Assembly: GCA_965153455.1 (NCBI GenBank)
Contig: OZ234493.1
Coordinates: forward strand, 21,566,213-21,630,212
Origin: Sphagnum compactum
Lineage: Eukaryota
Direction: 5' to 3'
Length of the DNA: 64,000 nucleotides
A program made the translations under genes and the position numbers. How positions within the stretch are numbered: the first letter of the stretch is position 1; every line of letters starts with the position of its first letter. This document shows, piece after piece, positions 1-64,000 of this stretch. The notes under the pieces are model-generated. The model did no database searches, was not told the origin of the DNA, and was given only the letters and a program-made list of their open reading frames with translations.

Positions 1-1659
1 AATGATTTTAAATGTTATATATTATGTGCAACCAATGAATATATATTTAAATTTTTTTGAAAAGAAAAGTTCATTTGCTTTACTTAAGAAAGATTCATAA
101 AAAAATACATTTCAAAGTTTGGATGTGTAAGAAGATTTGAAATGATCATGTCTATAAGAATGTGTGGACAAATTTTATCATGACATGGAAGTGTGATGAG
201 TTGGTTTAGGATTGGGTTGTGGCCTTGAAGGTCTAAGGTTAGACTCCTATTTTTAACATTTTATATTGCAACCTGTTACATGCCTAAGGGACTATAAGCC
301 ACTAATGACCAATATGGTAGGTTGTAGGTACATACATTTGTAAATAGTAAGTAAATAAGTACTTGAATTGTAGGTAAATAAATATTGAAACTGTAGGTAG
401 GTACATGATCTACCTACATACAAACTACTATCTACTTACTTACCTATTACAACCTACCTACACCTATCTGCTACCTATCACAAAAAGACATTATTATCAA
501 AAATTATTCATAGAATGATCGATTTTTAGATTAAAAATATATATATATATATAACTTGTTGACCAAAAAAAAATAGATCCTCAAAATTTATTGCCTAAGT
601 TGACTAGTCAAATGATCCATTGCTCAAATAGTTCAAAACACCCACCAATCAAGAAATATTATACAAGAAAGATTCAAAAGACCTAAAAAAATAATATCAA
701 TATTATGAAATTGATTAGATGTCTATCCTAAAACTTGAATCAATGGGCTGTTGAAAGCTCCTACAATTTGCTTTGCCATGAATGAATGGAAGATCTAACT
801 AAAGAATACATTGTAGCACAAAATTCAAGAGCTATTGAAACTATCGAGCTTTGTGCATGTAAAGCGAAAAACTAGACTTCTATAGAAAACCTCAATGGGA
901 GGTTTTTCAAGATGAAAATGAATGTAAATTAATGTAAAAACTCCAAGAAAATGATGAGCTAGTGAGAGCCCCACAATCTACCATGTCATTGAATGAATAG
1001 AAGATCTATCTATTTGCTGTGCACCTTGCATGTAACATTCAAAGATCAAAAATCTCTCGTTGTATTAAACATATTATCCAACAATTATTTTGTGAGTTAC
1101 ATTGATTAATTGAAATTTGATACACAATATTATTAATTACAATCCAATGTCTGTCTTAGATTAATACGCATACAAATCTTTCATGTTTTATATTTGAAAT
1201 GAGTTCGTGGATTTACTTGTATGTAATTTATCATGTGTTGATGAAAGTTGGAGTGATGTCAGTTGTTCATGCTTTGCCAACCCAAGGATCTACATCCCAT
1301 ATGGTGCAATTGCTAACAACTTGGATGGACAAGTAGGATATGTATACATGTTTGTTGTCATCATTTAATACTGAATGGGCCACAACCTTCCTCTTCGTTT
1401 GTTTTTGTCATTGTTAAGAGATTTTGAGATTGCACCACCTAAAATCATTTAAACCAACAGAAAGCTAACAAGCCAAAATGATCTTGCAAAGCCAGATGTA
1501 CAAATTACAAAAACAATTACTAAACCCTAAAACATTCTGCAACCATTGGTATTGAAGTCATTGAGGTTCATAGTGTGTTGGATGTGTTCTAGAGATTGAG
1601 AGAAGCCCAAGGTGTTCTGATGAAATTTGTGTGAAGTTGATTTTTTGACTACTACTTAT

Positions 1660-4030
1660 GTGCCACTCCTACTTGTGGAGTTCAATGGCAATGTTGTTTT
1701 GAGCTACCACTGATATAACCATTTGTATCACCTAGTTCAATTCTTTCTACATGCCTTGCAATAAACCAAAATCTGAATAACTAGAGGATCATAAGAGAGG
1801 ACAATAGGAAGAATGCTCTGCAACAACTGCACACACATACTTCCACAAAACTTCAAACATCAGCTTTTCTCACAAAGTGGTTGAATAATGTTGTCATCAC
1901 TTCTTGCCATGCTGCCCATGCTTGGTAATTTTGTGGTCTTGGGCAGCAGATTGCTGGAAGACCAAAAGTTCAAGGTTTTGCATTACCATCACACAACCTT
2001 CTTGTTGCAAAAAACACTAGATTCTTGGCTACCATGCTATTGGGCATCATCCTCCACAACTAGGAAGCTATTGGCATGTTTCATATTGCAGTTTTGACAC
2101 GGCCTAATTTCTACATCCGATCAATATGTATTGGCTGCCATGCTATTAGGAGATCCTCCTCCATGACTAAGAAGCTGTTGGCATCTTTCATATAGGAGTC
2201 TTGATGTACCGCATAATTTCTGCATCTGGTCACTATGCATGAGAGACTTTCACCATGCCCACCACCACAATTTGTTAGTGTGATAATGGTAAGATTGGTG
2301 TCATACTTGCCAATATAGAGGATGCCTTCCTCTATGACCACCACATTTGACAACCCAAATTTATTGCAAAAGCAATAAATTGCTAATTTGCAAACCTGCT
2401 GACATCCTGGAGTATCTTGCTTCAATGTTGTCATTTGATGTGGTGTTTCCTTCCAATTCAATTACTTGTCCACTCAACATTAGAACCAAAAGACATGCCA
2501 AAGAACCAAAAGATCAGCCAAGAATAGAGACACAAAACCATGGATTGCACATATAAACATCTAAGAATGTGAGCATTACATGTCCCCTATGTACTGAAAA
2601 TGCAAGTTAGTACCTGGATTCCCCATATCTAATGCTTATAAAACATTGCTATAGAGTTCACAAAACAGGCGAAGCACACTCAGATGAGTAGAGGTGAAGC
2701 TCCAGGAAGAAGAAAACACACCACATGAGAGGCATGGATCTTCTAAATGCTGGTACAGTTAGATGTTGACAAGCCCATGGCAGTTGCAAACAAGTATCTG
2801 CAAAGTTTGCTTGTTCATGTCATTAGAGTGGAGTAGAGATTATCTCCAACAAATGGCAACTGATTGCAACACTAACTAGCCTATGCTATGTTATGAAGCT
2901 TGCATAATTATGCAACACCACGAGCATATCTTTGACTCATAGATCTGGACCATGTGGTCCAAAATGTGGCCATGTTAAACAACTCTCACAGGTTCACATC
3001 TTCCATTTCAACAAGCGGCATGTCTAGAACCTTAAGGGATCTTGATCTGTTTGACCAATTTAACACCCCTTCCTGCTGTACCTCTGATTCTGCACAGTTC
3101 AAAGTCCTCAAGTTTCTGGAAGCACTTGAAAACATACCAATACATTGTAAGTTATATACCTGAGATTGCTAAAGAAATCTCCACAATAACACTTTCAAGG
3201 TAGTTTTCTGTCACTTCTGGCCAAGGGAAAACAAAATAGGACAAGCATGTACCTTGTAAGTCCAAGAAAAGTCCTTCACTTCAACTCCAAAGCTGTGCAA
3301 TTGCTTGTCTCCACCAGACAAAGAGCTTGAACACATTTTGTCTATTGGTTGCAGAAAGGCTTGTGTACCTGGAAGCTGTGGCAATGCTCTCATACGCAGA
3401 CTCTCTCCATGCCTTGAATCGTGATTTCAATGCCATCATTTGTGATCGACATGAATTATTTCGAAGACCGCCACAACATAGAGGGTGAGTACGTTCTTGC
3501 AATTCGGAGCAAGAGAGAGATAGGTGCAAACCATTGTGAGGGGCGGGTGAGGTCATGCACGCAATTCGGTAACAACAATTACTCAAGCGTTGTTGCCTCA
3601 TCACTAACCAATAAGTACCATAAGAGCTTTTTAAGGAACAGTCAAATTATTTTTTGCAAGTGCATGTGTGAGAGAGACAGAAGCTCATAACCAAAAGGTT
3701 CACATTCCCAGGGAGAGAGGAGAACACTTGACATAGAGGTCATATTTATGAGAAGTAAAGCAAAGAGACACAGAGAGAGTAAAGGAATTACATCATTGTG
3801 GGCATGTTGTAGAAGATAAGGACTATGCTCTTGTGCAAAACCTGGTTTGTGTACTTGTGTGATGACTCTATATCTTCTACACCCCTTATGCACTTCTCCA
3901 TTCCTCACTGCAAATTCCAATTTCTGATCTCTCCTTGCCAATATACCTCCCACGCCATTCTCCAAGCCACCGAAAGCTCGATCGTTCAGAAACCAAGGAA
4001 GTAAATCGGCGAAGCAAAAGTTCTCCATGG
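1660..4030 (-). pseudogene. Degraded LRR (RNI-like / F-box-LRR type) gene
   Basis: Minus-strand fragments in shifting frames give LRR-like units: EEGILYIGKYDTNLTIITLTNC..ESLSCIVTRCRN, LVSVAISCHLLE, KQTLQILVCNCHGL, SLKVLDMPLVEMED, SITNDGIEITIQ. Many stops and frameshifts; boundaries approximate. Confidence 0.55.
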
Positions 4031-4072
4031 GTCGTCTCGTCGTCCGCTCAAGGTTTGGGAACAGCTCAGGCG

Positions 4073-4149
4073 ACGTGGCCTCATTACAGAGCTGTGATTA
4101 TCATGAGAACGTCTTAAAGAACGGTCGGGAGCATCCGAGGCAACGTGGC
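4073..4149 (+). promoter_or_regulatory. Two ABRE-like ACGTGGC motifs upstream of gluconokinase
   Basis: ACGTGGCCTCA starts at both 4073 and 4143, about 190-260 bp upstream of the ATG at 4333. Confidence 0.4.
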
Positions 4150-4332
4150 CTCAGCACACAAAGCTTCCTCGTCAACGAGAGAGTGAGACCTTTCGACTAC
4201 CAATTCTGGCAGCTTCACCTCCCTCTTGTGATCCACAGAGAGAGAGAGAGAGATTTTGTAGGCACAGAGGAGGAGAAAGAGACGCTACAGGGAAGAAGAA
4301 GAAGAAGAAGAAGAAGAAGTATCGAATGAAAG

Positions 4333-5917
4333 ATGGGAAGATGTTTGGCCATTATCATCATGGGTGTTTCGGGAGCTGGCAAGTCGTAAGCTTTTTTGTT
4401 TCTCTCTTCCCGAAAATTATTGCTTTTGGTTCTTGCACTTTGTGATGAAGAAGAAGAAGAAGAAGAAGAAGAAGCATGAAAATCATCATTCTTGTTCTTT
4501 GTGAAGAAGAAAAAGCACGATAATCACAGTTCTTGCACTTTGTGAAGAAGAACGTGATCATGTATCCCAAAATTTTGCCCTAAAATCACACATACACATG
4601 TTGATGATCATGGGGGTTTGGCAGATTGTGTGTTGCTCTATCAAATTGCTCTCACTTTGGTTTTTACAAATACCTGGACGATGCAACAATTTTCTGGAAC
4701 TCTCGCTCAATTTTTTTTTTGGGTTGTTAATTGATTGATGCAGTACCGTTGGAGAACTCCTTGCTGCTGCATTGTGCTGCCCTTTCTATGATGCAGATTC
4801 CTATCATTCTGAGGAGAATAAAGGTTGGTTCACTATCTTCAGAATGTTATTACCATTGTGCTTGTAGCTCCTTGTTGAATTGGAAAGCTTGCTTGGATGG
4901 TAGCACAAAGGTTTTCTCGGCATCTCTCTGATGTTTTTGTGTTGAGGAGATTGCATCTCTGGGTAGTTGTCATGACAGATTTTGCTCATTCAAGTGGTGC
5001 ACTAACTCCAGAATGTTATTATCATTGTGATTGTAGCTCCATGTTGAATTCGAGATCATGCTTGGATAGTAGCACTCAGGTTTTCTTGGCATATCTGTGA
5101 TGTTTAGTGTTGAGGATATTGCATCTCTGGCCATTTGTTGTGGCAGATTTTGCTTATTCAACTGAATTGCATGCACAGTTTTTCACAGCACTATGTCTCC
5201 TGAGTGCTAGCTGACATAATGACTGACTCTTCTTCTGCAATTGAGCCAATGGCTATCTTTGACATGTTCTTGTGGAGTTTTCTCTGCAATCTCATAGATA
5301 TGTTGTTGTGGTGAAGATCTCTAGGTTTGCTTGAAGAGTATATCATTTTGCAGTGCTTGTATTGCCTCAGATTTGATTTGAGGTTTGATTGCAAAGCAAG
5401 AGAACTCTTTTTTTTTGTACAGCTTGACAGTAATGCCTTGTTGCTGCTTCCAGAGAAGATGAGGAGTGGGGTTCCTCTAACAGATGAAGACCGCATGCCA
5501 TGGTTGACCAGACTGAGGGATTTGCTGGTTGACCAACTTCTGAAAGGAACTTGTGTTGTATTGGCGTGCTCTGCATTGTGCCCCAAGTATCGAGACATTC
5601 TTCGAAGTGCAGGTTCTCAATTCACTTCCCATAGGTTGAAGAATGGGATGTACAATAACTTGACCACAACTGTGCAAGCAGGAGATTCATCATGTTCACC
5701 CATAGTTTTTGTGCATCTAAAGGCCACAGCACAGCTTCTTGCTACCCATTTGATGGCAAGAGAGAAAACAGGAACACATTTTATGCCTGCTGTTCTTTTG
5801 CAATCACAAATTGACTCTCTCGAGATTGGAAGCAGCGAGACAGATATCCTAGAAACAGATGCTAGCTTGGCTCCTGCAACAATTGTACTAAACATTCAAG
5901 CACAGTTGCCCATTTAA
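4333..5917 (+). CDS. Gluconokinase (GntK/IdnK family); exons 4333-4385, 4744-4823, 5454-5917
   Basis: Spliced GT-AG model reads MGRCLAIIIMGVSGAGKS (P-loop) / TVGELLAAAL..YDADSYHSEENK / EKMRSGVPLTDEDRMPWL..VLACSAL..HFMPAVLLQSQ, all gluconokinase motifs. Intron phases are compatible. Confidence 0.93.
4840..5163 (+). repeat. Tandem duplication (~169 bp unit) in gluconokinase intron 2
   Basis: cagaatgttattaccattgtgcttgtagctcc... at ~4840 recurs as cagaatgttattatcattgtgattgtagctcc... at ~5009. Confidence 0.85.
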
Positions 5918-6779
5918 AAGGATGTACTTAAAGCTCTGCAGGATTGCAGTTGGATTGCTTGTCAGGCATTAATTCTTCAAATTATTGGCCCCAAATCCTC
6001 AAAAGAAGCACACTCAAAAGGCCAAGAAATTTCTGGAAGATGTTTTGCAGCCGTTTCTAGGGTTGCAAAAATCTGCTAGAAACACACACACAGAGACAAG
6101 CTACTGCATCATGCTCAGAGTTTGAGGCAGGTTGAAATATATCTGCCGTGCTTTTTTCTGTGTTCTGATTCTTGTGTCTGTCATCCCAGGGTCGTTGTGT
6201 GCCTAAGACAGTGCCCAGTTTAGCTCGTTGATTCTGTACACCAAAACAATATTCAATCAAGCACATTCTTACTGCACAATCTTATAGCACACATGACACA
6301 AGGAAGCTTGCTCCACCTATCGCCTCTTGATGATGTAATCTCGAACTTCCGACTCGTGTAGGATTCTTCAGGCAGGTAAGGGAGCTGAAAATACAAAGGA
6401 AAAATCCAGGCAGTGCTTTACGTTCAGGAAAGGATCGCTACTTACAGTTTCCGCAAACCTTACTTGAGTTTGCCCAGAAGTACTCACGATTCCTGGAAAA
6501 GTGCCGTAACGGACGAGAAATTCCAGTCGTGGATGGGAATCGTGGGTAGGAACCGTGCACAAATGCAGTTCGTTCGGCGTTATCGTCGTCTGCCCCTTTC
6601 GCTTCTTCTCTCTCATTTCTTTGCTTTGATGCACGACGAAGGTTTCGAAGTTTAGCAGCAGCTGCGGCATCATCGGCGACAACCGACTTGCATTTCAAAC
6701 TTCTTTAGGGATGCGGAAACAGCAACAAGTACGTGGGTGCAAGAGTGGTGGCAGCAAGAGCTTCTGAGGTTAGTGGAAC

Positions 6780-9700
6780 ATGGCACTGAAGATTGGTCTG
6801 ACAGAAAACACCTTCGTAAGCTCTAAACCTGGATGGTTCTTCTTGCCTTCGTATTCCCTTCTCTTCTCCTCCTCCTCCTCCAGCTCTTCATTCCTTTCTC
6901 TCTGCGTGTTCCCCTCGCACACACTCTTCAAGCCTCTGAGGCTCAAGTCCTCCTCCTCAGCGGGTTCTGGAAAGAGGACTCGGGTTTGCGTCCGCGTCCG
7001 GTCGAGGTATGTGGCAGAGGACACCGGAGGGGGGGAGGAGGAGGAGGAGGATGATGATGATCCCTGGAGGGGTGCGAAGTGGGAACGGCAAGAGACAGCC
7101 TCCAGTGAAGGTGGCTTTGGGAGTTCAAGCCGGAGAGATGACGATGGTGAATTCGAGGAGTATGCTCCGGGATCAATTACAAGACGGACCTCCGTAGATA
7201 GGTATGACAGGAGTCGATTCTCTGGCAGGGTCACAAGGACGGATGATGAAGATGTGGGGTTTAACCGAAGTCGATTTTCTGGAGGTGTCGTCGGGAGGAA
7301 TGACGATGAAGGCGGAGAGCCGGACGCAAGCTCAATGCAGAATCGGAAGGAGGTTTTGTGGTGGAGGGAAGACAATGGAGGAGGAGACGGAGAGTTTGGA
7401 TTGGGGTCAGAGAAAGGAGAGTTAGGAAGAAGCCGGAGGTTTCTTCCCAACTCTGACAACAGACCGGAACCGAGAGTTCCATGGGGCCCATCATTAAGAG
7501 GATCGACGACGGCGTCTTCTGGACAGGAAAGCAATCCTGCTTCCAGGTATGTTTCTAGGTCAATTGGCTCACGCTCAGTCCCATCCAGACCTTCAATTCC
7601 AGGAAAGTTTTCAAAGTATTCCGAACGCAATGTGCAAAAGAACAATAATAGCTCCTGGTCCTCCCCTCCTCCTCCTCCTCCTCCTCCTCCTCCTCCTCCT
7701 CCTATGCCTCAGTCCTTGCAGCCATTGAGCTCCTCAGCTTCTCCAAATGCCTTCCCTACAGCTACACGAACCTTTGAATTTACAGAAGAGGAAGAAGCAG
7801 AGAGGAGAAAATATTTTGAAGAGGCAAGGATGGATCGGGAAGCCATCAGGGGACGGCAGAGATCAAAAGAGAAGAAGCCCAAGAAAACCAAGAATCGCCA
7901 TGTAATTCCTTCCAGACCTGTTCCAGGTCCAATGCCAGACTTTGATTACCAATTCAGCTACTCAGAAACCCCAAAAATAGAACCAATAGGGTTTCGAGAA
8001 CCGCAGTTCTCACCATTTGGTCCAAGCACAATGCCCAGACCTTGGACAGGCAAAGCACCATTGCCTGGGAGCAAGAAGAAGCTGCCTGAGTTTGATTCTT
8101 TCAAGCCACCTCCACCAAATAAAAAAGGTGTGAAGCATGTGCAACCACCTGGACCATATCCAGAGGGTGAAGGTCCTCAAGAGGCCATGTCAAGAGAGGA
8201 AATTCTTGGTGAGCCACTGACGAAGGAAGAAATTAATGATGCCATAGAGCGTGTTAACAAAGAGAACCGTCAGCTCAATCTAGGTACCTCTCTTCACCTC
8301 TTGCCCTTCGCATTTTTTGCAGATGTTTAGAATTGAGAGGAAATGTGGAGGGACACAGCCTAATGCATTTCATTTCATTCTTATGATGTAGGAAGGGATG
8401 GATTGACACACAATATGCTGGATCTGATTCACCAACACTGGAAGCGACGACGTGTTTGCAAGATCAAGTGTAAAGGTGTTCCCACTGTTGACATGGACAA
8501 TGTGTGCAATAAGCTTGAGGTTTTCATCTTCTCTTTTCCATCTGTCTTTTGTGTCAAAGTGGGGATGGGGTTTAGGACCAAGGCATGGGAATGAAAGCCC
8601 TGTGAACACAATTGTTCTCTGGCAAGGTGCTTTATTTATATTGGTTTCTAAGATTGTTGAGGTGAATTGATGTAAACACAGGAGAAGACAGGTGGGGTAA
8701 TAATCCACAGGGCTGGAGGTGTAGTGTATTTATTTCGGGGGCGGAATTACAATTACAAGAACCGACCTCACATCAGGCTTATGTTGTGGAAGCCTCCAGC
8801 TCCTATCTACCCCAAGCTTGTAGTGCCTGCTCCGGGAGGCCTAACAAAAGAAGAAGCAGACAAATTGCGTCTTCTTGGACGAAAGCTTCCAGCCATTCGT
8901 AAATTGGGTAAGTATGACACAAGCAGTTTGCATACACTGCAAAAGTGCTATAGAAGGATCTTGAATCCAACTTTGAATCTTGTTTGTGATATTCATGAAA
9001 GGATGTTGGGTTGCAGCGAAGAATGGTGTGTACTTGACCCTTGTGAAGGAGGTGAAAGAAGCTTTTGAGGTTGATGAGCTCGTCAAGGTGGACTGCCAGG
9101 GCCTAAATCCCAGTGATTACAAAAAGATTGGTGCCAAGCTCAAGGTTTCATTCCATCCAGCCTATCATCTCTGGTCATCATTTGTGATGTGTTTAGATAT
9201 CAGATGCTGAATGCTCTAACACTTTGGGTTGTCTATGGGTCTTGTCAGGATTTGGTGCCATGTGTGCTTCTGTCATTTGAGCGAGAGAGCATTTTGATGT
9301 GGAGAGGGCGTGATTTGCAGCCTGAAAGCTCCGAAGAGGATGGATCTAGTTCTTCTACTGAGGCTGCAGCAGATGAAGGGTTATTGCCTGAAGGGGGCAC
9401 TCTGCTGAAGGAAGCTGGTTCTGTAGTTGAGGAACAAAGCAACTATAAGGAGGAAGGTGGAGTGGCAGAGGGAGATGACAAGTTGCTTGCTGATGATGAG
9501 GATGGAGAGGCAGATCAAGAAGTGGCTGCCATGCAGCATGGTTCTGATTCACATGGGTCTACACTTGAAGCTGAGAGCAATGACAAAGACCATGAGCGAG
9601 AAAAAGCTAAAATGTCTTATACAGATGAGGACGACATTCCAGATGAAGAACTTGTAGTAGGAAGCCATACAGCAGAAAATCAACTACTTTTTGAAGAAGC

Positions 9701-10091
9701 AAGGGAGCCTGAGTTAGATGAGGTTAGGGTGGTTTCTGGTAACAATTCAGTTGTGGAAAATGGAATACTTGAAGAGGCTGCAAGGGACTCTGGGTTAGAT
9801 GAGGTTGATCTTCTATGGGGTCAAGCAGTTGACTCAGGAGATGCAGTTATACTGGATGATACTGAGTTGGATCCCGACACTGTTTTTGAAAAAGTGAAGG
9901 TTTTAGCCCAAAGTAGTGAGAAGGCTTCAGAAGGGGAGGTTGCACCAGCAACTGACCCAAGCAGGAATGGTTTGAAGAAGGAAAAGCCCAAAAAGGGTGA
10001 AGTAGGGAAGAGATTAGAATCTTATGAGGTTCTTCCAGAACCCACAGACTTGTTGAGAGTTGATGAATTGGCCAAGCTTTTGGCTCCATGA
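6780..10091 (+). CDS. CAF1: CRS2-associated factor (CAF1/CAF2-like), two-CRM-domain plastid group II intron splicing factor; exons 6780-8283, 8392-8519, 8682-8907, 9017-9144, 9249-10091
   Basis: Ser-rich transit-peptide-like N-terminus; [99 protein letters not shown] introns in phase. CAF1 versus CAF2 not resolved. Confidence 0.92.
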
Positions 10092-11299
10092 ATGATATTT
10101 GCAACATCTGTCAATCTTTTGTTGTCATGCAGGACGGTGCCCAATAGGAAGAGGATGGTTCAGTTGCATTCCAGGTTTCACTGTTGCATTCTCTCTATTC
10201 TCTTCTTTGTTTTCCCTGGCCATGAAACTTGTCTACCCTCTCAGAGATGCAATTGAGAGGCTGGACAACTGACACATTGTGCTTAACATCCACTTCTCAA
10301 GTAGATGGCTTTTAATGAATTAGGTCTCTAGATTCTTTGGAGTGAGGGACTCTCACTTTTGTTTTTATTGCTTGTTTTATTGTTTATTTGTTGTAGTTCT
10401 TGCCTTCTGTGTTGTTCCTTCGTCCCAGTTCTTGAAGTCTTTCTTTAAATGGAAAGGAAAATTTTATAACATTTTTCTGGTTTTTTAAATTGTGAGTATG
10501 AGATTTCTTGATTCTCATGAGTTATTTCTTTGGATGAAAGAGGTTACTGCATTCTTTGTTTCTGGAGGAGAGTTGGATCCCTGGTGTATTCTCATGAGTA
10601 GGCAATGCTCAATCTCATGTCTCTATGGAATGCAGAGTATTCTTATAAAGCTACAAACACTCTAAAAATTGTGTCATGGTTAAACCAGTAAACACCTATG
10701 AATGTTCAGACTTGCACTAGTTTGTCGAGAGATAGGTGACCTCTCAATTGACATGGCAACATTATCACTTATTCAAATTTCTAGAGGTAATTTCAAGAGG
10801 TAATGTTTATGTTACGAAAATGGCACGATAACCAGAATGTTTGTAATATGAAGATTTTGATGTTTAACATTGTTATTAACTATTGTCTCCAAATCCAAAT
10901 TGATAGCTCATTGATTTTTGCCATCACCTCACATTCTGCTATTGCCTCTTTGTTGAAAGTAAATGCTTTATATATATTTGAGGAACTCTCACCCCATTCA
11001 TAGAAGACACAAAAATCAGGTTCTGTTTCAACCCTTGAGCTCCTTTCATTCATTCTAAGTAGACATTTTTTTTCACCTACAAATCTAAAGAGTCTTTCTT
11101 AGAAGACACAAATCTATTCAACTATTGACTATACAAATCTCCCCCCCATTAAACTATTTGTGTAGCTCTAATTGATCTAAACATATCTTAATATTCTCAC
11201 TACATATCATAATACTCTCACTGCATTGATTCGTTATGTAAAAGTCTTCTGTTGTAGACTCTTCAATTTTGTTGCTGCCCAACACCAATAACGTTTCTC

Positions 11300-14200
11300 C
11301 ATTAACAATCCTTTGGAGAAAATTTTCATTTTCATCTTTCAGATCAAACAATATTGTAACTTCACTTCATTAGATGCTACCTTTTCCTTGACAAAACAAC
11401 AATGTATTTCAATGTGTTTAGTAGTGCATGACATTAGGGTTAAATGTAAGTGCAATTTCACTTTGATTATCAAAATAAACAATTTTGTGTTCTACTGAAG
11501 TTTCTCCCAAGTGTATAAGTAGTGTTCAAAGCCAATTTGTTTCTTTCATTGTATGTGTTGTTACCATGTATTCAACTCTTGTGCTTGAAAGAATAATTGT
11601 GTTTTGCCTCTTGTTGCTCCAATTTATTGCTCCATATGACAATTTAAAATATTGTCCAATAATAGATCTTTTATCATTTGCATCTCCTACCCAATTATAA
11701 TATGTATAACCAACAAGTTGAATATGACTTTCTCTAAATGGACTACTTTGATATGCGATCTTTTACATTGTTAAAGCTCCATTTCACAAGTATCAAGTGT
11801 TGTTTATTGAGTTTTGAAAGATGTTGAGAGAACTCCAATTGCAAAACTAATGTTTGGGCTTTGTGCTTACCATGACCTACATGTTTAGTTGCCCAAAGTT
11901 GATTCATAAGGCATGTGTTTCATGTTTGTTTCTTCTAGGGTTGTTTGTTGTTCATTTGAACTTGTAAGCTTTCCCCAACCTGAATTGGAGTACGTATTAA
12001 GTTAATTTTTTTCATATGGAATTACTTTAATACTTTAGTAAGATTTGTGTGTTGATGCAAAAATGTATTGTCATGGTTGTCTTGTTTTGTTAAATTTGGA
12101 TAGGAAGACAATATTGTAATGGTCCCATATCAACCATCTCAAATTCTTTAGACAAATATTGTTTTGTTTGTTGCAATATTGACAAGTTATTGGGTGCAAT
12201 CACAATCAAACAAGCCAAAATCATGTCGGATGACTGAAAAACTATCAATTTGGTCAAATATATTTATCTAATGTCATTTAAATGTCATGTTGATCAAGGA
12301 AATTTGTGTTAAATGATTTATAAGTGTTGAAGATTTTTTTAATTATTTAATTTAATAAATTGAATTTTGATTTTAGTAAAGGACTTTTGAACTTTAACAC
12401 CAAAAAATCAGTTTTATAAAGCACTAGGTTAAATACTCTTTTAATAATAAAAAATTGATGAGAATTTTTTTGAAATGATGATAACCTACCATCCATGTAC
12501 AAAAAACATTCATAATTTAAAAATTGTGGTACTTGAAATCTTTAGAATTTCAAAATATAATTTCAAAATGTTCAAATTTCAAGAATTTGTTGTTAGGTGT
12601 AAATGAGTCATAATGTGTATGACATAGGAACAAAGTTGTGGCTTATGACACAAAAGAAATGAAGCTTAAAATAATTATCATATTTTAGCATGATTTGAAA
12701 TTATGATCATTTTTCAAAACGAAATATAAAATCTAGTAAAATTTGTGCATTTTTAAACAATTCATATTTATTTTAGAAGAGTTAACACAACTATTATAAT
12801 TTATTGGGGAAATTGTAAATATTTTAAAAAACTTGTTGCAAAAAAAAAATTTCAAAAAAATCTCTCTATGAAAAAGTCAAAATGTTCACAAAGGGCACAT
12901 TTGTGGTTGAGTCTTTTGTTACCGTTGGCTCATTTGAATGTGATTGCACCCTATTATTTATGATGATGTCATCATCAATATATGTAAGGGTGGAATCACA
13001 CACGCCTCTTTAAACTTGATTTCAACATTTGTGTCAACATTTTTTTCTATCTTTCAATAGATAGAAGATTATCTACTAGTACCATGTTTCAAGGATTGGT
13101 ATAAATTGTAGAAGGCATCTTCGAATTTGCAAACCAAATGTTTTGTACCTAACTTGATATATCCCTTTGGTTGTATGATACCCTCTTCTAAATACCCATT
13201 TAAAAACACAAGTTTTATATTCATTTGATGCAAAGTTAAGTTTTCTCTCTACTACCATTCCCATTAAAATTCAAGTGTTCATGTTATTTTGATCACATGT
13301 GAAAATGTTTTTTATAATCTACACTTGTTATTTGACAACATCCTTTGTAGTGATCTATAGAGTCATCAAATTTTAATTTCACTTTACATAATGATTTGCA
13401 TCCAATCACATATAACCTACCAACTAGTAATGTGGTAAGTATCCATGTTTTCTTCTTCTTTAAAGATTTATGTTTTTCCATTAAACTAGTTCTTTCCATT
13501 CATTTGCATCTAGTTTGTTTACAATACATGTTCATTCCCTTCCTAACAAGGTTTTTGATTAGTGTATATAATCAATATATTTTTGTCCAAAACATTTTGC
13601 TCAACTTGGATTGTTATAACATGTTTCTTGCACTTTTTTTATTAAAGTTCAATATATATGTTTTGCAACTTTATTTTGCTTAAAAATATGTCAAATGGTC
13701 AATATTTTAACACAATTCCATTTTCCTTGCAAAACGAATTTAAAACATTTGAAGTATATTCATCACCATTATTGCAACAAATTTAACATTTTGTTTATTT
13801 GTCTTTCTACCATAAATTAATATTTAAAAAATGTTGCAATAATGGGATTTTTAAAATTTTTAGAGATTAAACAACTTTCATTTTGTTATAATCAACTATG
13901 AAAGTCAAAAAGTACTTAGTTTTGTCAATTAACATTGTTTGCATTGGATCACATAAATTTGAATCTATTAACTCCAATAGGTTTTTCACTCTTGTGCCTC
14001 CTTACTTTAGGAACTTGTTTGTGTGTTGTTTCTTTGAAAACAACTAGTATAAAATGGTAGATTGTTTAAGTTCTTAAAGTCTAAACCATGAAATAAATTT
14101 TCTTTGTATAATTATTTAAAGCCAACCATCCCCAGGTGACCAAATGTACAATGCATTTGCAAACTTATCTACTTGATTGTTATTGTGCAAATAGATAGAT

Positions 14201-15450
14201 TTTATCTTTTTTGGAAATTTAATTTTTATTTTGGCACACCTAATTGATATAAATTGTTGTTTCTTTAAGTTGTGGCAATCGCACTTCCTTGTATTTAAAA
14301 AAGAAGTGCATGTTATGTAACTCCAACTTATATCATGTGTCAAAAACTTGATTTATTGAGATTAAATTCTTGCACAACTTAGGACCATGTATGTTTCATA
14401 TGTAATTAATCACTTTTCTTGGAAACTTGAATATCACATATTCATGTCCTTCAACTTTATCAAATGTATTGTTGTTAAATACATCATCTCAAGTGTCCCA
14501 AATGAAATATAATCATGAAACCAATCTCTTTGTGATGTCATGTGTTGGGTGGCTCTTGCATCCATATACCCATGCATTTTGGTTAGCACTAGTATTAATA
14601 AGTGCACACATTGCTATTAAAAATAATATATTTTTTAAGAATATGGATTTGATTTGATTTGATTTATTGCTTTCATTACTATTCAATGTTCATTGTTGAC
14701 AATCCTTGATTTTGTGTCCAATATTTTATAATAAAAACATTCACCAAGAATCTTGTTTGTCTAAATTGTTTATTGTTACTAGTGTTTTCCTTTTATTATT
14801 ATTTTATTAGTCTTTGGGTTTTTTAGATTCTTCATTTACCTAAAACATTTGTTTCCTCCGTAAACAAGGCCATTGACTTATTTGTTATAGACGTGTTATT
14901 ATTTTTTTGTCATATCTCCTCCTAAAAAAGAAAACCAATTTCCATCTCCAATGCCAATACTTGATATGCACTAAAAGTTTTGACAAATCCTTTCTAGGAT
15001 TGTAGTAATGTTGAGATGAAAACTATTGCACTATTTGTGTGATTGATTAAAGCTCATGTGAAAGTTATTTCGCTTGACAACATCTTAAATCTATTTGTAT
15101 GCTCAATTATATTAACCTTTTCAATCATTTTAAATGCATATAACTATTTTGACAAATATATTTTAATTGTTACATTCTTAGTTGCATACAACTTTTATAG
15201 TGTATCCCAAGCTTCTTTTGATATTTTAGCTTGAAAAACATGTTGTAATGTTAAATCTCTTACACAAAGAAGGATGCTAGCTTTTGCTTGACCATGCCTA
15301 TATTCCCATGCTGCTTGTTTGGTACCTAAAGATGAGAGTTGCAATCTAATCCAATTTATCTATGCTTCAAAAATCACTATCCAACAACACCGTCACCTTA
15401 ACCTTCTATGTGTGAAAGTTATTGCCATCAAATCTCTCTAGATGAAATTA
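11300..15450 (-). mobile_element. Decayed Ty1/Copia LTR retrotransposon internal region (gag-PR-IN-RT-RNaseH)
   Basis: Minus-strand order: gag-like (AKISKEAWDTIK), protease-like (~14550), integrase-like (GDEYTSN..FCKENGI), RT (VIGCKSLCKVKLKFDDSIDHYK; YIDDDIIINNNLSILQQTKQYLSK), RNase H (WVGDANDKRSIIG..GAINWSNKRQNTIILSS; TKHIEIH..FVKEK). Many stops; LTR pair not identified. Confidence 0.85.
12192..12951. mobile_element. Non-autonomous TIR DNA element (760 bp) nested in the Copia RT
   Basis: 27-bp imperfect TIRs: GGGTGCAATCACAATCAAACAAGCCAA (12192-12218) and TTGGCTCATTTGAATGTGATTGCACCC (12925-12951). TATT on both flanks; removal restores the RT frame. Confidence 0.85.
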
Positions 15451-16000
15451 CTTGAAATTCCACATGTCATTTCTTCTTTTGTTTTGTGGATTTTCTATGA
15501 CTCTTGTATATTCAAGCTTTGATAGCATAGTAAAAACAATTTTTTTACATATTTGAGGAACATTGTTCCCAATAGAAAAGATTGTGTTTCACCTTAGAAC
15601 ACCTTTAATATTTTTCTAAAGAAACAAATCTCTGTAACTAAAGATTTAAAGAATCATGGATTGGACTATTCATATATGCCTTTATTAAACAGTTAGGTCA
15701 AATTTAACTTATATATTTATATTCTTGATATTGTTCACACTTTGCCATTGCTTCCTCAAAGTTCTTCTTGTCCTCAAATTTTTTGTTAAGTACAAAATTT
15801 CTACCAAATATATGTACCAATGCTAAAAAAACTTATTTCTATTTTACCTTTGCATGTAAATTTGATTTACTAACATGTGAGAGTAATAGTTTGCTTGTAT
15901 TCCTCCAATCTTTGACAAGAGGCTTGAATTTTCTCATTAGGTCTTTGAATTTTTTTACAAAGTGGTGATGATTGATGTCAAGCATAGTCAATTGTGGAAC

Positions 16001-16350
16001 CTTATACATATTATGACAATCACCCATTTGCCATGTTTGTTATGTCAAGGATTTCGAGCTTTCCTCTTATAGATCTTGCAATTGTAATCATTTAAGAAAT
16101 ATCATTATCCAATAATTGCTAAGATACCATTTTTGAAAGCTTAAGAAAAGAGGAGACATAAATGAAAGAGGAAGGCTTATACATATTATAACAATCACCT
16201 ATTTGCCATGTTTGTTGTGTCAAGGATTTCGAGCTTTCCTTTTATAGATCTTGCAATTGTAATCACTTAAAGAATACCATTATCCAATAATTGCTAAGAC
16301 ACCATTCTTGAAAGCTTAAGAAATGAGGAGACATAAATGAAAGAGGAAGG
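16001..16350 (+). repeat. Tandem duplication, 175 bp unit x2
   Basis: cttatacatatta...ataaatgaaagaggaagg at 16001-16175 and 16176-16350, with scattered substitutions. Confidence 0.9.
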
Positions 16351-17130
16351 GAAGGTTTGAAGATGACATTCTTACCTACAAATGAAAATGTTACAATGCT
16401 ATCATCATGAATAATTTGCCCTTGGTGGCACCTATTGCATCTACAACCTAAAAAAAGATGTCTAAAATGTGATATGCAAGAATAAAAATAAAATACCAAT
16501 GTTAAAAAGTTGCCTACATCTCCTTATTGACATAATTTTAACCTAATGGTCATTTACTCTAAATTTTTTAAGCTATTCTTAAATCTAAAGGTTACTTAAA
16601 TACACATTTTGAGATACATGACCTAGATTTAGGTCAAATTTTTAAAAGCAGCTCCACCTGGACCAATAGAATGGTTTATACATTGTACTTTGGATGAAGT
16701 ACATCATCCAAATAATGTGAAAATGGGTTTGGCCTTGTAGGTTTGTAGAAGGGTTTAGGGTCTCCACAAGGCTATGTAAAAATTTTATTTTATTTTTGAT
16801 TCGGTGATGATAATGATTAGCCCAATCGGTGACATTTAAATAATCTCTCACCGTATATTATTAAAAAAAAATTCATGTTTACATGTTGGGCTGGGAAAAC
16901 ATTAACACCCTATGTTGGAAGTGACATACATTTATTTAGAGTGTAGCCTATGATAATTATGATGATTTTCAACACATCAACTTCATATTTTCACAAAATA
17001 GACCACAAAGGCTTTCACTTTGTAATGGGAGATTGCTTGACCCTTGCAACTAACCTCCTCCTTTTGATAAAAAATAAAATTGTTAATTGTTAATTGGTCT
17101 CTTACATTTTTAATTTTTGACATGATCTCT

Positions 17131-17361
17131 GGCCAGAGTGACCCAGCACCCACAAATGCACCACCTGGTTCATCCATTTTGATGGCATCCAGTTGGATGA
17201 ACCCTAATTTTAGAACCCTCGGCACACTTTTAGAACCCTCAACAATGGGGAGATTAGGGAGGGGGGGGGGGAGGGGGAACAAGAACCCAATGAAGAAAGT
17301 GTTCTGTCCATGCACTGTTCATCCATGGTGGTGCTTTTATGGGTGCTGCTTCACTCTGGCC
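17131..17361. mobile_element. MITE-like element with ~35 bp TIRs
   Basis: GGCCAGAGTGACCCAGCACCCACAAATGCACCACC pairs with the reverse complement of GGTGGTGCTTTTATGGGTGCTGCTTCACTCTGGCC. No clear TSD. Confidence 0.7.
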
Positions 17362-17411
17362 AATTTTTAGGGGTTTTGAAACAATGGTTTCTCTGATTCG
17401 GATTAGGCCCA

Positions 17412-18005
17412 CAGTGGTTTTTTTTTTTGGATGAAATTTCGCCAAAATTCGACGTAAAAAATCTGATTTTGACCTATACAAAGGATTTTTCAGGTAAAAA
17501 CTGGCCCATATTCGCCAGATTTTAAAGAATAATAAATCCAAATCGCCAGATTTTAATGATAAGTTCCGATACATGGCCAAGAAAATAGAAGGAGGGTTTT
17601 TTTTTTTTTCCAAATTCCTCAAGTAGGTGCATTGGCTAGGGTCCTCAGCATTAATTAGCAGTAAATGGCGATTGTCCTTGGGACAAGCATATTTTTTTGG
17701 GAAATCCTGCCTAGTTGTGGCGACCTACAGGAACACATTGTCTAAATGTGGCAACTTCTAACTTTTTTTTCCTCCAAGATATGGCGATTTTTTTTGTTAT
17801 TTTTCCAAAAAAAACTCTTTGTTGAATTCGCCAGCCTTTTCCTCGGTCGCCAGGTTGCCAAAATTTGCCAAAGAAAAACACTCCGTAATAGAAGGATTCT
17901 GGTTTTTCTCTACTTTCATATTTAGTATGTAGCCAAATCTGGCTAACTATCTCATGCAAGATCGCCACTTCAGCTACATCACAAATTTAAAATAAAAAAA
18001 CCCTG
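17412..18005. repeat. Cluster of short interspersed TTCGCCA-rich MITE-like repeats
   Basis: CAGTGG-T-tract start, repeated (T)TCGCCA/TGGCGA motifs and A-tract-CCCTG/CACT ends. Shares AAATTTCGCCAAAAT with 57382-57661. Confidence 0.6.
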
Positions 18006-18642
18006 GATCAATATGGGCGTTGTGTCGCGGACATGATGAGGATGCTAAGTTATGGCTTTACATGTGATGGTATGCCTGCACACTTCAAACTCTGAAGATT
18101 CTCTGAGTTACGAATTTGTTTTTTGGGAACACAACAGCAGATTCAGAAGCTTTTGGCAGTACGAACTTCGCATTCTCAACAAACTTGTTTGAATAGACTG
18201 CAGTAGTCTACTAAGTTGGACTTGGAGATGTATTGCATTTGCAGCGCAGCAAATGCGACAGACCTGGGAAGAGGGGAAATATATTAGCGCGAAAATGTAA
18301 GCTTGTGTCGTTGAATATGGGTATGGTGTGCAAGCTGACTACACCCACAATAATGCTCAACACAAATGGGCGAAGAATCTACAGAAGAACGAGTCTTGCG
18401 CGATTGTCTTGAGAACTCCCGCGACCATGCAAATCACGATTTATGATGAATGAGTACTGGACAGAGTCGACAGGTAGATGATCTGCATCCAACTGGATGA
18501 CAACTCTGTGCGAATTAGATATCTAGGAGATTGTGAAAGGGATGAGTGTAGGATGAATGAGTGGTTGGTTTTCTTGGATGAAAATGATGAGCTCGGCGCA
18601 GCGAGGAAGAAGACTAGCGGCGTTGCAGTGACGATCGTAGCG

Positions 18643-21600
18643 ATGGCGGAGCGAGCTCGTGATCCTTCTTACCACTCTCGTGCGGACAGAGGAGCTCAGC
18701 AGCGGGATCCTCTAGCATGGGGAGAAGCGCGCCAAGATATGGGTTCCAGGGAATGGTCGGACTCTTGGAGCAGGGGGAGGAGGAATTGGTCGGGAGACGG
18801 CGGAAGATCCGGCAGAGGGGGAAGAAACTCACAGACGAGACCGGGAGATGGAAGCTTTGGAAGCGCCCGAGGAAGAGGTTATGGAAGAGGAGGTTATGAA
18901 CAGGAAACCAATGTGTGTTCGTCGAATTCTTCTGCCTGGCATGAAGAGAGAACGCACGGTTTCAAAGGAGAGACGCAAAATGCAACGAGTGCTCATGTTA
19001 GGGTTTTGCAGGGTGGCAACCGCGAGTGGGGCTTTCTTGGAGAGGCCAGCTACGCCAGAATGGACGGTGTGACCGCTTCAGGGCGGCAAGGAGTTCTTCG
19101 AGAAGGGTTGGGAGGAGGCGGTATTCAAGTTACAGTCTCGCGTGGAGGTGGTCGGGAAGTCACTTTGAAAGGAGGAGGGGATGGAGGGAGCAACTGTGGT
19201 AGCCAGAGCGGTACACCTCGTGGTAGGAAGGAGAACAGAGGCGGTCAAGAAAGTCTGAACTGGAGAGGAACTTCCAAGTCTTCATCCAGACGTGGAAGGA
19301 GCAACAGCAAGGACAGAGACGATGTCAGCAGTTTGGCTTCCAACGAAGATAGGCCAAGCTTCGCTGCGGAGATGCGACGAGAGGCATCCAGCAGCTCTGG
19401 AGGTTCGAGAGATGGTCGGAGTCGGGGAATCGGCTATGGTCAACGCGGAAATGAGAAGCAATTTCCAGGGAGAGCAGGTGAAGAGAGAGGGGTAGGCTAT
19501 GGGAGAGGGAACTGGGAAGGGAGATGGAGTGATTGGAGCCCTCGAGGTAGCAGTTACGGGAGCCCTAGGACACCGGAGGTCTTCAAAGATCAAGGCCGCG
19601 ATGGAACAATTGGGAGAGGAGAGAGAGATTTTGGGGATAGGAGATGGAGACGAGGAGGGGTGCACAATGCATACCAAGGTGCAGGGAGACAATCTGATGC
19701 ATACCAAAATGCAGGAAAATACTCTGTGAGAAGCGCAAGTGAAGCAGCTACTCCTTCTGGAAGCTGGAAAGAAGATGGTAGACTTGCCACTACTAACAAG
19801 CTCACTGAAGTCTTGGTGCATGGCTTGAAGGACAGTGGCACTGTAATCAACGATGCTCAGGACACTCAGAGCGATGAGAAGGTGATTACCATTTCTAATG
19901 CAAGATTTTTCTAGGGCACATGAATATTGCAAGCAAGATTGGAGACAGATACTTGCTTTCGAGAACTGGTTTCTGGAGCAAATCTTTGTTTTGATGATTT
20001 TGGTTTCCCTGTAGCTGATAGAACAGCCACCTTCAAAGGTGTTGTTGTGGAGTTTGCTCTGCAAATCTCATACATTGTGTATTGATCCCAAATTGTGGAA
20101 ATGCAGGGACATGTGCAGGCGACTGGATTTGTGCCTGTTGGAGATTCTGATGAAGTAGCACTGCAAACTGCAGCAGATGAGGATGTGTCACTTGCCATTA
20201 TTGGCACATGCGCTGACATGTGCCCAGGTGAGCTCCATGTGCATCTGAACAGTTGAGATTTTTTTGACTCAATATGCCATTGAGATTAAGAGTAATGCTT
20301 CATCATTGCAACCATTGTCTATGTTTGGGGTTATGACCTATACGGTGAACAACAAACTGGTGCTTGGTATTTCAGCTAGAGAGCGGGAGCAACGAGAAAG
20401 GCTACGAGATTTGGCAGTCTTTGAGCGTGTTAATGGAAATATCTCAAAGACATCAGCAGAACTTGCTGTTAAAAAGGTAAAACATGATACCAACCTAGGC
20501 TATGAGAAACAGGGCAAAATTGTTCTTTATGTGTGTTAATGGAAGTTTGTCACAGATGTGCAGAGCTTGCTGTTAAGAATGCAAATGTGACAGCACCCTA
20601 GGTTATGAGAATTTGTGGCAAAATTGTATTCTGTGCATTGCAAAACATGCTCAATTGGCTTATGTGGGAAATTTGGATGTTTGCAATTCCTATAAAGTTA
20701 GGGTTATTTGTTTGTTGGGTCTGTCTTTCCAAGTGCACCTTCCTTATAAGTTCTGGTTATTTCCTGATCTGTGTTGTTGACTTTGGATTTTTCTTCTTTT
20801 CCTTTTGTTGCCAATGTGTATAGTTTGTTATTCCATGCTTTCTATCCTTCCCTTGATAGGAGGAGAGATGTGAGCCCTCTAAGTCTCCCTCTTGCCGCCT
20901 CCATTCTTTTTTGGTCTTCAGTTTTCTGAATTTGTGTTTTCTTTGAATGAGTTCCATTTCTTGTATGACAGTTCTTATGGCTAGGAAGTTTCTCTTCTCA
21001 GCCTCAAATTGTTTAGCTTTAGCTCCTGTGAAAGAGTCATCCTATAGCTAACCCTCATGGGTCTTTAAGTTGTGGGAATGTTCTTGATCTTTTTATTGGA
21101 TTAATTGTAAGTCCAGACAAGTTCTCAGTATTTATCAAGCTCTTCTGTTTTAAGGGTGGTATTTAGAGATTTTTGGGCCACTGACTATAATAACAGTTTT
21201 GTAGGACTTTTTCAAGCACAAGTTTGCACCCATCAGATGTGCGCCCGCTTCCTGTGCTATGGCGGACACAGCACTATCTCTTGTGCATGTTGGATCGTCG
21301 TGACTACTCATTTGAAACAGTTCATGCATTTTTGTTTGACCGGACACGTGCGATACGGCAAGAACTTGGCATGCAGTCCATTCTCAACAGCCAGGCAATT
21401 TGCATGTTAGAAGAAATTGTACGTTTGGGAGTCGCTATCATTTCTTGCACTTGCTTTTTTCCTCATAGATGATAACGTAACATGGTTGATTGCCTTGGGT
21501 TGGAATTTTCTCACCCTTGTAGCTTTTGAATGACTTTTGAATGTTATACTGAGTTTATTACAGAGACACAAGATCAGACTATTGAATGTTACTGTTGTCT

Positions 21601-22755
21601 TTGTACACAGGTGCGGTTTCACATCATGTCTGAGAGAGAATTACGAGAACGCACTGCAGGTGCTGGAAGAGAGGTGGATCTACATTTGAATCTGCAGCAG
21701 CTTTCGAAGGCTCTTCTTACTCTTCTCACCATGTACAGTACAGAGTATTCTATCAATGGGAGAAGGTGTCCAACTGAAGCGGAGTTCCATTGTTACTATG
21801 TGCTATTGAATCTTGGAGATCATGATCATTTCAAGGTATGACTCATTGGGAGTTTACATCCTGTCCTGACATCATCAGGCAATCAAGTTGCAGTGCACAG
21901 TTCCTTCTACTAATCTTCCATTGGAGTTCTGCACATCTCCAAACCTTTCAGGACTAAATGTTGTATTGTTTTTGTGTTTGATTTTCTTCTGTTTTCTGCA
22001 GTGAGGCTGTTTCTCAACTAACAGATGAAGAGTTTCCTTTCTCTGTTTGTTTGCCCATGTTAAGTACTTCTTCTGTATGGGAGTATTTGGGTTAAGTCCA
22101 CACCAGGTCTGTTCCTCTGATTGCAGGCAGAGCCACTATCACTGTGGTTTCGTGGCGTGCATCCATCTGTGCTGAAGTCTTCAGTTATGCACTTTGCACG
22201 AACAGTGTTAAGGTAAGTCTGCTTGGAGAGCTGAAAGATCCATAAGTTTAGTTGCTGACAGGGAGGTGGAGGTTTTGGTTCAAGTAAAAAATGAATTTGC
22301 TCTGTACTGTCAGCACTTGATCTAACTCCCGACCTTTCTTGATCATGCCATGAGTTTTTTCCAGGTGTTATCGAAATGAGAACTACAGAGGTTTCTTTGA
22401 ATCTGTAAGGAAGGCTACCTACCTCCAAGCCTGCCTGATGGAACTTTTCTTCAGTCAAATGCGAGGTATTGCATTGAAGTTGCTAAACCAGGGTGGGTAC
22501 AAATTGCACCCATATCCCATGGCTGACATAGCAAAGTTGCTGCTCATGAAGGAGACAGATGCAGATGAGCTTTGCAAGTCATATGGGCTTGAGACCGGCA
22601 TTGACAAATCCACCAAGGCTCTTTCACTCTTGGCAAAGCAGGCTCAATTTACTCCCCCAGAGAAAGATGTCTTCCGGCACCAATGCTCACTAATCAACAG
22701 CAAGCGTGCTGCTTCCTATTATCAGCAAGTTACAGAGACAGAAGTTGAGCAATGA
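18643..22755 (+). CDS. SAC3C: SAC3/GANP family protein (SAC3C-like, TREX-2 related); exons ~18643-19881, 20107-20227, 20376-20476, 21197-21418, 21611-21836, 22127-22212, 22365-22755
   Basis: [82 protein letters not shown] junctions in phase. Start codon uncertain: frame is open from 18478. Confidence 0.9.
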
Positions 22756-24329
22756 CTCGGGATTCCCCTTTTTAACAAAACATTCTGCACATTTTTGTAT
22801 AGTCTGTCATATGGTTGTTGGCAGTTGTACATTAGGATTTGAAGTCAAAATCACACTGGTACTATTATTTGCTTGTGGAGAACTTCACCCTGGAGGTGAA
22901 GCTGGCACACTTGCTATGATTTTTATCTACAGGACAACTCAAAGGTTTCCACAAAGGTGATGTAGTTTCTATTATGTACAGGCAAATTACAAGCAATTCT
23001 AGAATGCACTACTTTGGTTGACGTATCAGTTCCCCAATTTCAGCTTTGCATGGAGCTCTCAGGTACCAAAAAAGCATCGCAGTTTTCTTTTCTCAAGTTA
23101 GAGAGGAAATCAGTGTTTGAATCATAGTGTACATTGGTACATCTATACGCTTCCAGGGTTTTAGCAATGGAATTCTGCCTGGATTCATGCACTGGATGCA
23201 GAGGAAGAAAGGACAGAAGTTTGCACTCCACAATCTCAAGCTAGTAGCAAAAAAAATCTGTCCAATCTATAGTAAAGAAGTTCATCTTAAAGTACACTAT
23301 TCTTCTGATTTCATGGCATAGCTTGGTGATGTCTGAAGTGTGAAGTTCCAGGTGATTTTATTTGCTAAATGCTAATCATATAATTTATCATATTTGTGGT
23401 TATTACAAATGTGATTATTCTCTTAATACCCCCAAGAAAAAATCTATACAATGATTGTTAATGCTTTTACTCTTAATGCATTTTTTATGACTATCTTTAC
23501 CATCATATACATTCAATAAATGATTGCAATTATCCTCTTTGGACTACAAATCTACTGAAACCAGCAATCCAAGATAGATGGCGTTGATAATCTCACATTT
23601 CAAATTTTGAGGCATAACCTGTACTGTAATCTTTGACAGGAATGAAAACATTAACTGCTTACCATTCAGGAATCAAACATGCCTGCATCATCACCCACAA
23701 CACAACAGCTTTAGCAACCAGTAACATTCTGGTGTGATCCACATGGCACAGAGTTGCCGCCATAGAGTGAAATTGCTCCAAGGCAAACAAACCCACATTT
23801 CCAACAAAGATTGATAGCCCAAAAAATGTAAAGTCAATGGACTGTCTATGAGCCCATTGGCAAGATCTGGAGCTAAATTCCCATAGCTTTATGATATTTA
23901 TGAGACTGCAAAGAAAAACTCCAAAATAACACTATATACATAACCATTGTGTGTCAATTCCAGCCAAACCTAAACAAACATTACAAGATTGCATGCTGTC
24001 ACAACCTTGCAACTGTCACTCACAATGTATCAGACCATCAACATTGCAATGAACAACCCATACTATATTGTACAGTGGCCTTCTGTGACATTATGCTGCC
24101 AAAGGTGTCGTGACTGAATCAAGAGAAAAAAGCCAGGACCAACTTTTACCTCACCTGAATTGTTTTACGTATGTACCAGAGCTGAGGTTTTGGATAACCA
24201 ATTGGGTATTCTGCAAGAAAACTGTTGAGAATTTTTCAAAGAAGAAAGTTGCACTCTTCCTCACTACAAGATAACACCCTGACCAACTGCTGTTTTGACA
24301 AACCTATGTTTGGAGTGGTCATCTTTGAT

Positions 24330-25180
24330 GTGCTTGACCTGTTAAGGTACATGGCAACATATAGTACATGTCTTTCTTCCTCAAAGCATGGATCCCCATG
24401 GCAAGTGAGCCCTTCTCATGTTGCAGCTTTGCCATATGCTTCTTCATTTGCTGCAACTGCTGATACTCTAGCCTTCATTGATGACTTGATACATAAGCCC
24501 ATAACATCCATACACAGGTGGTGATCAGCATCATTCTCACTTCTTCTAATGAATATCAAGTGTACAACATTTGCACATTAGTTATTGCCATTTCCTTCAG
24601 CCAAGAAAATTGACTAATGAAATCAATGTGTCACCAACAGGACTCAAGAGACTATAAAACTCAATTGGTGGCAGACACTGCTGCAATCTTATTCTTAAAC
24701 AAAGAATTTCAGACGCCCTTGTGAAGATAATTGACGGAAGGTTTTGCAAGCAAAAGTACATGGTGAATAAACCCAAACCTAAGTGATTTTGCCTACGGTA
24801 GCTTCACCTCCATGTCTCTCTCTGGGCAATCCTGTTTAGACTTGGAAAAAGACACCAGACTTTGACAGCCTTGAGACTTCATCTGTTGCATCTTCATCTT
24901 TGTTTCTATTGTCTACACAGTGCAAAGTTGTGCACCCTTCACATTACAAGAAGTTGTAAGTCCAATTATGCTTGTCCTAGAAATATGGCTAGTCTGAAGA
25001 AACATACAGAGAAGAGTCCAGTGTCAATAAATCTGCAAGCATAAGTCATGCACCTTTCTTGCCTTCCTCAAGCACATCAAGATACATTTTGAGCTCAAAT
25101 TCCTTGAGTTCATATTCCATTGCACATTGAAGGAGAGCAATTTCCAGCTCTTTCAATCTCTGAACTTGGTTGTGGGGTTT
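24330..25180 (-). pseudogene. Degraded coiled-coil gene fragments resembling BRE1/HUB-type E3 ligase
   Basis: Exon-like pieces VQRLKELEIALLQCAMEYELKEFELKMYLDVLEEGKK (followed by a GT donor) and SMKARVSAVAANEEAYG recall the HUB central coiled coil. Stops and frameshifts; no RING seen. Confidence 0.3.
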
Positions 25181-25510
25181 CCGTGTTCAGATGCTCCTCC
25201 TGGAACCAATGGGAGCGGATAGAGAGTGGGTCCAAACTAGTAGTTGTATGAGAACACTTTGCAAGGGACATTTGTGTAAATAAACATCCATAGACAGACT
25301 CTCACCAATGAGACCCTATCGTTTTCTGCGATGGTTGTGACGTGGATTGTATGCAAGCTGCTATGGAAATCCTCAGAGTCTAATGGTGACAACGTTTATT
25401 TTGTGTTTTTTAGGTCCTTCTAAACGATTTATGCTATTGCGTAAATGGAATTTTTGAGAAACGTTGAGCTGACGTCAGGAGACATGCAAAGTACCCTAAA
25501 GATGAGCGCC

Positions 25511-25526
25511 AAACCCTAACCCTAAA
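25511..25526 (+). promoter_or_regulatory. Telo-box (AAACCCTAACCCTAA) upstream of APUM23
   Basis: Lies ~50-60 bp upstream of the ATG. Telo-boxes are typical of plant ribosome-biogenesis gene promoters. Confidence 0.55.
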
Positions 25527-25573
25527 TTTCGGGCGTTCTAAAGCCCTGAAATGTACACTTTGTTGTGGTAGCC

Positions 25574-27126
25574 ATGGCGAGCAGATTGTCCACACGTGAT
25601 GGAGACGAGAGGGGACTGTTGCAAGGGAGCTCAAGCACTAGAGGTGGCAGAAGAGGAGGTAGACGGGATGACAGAGGCCGAGGAAGAGGACGAGGTGGGG
25701 GAAGAGGGGATGGTCGAAATGGCGGAGATGGTCGGAAGCGTAGGGCGTATGAAGGCGATGGAGGGCGCGACGAGGAGTTCGCCAACTTTTTTCGTCCTTC
25801 AAACGGCAACGGAAGTGTTAGGTGTGTGTTTCTTGACGTTTCGATTTGGCATAAGCAGCCGGAGAACTCGATAGAGTTGAAGAAGCTTGAATCTCGAAGA
25901 ATTCAGAGTAGAATGAACTCTTTCTAGACTTTGGTTTGTGGGAATTTGGAGGTCTTGCCACTCACGAGTGTGGTTCTTTTCCAGAGGACAAGTTGATCCA
26001 GAGACACAGCAGTACTTTTCAGAGATATCCAGACTAGTGGGGGAGGGAGGTTCAGTGGAGGACCCAGAAGAGAGAGCTGCCATTTGTGCAAGTGCTCTGG
26101 AAGAAGCCAAAGGCAAAGAACTTGAGCTTTCCTGCAATTCTTCATGTGGACGAGTTTTGGAGACTCTACTACTCAATAGTGAAATTTCGCTAGTGGTGTC
26201 ATTTCTTGAGCGATGCACTCATGTGTTTGCTTCCATGTCAATGGACCCGGGTGGTTCTCACGTGGTGGAGGCCGCTTTGAAGTCAGTGGCTGCCTCTTTG
26301 CGAGAGAATGGTGACGGGAATGGAGCTGATTGGTACCCTACTCTTGAGCATGCTTTGTCAAGAATCTGTGAGGTATTTCTTACTATCTGTAGCCTTCTAT
26401 TGTCCTCTATTATGTATACTGGTGTGGATGACCAACCTCCTTCTTGACCTGAGTTCTCAACCTGGCAGGCAATGGGAGAAGGCAGGAACGGATATTTTGT
26501 GATCTCTAGTCGATACGGATCTCATGTGCTTCGCCAGCTCCTTTCTCTCTTCAGTGGAGTTTCTCTGGAATCTTCTTCAAAATCAGGATCTTCAAAAAAA
26601 GGTGCAGCCAGCCTTGCTCTTCGATTAGGGACCAAATCTCGAACACCTGAGCAGTCATGGGGTCACAGCTTTCCCAATCAGCTAAAAATTCTCATGCAGA
26701 CTCTCCTGGAGGGTTGCCAGCAAAACATGGAGGAATTGCGGGCTAGTTCAGCTGCAGGCCCAGTATTACAGGTGAAGAGTGTTGCTGTGTTAAGTTATCT
26801 ATCTCACTTGGTTTCCCTTCTCAAGGACCTTCCTCTCAACAGTTGTGAGCTTTGGGCTTGCTGTACATTGGGTGCATCAACTCCACATTGTACAACCCCT
26901 TGTAGGTTGAAAGGCTTTCACCTATTATAGCTGTGGTACATGCACTTTGCAAGAGGCTGGTTCTAGGGATTGAGATGGATTTACAAGAGTGTGTTCTTCA
27001 GGCTTGTTAAAGGATTATAATTCAAATGTTGAACAAGAAGACTGCAGTGGCCAATCAGCAGAGCTTGTGTTGCAGATGACACAAGTGAGCATGCTCTTGT
27101 CTCATTTAGAACAAGAAAGTGCCATG

Positions 27127-27185
<59 letters not shown>

Positions 27186-30100
27186 CTTAATGGAGTTACT
27201 TGAAGTTGTCATATTGATGCAGGCAATGTTACGTGCAGTGGAGGGGGACGGTTTCACAGTCACCCAAGCAATTGCCCTCATGCTCGAGTGTGCACAAGAA
27301 GAAGATCCAGAGAAGGGGCTTGTGCTAGAAAAAGCTTCTGTGAAGAAGACCGTGGAGATGGTGCAAGATTCTAACAGCAGCCATCTTATGGAGGTCAATT
27401 TCTGGTCCTGTATATGTGGATTTTGGAATCCCATAGGTGTTCCTCAAGATCCCAAACATGTACCTTGATTATTTGAAGCAGATTGATTAAGGATCTTGTT
27501 GTCGAGCGAGCAGATTTTAATTGCTGAAGATCTTTATTCTGATTTAGGAGCATGCATGCTTATGTTGAAAGTATTGAACTTGGGATTGTGCATTTTTCTT
27601 CTGATTCAGGTGATGCTACAAGTGGCACCAGATGCCTTGTATATGGAGTTGTTTGAACGCTTTTTCCAACACCAGCTGCTTCAGTTGGCAGTTCACCCTT
27701 CTGCCAATTTTGTTATTCAGGCCCTCATTGCTGCTGCACGGAATGTGGATCAGGTCTGTTCCTTTCCAACTGCTTTTAGTGCCTGAAGTTGAAATGTCTT
27801 GTTTCCTGGACATCTGCAATGACATTTACATTACAGAAATATCCAGTGCTTTCAAAGCATGAACTACAGAAACTTGTTTTACCTTGCAAGTTGCCAAACT
27901 CAGCAACTGAATCAATCAATTAGCCTGTTTTCAAAAGGCTAGATCCACTTGAAAGTGATTTGGGAGGGCCCATAGTCAAGTTCATGGATTTCACTGACAA
28001 ATGCAGTCTCTTATGCACAATGTTACTCAATTTTCTGAGTGTCAGAGAGAACTAAACACATGCTTATTTTAACCTTTTGTTCTGTATTGTCCACCCATAA
28101 TATCTTCTCGTGAATGGATGGATTTGTCCACTGCATGATCTGGTGATCTCAAATTGATGGTGTTTGGGTCTTCAGGAAGGGAATTGTGCCAAGAGGTCTG
28201 TATGTCTCAAACAGTGTTTGGAAACATATGTTCCCTAGTGTAGCAGGAAAGTCCATGAAAAGAGCATCCTGTAAATACTGCTCTAGGAGAGATGGACAGA
28301 GTTAAAAATGACACCTCTTGTAAGATGTGCAGTCTCATTATGTTCAGGGCATGGCAGGTAACTATGATGTTAGAGGAACTAGAGAACAGTTTTGCAGAGC
28401 TGCTGGCAGAGCGCAAGGGTGGTGTGGTGGCTGCCCTCTTGGCTGCCTGTTTGCGATTTCACACCCGGCAGCGTGAGGCAAGTGTTCTTCAACTTTACAG
28501 AGCACCTTTTTATAGTCAAGAAGTATTGCACCCATTTAACCACTGCACAAATGACTAGTCAGTAAGCTGGAAATTAGACAGCAGAGACCCTTCATTTTTC
28601 CCACATGAGACACTTGTAAGGTGGTCATTATCTATGCCAGCAACCTATTTGGAAGCTTTCATCCTGTTCACTTCTGCTACATATCAACATTGCAGAATAG
28701 GTATGTGCACCTTTCTCCTGTCTGATCCAAAGTTATGTGCTGCAGGCATCCCGGGGACTTATGCGTGCCATCAATCCTGATACACCTTCACCCAACTGCA
28801 TTGTTCCCCGCATGTTCTTCTTGGAAAGCCTTGCTGGCACTGGAAAGTTTTCACAAGAATGGAAACCTCCATTTGGCTCCCGTTTGTCAGTGCTGGGCTC
28901 TGCCATGCTGCAGATAATCTTCAGCTATCCTCAGGTGATCTATCAGCCTGCAACTGCCCTCTTAATCTTATAGAACTTGCTTGCAGAAAGCAAGCTCCTG
29001 CTTTTGCAAAACCTTGCAAACTCTAAGAGAAATAAGTTGCACTTCTCAGGCAGCATGACTTTCAGGGCTTTACAGTTCCTACTGACACTAGTGTTTACTT
29101 GCCTCTCTGATATAGTTTTCATGAGCTTCAATTTGTACTTGGAAGTAAAGCCTGAGAAGTAACAGGTGATGGTGGGTAGGATTTGTGCAGGAGTGTTGCC
29201 AGCAGTTTTGTGCAAGCATGGCAGCCTTGGACTCTAGTGATGTTTTGCACACTGTCAGAGACCCTGGTGGGAGTAGGGCAATTGAAGCTTTCCTCTCATC
29301 TGGAGCTGTTCCCCTTAAACACAAGCATCGGCTTATTGCCAAGTATGACTTGGTCTTTTCTAAACTGGGCTACCAAATATGTGCTATTGTTAAGGAGAAC
29401 ATTCCTGTTTAGTATTGCTAACACTCCACTATTCTCTGCTCTTGGGTGAAATGTTGATGTTAGAAGTCCCTTGTGTAATGGCTGTTCATGAATGTAGAAG
29501 ATATTTCCAATGAGTGTGGTGTGGTGGCCCAAAAACCCTGGAAGACATATTGTTTGAAATAATTTTCCTATCATGGAATCTGATGACTGCAACTGTATAA
29601 TGTTCACATTCAGCCAGTATCTCCAGCTAACACACATGAAGTGGGTGGCAGGTTGAAAGGACATTTTGCAGAGCTTGGGGTTGAACCAATTTGCTCATAT
29701 GTGGTTGAGAAATCATTTTCAGTGGGTGACATGAAGCTGAAGGAGATGATTGCTGCAGAATTGACTCTGGCTGAATCAGAACTTTCGAAGACCAGGAATG
29801 GTCCATTTTTGCTGAAGCGATGCAACATTCCCTCGTATGTCTTTTACACTGTAAATTCTTATTTATTTCTTCAGTAGGCTGAAAGAGCTGCTTTACAGTA
29901 TCCAGGGTTGTTCCACCACTGTGGAAAAATCAGCTATGGCAAACCTTTCCATATGGGCACCTGCATTGTTACATGATGCACTCATATCAGGGGTGCTCAA
30001 GCCATCAGGTTGTCTTTTAGAGTAAGATAGTTGGTGGTGACTTCTTAAGTGTTGTTTCTACCAGAGTCCCTGTTATTATGGTTGCCTTATGCCTGACTTC

Positions 30101-30749
30101 GCTAAATCTGAAGCCATGGGCCTTCTGCTGACAGTGTCAGTGGCTCTATTCAAATATTTAGATTAACAGATCCAGTTTGTACAATGTAGCATTTTCTAGG
30201 TGCCCTGGCTTAGAATGCTGTTGATCTTTAAGCCCTTCACCTACTTTTGTCTATCCTTTGAACTAAGATTACTCATTGAATGTACTGTCTCACATTTGGT
30301 TGTTACTCATCAGGTATGCAAAGGGAGCTGATCAATGGCGAAAGCAAGAAAGCTCCAAGCAAGGCACCCGAGAATTATTCGCTGAGATTTTCCAGGCCAC
30401 TCATGAGGTGCCATTTGACACCAAAGCTCTAAGGGCCCAACCCACTAAGGTTGAAGGGAAAAAGCGAAAAAGCTCAAGCAGCACCAGGTCATCAGAACCA
30501 ACAGCAAGCAAAGTTAGTACTCTCAATCTAGATGATACTATGGCACAGTTGGGCTTTGACCTGAGTAAGTTTCAGAAAAGTAACAAGAAAACTAAAGTAG
30601 CCCAAATGTCAGGCAACAGAGACTTGACATTTGGTACAGAACATGGGGGTTTGACAACTTTTACTATGCTGGAAGACCAGAGAACAAAAAGTGATGATAT
30701 AGATATGCTGTTTATGCGAAAAAGCAAAGTTCAGAAAAAGAGAGGCTGA
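25574..30749 (+). CDS. APUM23: Pumilio homolog 23 / Nop9 (nucleolar 18S rRNA processing); exons 25574-25821, 25985-26372, 26469-26771, 27223-27393, 27610-27753, 28358-28477, 28746-28934, 29191-29342, 29652-29834, 30314-30749
   Basis: RGG-rich N-terminus; RGQVDPETQQYFSEI, ICASALEEAKGKE, GSHVVEAAL, YGSHVLRQLL, SHLMEV, ANFVIQAL, GGSRAIEAFL, ELSKTRNGPFLL. Phases are consistent if one intron is GC-AG. Confidence 0.9.
27130..27183 (+). repeat. (AG)n microsatellite in APUM23 intron 3
   Basis: Uninterrupted AG dinucleotide run of ~54 bp. Confidence 0.95.
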
Positions 30750-32378
30750 GGGATGTGAATATAGGCAAAAGTGTTGTTCAGAATTCTAGTCAGGAAGCAA
30801 CTGGATGGTTTGACAGAAGGCCCAATTTTCTGAATTGGATACAACACCTGAAGATCTTGTGAAAGAGGAAAGCAAGGAAAACCGTAGAGACCAGCTGGGC
30901 ATGCCTTCCACTCATACAAAGAAGCCTTGCCAAGTGAGGATGTAATCAAGGGGATTATGTCGACAAGGACAATTTTGACCAACTATGAAAAACTATATTC
31001 TGCACCGGAAACCTCAATGCTGGTATGATCTGTCTGACAGTGTAGTAATTCCTGGATGTTAAAAGTTTCTCAGATTCGTAAGAATTTGCAATCCTTTTTA
31101 TGCAGGTTCTGCGTGTAACATTTAATGCTTAAGCAGTAACAAAACAAAAATAATAAATCCCTGAACAAAACAGTTTGATGTGGTGATTGACTCTGATTTG
31201 TGAATACTGTTTTGATTGGTGACTGGTCCTTTTCTGACTCCCATGTATTTGAGGTGGGCTTAGTTTATAAAATCTTCAATCAGCCCAGTCTATTCACTGG
31301 TGACCAAATGCACCATCTGTATTACTATGCATCCTTTGGACATAGAAATTGGACAGTTTTGGAGCTCTCCCTCACATATGCAAAAGCGTGGTTGCCATAT
31401 TGGATGTTTACTTCTAATGAGAAGAGTCTTATCTCTCTTGTTTCTCCTGTTTCATTTGTCCAGAATACATTTAAGCTTGATTTATGGCATGTTAAATTTG
31501 AAGTTTGTTTGAGTCTTGAGTAGTTTATGAGTGTGATTCAAACTCAGAGATGTTAGCATATGTGAACCAACCGCCACCAGCACACCATGAGGGACCAGGA
31601 AATGTTGAGTTTGGATTTGGAGACCTTGATTTAATCTAAGGATGAGATAATTATAATGTTGAGAAGGAACCCAAATATTATCAGGGGTTTTAGTTTTCAC
31701 CATGGTATCAAATGCAGGAGCTGCTTCACCCAATTCCCTACTTATTTTCCTATGTGAACTATTGTTTACACAAATTGGTTCAGGTAGAATCACTCATCAT
31801 CATCAATCAGTAGTTGGCAAGTGTATACTCAAACTGTCGAAAAGAACACCTATGATGAATCATCACCAAGTGGGTAGCAGTTCAAAATCATCCCTAAATC
31901 CCAAATGTCAGGTATTGTTTTTTACCTTACAATTAAGTGATGGAGGTTTTGAGTTCAATCACTAGCCTAACAAGGGATTGGTATGGACTCAAAAAGTGAA
32001 CATCAAGAGCCCCTGCCTCTATGATGGGCCTTTGTGACCACTTTCAGAAGTCTAGCATTTTTAGTCATAGGGTGCACCCTGGTTGTACATGGAAGGATAT
32101 GTTTTCATTAAGAAGTGAAGTATTTTTTATTTCAAAGTAATGGGGAGGGGGGGGTTTATATCTCATTTGTTCAAAACCAAATGCAGGTTTGCAAACAACT
32201 ATAGAAACACTAGGTCGAGGGCTACCTAGAGTGTTTGGAGCTCCAAGCTTGAAAGTGTCAAGAGAGCAATGCCAGCCTTCCAGCCCTAAGTGTTCACCCA
32301 CCAAATCCATCATTGTCTATGTTCATGATTCGACATGAGAGTTGAATATCCATGGATTTTGATTGTGGCTTTAGTTTA

Positions 32379-32497
32379 GGGTAAAGCCCTTGGCAGTGGG
32401 CTTCACCAAAATAAGGGCCCATGTGAGGTGGAGCTGAGAGTGCAGGTTCAAATCCAGTGAAGCCCACTGCCAAGAGGACTCTAATGAGAGTTAACCC
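32379..32497. mobile_element. Small Tourist/PIF-Harbinger-like MITE with internal perfect hairpin
   Basis: TTA|GGGTAA...TTAACCC|TTA ends. Perfect 18-bp inverted repeat CTTGGCAGTGGGCTTCAC (32389-32406) / GTGAAGCCCACTGCCAAG (32457-32474). Confidence 0.55.
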
Positions 32498-35400
32498 TTA
32501 ATTGACATTTGACCAAAACCAATGCCAAGTGATAGGAGGGAGTTACAACCATATAACCTCCCAATATCTGGAATTTTGGGACATTTTAAAAAATCCAAAT
32601 CCTTAGAGTTGTAGGGGATTTCAGTCTGAATCTTTTGTTATTAAAAATGTGTAATTTGGGTGAGACACGAAAAATCCCCACTATTATTGAAAAGCGCAAT
32701 TTTATGAGATATGACACGGCTTTTTTGGTGTTTTTGGAGTATTTGATTTAGCTACCATAGTTCAATTATCCTAAAACTCTTAGTAGATGGAAGGTGCGCA
32801 GATGAGGTTAGTGAGAAAACAACTTCAACATTTGGACTTGAGATTAGGTAGAAATGAGTGGTCAAAGTTCCACAAACACAAAAAAAAAGCAAGCTATTTT
32901 CACTGTTCTGGGGCATGTTGTGTGATGAGGTTCAGTGTGTCCCAGAAACCTGCCAACTCCACCTTCAAAACTGGCAAAACTGGACTTTTCATAACATTGG
33001 CAGATAGCAAAACTTGAGGTGCTTGAAGATTTTTCTCCATTTTCAAGCTCAATTTTTTTAATAAATGAGCTTGAGCGACGAAAATGGCACATCAGAAGGG
33101 CAAGAAAGAACACGAAAGGTGTAGCCTATGTGTTAGTTCTTGACCTGGGACAGTATTGGGGATGAGTGGGGGAACCATTCTGGTCTGCACTGATGTTTAA
33201 GGGCCAAAATCAGCTCAAAAAATTTATCTCAATTTTTTTGGGAGACCCACAAGGAAAAAATGCCCACCCTTCACCAAGGAAAGATTACACACAGTAAGCC
33301 ACCCTCCAACGACACTAAAGTTTTTAAGCAAGTCTTACATATATGAGGGTGCGGATCAAAACAGACAAAAACATTCTCCATCAATATGAGAGGCTTGTCT
33401 TTACAGTTATACTTTCATTTGCTGCTGTGTTCCAGATTGCCTAATTATTCCTAATTCGGGTCGATCCTTGAGTCTGCACCCACTATTTTGGCCTACTCAA
33501 ATAGTTGGGGTTCAAATGTCAGTAGTGCACTTCCTCACTACTATGGGGCCTTTACCATTTTGGCAATAATTAAATTATTTTCAGTAAACATCAAAAAAAA
33601 AAATTATTAAAAAATTTAGCTGCCCACACAATGCAGGAAGTTCTAGAAACTCTGTTGCTACCTAGTGTATATGGTCATTTTGCTCATTCTAGGTCTACAT
33701 GGCCAGGTCTTTGAAAGTGCTGAAATTTCAGGAAGTTCTTGTTGTTATTGTCGAGTGAAAAAATGGAAAAATAAATAATTTTTCATCAAGCAGATGAATG
33801 AATGGTAAAGGTACTATTCCAGTATGGATGTCCTGTATTTAAGTGATTCTAAGTTGGTGAAATCACTTGGAAAGGCTCTCTCTCCCATAGTATCTTTACC
33901 ATTTTGACAACAAACTGTTAAATATTTAATTAAATTTGAAATCTTAACTTTGACACTTGGTTTTTTAATTTTGAATTTTTTTGTCAAATAATGATTATAA
34001 TAAATGATAAATTAGATCCTTTTCATTTAGACTTTATCATTTAAAAGTCATTGTTCTTGGGGTCTTGGGGGTCTGCAATTCAAAAGCCTAACAGTTGAAA
34101 TTTTTGAATCTATTAAAATTTTGGCACAAATAATAAATAATTTTTTGAAACAAAAAATAATTTAATTTATGCCGAAATGGTAAAGCTACTATTATAATCC
34201 CACAATTTGATTGAAATAGGTAGATATGACTTTCATGGCAATCAACCCCACCTTTCTCTTTTCCTCCCAAAAAGCGTACACTATAAAAAATAACTTGTGT
34301 CACCAAAAAAGAAGGGGAGGTGATTTTGATAAGGTATCTCTAACATTTTGAATACTTGTTCAACAAGATTTACTGAAAATGTCCAAAGAACAGAAAGAAA
34401 GTTACAACAAATATTGTTTCAAAACCTAAATTCTTTCAAAGTAATAGACTTTGTTATTATAGCTCTATGGACCTCAAGGGATCAAACCTTTCTTGATTTC
34501 CTCTTAAGGAGCCACTTGGTTGTTTACAAGCATGACCCTTCACCCACAGAAATCCCACAAGTGCTACCCCAACATCATTACGTAGTCTCTTCAGAAGTTG
34601 AGAAGTTGGACATGGATTAAAAACACAGCACCTAGATGTGATCGTCTACATCTCATAGTATCCTTTTGTTCCAAAATCCCTGGAGCTCTCACAATATCAC
34701 AGGTACTCTCTTCTCAGAATAGACCACATCACACATTCACATCAAAACCCCCAAAAATTGTCAAAGATGGTAGCTGCCACTACAACCGCTCCTGAGATCC
34801 TCGACTCTTTCATCATTTTCCTTGATCTGGTCCCTAAAATACAAATGCTAGACCTCCTCTTTCTGTCCTGATGTTCTTGACACAGCGAAAGTTCAGGCGC
34901 CAAATTCAAGAAAAAATGAAGTTCAGTGGGACTTTCGCCCTCAACTGACTACTATCAAAATCCAAACACACTCCATACTTCCTAACAAGCAAAATCGAAA
35001 CTTAGCTTCTCCCATGCCCCAAAAAAAAATCCTCCCCTTTCCTTCTTCTCACCCAACTTCATATAATTGTTCCTTGTCCACCTCCCTCCACTCCTTTGAA
35101 AGCTTAGCACTAATCGTCTTCGAGAACCACGATTTACACTCCCCATAAAGATTATCAATTGAACAGCAAGGATCCCGCTCCATGACCGAAACCAACTCAC
35201 CTAAGGCACTCCACAATAACCCGCAAAACAATAAACAAAAAAAAAGAAAAAAAAGAAGTAATTGAACTTTCAACATCCATGAAGGGCAACAGCTTCGAGA
35301 TCATTTGCCACATCAGCTAAATTAGGGTTTCTGCTTTCATCCACAGAAAAATGTTGTACACTGTTTTTGAGGTCACACTGTGTATTACGTTACCGACAAC

Positions 35401-35631
35401 AACAGAAGCACATCTTCCTTTGAGAATCAGCACGTCTACCTTTTGCAGCATTTTGATCTTCTAGTGCTTTCTTTTGTGTCATCGGAGAGAAAATCCCAGC
35501 ATCCTCGCGTCTTGGTTTGCTTGAGCTTCTTTAACATCATCGCTGAGTGACATCTCTACCCCGCACCCACAAGCTGGTCTGTGTATACAGCGCCTACGAC
35601 AGGCAGCCTGGTGCTCGGAGCTAGCTTCGTC

Positions 35632-36387
35632 ATGGCGCAAGTGTGGAAAGTTATAGCGGATACGTTAGAGAGCACTGCGCATTTGCTGCCCCCTCCAGCT
35701 GATTCGGCAGTGGGGCTGGTGGGTACCGTCGCCCGGCTGACTCAAAAGGCGCTGGAAGGCAAATAGGCAAGCAAGGAGAATCAGCGATATATAGAGCAGC
35801 TGATGAATCGCGCCGTGGATATGGCGAAGATCATCGAGAAATATGTGGCGGAATCTAGGTCCAGGGATGAGGTCTTCTTGCGATTCGTGACGAGCTTTCA
35901 TACCATCACGGAGGAAGTGTCCAGTTTCGTGGCGAATTTTGCGCACGAGCGATGGCTGCAGAGGCTGATGAACGGGAGAGCGGTGAAGTCCCAGTTTACG
36001 GATCTGTGGAGGCAGCTGGATGCTATTGCTGTGGACTTCACTATCCATTTTTTGAGGATCATGGATTCGAAAGGTCCTCATGAGCGCATCGAACATCCGA
36101 AACTTCGCGATTTCTGGAAACACAGTATGACGAACGTCCATGAGGCGAAGTGGATCCATTTCTGGGATCAGTTCCTGTTCGAGTTCCCCAGTGCACAACC
36201 GTTCTTGACTGGCGCCTCAGCCTCTGCCAACAAGGTCAAATTTCAGGAGAAAGCGCTCCCCAAAGACGCGAACTTCGTTGGTCCGTTGGAGATCAACAAC
36301 CTTTTCCAGCCGCCCACTGCCATTGTCGAAGAGATTCTTTCTTCCGTCCTTGCTGGTGATGAGCAAGCTGTCATACTGAAATACCAG
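35632..36387 (+). pseudogene. Exon encoding an MLKL-type four-helix bundle followed by a Cbl EF-hand-like segment; one in-frame TAG at 35764-35766
   Basis: ORFs 35581-35766 and 35803-36630 share a frame. LLPPPADSAVGLVG..K*ASKENQRYIEQLMNRAVDM..EEVSSFV..RWLQRLM..FTDLWRQLDAIAVDF fits the MLKL N-terminal pattern. RIEHPKLRDFWKH..WIHFW..NFVGPLEINNLFQP resembles the Cbl TKB EF-hand region. Donor CAG|GT at 36387. Confidence 0.6.
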
Positions 36388-36488
36388 GTTAAACTACTGT
36401 TTGGCACATCTGCTTTTGAGTCTGTTTCAAACTTGCGCTCTCCCTCAATTCACTCAGGAGGTGCCGGTGCTCTCAAAGCAGGCGGTAG

Positions 36489-38475
36489 GATGGGAACTCC
36501 AGATCATGGTTCACTTATGATGAGTTGTACTCTGCCACGGATGGATTTGCAGCTTCTAACCTTCTTGGAGAAGGTGGGTTTGGACGTGTTTATAAAGGAC
36601 ACTTGCCATCTGGTCAAGTTGTTGCAGTGAAGCAGCTTACGGTTGGTGGTGGTCAGGGCCACCGTGAATTCAGAGCTGAAGTTGAAATCATCAGCCGTGT
36701 TCATCACCGTCACTTGGTGTCTCTTGTTGGCTATTGCATTGCTGACACCCAGCGATTGTTGGTGTATGACTTTGTTCCTAATGGCACCCTTGCGGATCAT
36801 CTTCATGGTAAGCCATAAATGTTTACTTTATAATCCCAATCTGCAAAAGGGGTGGGTGAGTGTTTTAACCTGAGTCAGTGTAAAGGTTGGTTGTGTCGTG
36901 TGATTTCATGTGGGTTTGTTGGAATGAATTTCGGGGTATGTAGGCAAGAAGGGAGGGGTTGTGATGAACTGGGCTACAAGAGTGAAAGTTGCAGTCGGAT
37001 CTGCACGTGGGCTTGCATACCTTCATGAAGACTACAACCTCCGTATCATACACCGTGACATCAAAGCCTCCAACATTTTGCTTGACAACAACTTTGAAGC
37101 TCAGGTATGCAGCTTGGAGAACTTGATGTGGATATCTTACTAGGAACAGAAGGTGTATGTAACCCTTCATTTGCATTTTTTTATTTTAATGATTAATTTC
37201 CTCTTTTCCTGGTTTGCTGATATGCTGCCAGATCTGAAATCTCTATAATCTAATCAATTGGTCATCCCTCGAGTACACACAGGTTGACTTGCATTGTAAG
37301 TACAAAGAAGTTCTTGGGTACTTATGGAGATAATGTTTCAACAGGTTGCAGATTTTGGACTTGCAAAATTGGCTTCAGATGCAAACACCCATGTGACAAC
37401 CTGTGTGATGGGCACCTTTGGATATTTGGCTCCAGAATATGCAGCAAGTGGCAAGCTGACAGAAAAATCGGATGTGTTCTCGTTTGGTGTGGTGTTGTTG
37501 GAACTCATAACTGGACGAAAAGCTGTCGATCCAAGACAGCCACTTGGGGATGAGAGCTTGGCTGAGTGGGCCCGTCCACTGATGACACAGGCTTTAGAAG
37601 ATGGGAATGTTGACCAGATTGTCGACCCAGAACTGCGAAATGCTTATGATGAAAAGGAAATGTTTCGTATGATTGAAGCAGCAGCTGCTTGTGTACGCCA
37701 TTCTGCATCCAAGTGCCCCAAAATGGCCCAGGTTAGTCAAATTCTTCAACTCTCACTCTATTCATGGATGGATAACTTCTCAAATATGTTACGTTCTCTG
37801 CTTAAGTTGAGTTTACAGAAGTAGTAGTTCTTGGGCTTTTGACTTCTGATTTGATCTTGGAGCAGGTCGTTCGAGCACTGGAAAGTGCTGGAAAGTGATG
37901 CAGAAAATGCTGGCCTATACCAAGGCTTAAAGCCAGGTCACAGTGTTGAGCATAATGCTGTCTTTGGTGGTAGTCGTTTTGGTGGAGGGAGCTCAGACTA
38001 TGACACACAGAAGTATAATGCGGATATGCAGAATTTCCGAAAACTTGCACTTGGCAGCCAACAGTTAGGCAGTGAATATGCAAGTACATCAGGAGTTTCA
38101 AGTGAATATGATGCCAATCCATCCAGCACAGAGATGCAATCTGATTTCAATTCTGGAGAGGCTGCAATTGATGTTCGAGAAGAGGCTCCAGTGGCAGTGA
38201 GGGTTGGGAACGGTCAGGTACCACCAAGGTCAACTGGTGGCCTTGTGCAATGGAATGCTTCACAAAGCCCTGTGCATCTAAGGCAGCGGTCAGCTGGCTC
38301 ATCAGTAGCCAGCAGTGTTAGAACAGTGGGTACAAGAAGTGATTTACCAACCCGACCTCCTCCTGACCCCTTGGGTTATTCCAGCAGCAACTACAGCGGT
38401 GAGTATGCACCCATTGATTATGGTTCCACACCGCATACAAAGCTAATGGAAGCCCGAATCGAGGAAGGCAGATAA
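36489..38475 (+). pseudogene. PERK: 5'-truncated PERK-type (RLK/Pelle) kinase gene segment; exons 36489-36807, 36944-37104, 37345-37731, 37866-37898 (native stop 38475)
   Basis: [97 protein letters not shown]. No Pro-rich ectodomain or TM helix upstream. A 10-bp duplication frameshifts the last exon. Confidence 0.85.
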
Positions 38476-38848
38476 AAATATGTCTAGCTTACTTCTGAAG
38501 ACTGTGTTATACCTAATCAGGTCTCAAGAAAGTGTTGGTGGGGGGTGGGAACTGTATTTTGGTTCCTTGATAGGTCACTCCAATATGTCCTATTTGAGGT
38601 GAGCAATATGCCTGCTGGAGCCTTGATTTTATGTCAGATCTATTTTTCTGCTAGAATCAATTTTGTAGAGACAGGAGGGGAGGAGTGTACTGAAAAACTT
38701 TTTAAAGTTTCTGTATATTTGGGTGCCATCCAAATGTTGGCTACCTACACTGCTTGTACAAGTAGCAATTGTTTCTCCTTTTATCATAAATGATAACAAG
38801 TAGCTGCTATAACTCCCCCTACTACTGACTTCATCAGCTCTCAACATA

Positions 38849-40443
38849 GATGGTGGATACTACCAACAATCGTGTATCAGAAACTTCTTGAACCAATGTG
38901 CCCCAGGTTTCTGTTGCATTTCTGCAAGCAGTTTGTAATATTTAGTCATAATGTTGGCCGCCAAGCAATAGTCAGTGTACTCATGGGAGTTCTTTTTCAA
39001 GTTTAGACAAGCCAGCTTTAAGAGCCAGAGTACACCAGTCGGTCATGAAGAATTAACCACGTATTTGCATTCATTGGTACCCCCACTTCCTGCACTTTCA
39101 AGTATTTTGCTCATTAAATTTAAGTACTCTTACAATTAAACTGGGGTTGTAGTCTTTTTGGAAGGAAATCCTGGTCTGAACTGGTGTAACAGAAGCAAGG
39201 GAAAACGCAGCCCTCCCCCCCCCAAAGAATCCAAAGCTTAATTACCCCAAAGATCCTACTATCAGGTCAAAAGGTTAGGGCATTCACATGTTGTGTATGC
39301 ATGGCAACTATCAGTTCATGATCTCTTCCTAAATTCATGAAAACCATAACATTATTCACATTGCTTGCCAATGGTGCCACAAGATCTCTATTCAATAGTT
39401 TGCATGAAGGTGAATGCCATGGCAGTCAGGGACACATGATCAAGCAATACATTGGCCAGCACCAGGTGCTATACAATGGTAAAATCAAGGGCGCCACAAT
39501 GGATGGCACTTGGACGATCCATGAAGATCGGTGGCATAATTTGTCCGAAGGGGCCTTTCACCTCGAACTGCAATGCCCCAAACCGGTTGCTACAAAGGGA
39601 ACCAGGCCAGAAGTTGGAATGGTGCAAATAGGTGAGATGCAAGAATGGGCAGGTTATTACAAGCAGCAGGGTGAGAAGAGCAACATGGGTGCAAACATTA
39701 TCTTTACCGACAACCAAAAAATTTATGGCAACGGCATGGACTCTATTGGCCGCTTCACATGGCTTGGTTGTCTCTCAACCCTTATTTGACTTATGAAAAT
39801 GTTGGATGCACATTTGAAGAAAGACAGTGTTGCATTTTGATGTTCTGCTGGTGCTGATAGAATTTGTGAACCTTAAGGATTGGCTGGGAACACATCTTCT
39901 TAACCAAGTTTTTGGTTTTTTTCTAGGCCGGTACTATCAGGGGAGTACCTCAATACAGGTGGATCTGGTCAAGCAGTATGAAGGGAAACACCCAGTATAC
40001 TACCTGGGGAAGGTTGCACAAGAGGAAGATTACACAGTTGCTATGAAGGGTGTTTGGATGCTGTCAAGTGGAAAACACCAAGGGAAATTTCTCCTCCAAC
40101 TCCAAGTGAGCAACTTGAATGTGCAGTTCACTCTTCATTGCACTTGTTGATCTGATTTCCAACTTCATCACAAATCGCTTCAAAATGCATTTCGCTTTCC
40201 ATTTGCACTACTGTAAAGTAACACTCACTCTGAACAGTGTTCCTACTTATTATGCACATGATCTCCAATGTCCAGACAGAGACAGTTCTTGTGATCCATG
40301 ATAAAATTGAACAGGGCCAACACTTCACACCATTCCTACAAAAGACAGATCCAGATGCTAGAGCATTACAGTTTCCAATGGTAGACTCCCTGAGAATGCA
40401 CAAAATTGTGATCAGAGCTTTCTCTGAACACATGCATGTTTGA
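38849..40443 (+). pseudogene. Exons encoding two copies of an uncharacterised beta-rich repeat; 38849-~38905 and ~39260-39294 degenerate, 39410-39766 and 39927-40105 open, 40276-40443 possible last exon
   Basis: Repeat 1 ..IKQYIGQHQVLYNGK..MDGTW..GAFHLEL aligns with repeat 2 WAGYYKQ..IYGNGMDSIGRFTWLG..VKQYEGKHPVYYLGK..MKGVW..GKFLLQL. Phase-1 acceptors fall at the equivalent Gly in both repeats. Confidence 0.65.
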
Positions 40444-42746
40444 TCAGTGAGCCAAGCTATGAATACTAATACCATAGTGTCAAGTTAACACTCTCACAAC
40501 ATTAATTATTTTTAGGGTTGCAGGAAAATTTTAATTGTCCAGACCAGTGTTGTACTGGTATATAGGATAGACCCTTAGTATGTACAATGGTATGTATCCT
40601 TGATATGTTAAAACCCATTTGTTGGGTCTGTCTTAAAATACATATTTAGGTTGTTTTTAGAATCTAAGGTTTTCTTGTGTGGACCTACCTCTGTTTGAAA
40701 CATACTAGGCAAGGTTTACTCAAATTTAATACTGTGGTGAAACCACTACTAAGATAATAGATTGAAGTTGGGAGGGGTAGGTCTAATGGTTAGTAGTAGT
40801 GTAGAGCATCTCTTGTTTCTACTTTAAAGAGATCATGGAGTTTATAGTTGAGACATTGATAGATGGATGGAGGTGGAACAACTTTTTAAAATCAACATTA
40901 ATATTGTAGTGGGGTTTCTAAGGGCTACGTCATGTCCTAAGGCCTACATTGGGTTTATGGTTTATAAAACAACCACCTAACTATAACAAATTTTGATAAG
41001 ACAAATTAAACAACAATTTGCCTTCCGAAATTTGCAGATTTAAAAATCAAAATCAAAATCAACCGAATCATCAAGCTTGGTCTTTAAAGATCCTCCTCCA
41101 TCTGCTCCAACAAATATGTTTCAAGATCCCCAAAGTCATCAAGGGATTCAAATGCAAATGATTCACACACAAAATATGGATCATTTGGCCTTCTCTTGGA
41201 AATCAACACAAGTTGATTTAAATTTTGGGTTCCAAGTCAATATCTGCATAGCCCTTGTTAGAATCCTAACAATGGAAAAAATACATTCCATTTCAATCTG
41301 ACTTCCCACAAAACCCAAAAGTTTGACAAGCCAAGTATACAACAACAAGAAATTGTGCCTCATGAACCTTTCACCACTTTAGTGGATCTTCACAAGATTT
41401 TGCTTCTAATTGCAAATATAATTATAATATTATGTATTTATTAATATATTATGTATATTTATATTATATTATATAAATCAGAATTGTTTATATTGCAGAT
41501 TCTGAAAATAAGAAAGTTCTTGTTTCACCTTTCTATTTTTGACCTGCAAGGAGAGCAAAAAAATCCTTTCAAATAATGTAATAACACATAGAAACCTATA
41601 TTGGCAATAGACACAACATAAAATTATATTATTATTTTCATGCTACATAAAACCATTCAAAAAATAAATAAATGATGAGATTTTTTTCCCCATTGGCTTT
41701 AGATGGAAGAAAATAGATGTAAAATAGAGGGACAAAATTCATGTGGGTTCACAAAGGAAAGAAAAACATGTAATTAATTTGATAAAAATGATAAAAAAAA
41801 CTATGGGTCTACAAAGAGACCAAAAAAGCAAGAAAGGAAAAAAACTTTTGCATTGCACCATATTTACTTCACTGGTGAATAAGAGCACTAGGTCCACAAA
41901 GAGGGCAAAAAAATGAAAGAGAACAAAAAGCTTGTTCCTCTGTTGCACAAACTTCTTTTTTAGATGGATGAACTTTTTTAATCCACTGCATAGGTCTCCT
42001 TTTTCGGGCTTTAGTAAACACAATGCATAACAAATACCCCTAACAACAAAATAGATTCAATAAACAAATCATAAGAAAAAAATATTGGATAAACACAAAG
42101 AAAGAGAACACAACAAAAACTTTTCACAAGACAAGATGATTGTTCAATGCTGGTGAAACCTAATAGCTCCAAATAAATAAGTTTGACCTATAGCATGAGA
42201 CGATTATTCAAGTGCATTTTTAGCCCGTTCCTTGATCTTGAACAAGGATCAAAGACTTTTTTGATCTCTTGCTCATGAATATTTGCATTGTGAAGTGAAG
42301 ATTTTTATTAATCTATGCAAGCTTAAAAGCAACATCAAAAGCAAATGTTAGGGGGAAAAGTGCTCTTGTGAGAAAACAATGATGCAATCAACAACACACA
42401 AGAGCAACAATCCATATGGCGATGTAATTAGGGTTTAAAGTTTTAATCTTTTTTACCCTAATTGTTTTTAACCCTCTGTGGAAAGGCCTTTTGCAGGAGA
42501 ATAATGAAATTATATTGCCACTGTGGGAAATTTCCTGTTGGAGCAATTCCCATGGATTATATAATTTGCTTTGACTAATCATATCCTTGATGTAAGGGAA
42601 GAGATTCTAAGAAAAAGCAAATAGCTAAGCTGGGCCATGGTTTGTGGTTAAAAGCAATTCACAGCTGGAACAATGTATGGAAAAATATCTTTCTGTGAAT
42701 GCCTCAAGACACTAAGAAAAAACACTAACAAAATGACTGTTGATTT

Positions 42747-45700
42747 TCATAGACTAGGAGGGTACCACAATTTCACCTTCTTATCAACACCTGCCGTTGC
42801 CAAAATTGTTGCCTTCCCATGTTCTATTTACCATCCAAACCACAAAACAATGAAACTTCATCCACATTAGTGCCATTTCCCTCTCATGATCACATAATAG
42901 GACATCTAACTTCACACAGGTAACACACCCACATACTAATTTACCCCCCTGAAATCTTTGCTTCTTAAACATGTTGCATACATTGATTTCCCCAAGCTGC
43001 TCAAATACAATTTCTGCAAATGATACCTGTGTAAAGCCAAAGATTGCCACCACCCATTCCACAAAAAGAATCAATTGTAACTTAAAAGAACAGAATGAAG
43101 AGCATGGATTTTACCTGTGGGCAGAGGCTGTGGACTCCAAGTTAAGCAAGTAATCTCTCCTGGACACACAGAAATAACATAAGAGCTCTGGATTCCACAA
43201 GTAGTACATAAATGCAAAAAACAAGACGAAACCTCTTGAAATTCACAATGGTGACCCTTGTAGTTCCAGACAGAATTGCTCTGAACACAAGTGAGGAAAC
43301 CAATAACAAAATTAGCAACCCAGAGTGAGTGTTTAATGTAAAGGAAGATTTCCCTACCATCATGAGCATTTTCAGCCGTGTCTAAAACTTCACCCGTCTC
43401 TGCTCTCAACCACTGGAGTGTGCTGCCGTAAGTGGCAGCAAGAACTTGGTTGTTGGGTGACACTGCCAACCTATCATAGTGAGCTGCTGACCCCTTTCCA
43501 TCCCGGAGTGGGATGCTGAATACTTTCAGACACTTAGGGTCCTCATCCATGTGGTATCTTACTGTCCATTTGTCAGCCAAAACAAGCCATTCCAGGGTTC
43601 CAAGTAAATAAACTTGCAATGCTGAAGGCCAAAGCTCAGTTCAGGCAGCAATATATCAAATAGTCATCTTCAATTATCTAGCAAGACAAATGCTGGAATG
43701 TTTCCTCACATCTCACAAGTAATTGTAACATCACATGTGGCTCTGGAACTACAATATCAAAAAAATGTGCCAACCACTCTCTACTTACTTTCTGATTTCT
43801 GGGGTACTGCACATCTTCAGTTCAGAACAAGGAGTAGAAATTTCAGCAGCTTGCAGGAAACAGATAAGGGTTGCCATCACAAGAAAACTGGTCAAACTAG
43901 TGAAAGGACTTGGTGAGGATAGAGATGCCTGCTCCATACCATTGATGTTCCAAACCCTTATTGATCCATCCTTGGATGCAGTTATGATGCCTTCTGAATC
44001 CCATGTGAAGCATAGCCATGTAACTGCACTCTGCAATTTGAGAGCCAATAATCAACAATGATCCACATCTCCATGTTTGTGTTTCCTTCACATAACAGCC
44101 GATCTACTAAATTGGCCTCTCCTTATGTCACTTTCTGTATGATCCATGTAATAACAATGTGAGCCCCACTGAAACAGCAAGTAAAAGTAAAGCGACTCTG
44201 TCAAGAAGCAAGCACAAGCAGCACTTAAGTTCCAAGAAGCAACTCACTTTGTGACCCTTTAGTTGCATTACTTTAACAACTTCTTTGACTTGATTGTCCT
44301 TGCCATAAACGACCTCCCATATCTGCAATTGAACAAACTTTATTATCACTTGGTTACAGCACGCAATTCAAAAGTCTCCAGGCCAGAGCAGGATCATAAG
44401 GAATAATACCCAAACAGAAGGAAGACTGTGTACAGAGCCATTCCAAACCTTGACATCAGCAGTGAAAGCTGCAGCTGCAAGGAAACGGCCATTGGGAGAA
44501 AGTGCTGCCATGGTGTTTTTTAACTGGTTTGTGTCTACTATGCCAATGCACTTCCCACTATCAGCTGCCCACAACTTTATGTCTGTACCTGGAGAACAAC
44601 AGCATGAAGAAAAGGAAACTGTAAACTCCAAATCCTTGGCACAATAAGACCCATATCTCTTACACCATACAATTTGATGACCATGGACATACAATGCCAA
44701 AGCCCTATAGTTGAGCACCGATAAACGTCGGCACCTAATCTGGTGGATGGGGAAAGAATTTGGTAACATGTTGCATCTATTACAACTTCGCAAGCTTGTA
44801 CCTCCAAAAGGGTTAACCGCAGTGGTTAGGAAACATGACAAGTTCCCATGTTGGCCCACATTATTTCATCTCCCAAAATAGAAATATAGTTTCACCCAGC
44901 TTTGCTCCAGTGAGATGAAAACCAACATCACTTCATTCATGCTACCAACATGACCCACTCAAGCCGACCTGACTTTCTTTCAGAGCTCGATGTAGGAGGA
45001 TGAGTGATGCTCACCCTCAGAGCATGAAGCTAAAAGGACTCCACCTCCCTGGCTTGCAGTGGCACCCACTAGAGTAACTATGGAATTCTTGCTGTGAACA
45101 TTTTTCTGCTCCCACTTTATTTCAGGGAGAGGCAGTTTGCCCTGCTCCTTTGCAACAGCTGCAACTTTCCCCCCTGCTGATGCATACATGCACAGGCCTG
45201 CCCCTGAGAGATCTTGTGTAGCTACAACAAGCTGTGATGCACCTTCCCCAAATACAACAGCAGTCGGGTGGACGCCTCCACTTGGTAAGTTGATGCGTAA
45301 GAATCTGATGGAAAACAGAGTGCAATTAACAGTTCCATGAACACCATAACATATGAACAGCAACACCTACACAGAATACTGGGGATGCAGGCAAGAAAAA
45401 TATTCATTGATTTGTCTTCAAAATGAATTCCAGAAAGATCTGCAAGAAATGATCGATGCCCCAAGAAAAAGAGGTCTTGACCAGAAAAAGAAACAGAAAG
45501 AAATGTGCCACCATACTTTTGGCTTTTGCTTGAGGCGTCATCAAGCTTGAAAACCCTCACCACTCTGTCCTGACAAGCTGCAGTTCAACCCCACACTTTT
45601 GAATTATTCCCATGGACCTTTGAGTCTTGGAGCCCAAAATCAGATACTTGTGGCTGGTAGAAGTTTGTTAATTATAAGATCAATAAGTGCAGCAGCTAGG

Positions 45701-46382
45701 AAATGGAACATAGATATTTACCTGTAGCTAAGCCTCGACCATTTGATGTGAAAGCAATGCCTGTAATACTATCACCATGGCCTTTGAGAGTGTTCAGATC
45801 CAGGTGATGATGCTGATGTGGATGTGCCTAAATGATTCCCACAGAAGAAAAAATCAGACTTGAACTGCTAGTTCTCCAAAATCCTTTTTAGACACAAGAT
45901 TGATTTTCAGAATTAAGGACGAAACTTGCCATATATTCTAGTGCATTTCACCTAGCAGAGAGAAGATATATTCAGTGCTCAGCATCAAGGATGCAATACT
46001 GCCATAAATAGCAAATGTGCCTGTGGTTGTGACTCCAACCATACAAACAAACACTGGGCTTGCATTCCTGATTTTCCCTGTAGCAAGCAGGATCTTGATT
46101 ATTGAAGCCGCTGATGTAGGGGAGAACAGATTGAAGACTAACCTTCTCAGCTGCAAGAGAGCGTTGCTTAGGATTGGAGGCTGGTTTCCTTGAAGCAACT
46201 GTTGTTTTCTGGGTAGTAGTGGGTTCTGGTGTAACAGACAATGCAGGCACTGCACTTTTTTTCTGCTGCCAGTATACAACAAGGAATGTGGCAAAGAGGC
46301 CAAGGAATCCAGTGATAACTAGGGGAAGTACAATTGAAGTTGGGAAAGCAAATGAGCTTGCACTCTCTGTTGTCATCAACAT
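42747..46382 (-). CDS. TBL2: Transducin beta-like 2 (TBL2)-like WD40 protein with N-terminal TM anchor, multi-exon
   Basis: Hydrophobic N-terminal helix; LDLNTLKGHGDSITG, VRVFKLDDASSKS, FLRINLP, VDTNQLKNTMAALSPNGRFLAAAAFTADVK, VMQLKGHKSAVTWLCF, TASKDGSIRVWNINVRYHMDEDPK, LATAGVDKKVKLW. A probable 5'UTR exon ends near 47096. Confidence 0.92.
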
Positions 46383-49300
46383 CTTTGGCCTGCATACATA
46401 GAATCCACATAAATCTGTGAGCATGAATTCTCAAATGCAGGCTTGCGATTTAGGGTTTGGAAAGAAGCTAGGCGGCGAGGAGAAAGGGCATAAGATTCTG
46501 GTATCTGCTTAGGGTCTCAGCAAACACTGCTAGTAGACTCCAGATCAAGACTGTTGAATCAAACCAATGAAACTTGAGCACAGGGTCTTTTGTACAGGGC
46601 TTGCTGCAATTAAAGATATGCTTCGAAGCACATCGAACTGAAGCTTAAGGAAATAAACGAAACTCAATGCTGAAGACCCTCTTCTTCTAGGGTTTACATT
46701 TGAGGTCGAATTCAGTCTTCCTTTCAGTGTCAGGTCAGAAGATAGCACTTCCAAACTTCAAGTTGTCAGAGATTACTATAGAGCAATGCACAGTGAGTGA
46801 ATCATGCCTCCAACTCACACTGATGAATGAATCTGCCCCTCCCCTAGTTATCACCCTTTGTCTCCTCATAAGTCATAAAACAAAAGAATCCAGGAAACAT
46901 CGGTATCTAATTAGCCAAGAAACTGCCCGCAGCAGAAAATCTTGATACGCAACTGTTAGATTCTCGCAGCTTACACCCACATGATCCACCAAAATCAAAC
47001 CACAGCAAAACCTGTTGCACAAAAGGGTCCTATCTTACATTGTCGATCCCTCAAGAATTGTCGATCCTGAAAGGAATGAGGAACAAATGGCTTACCGATG
47101 GGTAAGGAAGCTGCAGACCTCGACTCGATGTGCTAAAAACACTGCTCTTGCAACTGGCTCCGTATGAGATTCGATGCAAGCTCAAAACAAAAACACCAAG
47201 CTTGCAATCACGGCCAGAGTTTGATGCTTGAAACAAGCAGTACAAAGAATAACAGAATTTTTTTTTTCAATTGCAGAAACAAAACAATACGACTGAACTC
47301 AAAAATTAGCTGATCAAGAAGGAAAATAGAAAGGTAGAAGGCAGCGGAAACAAATAGTTTGGAAAAAACGAAAGCGAAGCAGGAGAAAAAACAAAAGAGA
47401 GCACAAGAAGGAAAGTCACGTTCGTAGTGTCCGCAGTAGCGGAAGCTTTAGCACCAAATTGGGAGCGACAACAAATCCACACGAAAAATAAAAACCCTGA
47501 AAACCCTGAAAACCCAAAAAACCTAAAACCATAAAAAGCCCTAATTTTTTAAAAATAAAAATCATCAATTTTCTTAAACCAACAAAAGTTTATTGGGTGC
47601 ACTAGATTTTTGGTCAAGCTGCCCCAATCATCCAATTTGAATTTTCATCCAAATCCCAAGATTTAAGTTCCATTTGGGTGCATGGTCATTTGAGTGCAGT
47701 CCAATGTGAGTTTCATCTATTCTAGATTTTAGTGTCATTGCAGTACACTCAGTGTTGAACCCCTCAACACCCCCAGAAGCCCAAAATGATTTTTAGAATT
47801 TAAAATGGGTGTGACTCACGAGAGATTAAAATTTTAAAAAAATTTAGGCTAAAAAAGTTGTGAAAACTCATTTAGGCTACAACCCAAGAGTTCCAATGAC
47901 CCAATGAAAGAAAGAATGGGTCACTTGGTGTGGGTTTTTTGGGGTAGGCAATTGTGTTGATGTTTTCAAATTGACTTTTAACATTCTTTAGGAAATCAAA
48001 AGCATCACAATTGTCCATAGCTAGGTAATTTGATATTTAGTTTGTTAGGTTGTAAAAAACTTTGCATCATGAACAAAGTTTGGCACTTTATATTTATGTT
48101 GCATTTGTTGGGGGCCCTACTATCAGGCCTCTCCCATTGCTTTTGTCTTTTGTCAATTTTTGTTTTAGGTTGTTTTTTTCACATTGTTGGAACTAGATTT
48201 TGTGTTGAATGAATTGAGATAGGGATTTTCATTTTATTTGTGTGAAATTGAGGTGAGGTTTAAAGAGTGGTTTGGAACATAGACATGTAAATAATTACAT
48301 CTCAATCAACAACAATACAAAACTATACGAAGAAAAATAAGTTTTAAAAAATTATTTAAAATTACAAATAACACACAAATAAATTATATATGGACTACTG
48401 CATTAACACAACAATGTCATGTTGTATCAATAAAATCTTATTGGATTATCATAAGCTGATATACTTACATTCACATTACCAAATTCACTTACATTTATTT
48501 ATTAATTTATTTAAAATATGCTTCAAAACATAATAAAAACTTCCAAACCCTTAAAACATTTATATACAATTATAATTTTTAACTTTTAGTCTTTAATGGG
48601 CAAGGCCCATGTGTTTGTGACGCATTGTTGGGATATCAATTGCACTAAAAGAAAAACAAAATTCCCTTTGTTTGATAACTTGAAAAATGATAACAACTCG
48701 CACTAGACATAACATGTAAGTATGAATAATTTTGAAATATATATATATGTATATATTAAAGGAAGGTTCTAATAACTATTCACAAATGTGTGTGCAATGT
48801 AAAACCTCCTTAACAATGAACATTTGATTCATAGTCATTTAACCTAAATTTTTTGTCATTTCAAAATTCCATAATTGTGATTATATTGCTTTATATTGAT
48901 CTTACATGATTAATTTTTCAAATTGGATTCCACAAATAAACAACTTGCAATAAATTTTTCAATAAATGATCAAATCTACTTGGTTAAAATGTGAAAAATG
49001 CACATTTCACTTCCAACATGTGAAAACCAACAATCTCCTTATGGGTGGAACAAGATGAGTGGCCAAAATTTTGAAGCAATTGTTTTCATGTTTTGTTTGA
49101 TTGTTTATCATTGAAATCACCCCAAAAAAATGTAATGCTTATATTGTTCACCCTTAGCTTTCATACTTTATAAGTTGGTAAGTTTTTCCTTCTACTTGCA
49201 TTTTATATACATATATGAATAATGTAATACTTCAAAAATGTGCTTGTACATTTTCATTTCATCCACTTGGCATTCATGTCAAATGGAATTGTTTTCACAT

Positions 49301-49904
49301 TAAATTATTTTTTCACTTTTGAATTTGGTTGGTTTAAATGAATAAGGTGGTTTGTCTAACATTCGATGAATCAATGTTGGAAAAATTATCATAATTATTT
49401 CACAAACTCTTTTATCATCACCCTATAATCTACTTTACACTTTTACCTAACTATAATCTTGTTCAATATTGCTATATTTAATTGTTTGTGCCATGTAACC
49501 AATATAATGAAATGATAACAAACAAAATGTTTACTTAATGTATTTCATTTTGTGTCAACAACAACCTTTTTCTTTCATTTTTGGGCTATGGTGTAGGTGG
49601 CAAAAATTTCATAGTGGTTGGATACAATAGTGGCAAAAACACAAGAATGTAGGAAAAAAATTGGTGGATATTGCCATTATAATCAAAGTGCCCTTGGGCA
49701 ATTCAATAAAATAGCAAATAGTTCTAACCAGCAACTATGCACCATGCTCATTGTTACATTGTTCAACTTGCAACCTGAATTGTTCAAAATATCCAACACC
49801 TGCAACCCTATTCATATCATCAAACCAAGAGGCAAATCCAACTTCTTTATCCTTCATACCAACCCCGACCATGTGAACTGCCTACATCTGTCCTCAAGTC
49901 ATAT

Positions 49905-52900
49905 CTAGCTTGGTATGGAAAGTTTTATAATAGGAAGAACTATTAAGAATACATAGTAACAACAAGCTCCAAATGAGGATTCAAGCGGTTGCGTAGCTTG
50001 TTCTTTAAGAAAGAAACTAAGCTAAAACAACGTTCATCCTCAATAGAACTAAGTACATGGAAAAGAGTGTGCCAACAATTGTGATGCATGGACCATTCAC
50101 CATAACCTTGTGACAAGATTTTACAAGGATTGGGTTAGCCTTGTCTGTTGCAAGGGCCACAATTTCAACCATAGCTTGAACAACATTAGACTTCATTGTC
50201 AATTTGAAAAAGACCTTGTTGAGCATCCAACTCCCATGTTGAAAGAATAGGAGGAACCATGGGAACATCCCTAGATTGTCGACAAGGACGTGGGTTGCAA
50301 TAAAATCCTTTCAAAATTCCAAATGTCAAGGGAATGTCATCTCTGCATCTATTTGTAGCCAATATAGGGGGTAAATAACCCCCATGGCATCCAAAACTGC
50401 TTGCTTAGGAAACTAAGCATCCAACTTAACAACCAATCATGTTGCTGCTTCTACCAATCAATAAACAAGATTAAATGTCAAACATAAGAAACCAATGGTA
50501 AATGAAAGGGTTAGGTTCATAAGTTTGCATCACAAAAACCAATTTTGCAACATACTAAATTCCAATTAATCAAGACAAAACCCTAAATACAATTATGGCA
50601 TAAAGCAATGATATGAACTTTTGCCATTTTTAACAAGGCTAGACACTGACATCTACATTTAGCTTTCACTAGCTGAAGTACATGTGTAAATGACATTTGT
50701 GTGACATGCAACATACCACCTGTTGATGGGCAAACTTCACCCCAATGTGCCCATGTCTTCTCACCATTGACAAAAAATGCAAGATGCTCAATTCCAACCG
50801 TGTTGTATCATGTTACCCATTTCATATGGATTTGGATATGGTCATTTTGTAATAGCCTTTGGAAAGACCAGAATTCATCACCGCATAAAGAAGAGGCAGT
50901 GTCACAATAAAGACTATATAACTGTCCCTGACAAACCATCATAATAACTATGAAGTCACAAATGAAAAAATTCCTCCTTTGAGCAAATTTCAGGAGGGAC
51001 TGCATGGTCTCTATTAATGGTAAGACACATGTAAGTCCCAATAACAAATGTATGTCACAAAGTAACCCAAGTTTGTATGTCAATAACATTATATTCACAC
51101 AAAAATAGACTAGACATTTCAGAATCATCATGAACATTTGCAAAATCCATATAGATAATCACTTTGAAGCAAATCACAACCAACAACATCTAACTAGAGG
51201 ATTCCAAAATGTACATATGCATAATAACCATTGTAAACATGTATAGACTTTCCAAATATGGATTAAGTATTCAATAGATTATTCCAAATAGGTATTAAAA
51301 TCTTTGGAAAATATTTATAAACTATATAAAAGCATTTCCAAAGTCTATAAATGCATAACACACATTATTCAAATATGTACATGGTTTCCAATGTTGAATC
51401 AAATGTTCAATAGAGTATTCCAAATGGGTATTAAAACCCTATAAAATACTTACAGACTTTATAAAAACATATCCAAAGTCTATAAATCCATAACAACCAT
51501 TGTAAACAAGTATATAATTTCCAAATATGAATCAAATGTTTGATGTTCCAAATGGGTGTCAACCTCTGAAAAATATTTCCAAATGGGTTTTAACCTTTGA
51601 GGTTTACTTATAGAACTACAGTTTAGCATTTCCAAAGGTATGAGTAGCTTAAAGATGCATAAATTAGACATTGTAAAAAATTCCACTTCCACAAAAGAAT
51701 AAACTAACTATTCCAAATGGGTCTTAGTTCAAGTGATTCACTTATATAGAATTGAAATTGCCCATTAAGCTTTTGTAAAACAATCACATAATCCCCAAAT
51801 AAACCATAGTGTACCAAATTACTAATACATTCAATAAGATCTACAAATTCTAAGGGAAAAAATGGGTTGGTAGATTGTACCTTCGCAACTTGGACAAAAT
51901 TGGAGTTGATTTGCATCATTGCAAGCAAAAGGTGATATTCTACCATGATCAATTTCAAGGGCTCCAACATGGACATCCATCTAGTCTTCACATTCGTCAT
52001 GATTTTGTTCCCTTTAGTATCCAAAACCTGAGCCAATTTCTGAAATTTTAAGTGTCCTTTGGGTGAATGGTTGAAATAGCCATACATGTTATGCATGAAC
52101 ATTTCAATATGTGCAATGAAGACCAAATCTACCAAGGATTGGACTGCCAAGTTGGTCCTATGAACAACACAATGTACACCCATGGAAAAGGGTGCCCATA
52201 AATCCTTGATTTGTTTGGTAATTCTTGTTTTGCCACCTTGAAAGGCATTCACCCCATCTATTTTGAAACATAAGAGCTTTTTGGATGGATTTTCTTTTGT
52301 CAAACCCCCACCTTTCAACCATGTAACCATAATCACTTTGGTCAGGTTGTTAGAACCTGATCCATCAATAACCCTCTCAACAAATACCAAAGTAGGTAAC
52401 CTTATCTAACAATCAACAACATATGCATGCACACAAATCCAAGACCCATTGTCAATGGTTGTAACCTCGTCACACGACCATGTTATGAACTGGGCAAATT
52501 ATATGGCCCTAATAGTACCATTAATTTGAACTTGCATATATATGAAATTAACAAGGACCCAACTAGTTGTATTAGACTAGTGCATGGAGGGATTGTTGGG
52601 GACACCTAGACTAACAAACAATGCATACAAAGACTCATATCCCAACATGGGCCGACCATGTGCAAGAATGTGAAACAAGGTTTTCATTTGAATTTTTTTT
52701 CAATTAGCCTCACCTATAGGTTTTGTCACTTGGACCAAAACTAACTTAGGACCCCTTTGAGCATACAACTTCATGTTTTTCAGGTGTGCATAATCCTTTG
52801 CAATGAACTCCTCACCTAACTTCACTTCAAGCTTAAGTATACCCGAGTTGCAACCTATGACCTTGTTCTTTTGTTAATGCGTCCCATTTGCAACCAACAA

Positions 52901-53500
52901 TTTTATTTTTGTTTTCAATCAAAGAACACACCCTACACCTCACAATGTGCATAAAGCTTCCATCTGACATTAATTCCTTAGCCTAAGGCAACCTTGCTGC
53001 CCATCCAGTTTGGAATTTTCTTATGTTATCATAACTTCTTCCATTCATAACTTTTTTTTGGGCTTCTTCCCACTTGTCTTTTGTTTTTTTGAAGCTGGAT
53101 CAACTTCTGAATTATACAACTTTATAAAACAAGGAAGGTTGAATTGTGAATCTAATAACTCCACTACTTGATCAAGGTTTGTGGATTCTAGAATGATTGC
53201 ACACAAATTAATCATGGAATTAGGTCTCTCAAGGACTTCTGATGGTTTAGAGTTGGAATTAGGGTTTTGCAAAACCTCTTGTGTAATGTTAGTCTCAAGA
53301 GGAGGACAAGTTATATAATCTAAAAAAAGAGGCCAAGCTGTTCTAAGAGGAGATTTCGAACCATTGGAAGAACTAAAGGACCGTAAAAACATGGTGAAAT
53401 CAAATACAAAACCAATGGCATTGTGAGCTTTGGTTCTTAGATGAGCTAAAATACTGGAATATTGAAAATGACATGGTGGATTTTGGACATCAGACAAAAT
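49905..53500 (-). mobile_element. Decayed hAT-superfamily (ZNF862-like) transposase gene
   Basis: Zn-finger-like region (RKFQTGWAARLP..VRCRVCS), catalytic core (IDGVNAFQG, GVHCVVHRTNLAV, YFNHSPK, VKTRWMSM) and C-terminal dimerisation motif (VLSSIEDERCFSLVSFLKNKLRNRL). Stops and frameshifts; element ends not defined. Confidence 0.85.
51220..51600 (+). repeat. Degenerate ~135 bp tandem repeat (about 3 units) inside the hAT gene
   Basis: cataa..cattgtaaaca..ttccaaatat..ttccaaat(a/g)ggtattaaaa recurs at ~51220, ~51355 and ~51489. Confidence 0.7.
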
Positions 53501-56500
53501 GGCAACAACAATGACAAAACAAACTTTTGACCAAAGTTATACCCCTCCCTCACAAGTCAAGAGTCACCATAGTCGATAGATAGAGCTAAGTTTTCACCTT
53601 AAAGCGAACCCTCTTCACAATTCGCAAATTAGCACAGTAAATAAACAGAATAAACTTTTCAATGGAGTGAAATTTGAAAGGCTCCCTCACAACTCACGAG
53701 GCACTAACTCACCACAATCAACAAATATCACAAACTTGTCACCATTGACTAGTGATTAGAACAAACCCTTCTTTCATTCACCGAGTCACCATAATCAACA
53801 GGAAGCACACAATCATAACAACTTAAAATGTAAAGAACCTTTAAAAAATCAAAACGAACTATTGATCTATTTTATGCTCACAAACTTGTGGAAAAAAAAA
53901 GCTTAGATTGAAGTTAATTTTGAAAATATAAAGGATTTGGCAACTAAAAGGTTTGATGACAGACTTTACAAGTGAAAAAAATCATTTGACAATTGCAAAT
54001 AGGTTTGGGTGAGGGTAAATGAGAGATCTAATGAAACATTAATTTTAGACTTTCGAAAAAAGAATGCGTTCAACATTTTTTAACAAGAATTTGAGTTGGA
54101 GTTTTTGAACAAACTTAGAGTCTCTAACCTTCCAAATTCCTAGTTCCTAGAAAGTTAGGTTTAATTCCATGGACGTACTTTCATTGAACAACCAACATCA
54201 TCTTCAACAAAATCACCTTTACCATGCAAGCACCATCTTCAACAAAATCATCTCCACCATGTTGAATCCCAAATTTTCATATGACCTCTGCCTTTCCCAT
54301 GTTTTCAAAGCTGAAACAACCATTTGCATTGATCTGCCCACATCCAAATAAGTATTAAGTACACAATATTTGAGCCTTGAATGCACATACTGAAAAAAAA
54401 ACAAAACATTTTTGAAAGTTTCAGGTTTAAAAGTAGAAGTTGTGATTTAAATTTGGTCATTTCAGCTTTCAAAAGTTGGAAATTTTTCAAATACCCTAGC
54501 TATTTACAACATCATATTAGAATTCAGCACTAAACACTTCACTAAAGTTGGATTTTAATAATCTTAACTACATTGTTCAACTGCGTCTATTGAAAGCCAT
54601 GCACCTTTGAGTTCAATGGTGTAGCAATGGTGGCTTGGAGTTGATTGCAAAATGGCCCTAGCAAGGAGTTGCAGGTGATGGCGTTAGGGTTTGGAGAGTA
54701 ATAGGGTGAGTAGACAATTCCCCCGCTCACAAAAGTGCACATCATCTTAGTGAAATGCATGGATGACATGGATGTGCTTTGGCATCCTTCTGTTTCGTCC
54801 AACCTTGTTCTTGGTGAACTTTCATTCTCATCTCTTCTTTACTTGGTTGTGCCTCTCCAGCAAAAGTCGAAAAAATGCCCCAAATCGCCAAAAAAAGAAG
54901 CCAGTCCACAACCATGATATTGGGATAGACACATTCAAAATGCAATATTTTAATTTGTCATATTATTTTATTTTTCATTTGTTGACTCACAATCAAATCA
55001 GTATTAATGTGTATTAATGTGGATCACCAAAGTTCGTTTTCTTGTTATGTTTTATTATCATTTCCCATGATTGTGCAAATTGGCATGATTCAAAATTGTA
55101 ACTTCATATTTGTATCCAACCTATCTTTTGATTTTAGGTTTTTAAGCTATATTGAAAACAATAAGATATTATTTCATAAAATGTGAACCTTAGAATGCCA
55201 TAACTTGAAGTTTTATCTATTTATTGATCTACAACGCAACATTAATGAAAATCAAGGATGTGAAGAATAAATTTAGAACTTGCATTTGAAACAATTTGAG
55301 ATGCCCATTCTTTGATTTCTTTCATTATATCTACGATCTTCTAGTTTTGAAATGGTTTTTTCTTTCATCTTGTTCATCAAAATATAAATAGTTTAAGGTG
55401 ATATAGACAAGTCAAGAAGGAATTCAACTCAATTCTCAATTTCTTGTATGATATTGCCAAGGAATCTTATCCCAAAATTGGGAGAGTTAAATTGTTTTGG
55501 AGACACTCGATGAATAAAACCCACTACGCCAAGCTACACAAGATATTGAAAAAATTAATGAAGGTATTTCAATATGTTGATACAATTTATGGTTTTTGAT
55601 GTTTTCATTTACAACTATTTGTCAATTAACCTCATTTTTTTCTAATCGACTAGTAGAAATAATTTAAAACAATAATAGATAATAGTTACTTTTTGAACAA
55701 TCATACGTGTAAGAATAATTTGATGGCTATTACCTATTCAACATTGACCTTTCACATTTCTTAATTAGTATTGAAATCATTTACATTATAATTAATTAAT
55801 TGAATTCAAATGGAAAGGGACATCTAGGCACACTCATTTTATAACCAAAAACATGAACGGGATTAATATAACTTAATATGGTTTGACCGAATGGCTTTCC
55901 AAGTTGTGAGGCATGATAATGGCGACTAGATATGCTTTTCTCCACCAAGTATTCATTTTTTTGTGAACATGGCACACAACACTTTAGGCAACACATTACG
56001 CATGGGGGACATGATGATATCCTTTGGACAAGTTATTTTTAATCTTGTTTATAAACACAAAAAAATTATGACAAAATTATTTTGAAATATCATGTTCATT
56101 ATTTTATTATATATATATATACATATATATTTCAAGATTCCTTTTGATATCAAGGGAAATAAATTTAAAATTAAAATTTTGACAAAGTTGTAATAATGCA
56201 TCGAACAACTACAACAAAAGATGTCTCGATACATTAAATAATTTCACCAAATCTTGAGTGAATTCACTGGTGCAGTGAATAGGACTCAGTGAAAAAGCAG
56301 TGAATTCAGTGGTCTAGTGAAAGGGGATCAATGACTTGCACCCACATTTTGTAGTAGCGTCCGTATATCTCATGTTCAGGCTTTATTGGAATTGGGCTTG
56401 GGCCCATCTCAGGTCCAACCCCCCCCCCTCCCCCACAGACCCCGTATTTCAGTAAAGCCCATGGCCTCCGGCTTTACCTGCCATAAAATATCTCATCAAA

Positions 56501-57381
56501 ACTCTTACTGAAGGCAGATTCACGTAAAAGTGGGCCTGCCGTCTTGTTGACACCCATGACCTCGGGTAAACCCAACCCATATCCACACTGGCACCATAGT
56601 ATCAATCCTGAATTTTTTCAGGTTGCTTCTAACCATGGTAAACATCCCATACTAAGACTAGAGCAAGGTGTCAGAGTCCAAATTTAACATTTCCTGGCGT
56701 TGAATTTTGAACCCAGGAAATTAAATTCAACCCCTAAACCTTACCTAGCCCCTACTTTTTTTTTCTTTTTTTTTTCTTTGTATTTCTTTTATTGAATTTT
56801 CTTTTGGCTTTTAAATAATAAAGATAAAAAAGCCAACACTGATCTTCACAAACACTAGGTTTTTTGTAGATTTTAATTTCAATTTGAGAAAAATATTTCA
56901 TGTATCAAACAAAAAAAAAAGAAAAAGTTTAGAGAGTGCCACCAGTCTTTGAGAGAACTCTAGTGGTTGTCAAGGATGATGCTTTGTCGGTAAAGGTGAA
57001 CCGGAACCTTCTCAAGTGAGGCCTTTTCAGGCTATCCCCTCTTCAGCCTTCTTTTTTTTTTTTTTGGAATTTTTAAAGAAAGACATTTCGAAGTCCAAAT
57101 GACAGAGCGCGTTGACTTAAATATACACTAACGCTCGAATTGAAAAAAATCGTTCAAAATTTGAGACTTGGAATTGGTGGCCGTGGCACTTGTATTTCTT
57201 TTAAAAATTCTGTTTTTGTAAATATATGCTATTTTTCTCTCAATATAGAAATAAAAATTGCAGTTTGTGATTGTATAGCCAGATCAATGTTGGCTTTTTC
57301 CTTTAAAGCCAGAAAAAACCAATTTCAATAAAACCATAGAAAGGTTATAAAAACTAGTGTCCATGTGCAAATAGGTGACCC

Positions 57382-57661
57382 CAGCGTTTTTTTTGGGATG
57401 AGAAATTTCGCCAAAATGTCAAAAATGAATTTTTAAAATAAAAAAATTCTGAAAAAAATCGCCAAATTTCGAACAAAAGAGTGTTTTGAAAAAAAACTCG
57501 CCACAATTGGACTCTGATTTTAGTTTGGTAATATATATTTAAAAAGATTTAGGTAGGTTCTAAAAACCTCTCGCCATTTAATGGTAATTCCCTCTTTCTT
57601 TGGGATGCTAGCCAATGACGCAAAATCAGAAAAATTGAAAAATAAAACAAAAAAATCACTG
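57382..57661. mobile_element. MITE-like repeat (CAGYG-T-tract ... A-tract-CACTG) upstream of the CNGC
   Basis: Inverted ends CAGCGTTTTTTT / AAAAAATCACTG with internal TCGCCA motifs; related to 17412-18005. TSD not recognisable. Confidence 0.6.
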
Positions 57662-58141
57662 TGTATCACTCTTTACGTATTAAAAAAAGAAAAACAAAAA
57701 GAAAGATATTTCACTCCAAATGAGACAACACGTTAATTTGACTTTATGTACGAGACATACGGTATATTCGAATTAATTAAAAAGTCGTTGAAATTTGAGA
57801 CTTCTCATTTTGCGTTTCATGCCTCTAGCGCGTGTGCTTTGCAGTGGAGCTCTGGCTAGCGCTTGCTCAAACCGACAGAAAGCTTCTCAGAGCTTTGCTG
57901 CGGCTTGAGTACTGAGTACTCATTTGTAGTGGCTGCAAATATAGGAGGACAGAATTCTGTGTGTGTGTGTTTTTCTCTCTCTCTCTCTCTCTCTTGTTTT
58001 TGCTTTGGTTAGTATGCTAGAAGTGGTTTTGGGAAAAAGAAGGATGCCGTCGTGGTGGTGGTGACAAGGGAGTGGCGTGCTGCATCATCATCATCATCAT
58101 CATCATCAAGAAGAGCGGAAGAAAGTCTCGAAGATCGAAAC

Positions 58142-61100
58142 ATGTTTCATGACTCCAAAGGCCCCGTGAAGAGCCGTCATACCATGGAGGGAGAGAAAAA
58201 GAAATTCGTGAGGTGATTTTCTCTCTGTGACTCGCCTTCTTGTTGTTGTTGTTGCATAGTGCTGCTGCTCCTCCAGGTTCTCTCGCCCCCCGCCCTTGAA
58301 TTTTCAGGAACCGCTGCGAATTTGTTTTAACTTTTGCTTTTGTTTGTATTGGTCTGCCTACATACATGCATACGTGCATACATACATGCTCTTTGGTTCT
58401 TTTCAGAAGTTCGTGAGGTGATTTTCTCTCTGTCGCTTAGTTGCATGTTGCTGCTCCTTTTCCCCTTCTTGAATCTTCAGGAACGGCTGCTCATTTGTTT
58501 TGTCTTTTGCTCTTTTTTTTTTTGGTTCTCCCTACATACATAGATCCGTATATATTGTGTTTGTTTGTTTTCTTTTCTTTTTTCAATTTCCCTGGAATTT
58601 GGGGGCGGGGGGGGGGGGGGGATTTTGCGCTCCTGATGAAGAGGATTGCGTGTTTTTTTCGGCTGATTTAATTAGCAGATTCGTCTATGACTCTGACTCA
58701 GAGCGATCACTAAGTTCAGAGTCCTTGAAACCGCTGCGAGTGGAAAGTCCGTCCTCTGCCGTCAAGCGGGGGTGGGAGAAGGGCTCAAGAGGGCTATGGA
58801 AAGTAGGGAGATCACTGCGGCTTGGTTCTTCCGGGGTGTACTCTGAGGATCTTCAAGTTCCATCCAAGATGAACATTCTTGATCCCCGCAGCAAATTTTG
58901 CCAGCAATGGAACAAATTTTTCGTGATCACTTGCCTTGTTGCTATCTTTGTCGATCCCCTCTTTTGTTACCTTCCAGTTGTGTATGGATCAACGGGAAAA
59001 GGAACATGCATCACAATATCTAAGAAGCTGGCAATATCAGTAACAGTGTTTCGCTCCACTACAGACATCCTGTACTTGATTCACATGGCTCTTCAATTCC
59101 GGACAGCATTCATTGCACCCTCATCTACAACATTTGGCCGTGGTGAGCTCGTGGTGGATCCCCATTTAATTGCTATCCGGTACCTGAAGAAGGATTTTTG
59201 GCTGGACTTTGTGGCCGTGTTACCTCTTCCCCAGGTACTCCCTATTTCACAACAATGACTTTGACTTCCCATCAGTTTTGTACTTTAGAGATTCAGGTGA
59301 AGGGCTTATGATGCACGTGTGGTTTAAAAGCAACATGTGTAAAACTGGTTGAATCATTGATTGTTGGCATGCAGCTGGTTATATGGATCATATCACCAAG
59401 AACGGCTCGCTTACCTGCAGTTGCCACCAAGAAAATGCTAGGCTTCATTATTTTTTTCCAGTATCTTCCTCGCGTGTTTCGAATGTTCCCTTTGATATCT
59501 GAAATGGTTAGGAATACAGGGGTGCTGATGGAAACTGCTTGGGCAGGGGCTGCTTGCAATTTACTGCTATATTTGATTGCCAGCCATGTAAGTCCTCTTC
59601 TCTTATCATCCATTTCGAGGGATAAAAGTATCAGAAACATGGAAATTCTAGGAGGGTGACATCAGGTGTAGGCAGGATCGCAGACACATCATCTGATGTT
59701 ATATGCAGGTAGTAGGTGCCTGATGGTATTTTATGAGAGACAGGCAGAGACAGATGGATGGCAGACACATCATCTGACAATTTATACCTTACAGGTAGTA
59801 GGTGCAGGCTGGTACTTCCTTGCAGTGGACCGCCAAGTCACATGCTGGAGATACAATTGCCAAGATGAGCTTAACATCTCTTGTAATGAGGCATTCTTTG
59901 ACTGTAGTTCACTTGATGCACTTGCTGCTGCCCGGTCTAGCTGGGAGAGGTTTTCAAATATCACCACGAATTGTAATAGCACCAACCCCTTCTTCAACTA
60001 TGGTATCTATACAAATGCTATTAATAATGGCATAACAACATCAAAGATGAAGTTCATGGTCAAATATTTTTACTGCGTATGGACTGGTCTGTTGAGCTTG
60101 AGGTGAGTGCCTTGCTATCTTTTGGTAGAGAAGGGGTTGTTGTAATTCAGGCAGAATGAACTGTCCATGTTTTGCACTAGCTTTGCCAATTCAACAAGTA
60201 ATTGTTGATTGTCTGACTTAAGTGTTCTTTGGGTTTATTGTCTGTGCAGTTCTCTTGCACAAACCTTTGCAGTGAGCACTTATATATGGGAAATCGTCTT
60301 CACCATCTGTATCATCATCTTGGGCTTGCTTCTCTTTGCCTTTCTTATTGGGAATATGCAGGTTAGCTACAAATCTTTGTTATGTGCTTCTTGAATGATG
60401 CTTTGTTTAGCAGGTTGCTGGTAGACTCTCTACCAACCTTGTGACCTCAACAACTGTGAAGAGGTAGAAAGAGATCAGCCACAGGAGGAAGAGTCAGCAC
60501 CCACATAGCTGACAGATCAGGAATATTGATTGCTGTTGTTTGTCAGACATATCTGCAATCTCTGACAGTTAGACTTGAAGAGATGAGAGTGAAGCGACGT
60601 GATGCAGAGGAATGGATGAAACACCGACAACTGCCCCATGAGTTAGTGGAGCGTGTCCGACGTTTTGACCAGTACAGGTGGACAGCAACCCGGGGAGTAG
60701 ATGAGGAGGATCTAGTACAGAGCCTCCCATTGGATCTTCGGCGTGACATCAAGCGCCATCTCTGTCTGGATCTTGTCCGACAGGTAAGTTGCTTTTTTTT
60801 GCATATTATTATGCCCGTTTGAGAGTGCTGTCAAACTATTGAGTATGTTTACCAGAGAGTGGGGATTGTTATGTTGCTGTATTTGTTTATCGGTGTTGAA
60901 TTCTCAAAATGGTGGTTCATATCAACAATTAGCGCTATGGGCTCCCCCATTGTTTTATCTTTGAAACAACTTTCCCTCATATGTTCAATTTAATCACTCT
61001 GCCCAAGAACAGATGCTGTTCTCTGATATGGCTCTTGAAGCAATCCAGAGATTTTGCGTTTTGTAATTTTAAGTGGGGATCCTTTTGAAGCCCACTTACA

Positions 61101-62632
61101 TCAAGGAGCTCATGGCACCTTACTGTCTTTAGCTTTTCCTCCTTCATCCTACTTATGAAGGACTATTTTTCTATCTCTCATTCCCCCTCTTCCCGTTTGC
61201 CTTCTTGTCGTTGGTTTCTGTATCATCTCTTTCTCCTCTTCTTTGGTTCTGGTTGTCACTTTGGAGTTTCTTTGCATGTTATCAGTTCAACTATTTTGGT
61301 TTACTCATATTGGTAGTTTGGAGCATTTGTTATACCTATGGGACTTTGTTTTGCCTCATAATATGTGTCCTTCTGTTGTTCAGGTTCCACTGTTCAATCA
61401 AATGGACGACAGTCTCCTAGATGCCATGTGCGAGCGGTTGAAACCTGCTCTCAGCACAGAGCACACCTTCATAGTCCATGAGGGAGATCCAGTGAATGAA
61501 ATGCTGTTTATCATCCGTGGCAAATTGGAGACTACAACAACCAATGGTGGTCGTACTGGCTTTTTCAACTCTGGGATTATTGTATCAGGAGGTTTCTGTG
61601 GGGAGGAACTGCTTACATGGGCTCTTGATCCCAAGACTAGCAACAATCTTCCAACATCTACTCGTACAGTACGGGCATTGGTGGAGGTGGAAGCCTTTGC
61701 CCTGTCTGCTGAGGATCTCAAGTTTGTGGCTAGTCAGTTTCGACGCCTGCATAGCAAGCAACTGCAACATACATTCAGGTTTGTGCTTTTGATTTCTCCT
61801 TTTGTGGTCTTCTACTAATATTTCACATTTTAGTGTCTAAGATAACAGCAGCACCTATTGTGGAGAATACTGAAAGACTGCTCTGCATTAGTAAACATGG
61901 AGTTCACAATTTTGGAGCAAACGAGGAAGCACATGACTGGTCATCATCACCAGACCACCAACTGGGCTATAAAATGACCATCAACTGACCATGCATTGTC
62001 TTTTTGGAGCCCCCATATGAAACAAACCTGTCCTATGATATTCCTAATACTATGAATCCAATCATGAGACTTATGATCCAAATGTCAGTTTGTGACTGTG
62101 GTGGCATTATCAGATTCTGTCTTTATTCTCAATATTGAGTGTTTAATTGAGTCACAATCTCACCTCATGGAAGAGGGTGAGGGTTGATCAGTCCATATAG
62201 ATCCTCCCCCACTGAATATAACAATGACGATGGTTTACTTATGTACTTTGTCACTCATCATTCTTTAATGCCTACATGAAAGTATTCCATAGTATTCTTC
62301 CATCATAACTGGTTGCTTTCTATTGCTGCAGGTACTATTCACATCAGTGGCGCACATGGGCAGCATGCTTTGTGCAGGCTGCATGGCGACGCTACTGCAG
62401 ACGCAAGATTGCAGAGCTACGGCGCATGGAAGAAGATCTCAAACTGCAGGAAGCAATGGCTGGGGCTGATAAAATGCTTACAAAGCCAAGCCTTGGAGCT
62501 GCATTAATGGCTTCACGTTTTGCCACAAATGCAATGCGAGGAGTTCAAAGGCTACGAACAATACATGCAGCAGAGATGACACACATATCCAACATTCCTA
62601 AGCCCACTGAACCTGATTTCTCTCTTGAGTAG
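58142..62632 (+). CDS. CNGC: Cyclic nucleotide-gated channel; exons 58142-58212, 58679-59234, 59375-59587, 59795-60102, 60250-60361, 60547-60783, 61384-61778, 62332-62632
   Basis: EKKKFVR first exon, ILDPRSKF..WNKFF, FGRGELV, ETAWAGAA, LIGNMQTYLQS, DIKRHLCLDLV, CNBD (FCGEELLTWALDP, LPTSTRTV, EAFAL), QLQHTFRYYSHQWRTWAACFVQAAWRRY, KPTEPDF. All junctions GT-AG and in phase. Confidence 0.96.
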
Positions 62633-64000
62633 CAGGGCTATTGGTAAATTAGGGTTTCTATCATAGCATGGTCTAAACTACTCCATGCAAAACCAACCCA
62701 TAGACACTCAGTCATCAGAGTTTTACTGCCCCATCAATTCTTGATGAGTTATACAGTAAGTATGGACCAGGACATGAAAAAGAGTCAAGGAGGAGAAAGG
62801 ATGCAAGTTTCTTCCTCCTTGAAAATGTGAATCATGTGTTATCTCTCTAGTTATACTGCAATCACATCCTGCTGAATCCTTGAAATTCTGTTTGAGACTG
62901 GGGGAAAATGACCAATGTGTCAGGAACCTGTCAATAGAGTTACTGGACAGAGCTAGAGATTCACAGAGTCTGTGCTAAGATAATGACTCTGATACTTTAC
63001 TGAAAGTTATGTTACAAAGTCTAAAGATACTCCTTGCCAGGGTCTGATTACCCTGCAGATTTTGACCTGCTTTAGATTTCATGGTATGTATACATTGGCT
63101 CTGATAAGATATGCTATTTTCATTTCCTTTTAATTCAGTTCACCTAAGGTATTCATCTTCCTTGTATTGAAGGTCACCCAAGATAATTAAGGAGAGATTG
63201 TGTAGTATGAACTGTGGTGATTGCAAGGAGTTATCTTTTTGAGGAGGTCCTCAACAAGTGCAAGGCGGTTCCCACTGTTACAACTTGACGAACTTGTACA
63301 GCATGCAAGGGGTATGGTCATGCTGGTTAATTTGAATCCCTTGTATGAAATTCAATTCAAACATTTACCATATTGCATGCAAAATGACTAGTCTATACAC
63401 TTTGTGATTGTTACTTGAAAGACTTAATATATTGAGGAACATAGTCCACCTTTAGGATGATTACTATCCATGGACCTGTGGTTGTAGAGGTATTGATTGT
63501 TACACCAACTACGCCTGTTTGCAAGTCTTCAAGCTGTGGTGATGTCATCCCTGCCGCAGGGAGACGCATACTGACATGGCTGGCACAGTTACAGCTGATG
63601 GTGCATCCCCCTCACCCACACCCTGAAACTTGCTTGGTCATATGAGCACTTGGTAGGTAGTCAGCAACTTTGAAATATTCTCTCTCTTATGTACTTCAAA
63701 TTCTCATGTTTTGCTGAATGAAAGCATTTCCTTGATCTCACAGAATTGACAATGCCTGTAACTCTAGTCCTTGCTAGAATGCAGGTGAAGAATCTGTATC
63801 CTCACTAAATCCTCTGGTGCTGGCTGGGTGTAGGAACTGTGGAAGCATTGTGCCAACTCCCACAATGGCAAGAATGGCTACCAGAGTGAGCCTCTTCTCT
63901 CTTTTCCATCTTTTCTTGAACAAATTACTCTTCAGCTTCTTTCGCACATTTTTGTCTGCTTGGTTGAGTCAGGCTACTTGGTGGTTTCATGCTCAGTTCT

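Follow-up and report, generated by a model that had tools for sequence, protein, structure and literature searches.

MLKL and the plant MLKLs have been outlined as proteins combining a HeLo four-helix bundle with a brace and a pseudokinase (10.1101/681015). A second helical module, CC(Cbl-N), has been presented as an N-terminal domain of NLR proteins in non-flowering plants (PMC11218826), and in maize the p2/p1 chimeric gene has been attributed to end joining accompanied by deletion and filler DNA (PMC2686159).

The 64-kb window analyzed here (the whole stretch of DNA, of which the locus is a part) is Sphagnum nuclear DNA. A preliminary description had recognized in it an MLKL-like locus, in which a PERK kinase fragment had landed inside a four-helix-bundle gene and could be spliced to the bundle exon in frame. 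In this work we have analyzed the structure, origin and transcription of the locus. It is most likely a lineage-specific transcribed chimeric pseudogene, probably generated by break repair, rather than the gene of a new cell-death protein of MLKL type.

The only RNA run used was X22 (polyA RNA from the species of the window, about 12% of the reads), which may share its project with the assembly. Comparison contigs came from X9 (organism B), X14 (organism E) and X16. RNA joints were tabulated when supported by at least three reads, and statements on indels and loose ends refer to those among the ones listed. Two proteins served as references: P0002, an intact relative of the host gene (484 aa), and P0004, a PERK protein of Sphagnum troendelagicum. 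The features of the locus are as follows.

35632..36387 (+): host exon 1, weak MLKL_N-like bundle and helical middle (tblastn with P0002 residues 1-252, 92.9% identity; X22 RNA depth 6-13)
36388..36455 (+): what is left of host intron 1 (agreement with the host contigs of X9, X14 and X16 as far as 36455)
36456..39407 (+): PERK-derived segment, 2,952 nt (host contigs of X9 and X14; parent-PERK contigs of X9, X14 and X16)
36457..36489 (+): PERK juxtamembrane coding remnant, in the host frame and out of frame with the kinase (P0004 residues 215-225, 11/11 identical)
36490..36491 (+): site of a frameshifting internal deletion of about 130 nt (44 codons gone, P0004 residues 226-269; from tblastn frames and coordinates)
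36492..36807 (+): PERK kinase exon, N-lobe (P0004 residues 270-376, 98% identity; Pfam PK_Tyr_Ser-Thr E=9.3e-16)
36808..36943 (+): PERK intron GT..AG, spliced in RNA (X22, 10 joint reads, 7 starts)
36944..37104 (+): PERK kinase exon with the HRD motif, Cys>Tyr and Pro>Leu (P0004 residues 375-429, 95% identity)
37105..37344 (+): PERK intron GT..AG, spliced in RNA (X22, 18 joint reads, 13 starts)
37345..37731 (+): PERK kinase exon, DFG to subdomain XI, two Arg>Cys (P0004 tblastn and PERK alignment)
37732..37865 (+): PERK intron GT..AG, spliced in RNA (X22, 3 joint reads and 5 short-overhang reads at 37863; one spliced X16 contig)
37866..38475 (+): last PERK coding exon, original stop at 38473-75 (sequence, P0004 tblastn)
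38476..39407 (+): PERK 3' UTR and flank, RNA fading at about 38760-38940 (parent contigs collinear to 39408; X22 depth 10.3, then 2.9, then 0.15)
39408..39766 (+): host AG acceptor (39408-09) and exon 3, beta repeats, open frame (P0002 residues 305-422, 85.8% identity; silent, X22 depth 0 from 39471)
39927..40150 (+): host exon 4, end of beta repeat 2 (P0002 residues 420-484, 84.6% identity; silent, X22 depth 0)

The host gene and its intact relatives

Other Sphagnum species keep the host gene intact, encoding 484 aa with a weak MLKL_N-like helical bundle, a helical middle and two beta-barrel repeats, and the host family (P0002, P0014, P0016 and P0020) is defined by these parts lying in one ORF. 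The ancestral link between bundle exon and repeat exons is thus borne out by uninterrupted relatives, namely P0002 and contigs of organisms B and E. Against this architecture the window has exons 1, 3 and 4, while exon 2 is gone, codon 45 is a stop and exons 3-4 are untranscribed. The phase-0 donor CAG/GT previously placed at 36387 is correct, intact relatives changing exon exactly there. Searched by tblastn at E<=10, host exon 2 (P0002 residues 253-304) has no counterpart in any part of the window, and the GGYYQQ at 38849, earlier taken for the start of the beta repeat, has to be reassigned, as 38849-39407 is still PERK flank. Further downstream an X16 contig has the host intron 39767-39926 spliced out, the relatives stop at 40114 within exon 4, and for 40234-40443 neither a homologue nor X22 RNA was found. 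The family is very small and was found in bryophytes and a fern, with 11 matches in a set of 1.84 billion representative proteins. In one relative, P0023, this N-terminal module is followed by a P-loop-like motif (recognized by eye) and TPR repeats.

Pfam MLKL_N scored window exon 1 at E=0.0053 and 16.7 bits, below the cut-off of 27, and P0002 at E=5.4e-4; five of the 11 family members reached E<=0.1, all under the 27-bit cut-off. In VIA the bundle model matched the MLKL N-domain 6ux8 with Z 10.8 (rmsd 2.5 over 118 residues), AtMLKL3 6ka4 with Z 10.2 and the Cbl TKBD with Z 9.0, all of them in the range below about 13 in which, by the tool's own guidance, helical-bundle scores are unspecific, designed helical bundles reaching 13.1. 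Foldseek returned 6d74 at E 0.53 and, as weak top rows, the Cbl TKB domain at E 0.13-0.3, and Pfam Cbl_N was not listed at E<=1.

Origin of the PERK-derived segment

P0004 residues 270-652, comprising the PERK-type kinase domain and C-tail, have a tblastn match in the window, and the tail matches named PERKs. For residues 1-214, with the Pro-rich ectodomain and TM helix, the window offers no specific match, and only compositional Pro-rich matches occur elsewhere. The preliminary description had rightly noted a kinase after exon 1 without ectodomain or TM helix; it is 95-98% identical to a Sphagnum PERK. The catalytic motifs VAVK, HRD, DFG and APE are intact. Descent from the MLKL pseudokinase lineage was considered and rejected, the kinase being a recent copy of RLK-type PERK (95-98% to P0004) with VAVK, HRD and DFG kept. 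Since three GT..AG introns are retained, the copy was made at the DNA level; a processed (retro) pseudogene is ruled out by the same introns, which are kept and spliced in RNA. Between 36490 and 36491 the X9 and X14 contigs have extra letters, at 37034 and 37040 the parental letters occur in 3/25 and 3/26 X22 reads, and a 33-nt dispersed repeat at about 37212-37245 inside a PERK intron shows loose ends on both sides in all four runs.

The segment had been thought to start at 36489 and to measure about 2.36 kb. Both values need revision: 36457-36489 correspond to P0004 residues 215-225, host contigs of two other species diverge from the window after 36455, and the parent-PERK contigs of three runs (X9 record 19, X14 record 6 and X16 record 10) are collinear with the window to 39408 and unlike it thereafter, which gives 2,952 nt. 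Read-through ORFs from other Sphagnum sequences (P0013 and P0044) likewise agree with the window until ..SPSIHS and then diverge. In one contig each of X9 and X14 position 36455 is joined to 39408 with 520 other letters between. The 2,952 nt of PERK have replaced these 520 nt, which comprised the remaining part of intron 1, exon 2 and almost the whole of intron 2. The earlier idea of a genomic PERK fragment in a bundle/repeat gene therefore holds as to its introns and its position inside the gene, and fails as to simple insertion, the event being a replacement that removed exon 2.

At each junction the overlap is at most about 1 nt. The segment begins AGGAGG and finishes GCATGA, and no inverted or direct repeats were found at its ends (36456 and 39407). 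The 3' junction lies only 2 nt ahead of exon 3, a closeness which random breakage leaves unexplained. Across 2,068 nt compared with the PERK of organism B, the copy shows 40 letter differences and 12 gaps; in the same A-B comparison the host flanks show 14 differences in 1,056 nt and 20 in 1,293 nt. As the divergence of the copy is similar to that of the flanks, the copying appears about as old as the A-B split. The segment is a copy of the 3' part of a PERK gene sited elsewhere, extending from the juxtamembrane exon across its three introns, past the stop codon and into the 3' flank. We propose that it was used to mend a break in the small host gene in an ancestor of the window's Sphagnum species, either by end joining with copied-in filler DNA or by synthesis-dependent repair from an ectopic template. 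End-joining repair is probably the origin of the chimera.

Transcription and decay of the chimera

In X22, 348 reads were placed at the locus, 267 of them at least 99% alike. The first mates lay nearly always on the minus strand (a few on the plus at 37878-38585), hence the RNA is on the + strand. Depth was 6-13 on exon 1, 9-30 on the PERK part and 0 over 39471-40700. The host promoter is still active; exon 1 and the PERK part are transcribed, and the three PERK introns are spliced. The transcripts stop close to the PERK poly(A) region, so that exons 3-4 are orphaned. No joint from 36387 was present in X22 at three or more reads, against 10, 18 and 3 reads for the PERK introns at similar depth, so neither of the junctions envisaged before (36387/36489 and 36387/36458) was detected at that threshold, beneath which a minor 36387/36489 isoform may have gone unlisted. 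The bin 36285-36461 has a mean depth of 5.76, compared with 9.66 and 9.18 beside it; this dip fits removal of the intron remnant too, but lies within the range of exon 1 itself (5.8-12.8).

The proposed ORF of 494 aa from ATG 35803 to TGA 37898 can be reconstructed: with the 36387-36489 join and the three PERK introns removed it contains no internal stop. It exists on paper only. The competing AG at 36456-57 does have the better pyrimidine tract (16/20 vs 9/20), as had been pointed out, and leads to a stop after 20 codons. Two of the nine AGs between 36400 and 36560 give an open in-frame join, so the in-frame AG is weak evidence. Without splicing at 36387 the ORF 35803-36630 encodes 275 aa with the kinase out of frame, its last 80 or so residues being intron and out-of-frame sequence.

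Both partners carry disabling changes. In exon 1 an in-frame TAG at 35764-35766 (+), absent from the preliminary description, occupies codon 45, which is Glu in P0002. Its T was found in 10/10 X22 RNA reads and is G in the X16, X9 and X14 contigs, which makes the stop species-specific. ATG 35803..35805 (+) is likewise a species-specific change from GTG (Val): the A is seen in 6/6 X22 reads, the three sets of contigs have G, and P0002 has Val. This ATG, in frame and 13 codons past the new TAG, could permit re-initiation. It is residue 58, within predicted helix 48-73, and the ORF starting there is without the first two predicted helices; the stop at codon 45 thus forces a start inside a helix and leaves the bundle incomplete. 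In the PERK part a 10-bp tandem duplication (37878-37887 and 37888-37897) creates TGA 37896-98, with the consequence that the C-tail of the copy is lost; P0004 reads straight through the site, and X14 record 5 spans 648 letters of the window with 637 of its own. The copy differs from P0004 at 13/384 residues. Five of these 13 substitutions fall in the 166 columns invariant across nine PERKs, where 5.6 are expected at random. The changes in the copy include Arg>Cys at the invariant subdomain-XI Arg as well as Cys>Tyr and Pro>Leu beside HRD. The mutations in both partners appear to be of the kind expected under neutral decay. Given the stop at codon 45, a kinase frame lacking an upstream start and the damage to both partners, no intact protein would be expected from the locus. 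With no bundle-kinase joint at three or more reads, TAG at codon 45 and a kinase of the RLK-type PERK class, the proposal of an MLKL-like protein is not upheld, and of the alternatives "new or decaying" the evidence favours the decaying gene, not the new one.

Two readings would alter the account of how the structure arose. That the assembler produced the host-PERK junctions 36455/56 and 39407/08 as chimeric joins, as the suspicious nearness of the 3' junction to an exon boundary might suggest, is extremely unlikely: RNA depth is 6-13 on exon 1 and 0 on exons 3-4, as for a truly interrupted gene, none of the X22 loose ends listed lies at 36455/56, and eight organism A DNA runs from three studies contain 0.72-0.93 of the window's sampled 31-letter words, although the best of them may be the source sample. 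Pack-MULEs and Helitrons move intron-containing gene fragments in plants, and two short dispersed repeats lie in the segment (about 37212-37245 and 38824-38909), so that the same structure could have been brought by such a gene-capturing transposon. We consider this unlikely, as terminal inverted repeats and target-site duplications are missing at 36456 and 39407. Helitron ends have the form TC...CTRR, which AGGAGG... and ...GCATGA do not resemble. The segment is collinear with the parent contigs over its full length, and its dispersed repeats therefore come from the parent gene; the deletion of 520 nt of host DNA at the same place is typical of repair, not of transposition.

Other readings accept the replacement and grant its product a function. 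A minor or condition-specific 36387 to 36489 splice could yield a newborn MLKL-like protein, the 494-aa bundle-PERK kinase. Such a join is open and in frame, the kinase motifs are kept, transcription runs on the right strand and the PERK introns are spliced, and the weak 9/20 tract before 36488 would be tolerable, confirmed Sphagnum acceptors here being also pyrimidine-poor (8, 9 and 12 of 20). It is nevertheless highly improbable, for no such joint reached the threshold that all three PERK introns attained, the start at residue 58 leaves an incomplete bundle, the C-tail is gone with the duplication, the substitutions look neutral, and protein searches revealed no annotated bundle-kinase fusion. 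Steady polyadenylated + strand expression (depth about 10-30 in about 12% of one run) and the species-specific ATG 35803, in frame soon after the species-specific stop, would fit new use of the chimeric RNA as a regulatory non-coding RNA or as the message of the truncated 275-aa protein. Young pseudogenes are commonly transcribed from the promoter they inherit, and the 275-aa ORF has a junk tail and misses its first two helices. The structure is confined to one species, hence there is no sign of conservation, and we judge this use very unlikely. There is similarly only a very slight chance that a nascent chimeric gene, employing ATG 35803 and, to a minor extent and in certain conditions, AG 36487-88 for a 494-aa partial-bundle/active-kinase protein, or producing the 275-aa bundle protein, was recruited as an immune component or decoy; if so, its product was recruited after the ancestral beta-barrel protein had been lost.

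As a decaying chimera formed by replacement, the locus offers a clean and datable example of break repair pasting an intron-containing gene fragment into another gene, whereby transcription and polyadenylation are redirected and downstream exons orphaned. Annotators should regard it as a pseudogene, not a kinase fusion. The more interesting lead is the intact ancestral gene, whose combination of a weakly MLKL_N-like bundle with two avidin-like beta barrels has no description in the literature searched; the species of the window may represent a natural knock-out of this gene.

Comparison with described systems

The likeness to MLKL is that a weakly MLKL_N-like bundle adjoins a kinase domain in the DNA; unlike in MLKL, the two are without an RNA joint at three or more reads and the ORF of the bundle is interrupted. 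From a PERK gene such as P0004 the segment takes its kinase exons, intron positions, C-tail and 3' flank. In contrast to such genes it has no Pro-rich ectodomain, TM helix or promoter, and it carries the 44-codon deletion, the 10-bp duplication and changes at invariant residues. With CC(Cbl-N) the host protein shares a helical-bundle N-terminal module in bryophytes and ferns, but it differs from CC(Cbl-N) NLRs in having no NB-ARC and in its two C-terminal beta-barrel repeats. The closest parallel to the event itself is maize p2/p1, for which an intron break, removal of adjoining exon sequence, junctions lacking homology and a chimeric transcript are reported, all of them found here. The maize filler is 50 bp and of nearby origin, whereas about 3 kb came here from a PERK locus sited elsewhere, and the maize copy is reported to be expressed and protein-encoding, whereas the Sphagnum chimera appears non-functional.

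The host gene and the segment within it

The window DNA is plant nuclear with GT..AG introns, and the gene with a helical bundle and beta repeats belongs to a tiny family of 11 proteins (E≤0.001 among 1.84 billion representatives), with members in Sphagnum, the liverwort Calypogeia fissa, the fern Adiantum and other assemblies. The repeat exons of the window retrieved three annotated proteins: P0001 of S. troendelagicum (417 aa, 90% identity) and two of S. jensenii, P0002 (484 aa) and P0003 (285 aa). The tblastn alignments with P0002 are as follows:

35632-36387, + strand: P0002 residues 1-252 (92.9%)
39409-39768, + strand: P0002 residues 305-422
39920-40114, + strand: P0002 residues 420-484

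A single 52-codon exon encodes residues 253-304 of P0002, and tblastn at E≤10 found nothing matching it anywhere in the window; host exon 2 is gone. Further copies of the family look damaged too, as the P0001 model leaves out 35719-35924 and has 35925-36053 in a different frame (a frame switch within the bundle), and P0003 begins downstream of the bundle and is missing part of the first beta repeat, which suggests that the family turns over fast.

REARRANGEMENT was examined over 35400-40700 with raw polyA RNA reads bearing the species label of the window (X22), a moss metatranscriptome (X16) and DNA contigs of organisms B (X9) and E (X14). One contig each from B and E aligns with 35400-36455 and 39408-40700 and has, between these, 520 other letters where the window has 2,952. 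Separate contigs of X9, X14 and X16 (the last one spliced) match from a point inside the PERK part as far as 39408 and are unlike the window beyond it; they are the parent PERK gene of those organisms. Independent evidence is provided by P0013 and P0044, Sphagnum ORFs running through intron 1, which agree with the window to ..SPSIHS (36456) and differ beyond, and 36457-36489 corresponds to the S. troendelagicum PERK P0004 in 11 of 11 residues. These matches together put the PERK-derived segment at 36456-39407. The preliminary description had correctly recognized a genomic PERK fragment inside a bundle/repeat gene. Its boundaries at 36489 and 38849 have to be replaced by those given here, and its link from GGYYQQ into the beta repeat falls; the parent PERK contigs are collinear through to 39408.

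Host and parent matches share about 1 letter at either junction, as inferred from the match end coordinates. Neither terminal repeats nor target duplications flank the segment, the repeat search having given short chance pairs only, and all three PERK introns are kept, hence a retrocopy and an obvious transposon capture were both rejected. The exchange of 520 nt for copied DNA, with no homology at the junctions, would fit end-joining repair with filler DNA, a process described in PMC2686159 as creating chimeric genes in plants. The 3′ junction (39407-39410) lies 2 nt upstream of host exon 3 with the AG acceptor kept; a random break would rarely land there. The PERK copy differs from the PERK of organism B by 40 letters and 12 gaps over 2,068 nt, and the host flanks differ from B at 14 of 1,056 and 20 of 1,293 positions. 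The replacement is thus about as old as the split from organism B, which is without it.

Several other features were observed in and around the segment. A 33-nt dispersed repeat lies within PERK intron 2 (37212-37245), where 8-11 DNA contigs pile up per run, with summed depth to ~705; it has no second copy in the window (queried as 37211-37243) and no Rfam match. Every one of the 37 X22 reads crossing 37228 has T where the window has C, with loose ends at either side, which makes other expressed loci their source. Over 35000-41000 Rfam gave three rows (E 0.15-0.74), all far under the gathering scores. At 38824-38909, which includes the GATGG at 38849 of the preliminary description, contigs of the other organisms show raised depth together with loose ends at 38824 and the small joints 38846>38909 and 38851>38907; the PERK 3′ flank has either a short repeat here or a stretch prone to indels. 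Stretches 7000-8200, 19000-19700 and 25560-25810 were rejected as a PERK ectodomain, being Pro-rich in translation and matching by composition only. Ten neighboring long ORFs yielded two domain matches, both unrelated to the finding: a NOP9-like PUF domain (25917-26447, E 4.2e-9) and a cyclic-nucleotide-binding (cNMP) domain (61159-61818, E 8.6e-8).

Transcription and coding consequences

X22 contributed 348 reads on 35400-40700, 267 of them at least 99% alike. In nearly all of them the first mate lies on the minus strand, as expected of + strand RNA in the usual stranded libraries. Coverage is 6-13 deep over 35577-36461 and 9-30 across the PERK exons, falling to 2.9 at 38763-38939, ~0-1.5 to 39470 and 0 over 39471-40700. 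The following joints correspond to the PERK introns:

36806>36943, + strand: PERK intron, 10 X22 reads
37101>37342, + strand: PERK intron, 18 X22 reads
37728>37863, + strand: PERK intron, 3 X22 reads and 5 short overhangs

The PERK copy itself is transcribed, as its own letters are present in 22 of 25 X22 reads at 37034 and in 23 of 26 at 37040; at 38243 and 38259 about half of the reads carry the parental letters. Among the X22 joints listed, with at least 3 reads each and from ~12% of one run, none starts at 36387. Depth in the intron-remnant bin is 5.76 vs ~9.4 on either side, which fits both read-through and splicing.

The preliminary description had proposed splicing of 36387 to 36489 into a bundle-kinase ORF of 494 aa, and its arithmetic holds: the join is free of internal stops from ATG 35803 to TGA 37898. 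A join at 36458 meets a stop after 20 codons, and of the 9 AGs between 36400 and 36560 only 2 leave the join open and in frame. Read-through leaves one ORF of 44 aa (35632-35766) and another of 275 aa (35803-36630). Protein searches found no annotated or predicted protein joining the host bundle to a kinase.

Decay of the host exon and the PERK copy

Codon 45 of the host is TAG, with T at 35764 in 10 of 10 X22 reads; the position is G in X16, X9 and X14, and the residue is Glu in P0002. The ATG at 35803 is likewise species-specific (A in 6 of 6 RNA reads, GTG for Val elsewhere) and corresponds to residue 58 inside the predicted helix 48-73, so that any product started there would be devoid of the first two helices. 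These two substitutions, GAG>TAG and GTG>ATG, are 39 nt apart, the ATG being in frame 13 codons after the stop; the pair may be a coincidence or may permit re-initiation.

In the PERK copy, P0004 residues 226-269 (~130 nt) are missing between 36489 and 36492 and the frame is shifted; X9 and X14 contigs have extra letters at 36490/91. The TGA at 37896-98 arises from a perfect tandem duplication of 10 bp (37878-37897), and the original PERK frame runs on to the true stop at 38473-75. The catalytic motifs survive. With the misaligned first column set aside, the copy departs from P0004 at 13 of 384 aligned residues. Nine PERKs share 166 invariant columns, and five of the differences fall there: a Cys>Tyr and a Pro>Leu next to HRD, Arg>Cys twice and Lys>Asn once. 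In a leave-one-out control genuine PERKs showed 0-13 changes at columns that are invariant in PERKs; taken by itself, the raw count of 5 (6 with the misaligned column) is therefore not unusual, only the share among the 13 differences from a close relative being informative. Random placement predicts 5.6 against the 5 observed, and the substitution pattern thus looks neutral.

Domains of the host protein and comparison with known systems

The Pfam MLKL_N profile scored 16.7 bits on the window exon and 19.9 bits on P0002, both below the cut-off of 27, and matched 5 of 11 family members at E≤0.1, also sub-threshold; Cbl_N gave no match at E≤1 on the window exon or P0002. The AlphaFold model of P0002 (pLDDT 77.8) predicts long helices at 2-16, 23-42, 48-73, 80-105 and 115-146, smaller ones as far as residue 252 and a pair of eight-stranded beta units. 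Against MLKL N-domains the model of the N-domain (pLDDT 74) scored Z 10.2-10.8, against the Cbl TKB domain Z 9.0 and against CC domains of NLRs Z 8.2-9.1, values that are unspecific for helical bundles, designed bundles scoring higher (to 13.1). Foldseek returned no match to the N-domain model at E≤0.001, and the host-family profile against PDB sequences gave a single chance row (E 1.1). A four-helix bundle of MLKL-like and Cbl-like character is therefore plausible from the models and sub-threshold matches, short of proof.

Each of the beta repeats (P0002 residues 263-356 and 379-480, in exons 3-4 of the window) is predicted to fold as an eight-stranded barrel, and the two have a weak likeness to streptavidin and TbpB barrels in tandem (Foldseek E 1.1e-4, TM 0.17-0.30). 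No Pfam family matched the repeat exons or 40234-40443 at E≤1, and the ESM Atlas gave unnamed clusters only (score ≤0.90), avidin at 0.78 being a possible lead. No description of a bundle-plus-barrel protein was found in the literature searched; the NLR/MLKL inventories of PMC11218826 may list the Sphagnum family. P0023 (1,643 aa, EukProt) carries the same N-terminal module (MLKL_N 20.5 bits at residues 332-429, sub-threshold) and homology to the host middle region, followed by what by eye resembles a P-loop and by TPR repeats (TPR_12, E 2e-31); its architecture is NLR/STAND-like.

In MLKL a bundle stands next to a kinase (10.1101/681015), and the locus resembles it in adjoining the two on DNA. 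The MLKL-like reading of the preliminary description nevertheless gives way, as a joint from 36387 that would unite bundle and kinase in one polypeptide, the defining feature of MLKL, is absent among those listed, and the kinase is a PERK copy. The locus differs from a PERK gene as well, being a PERK-derived fragment, and is best filed with chimeric pseudogenes from break repair.
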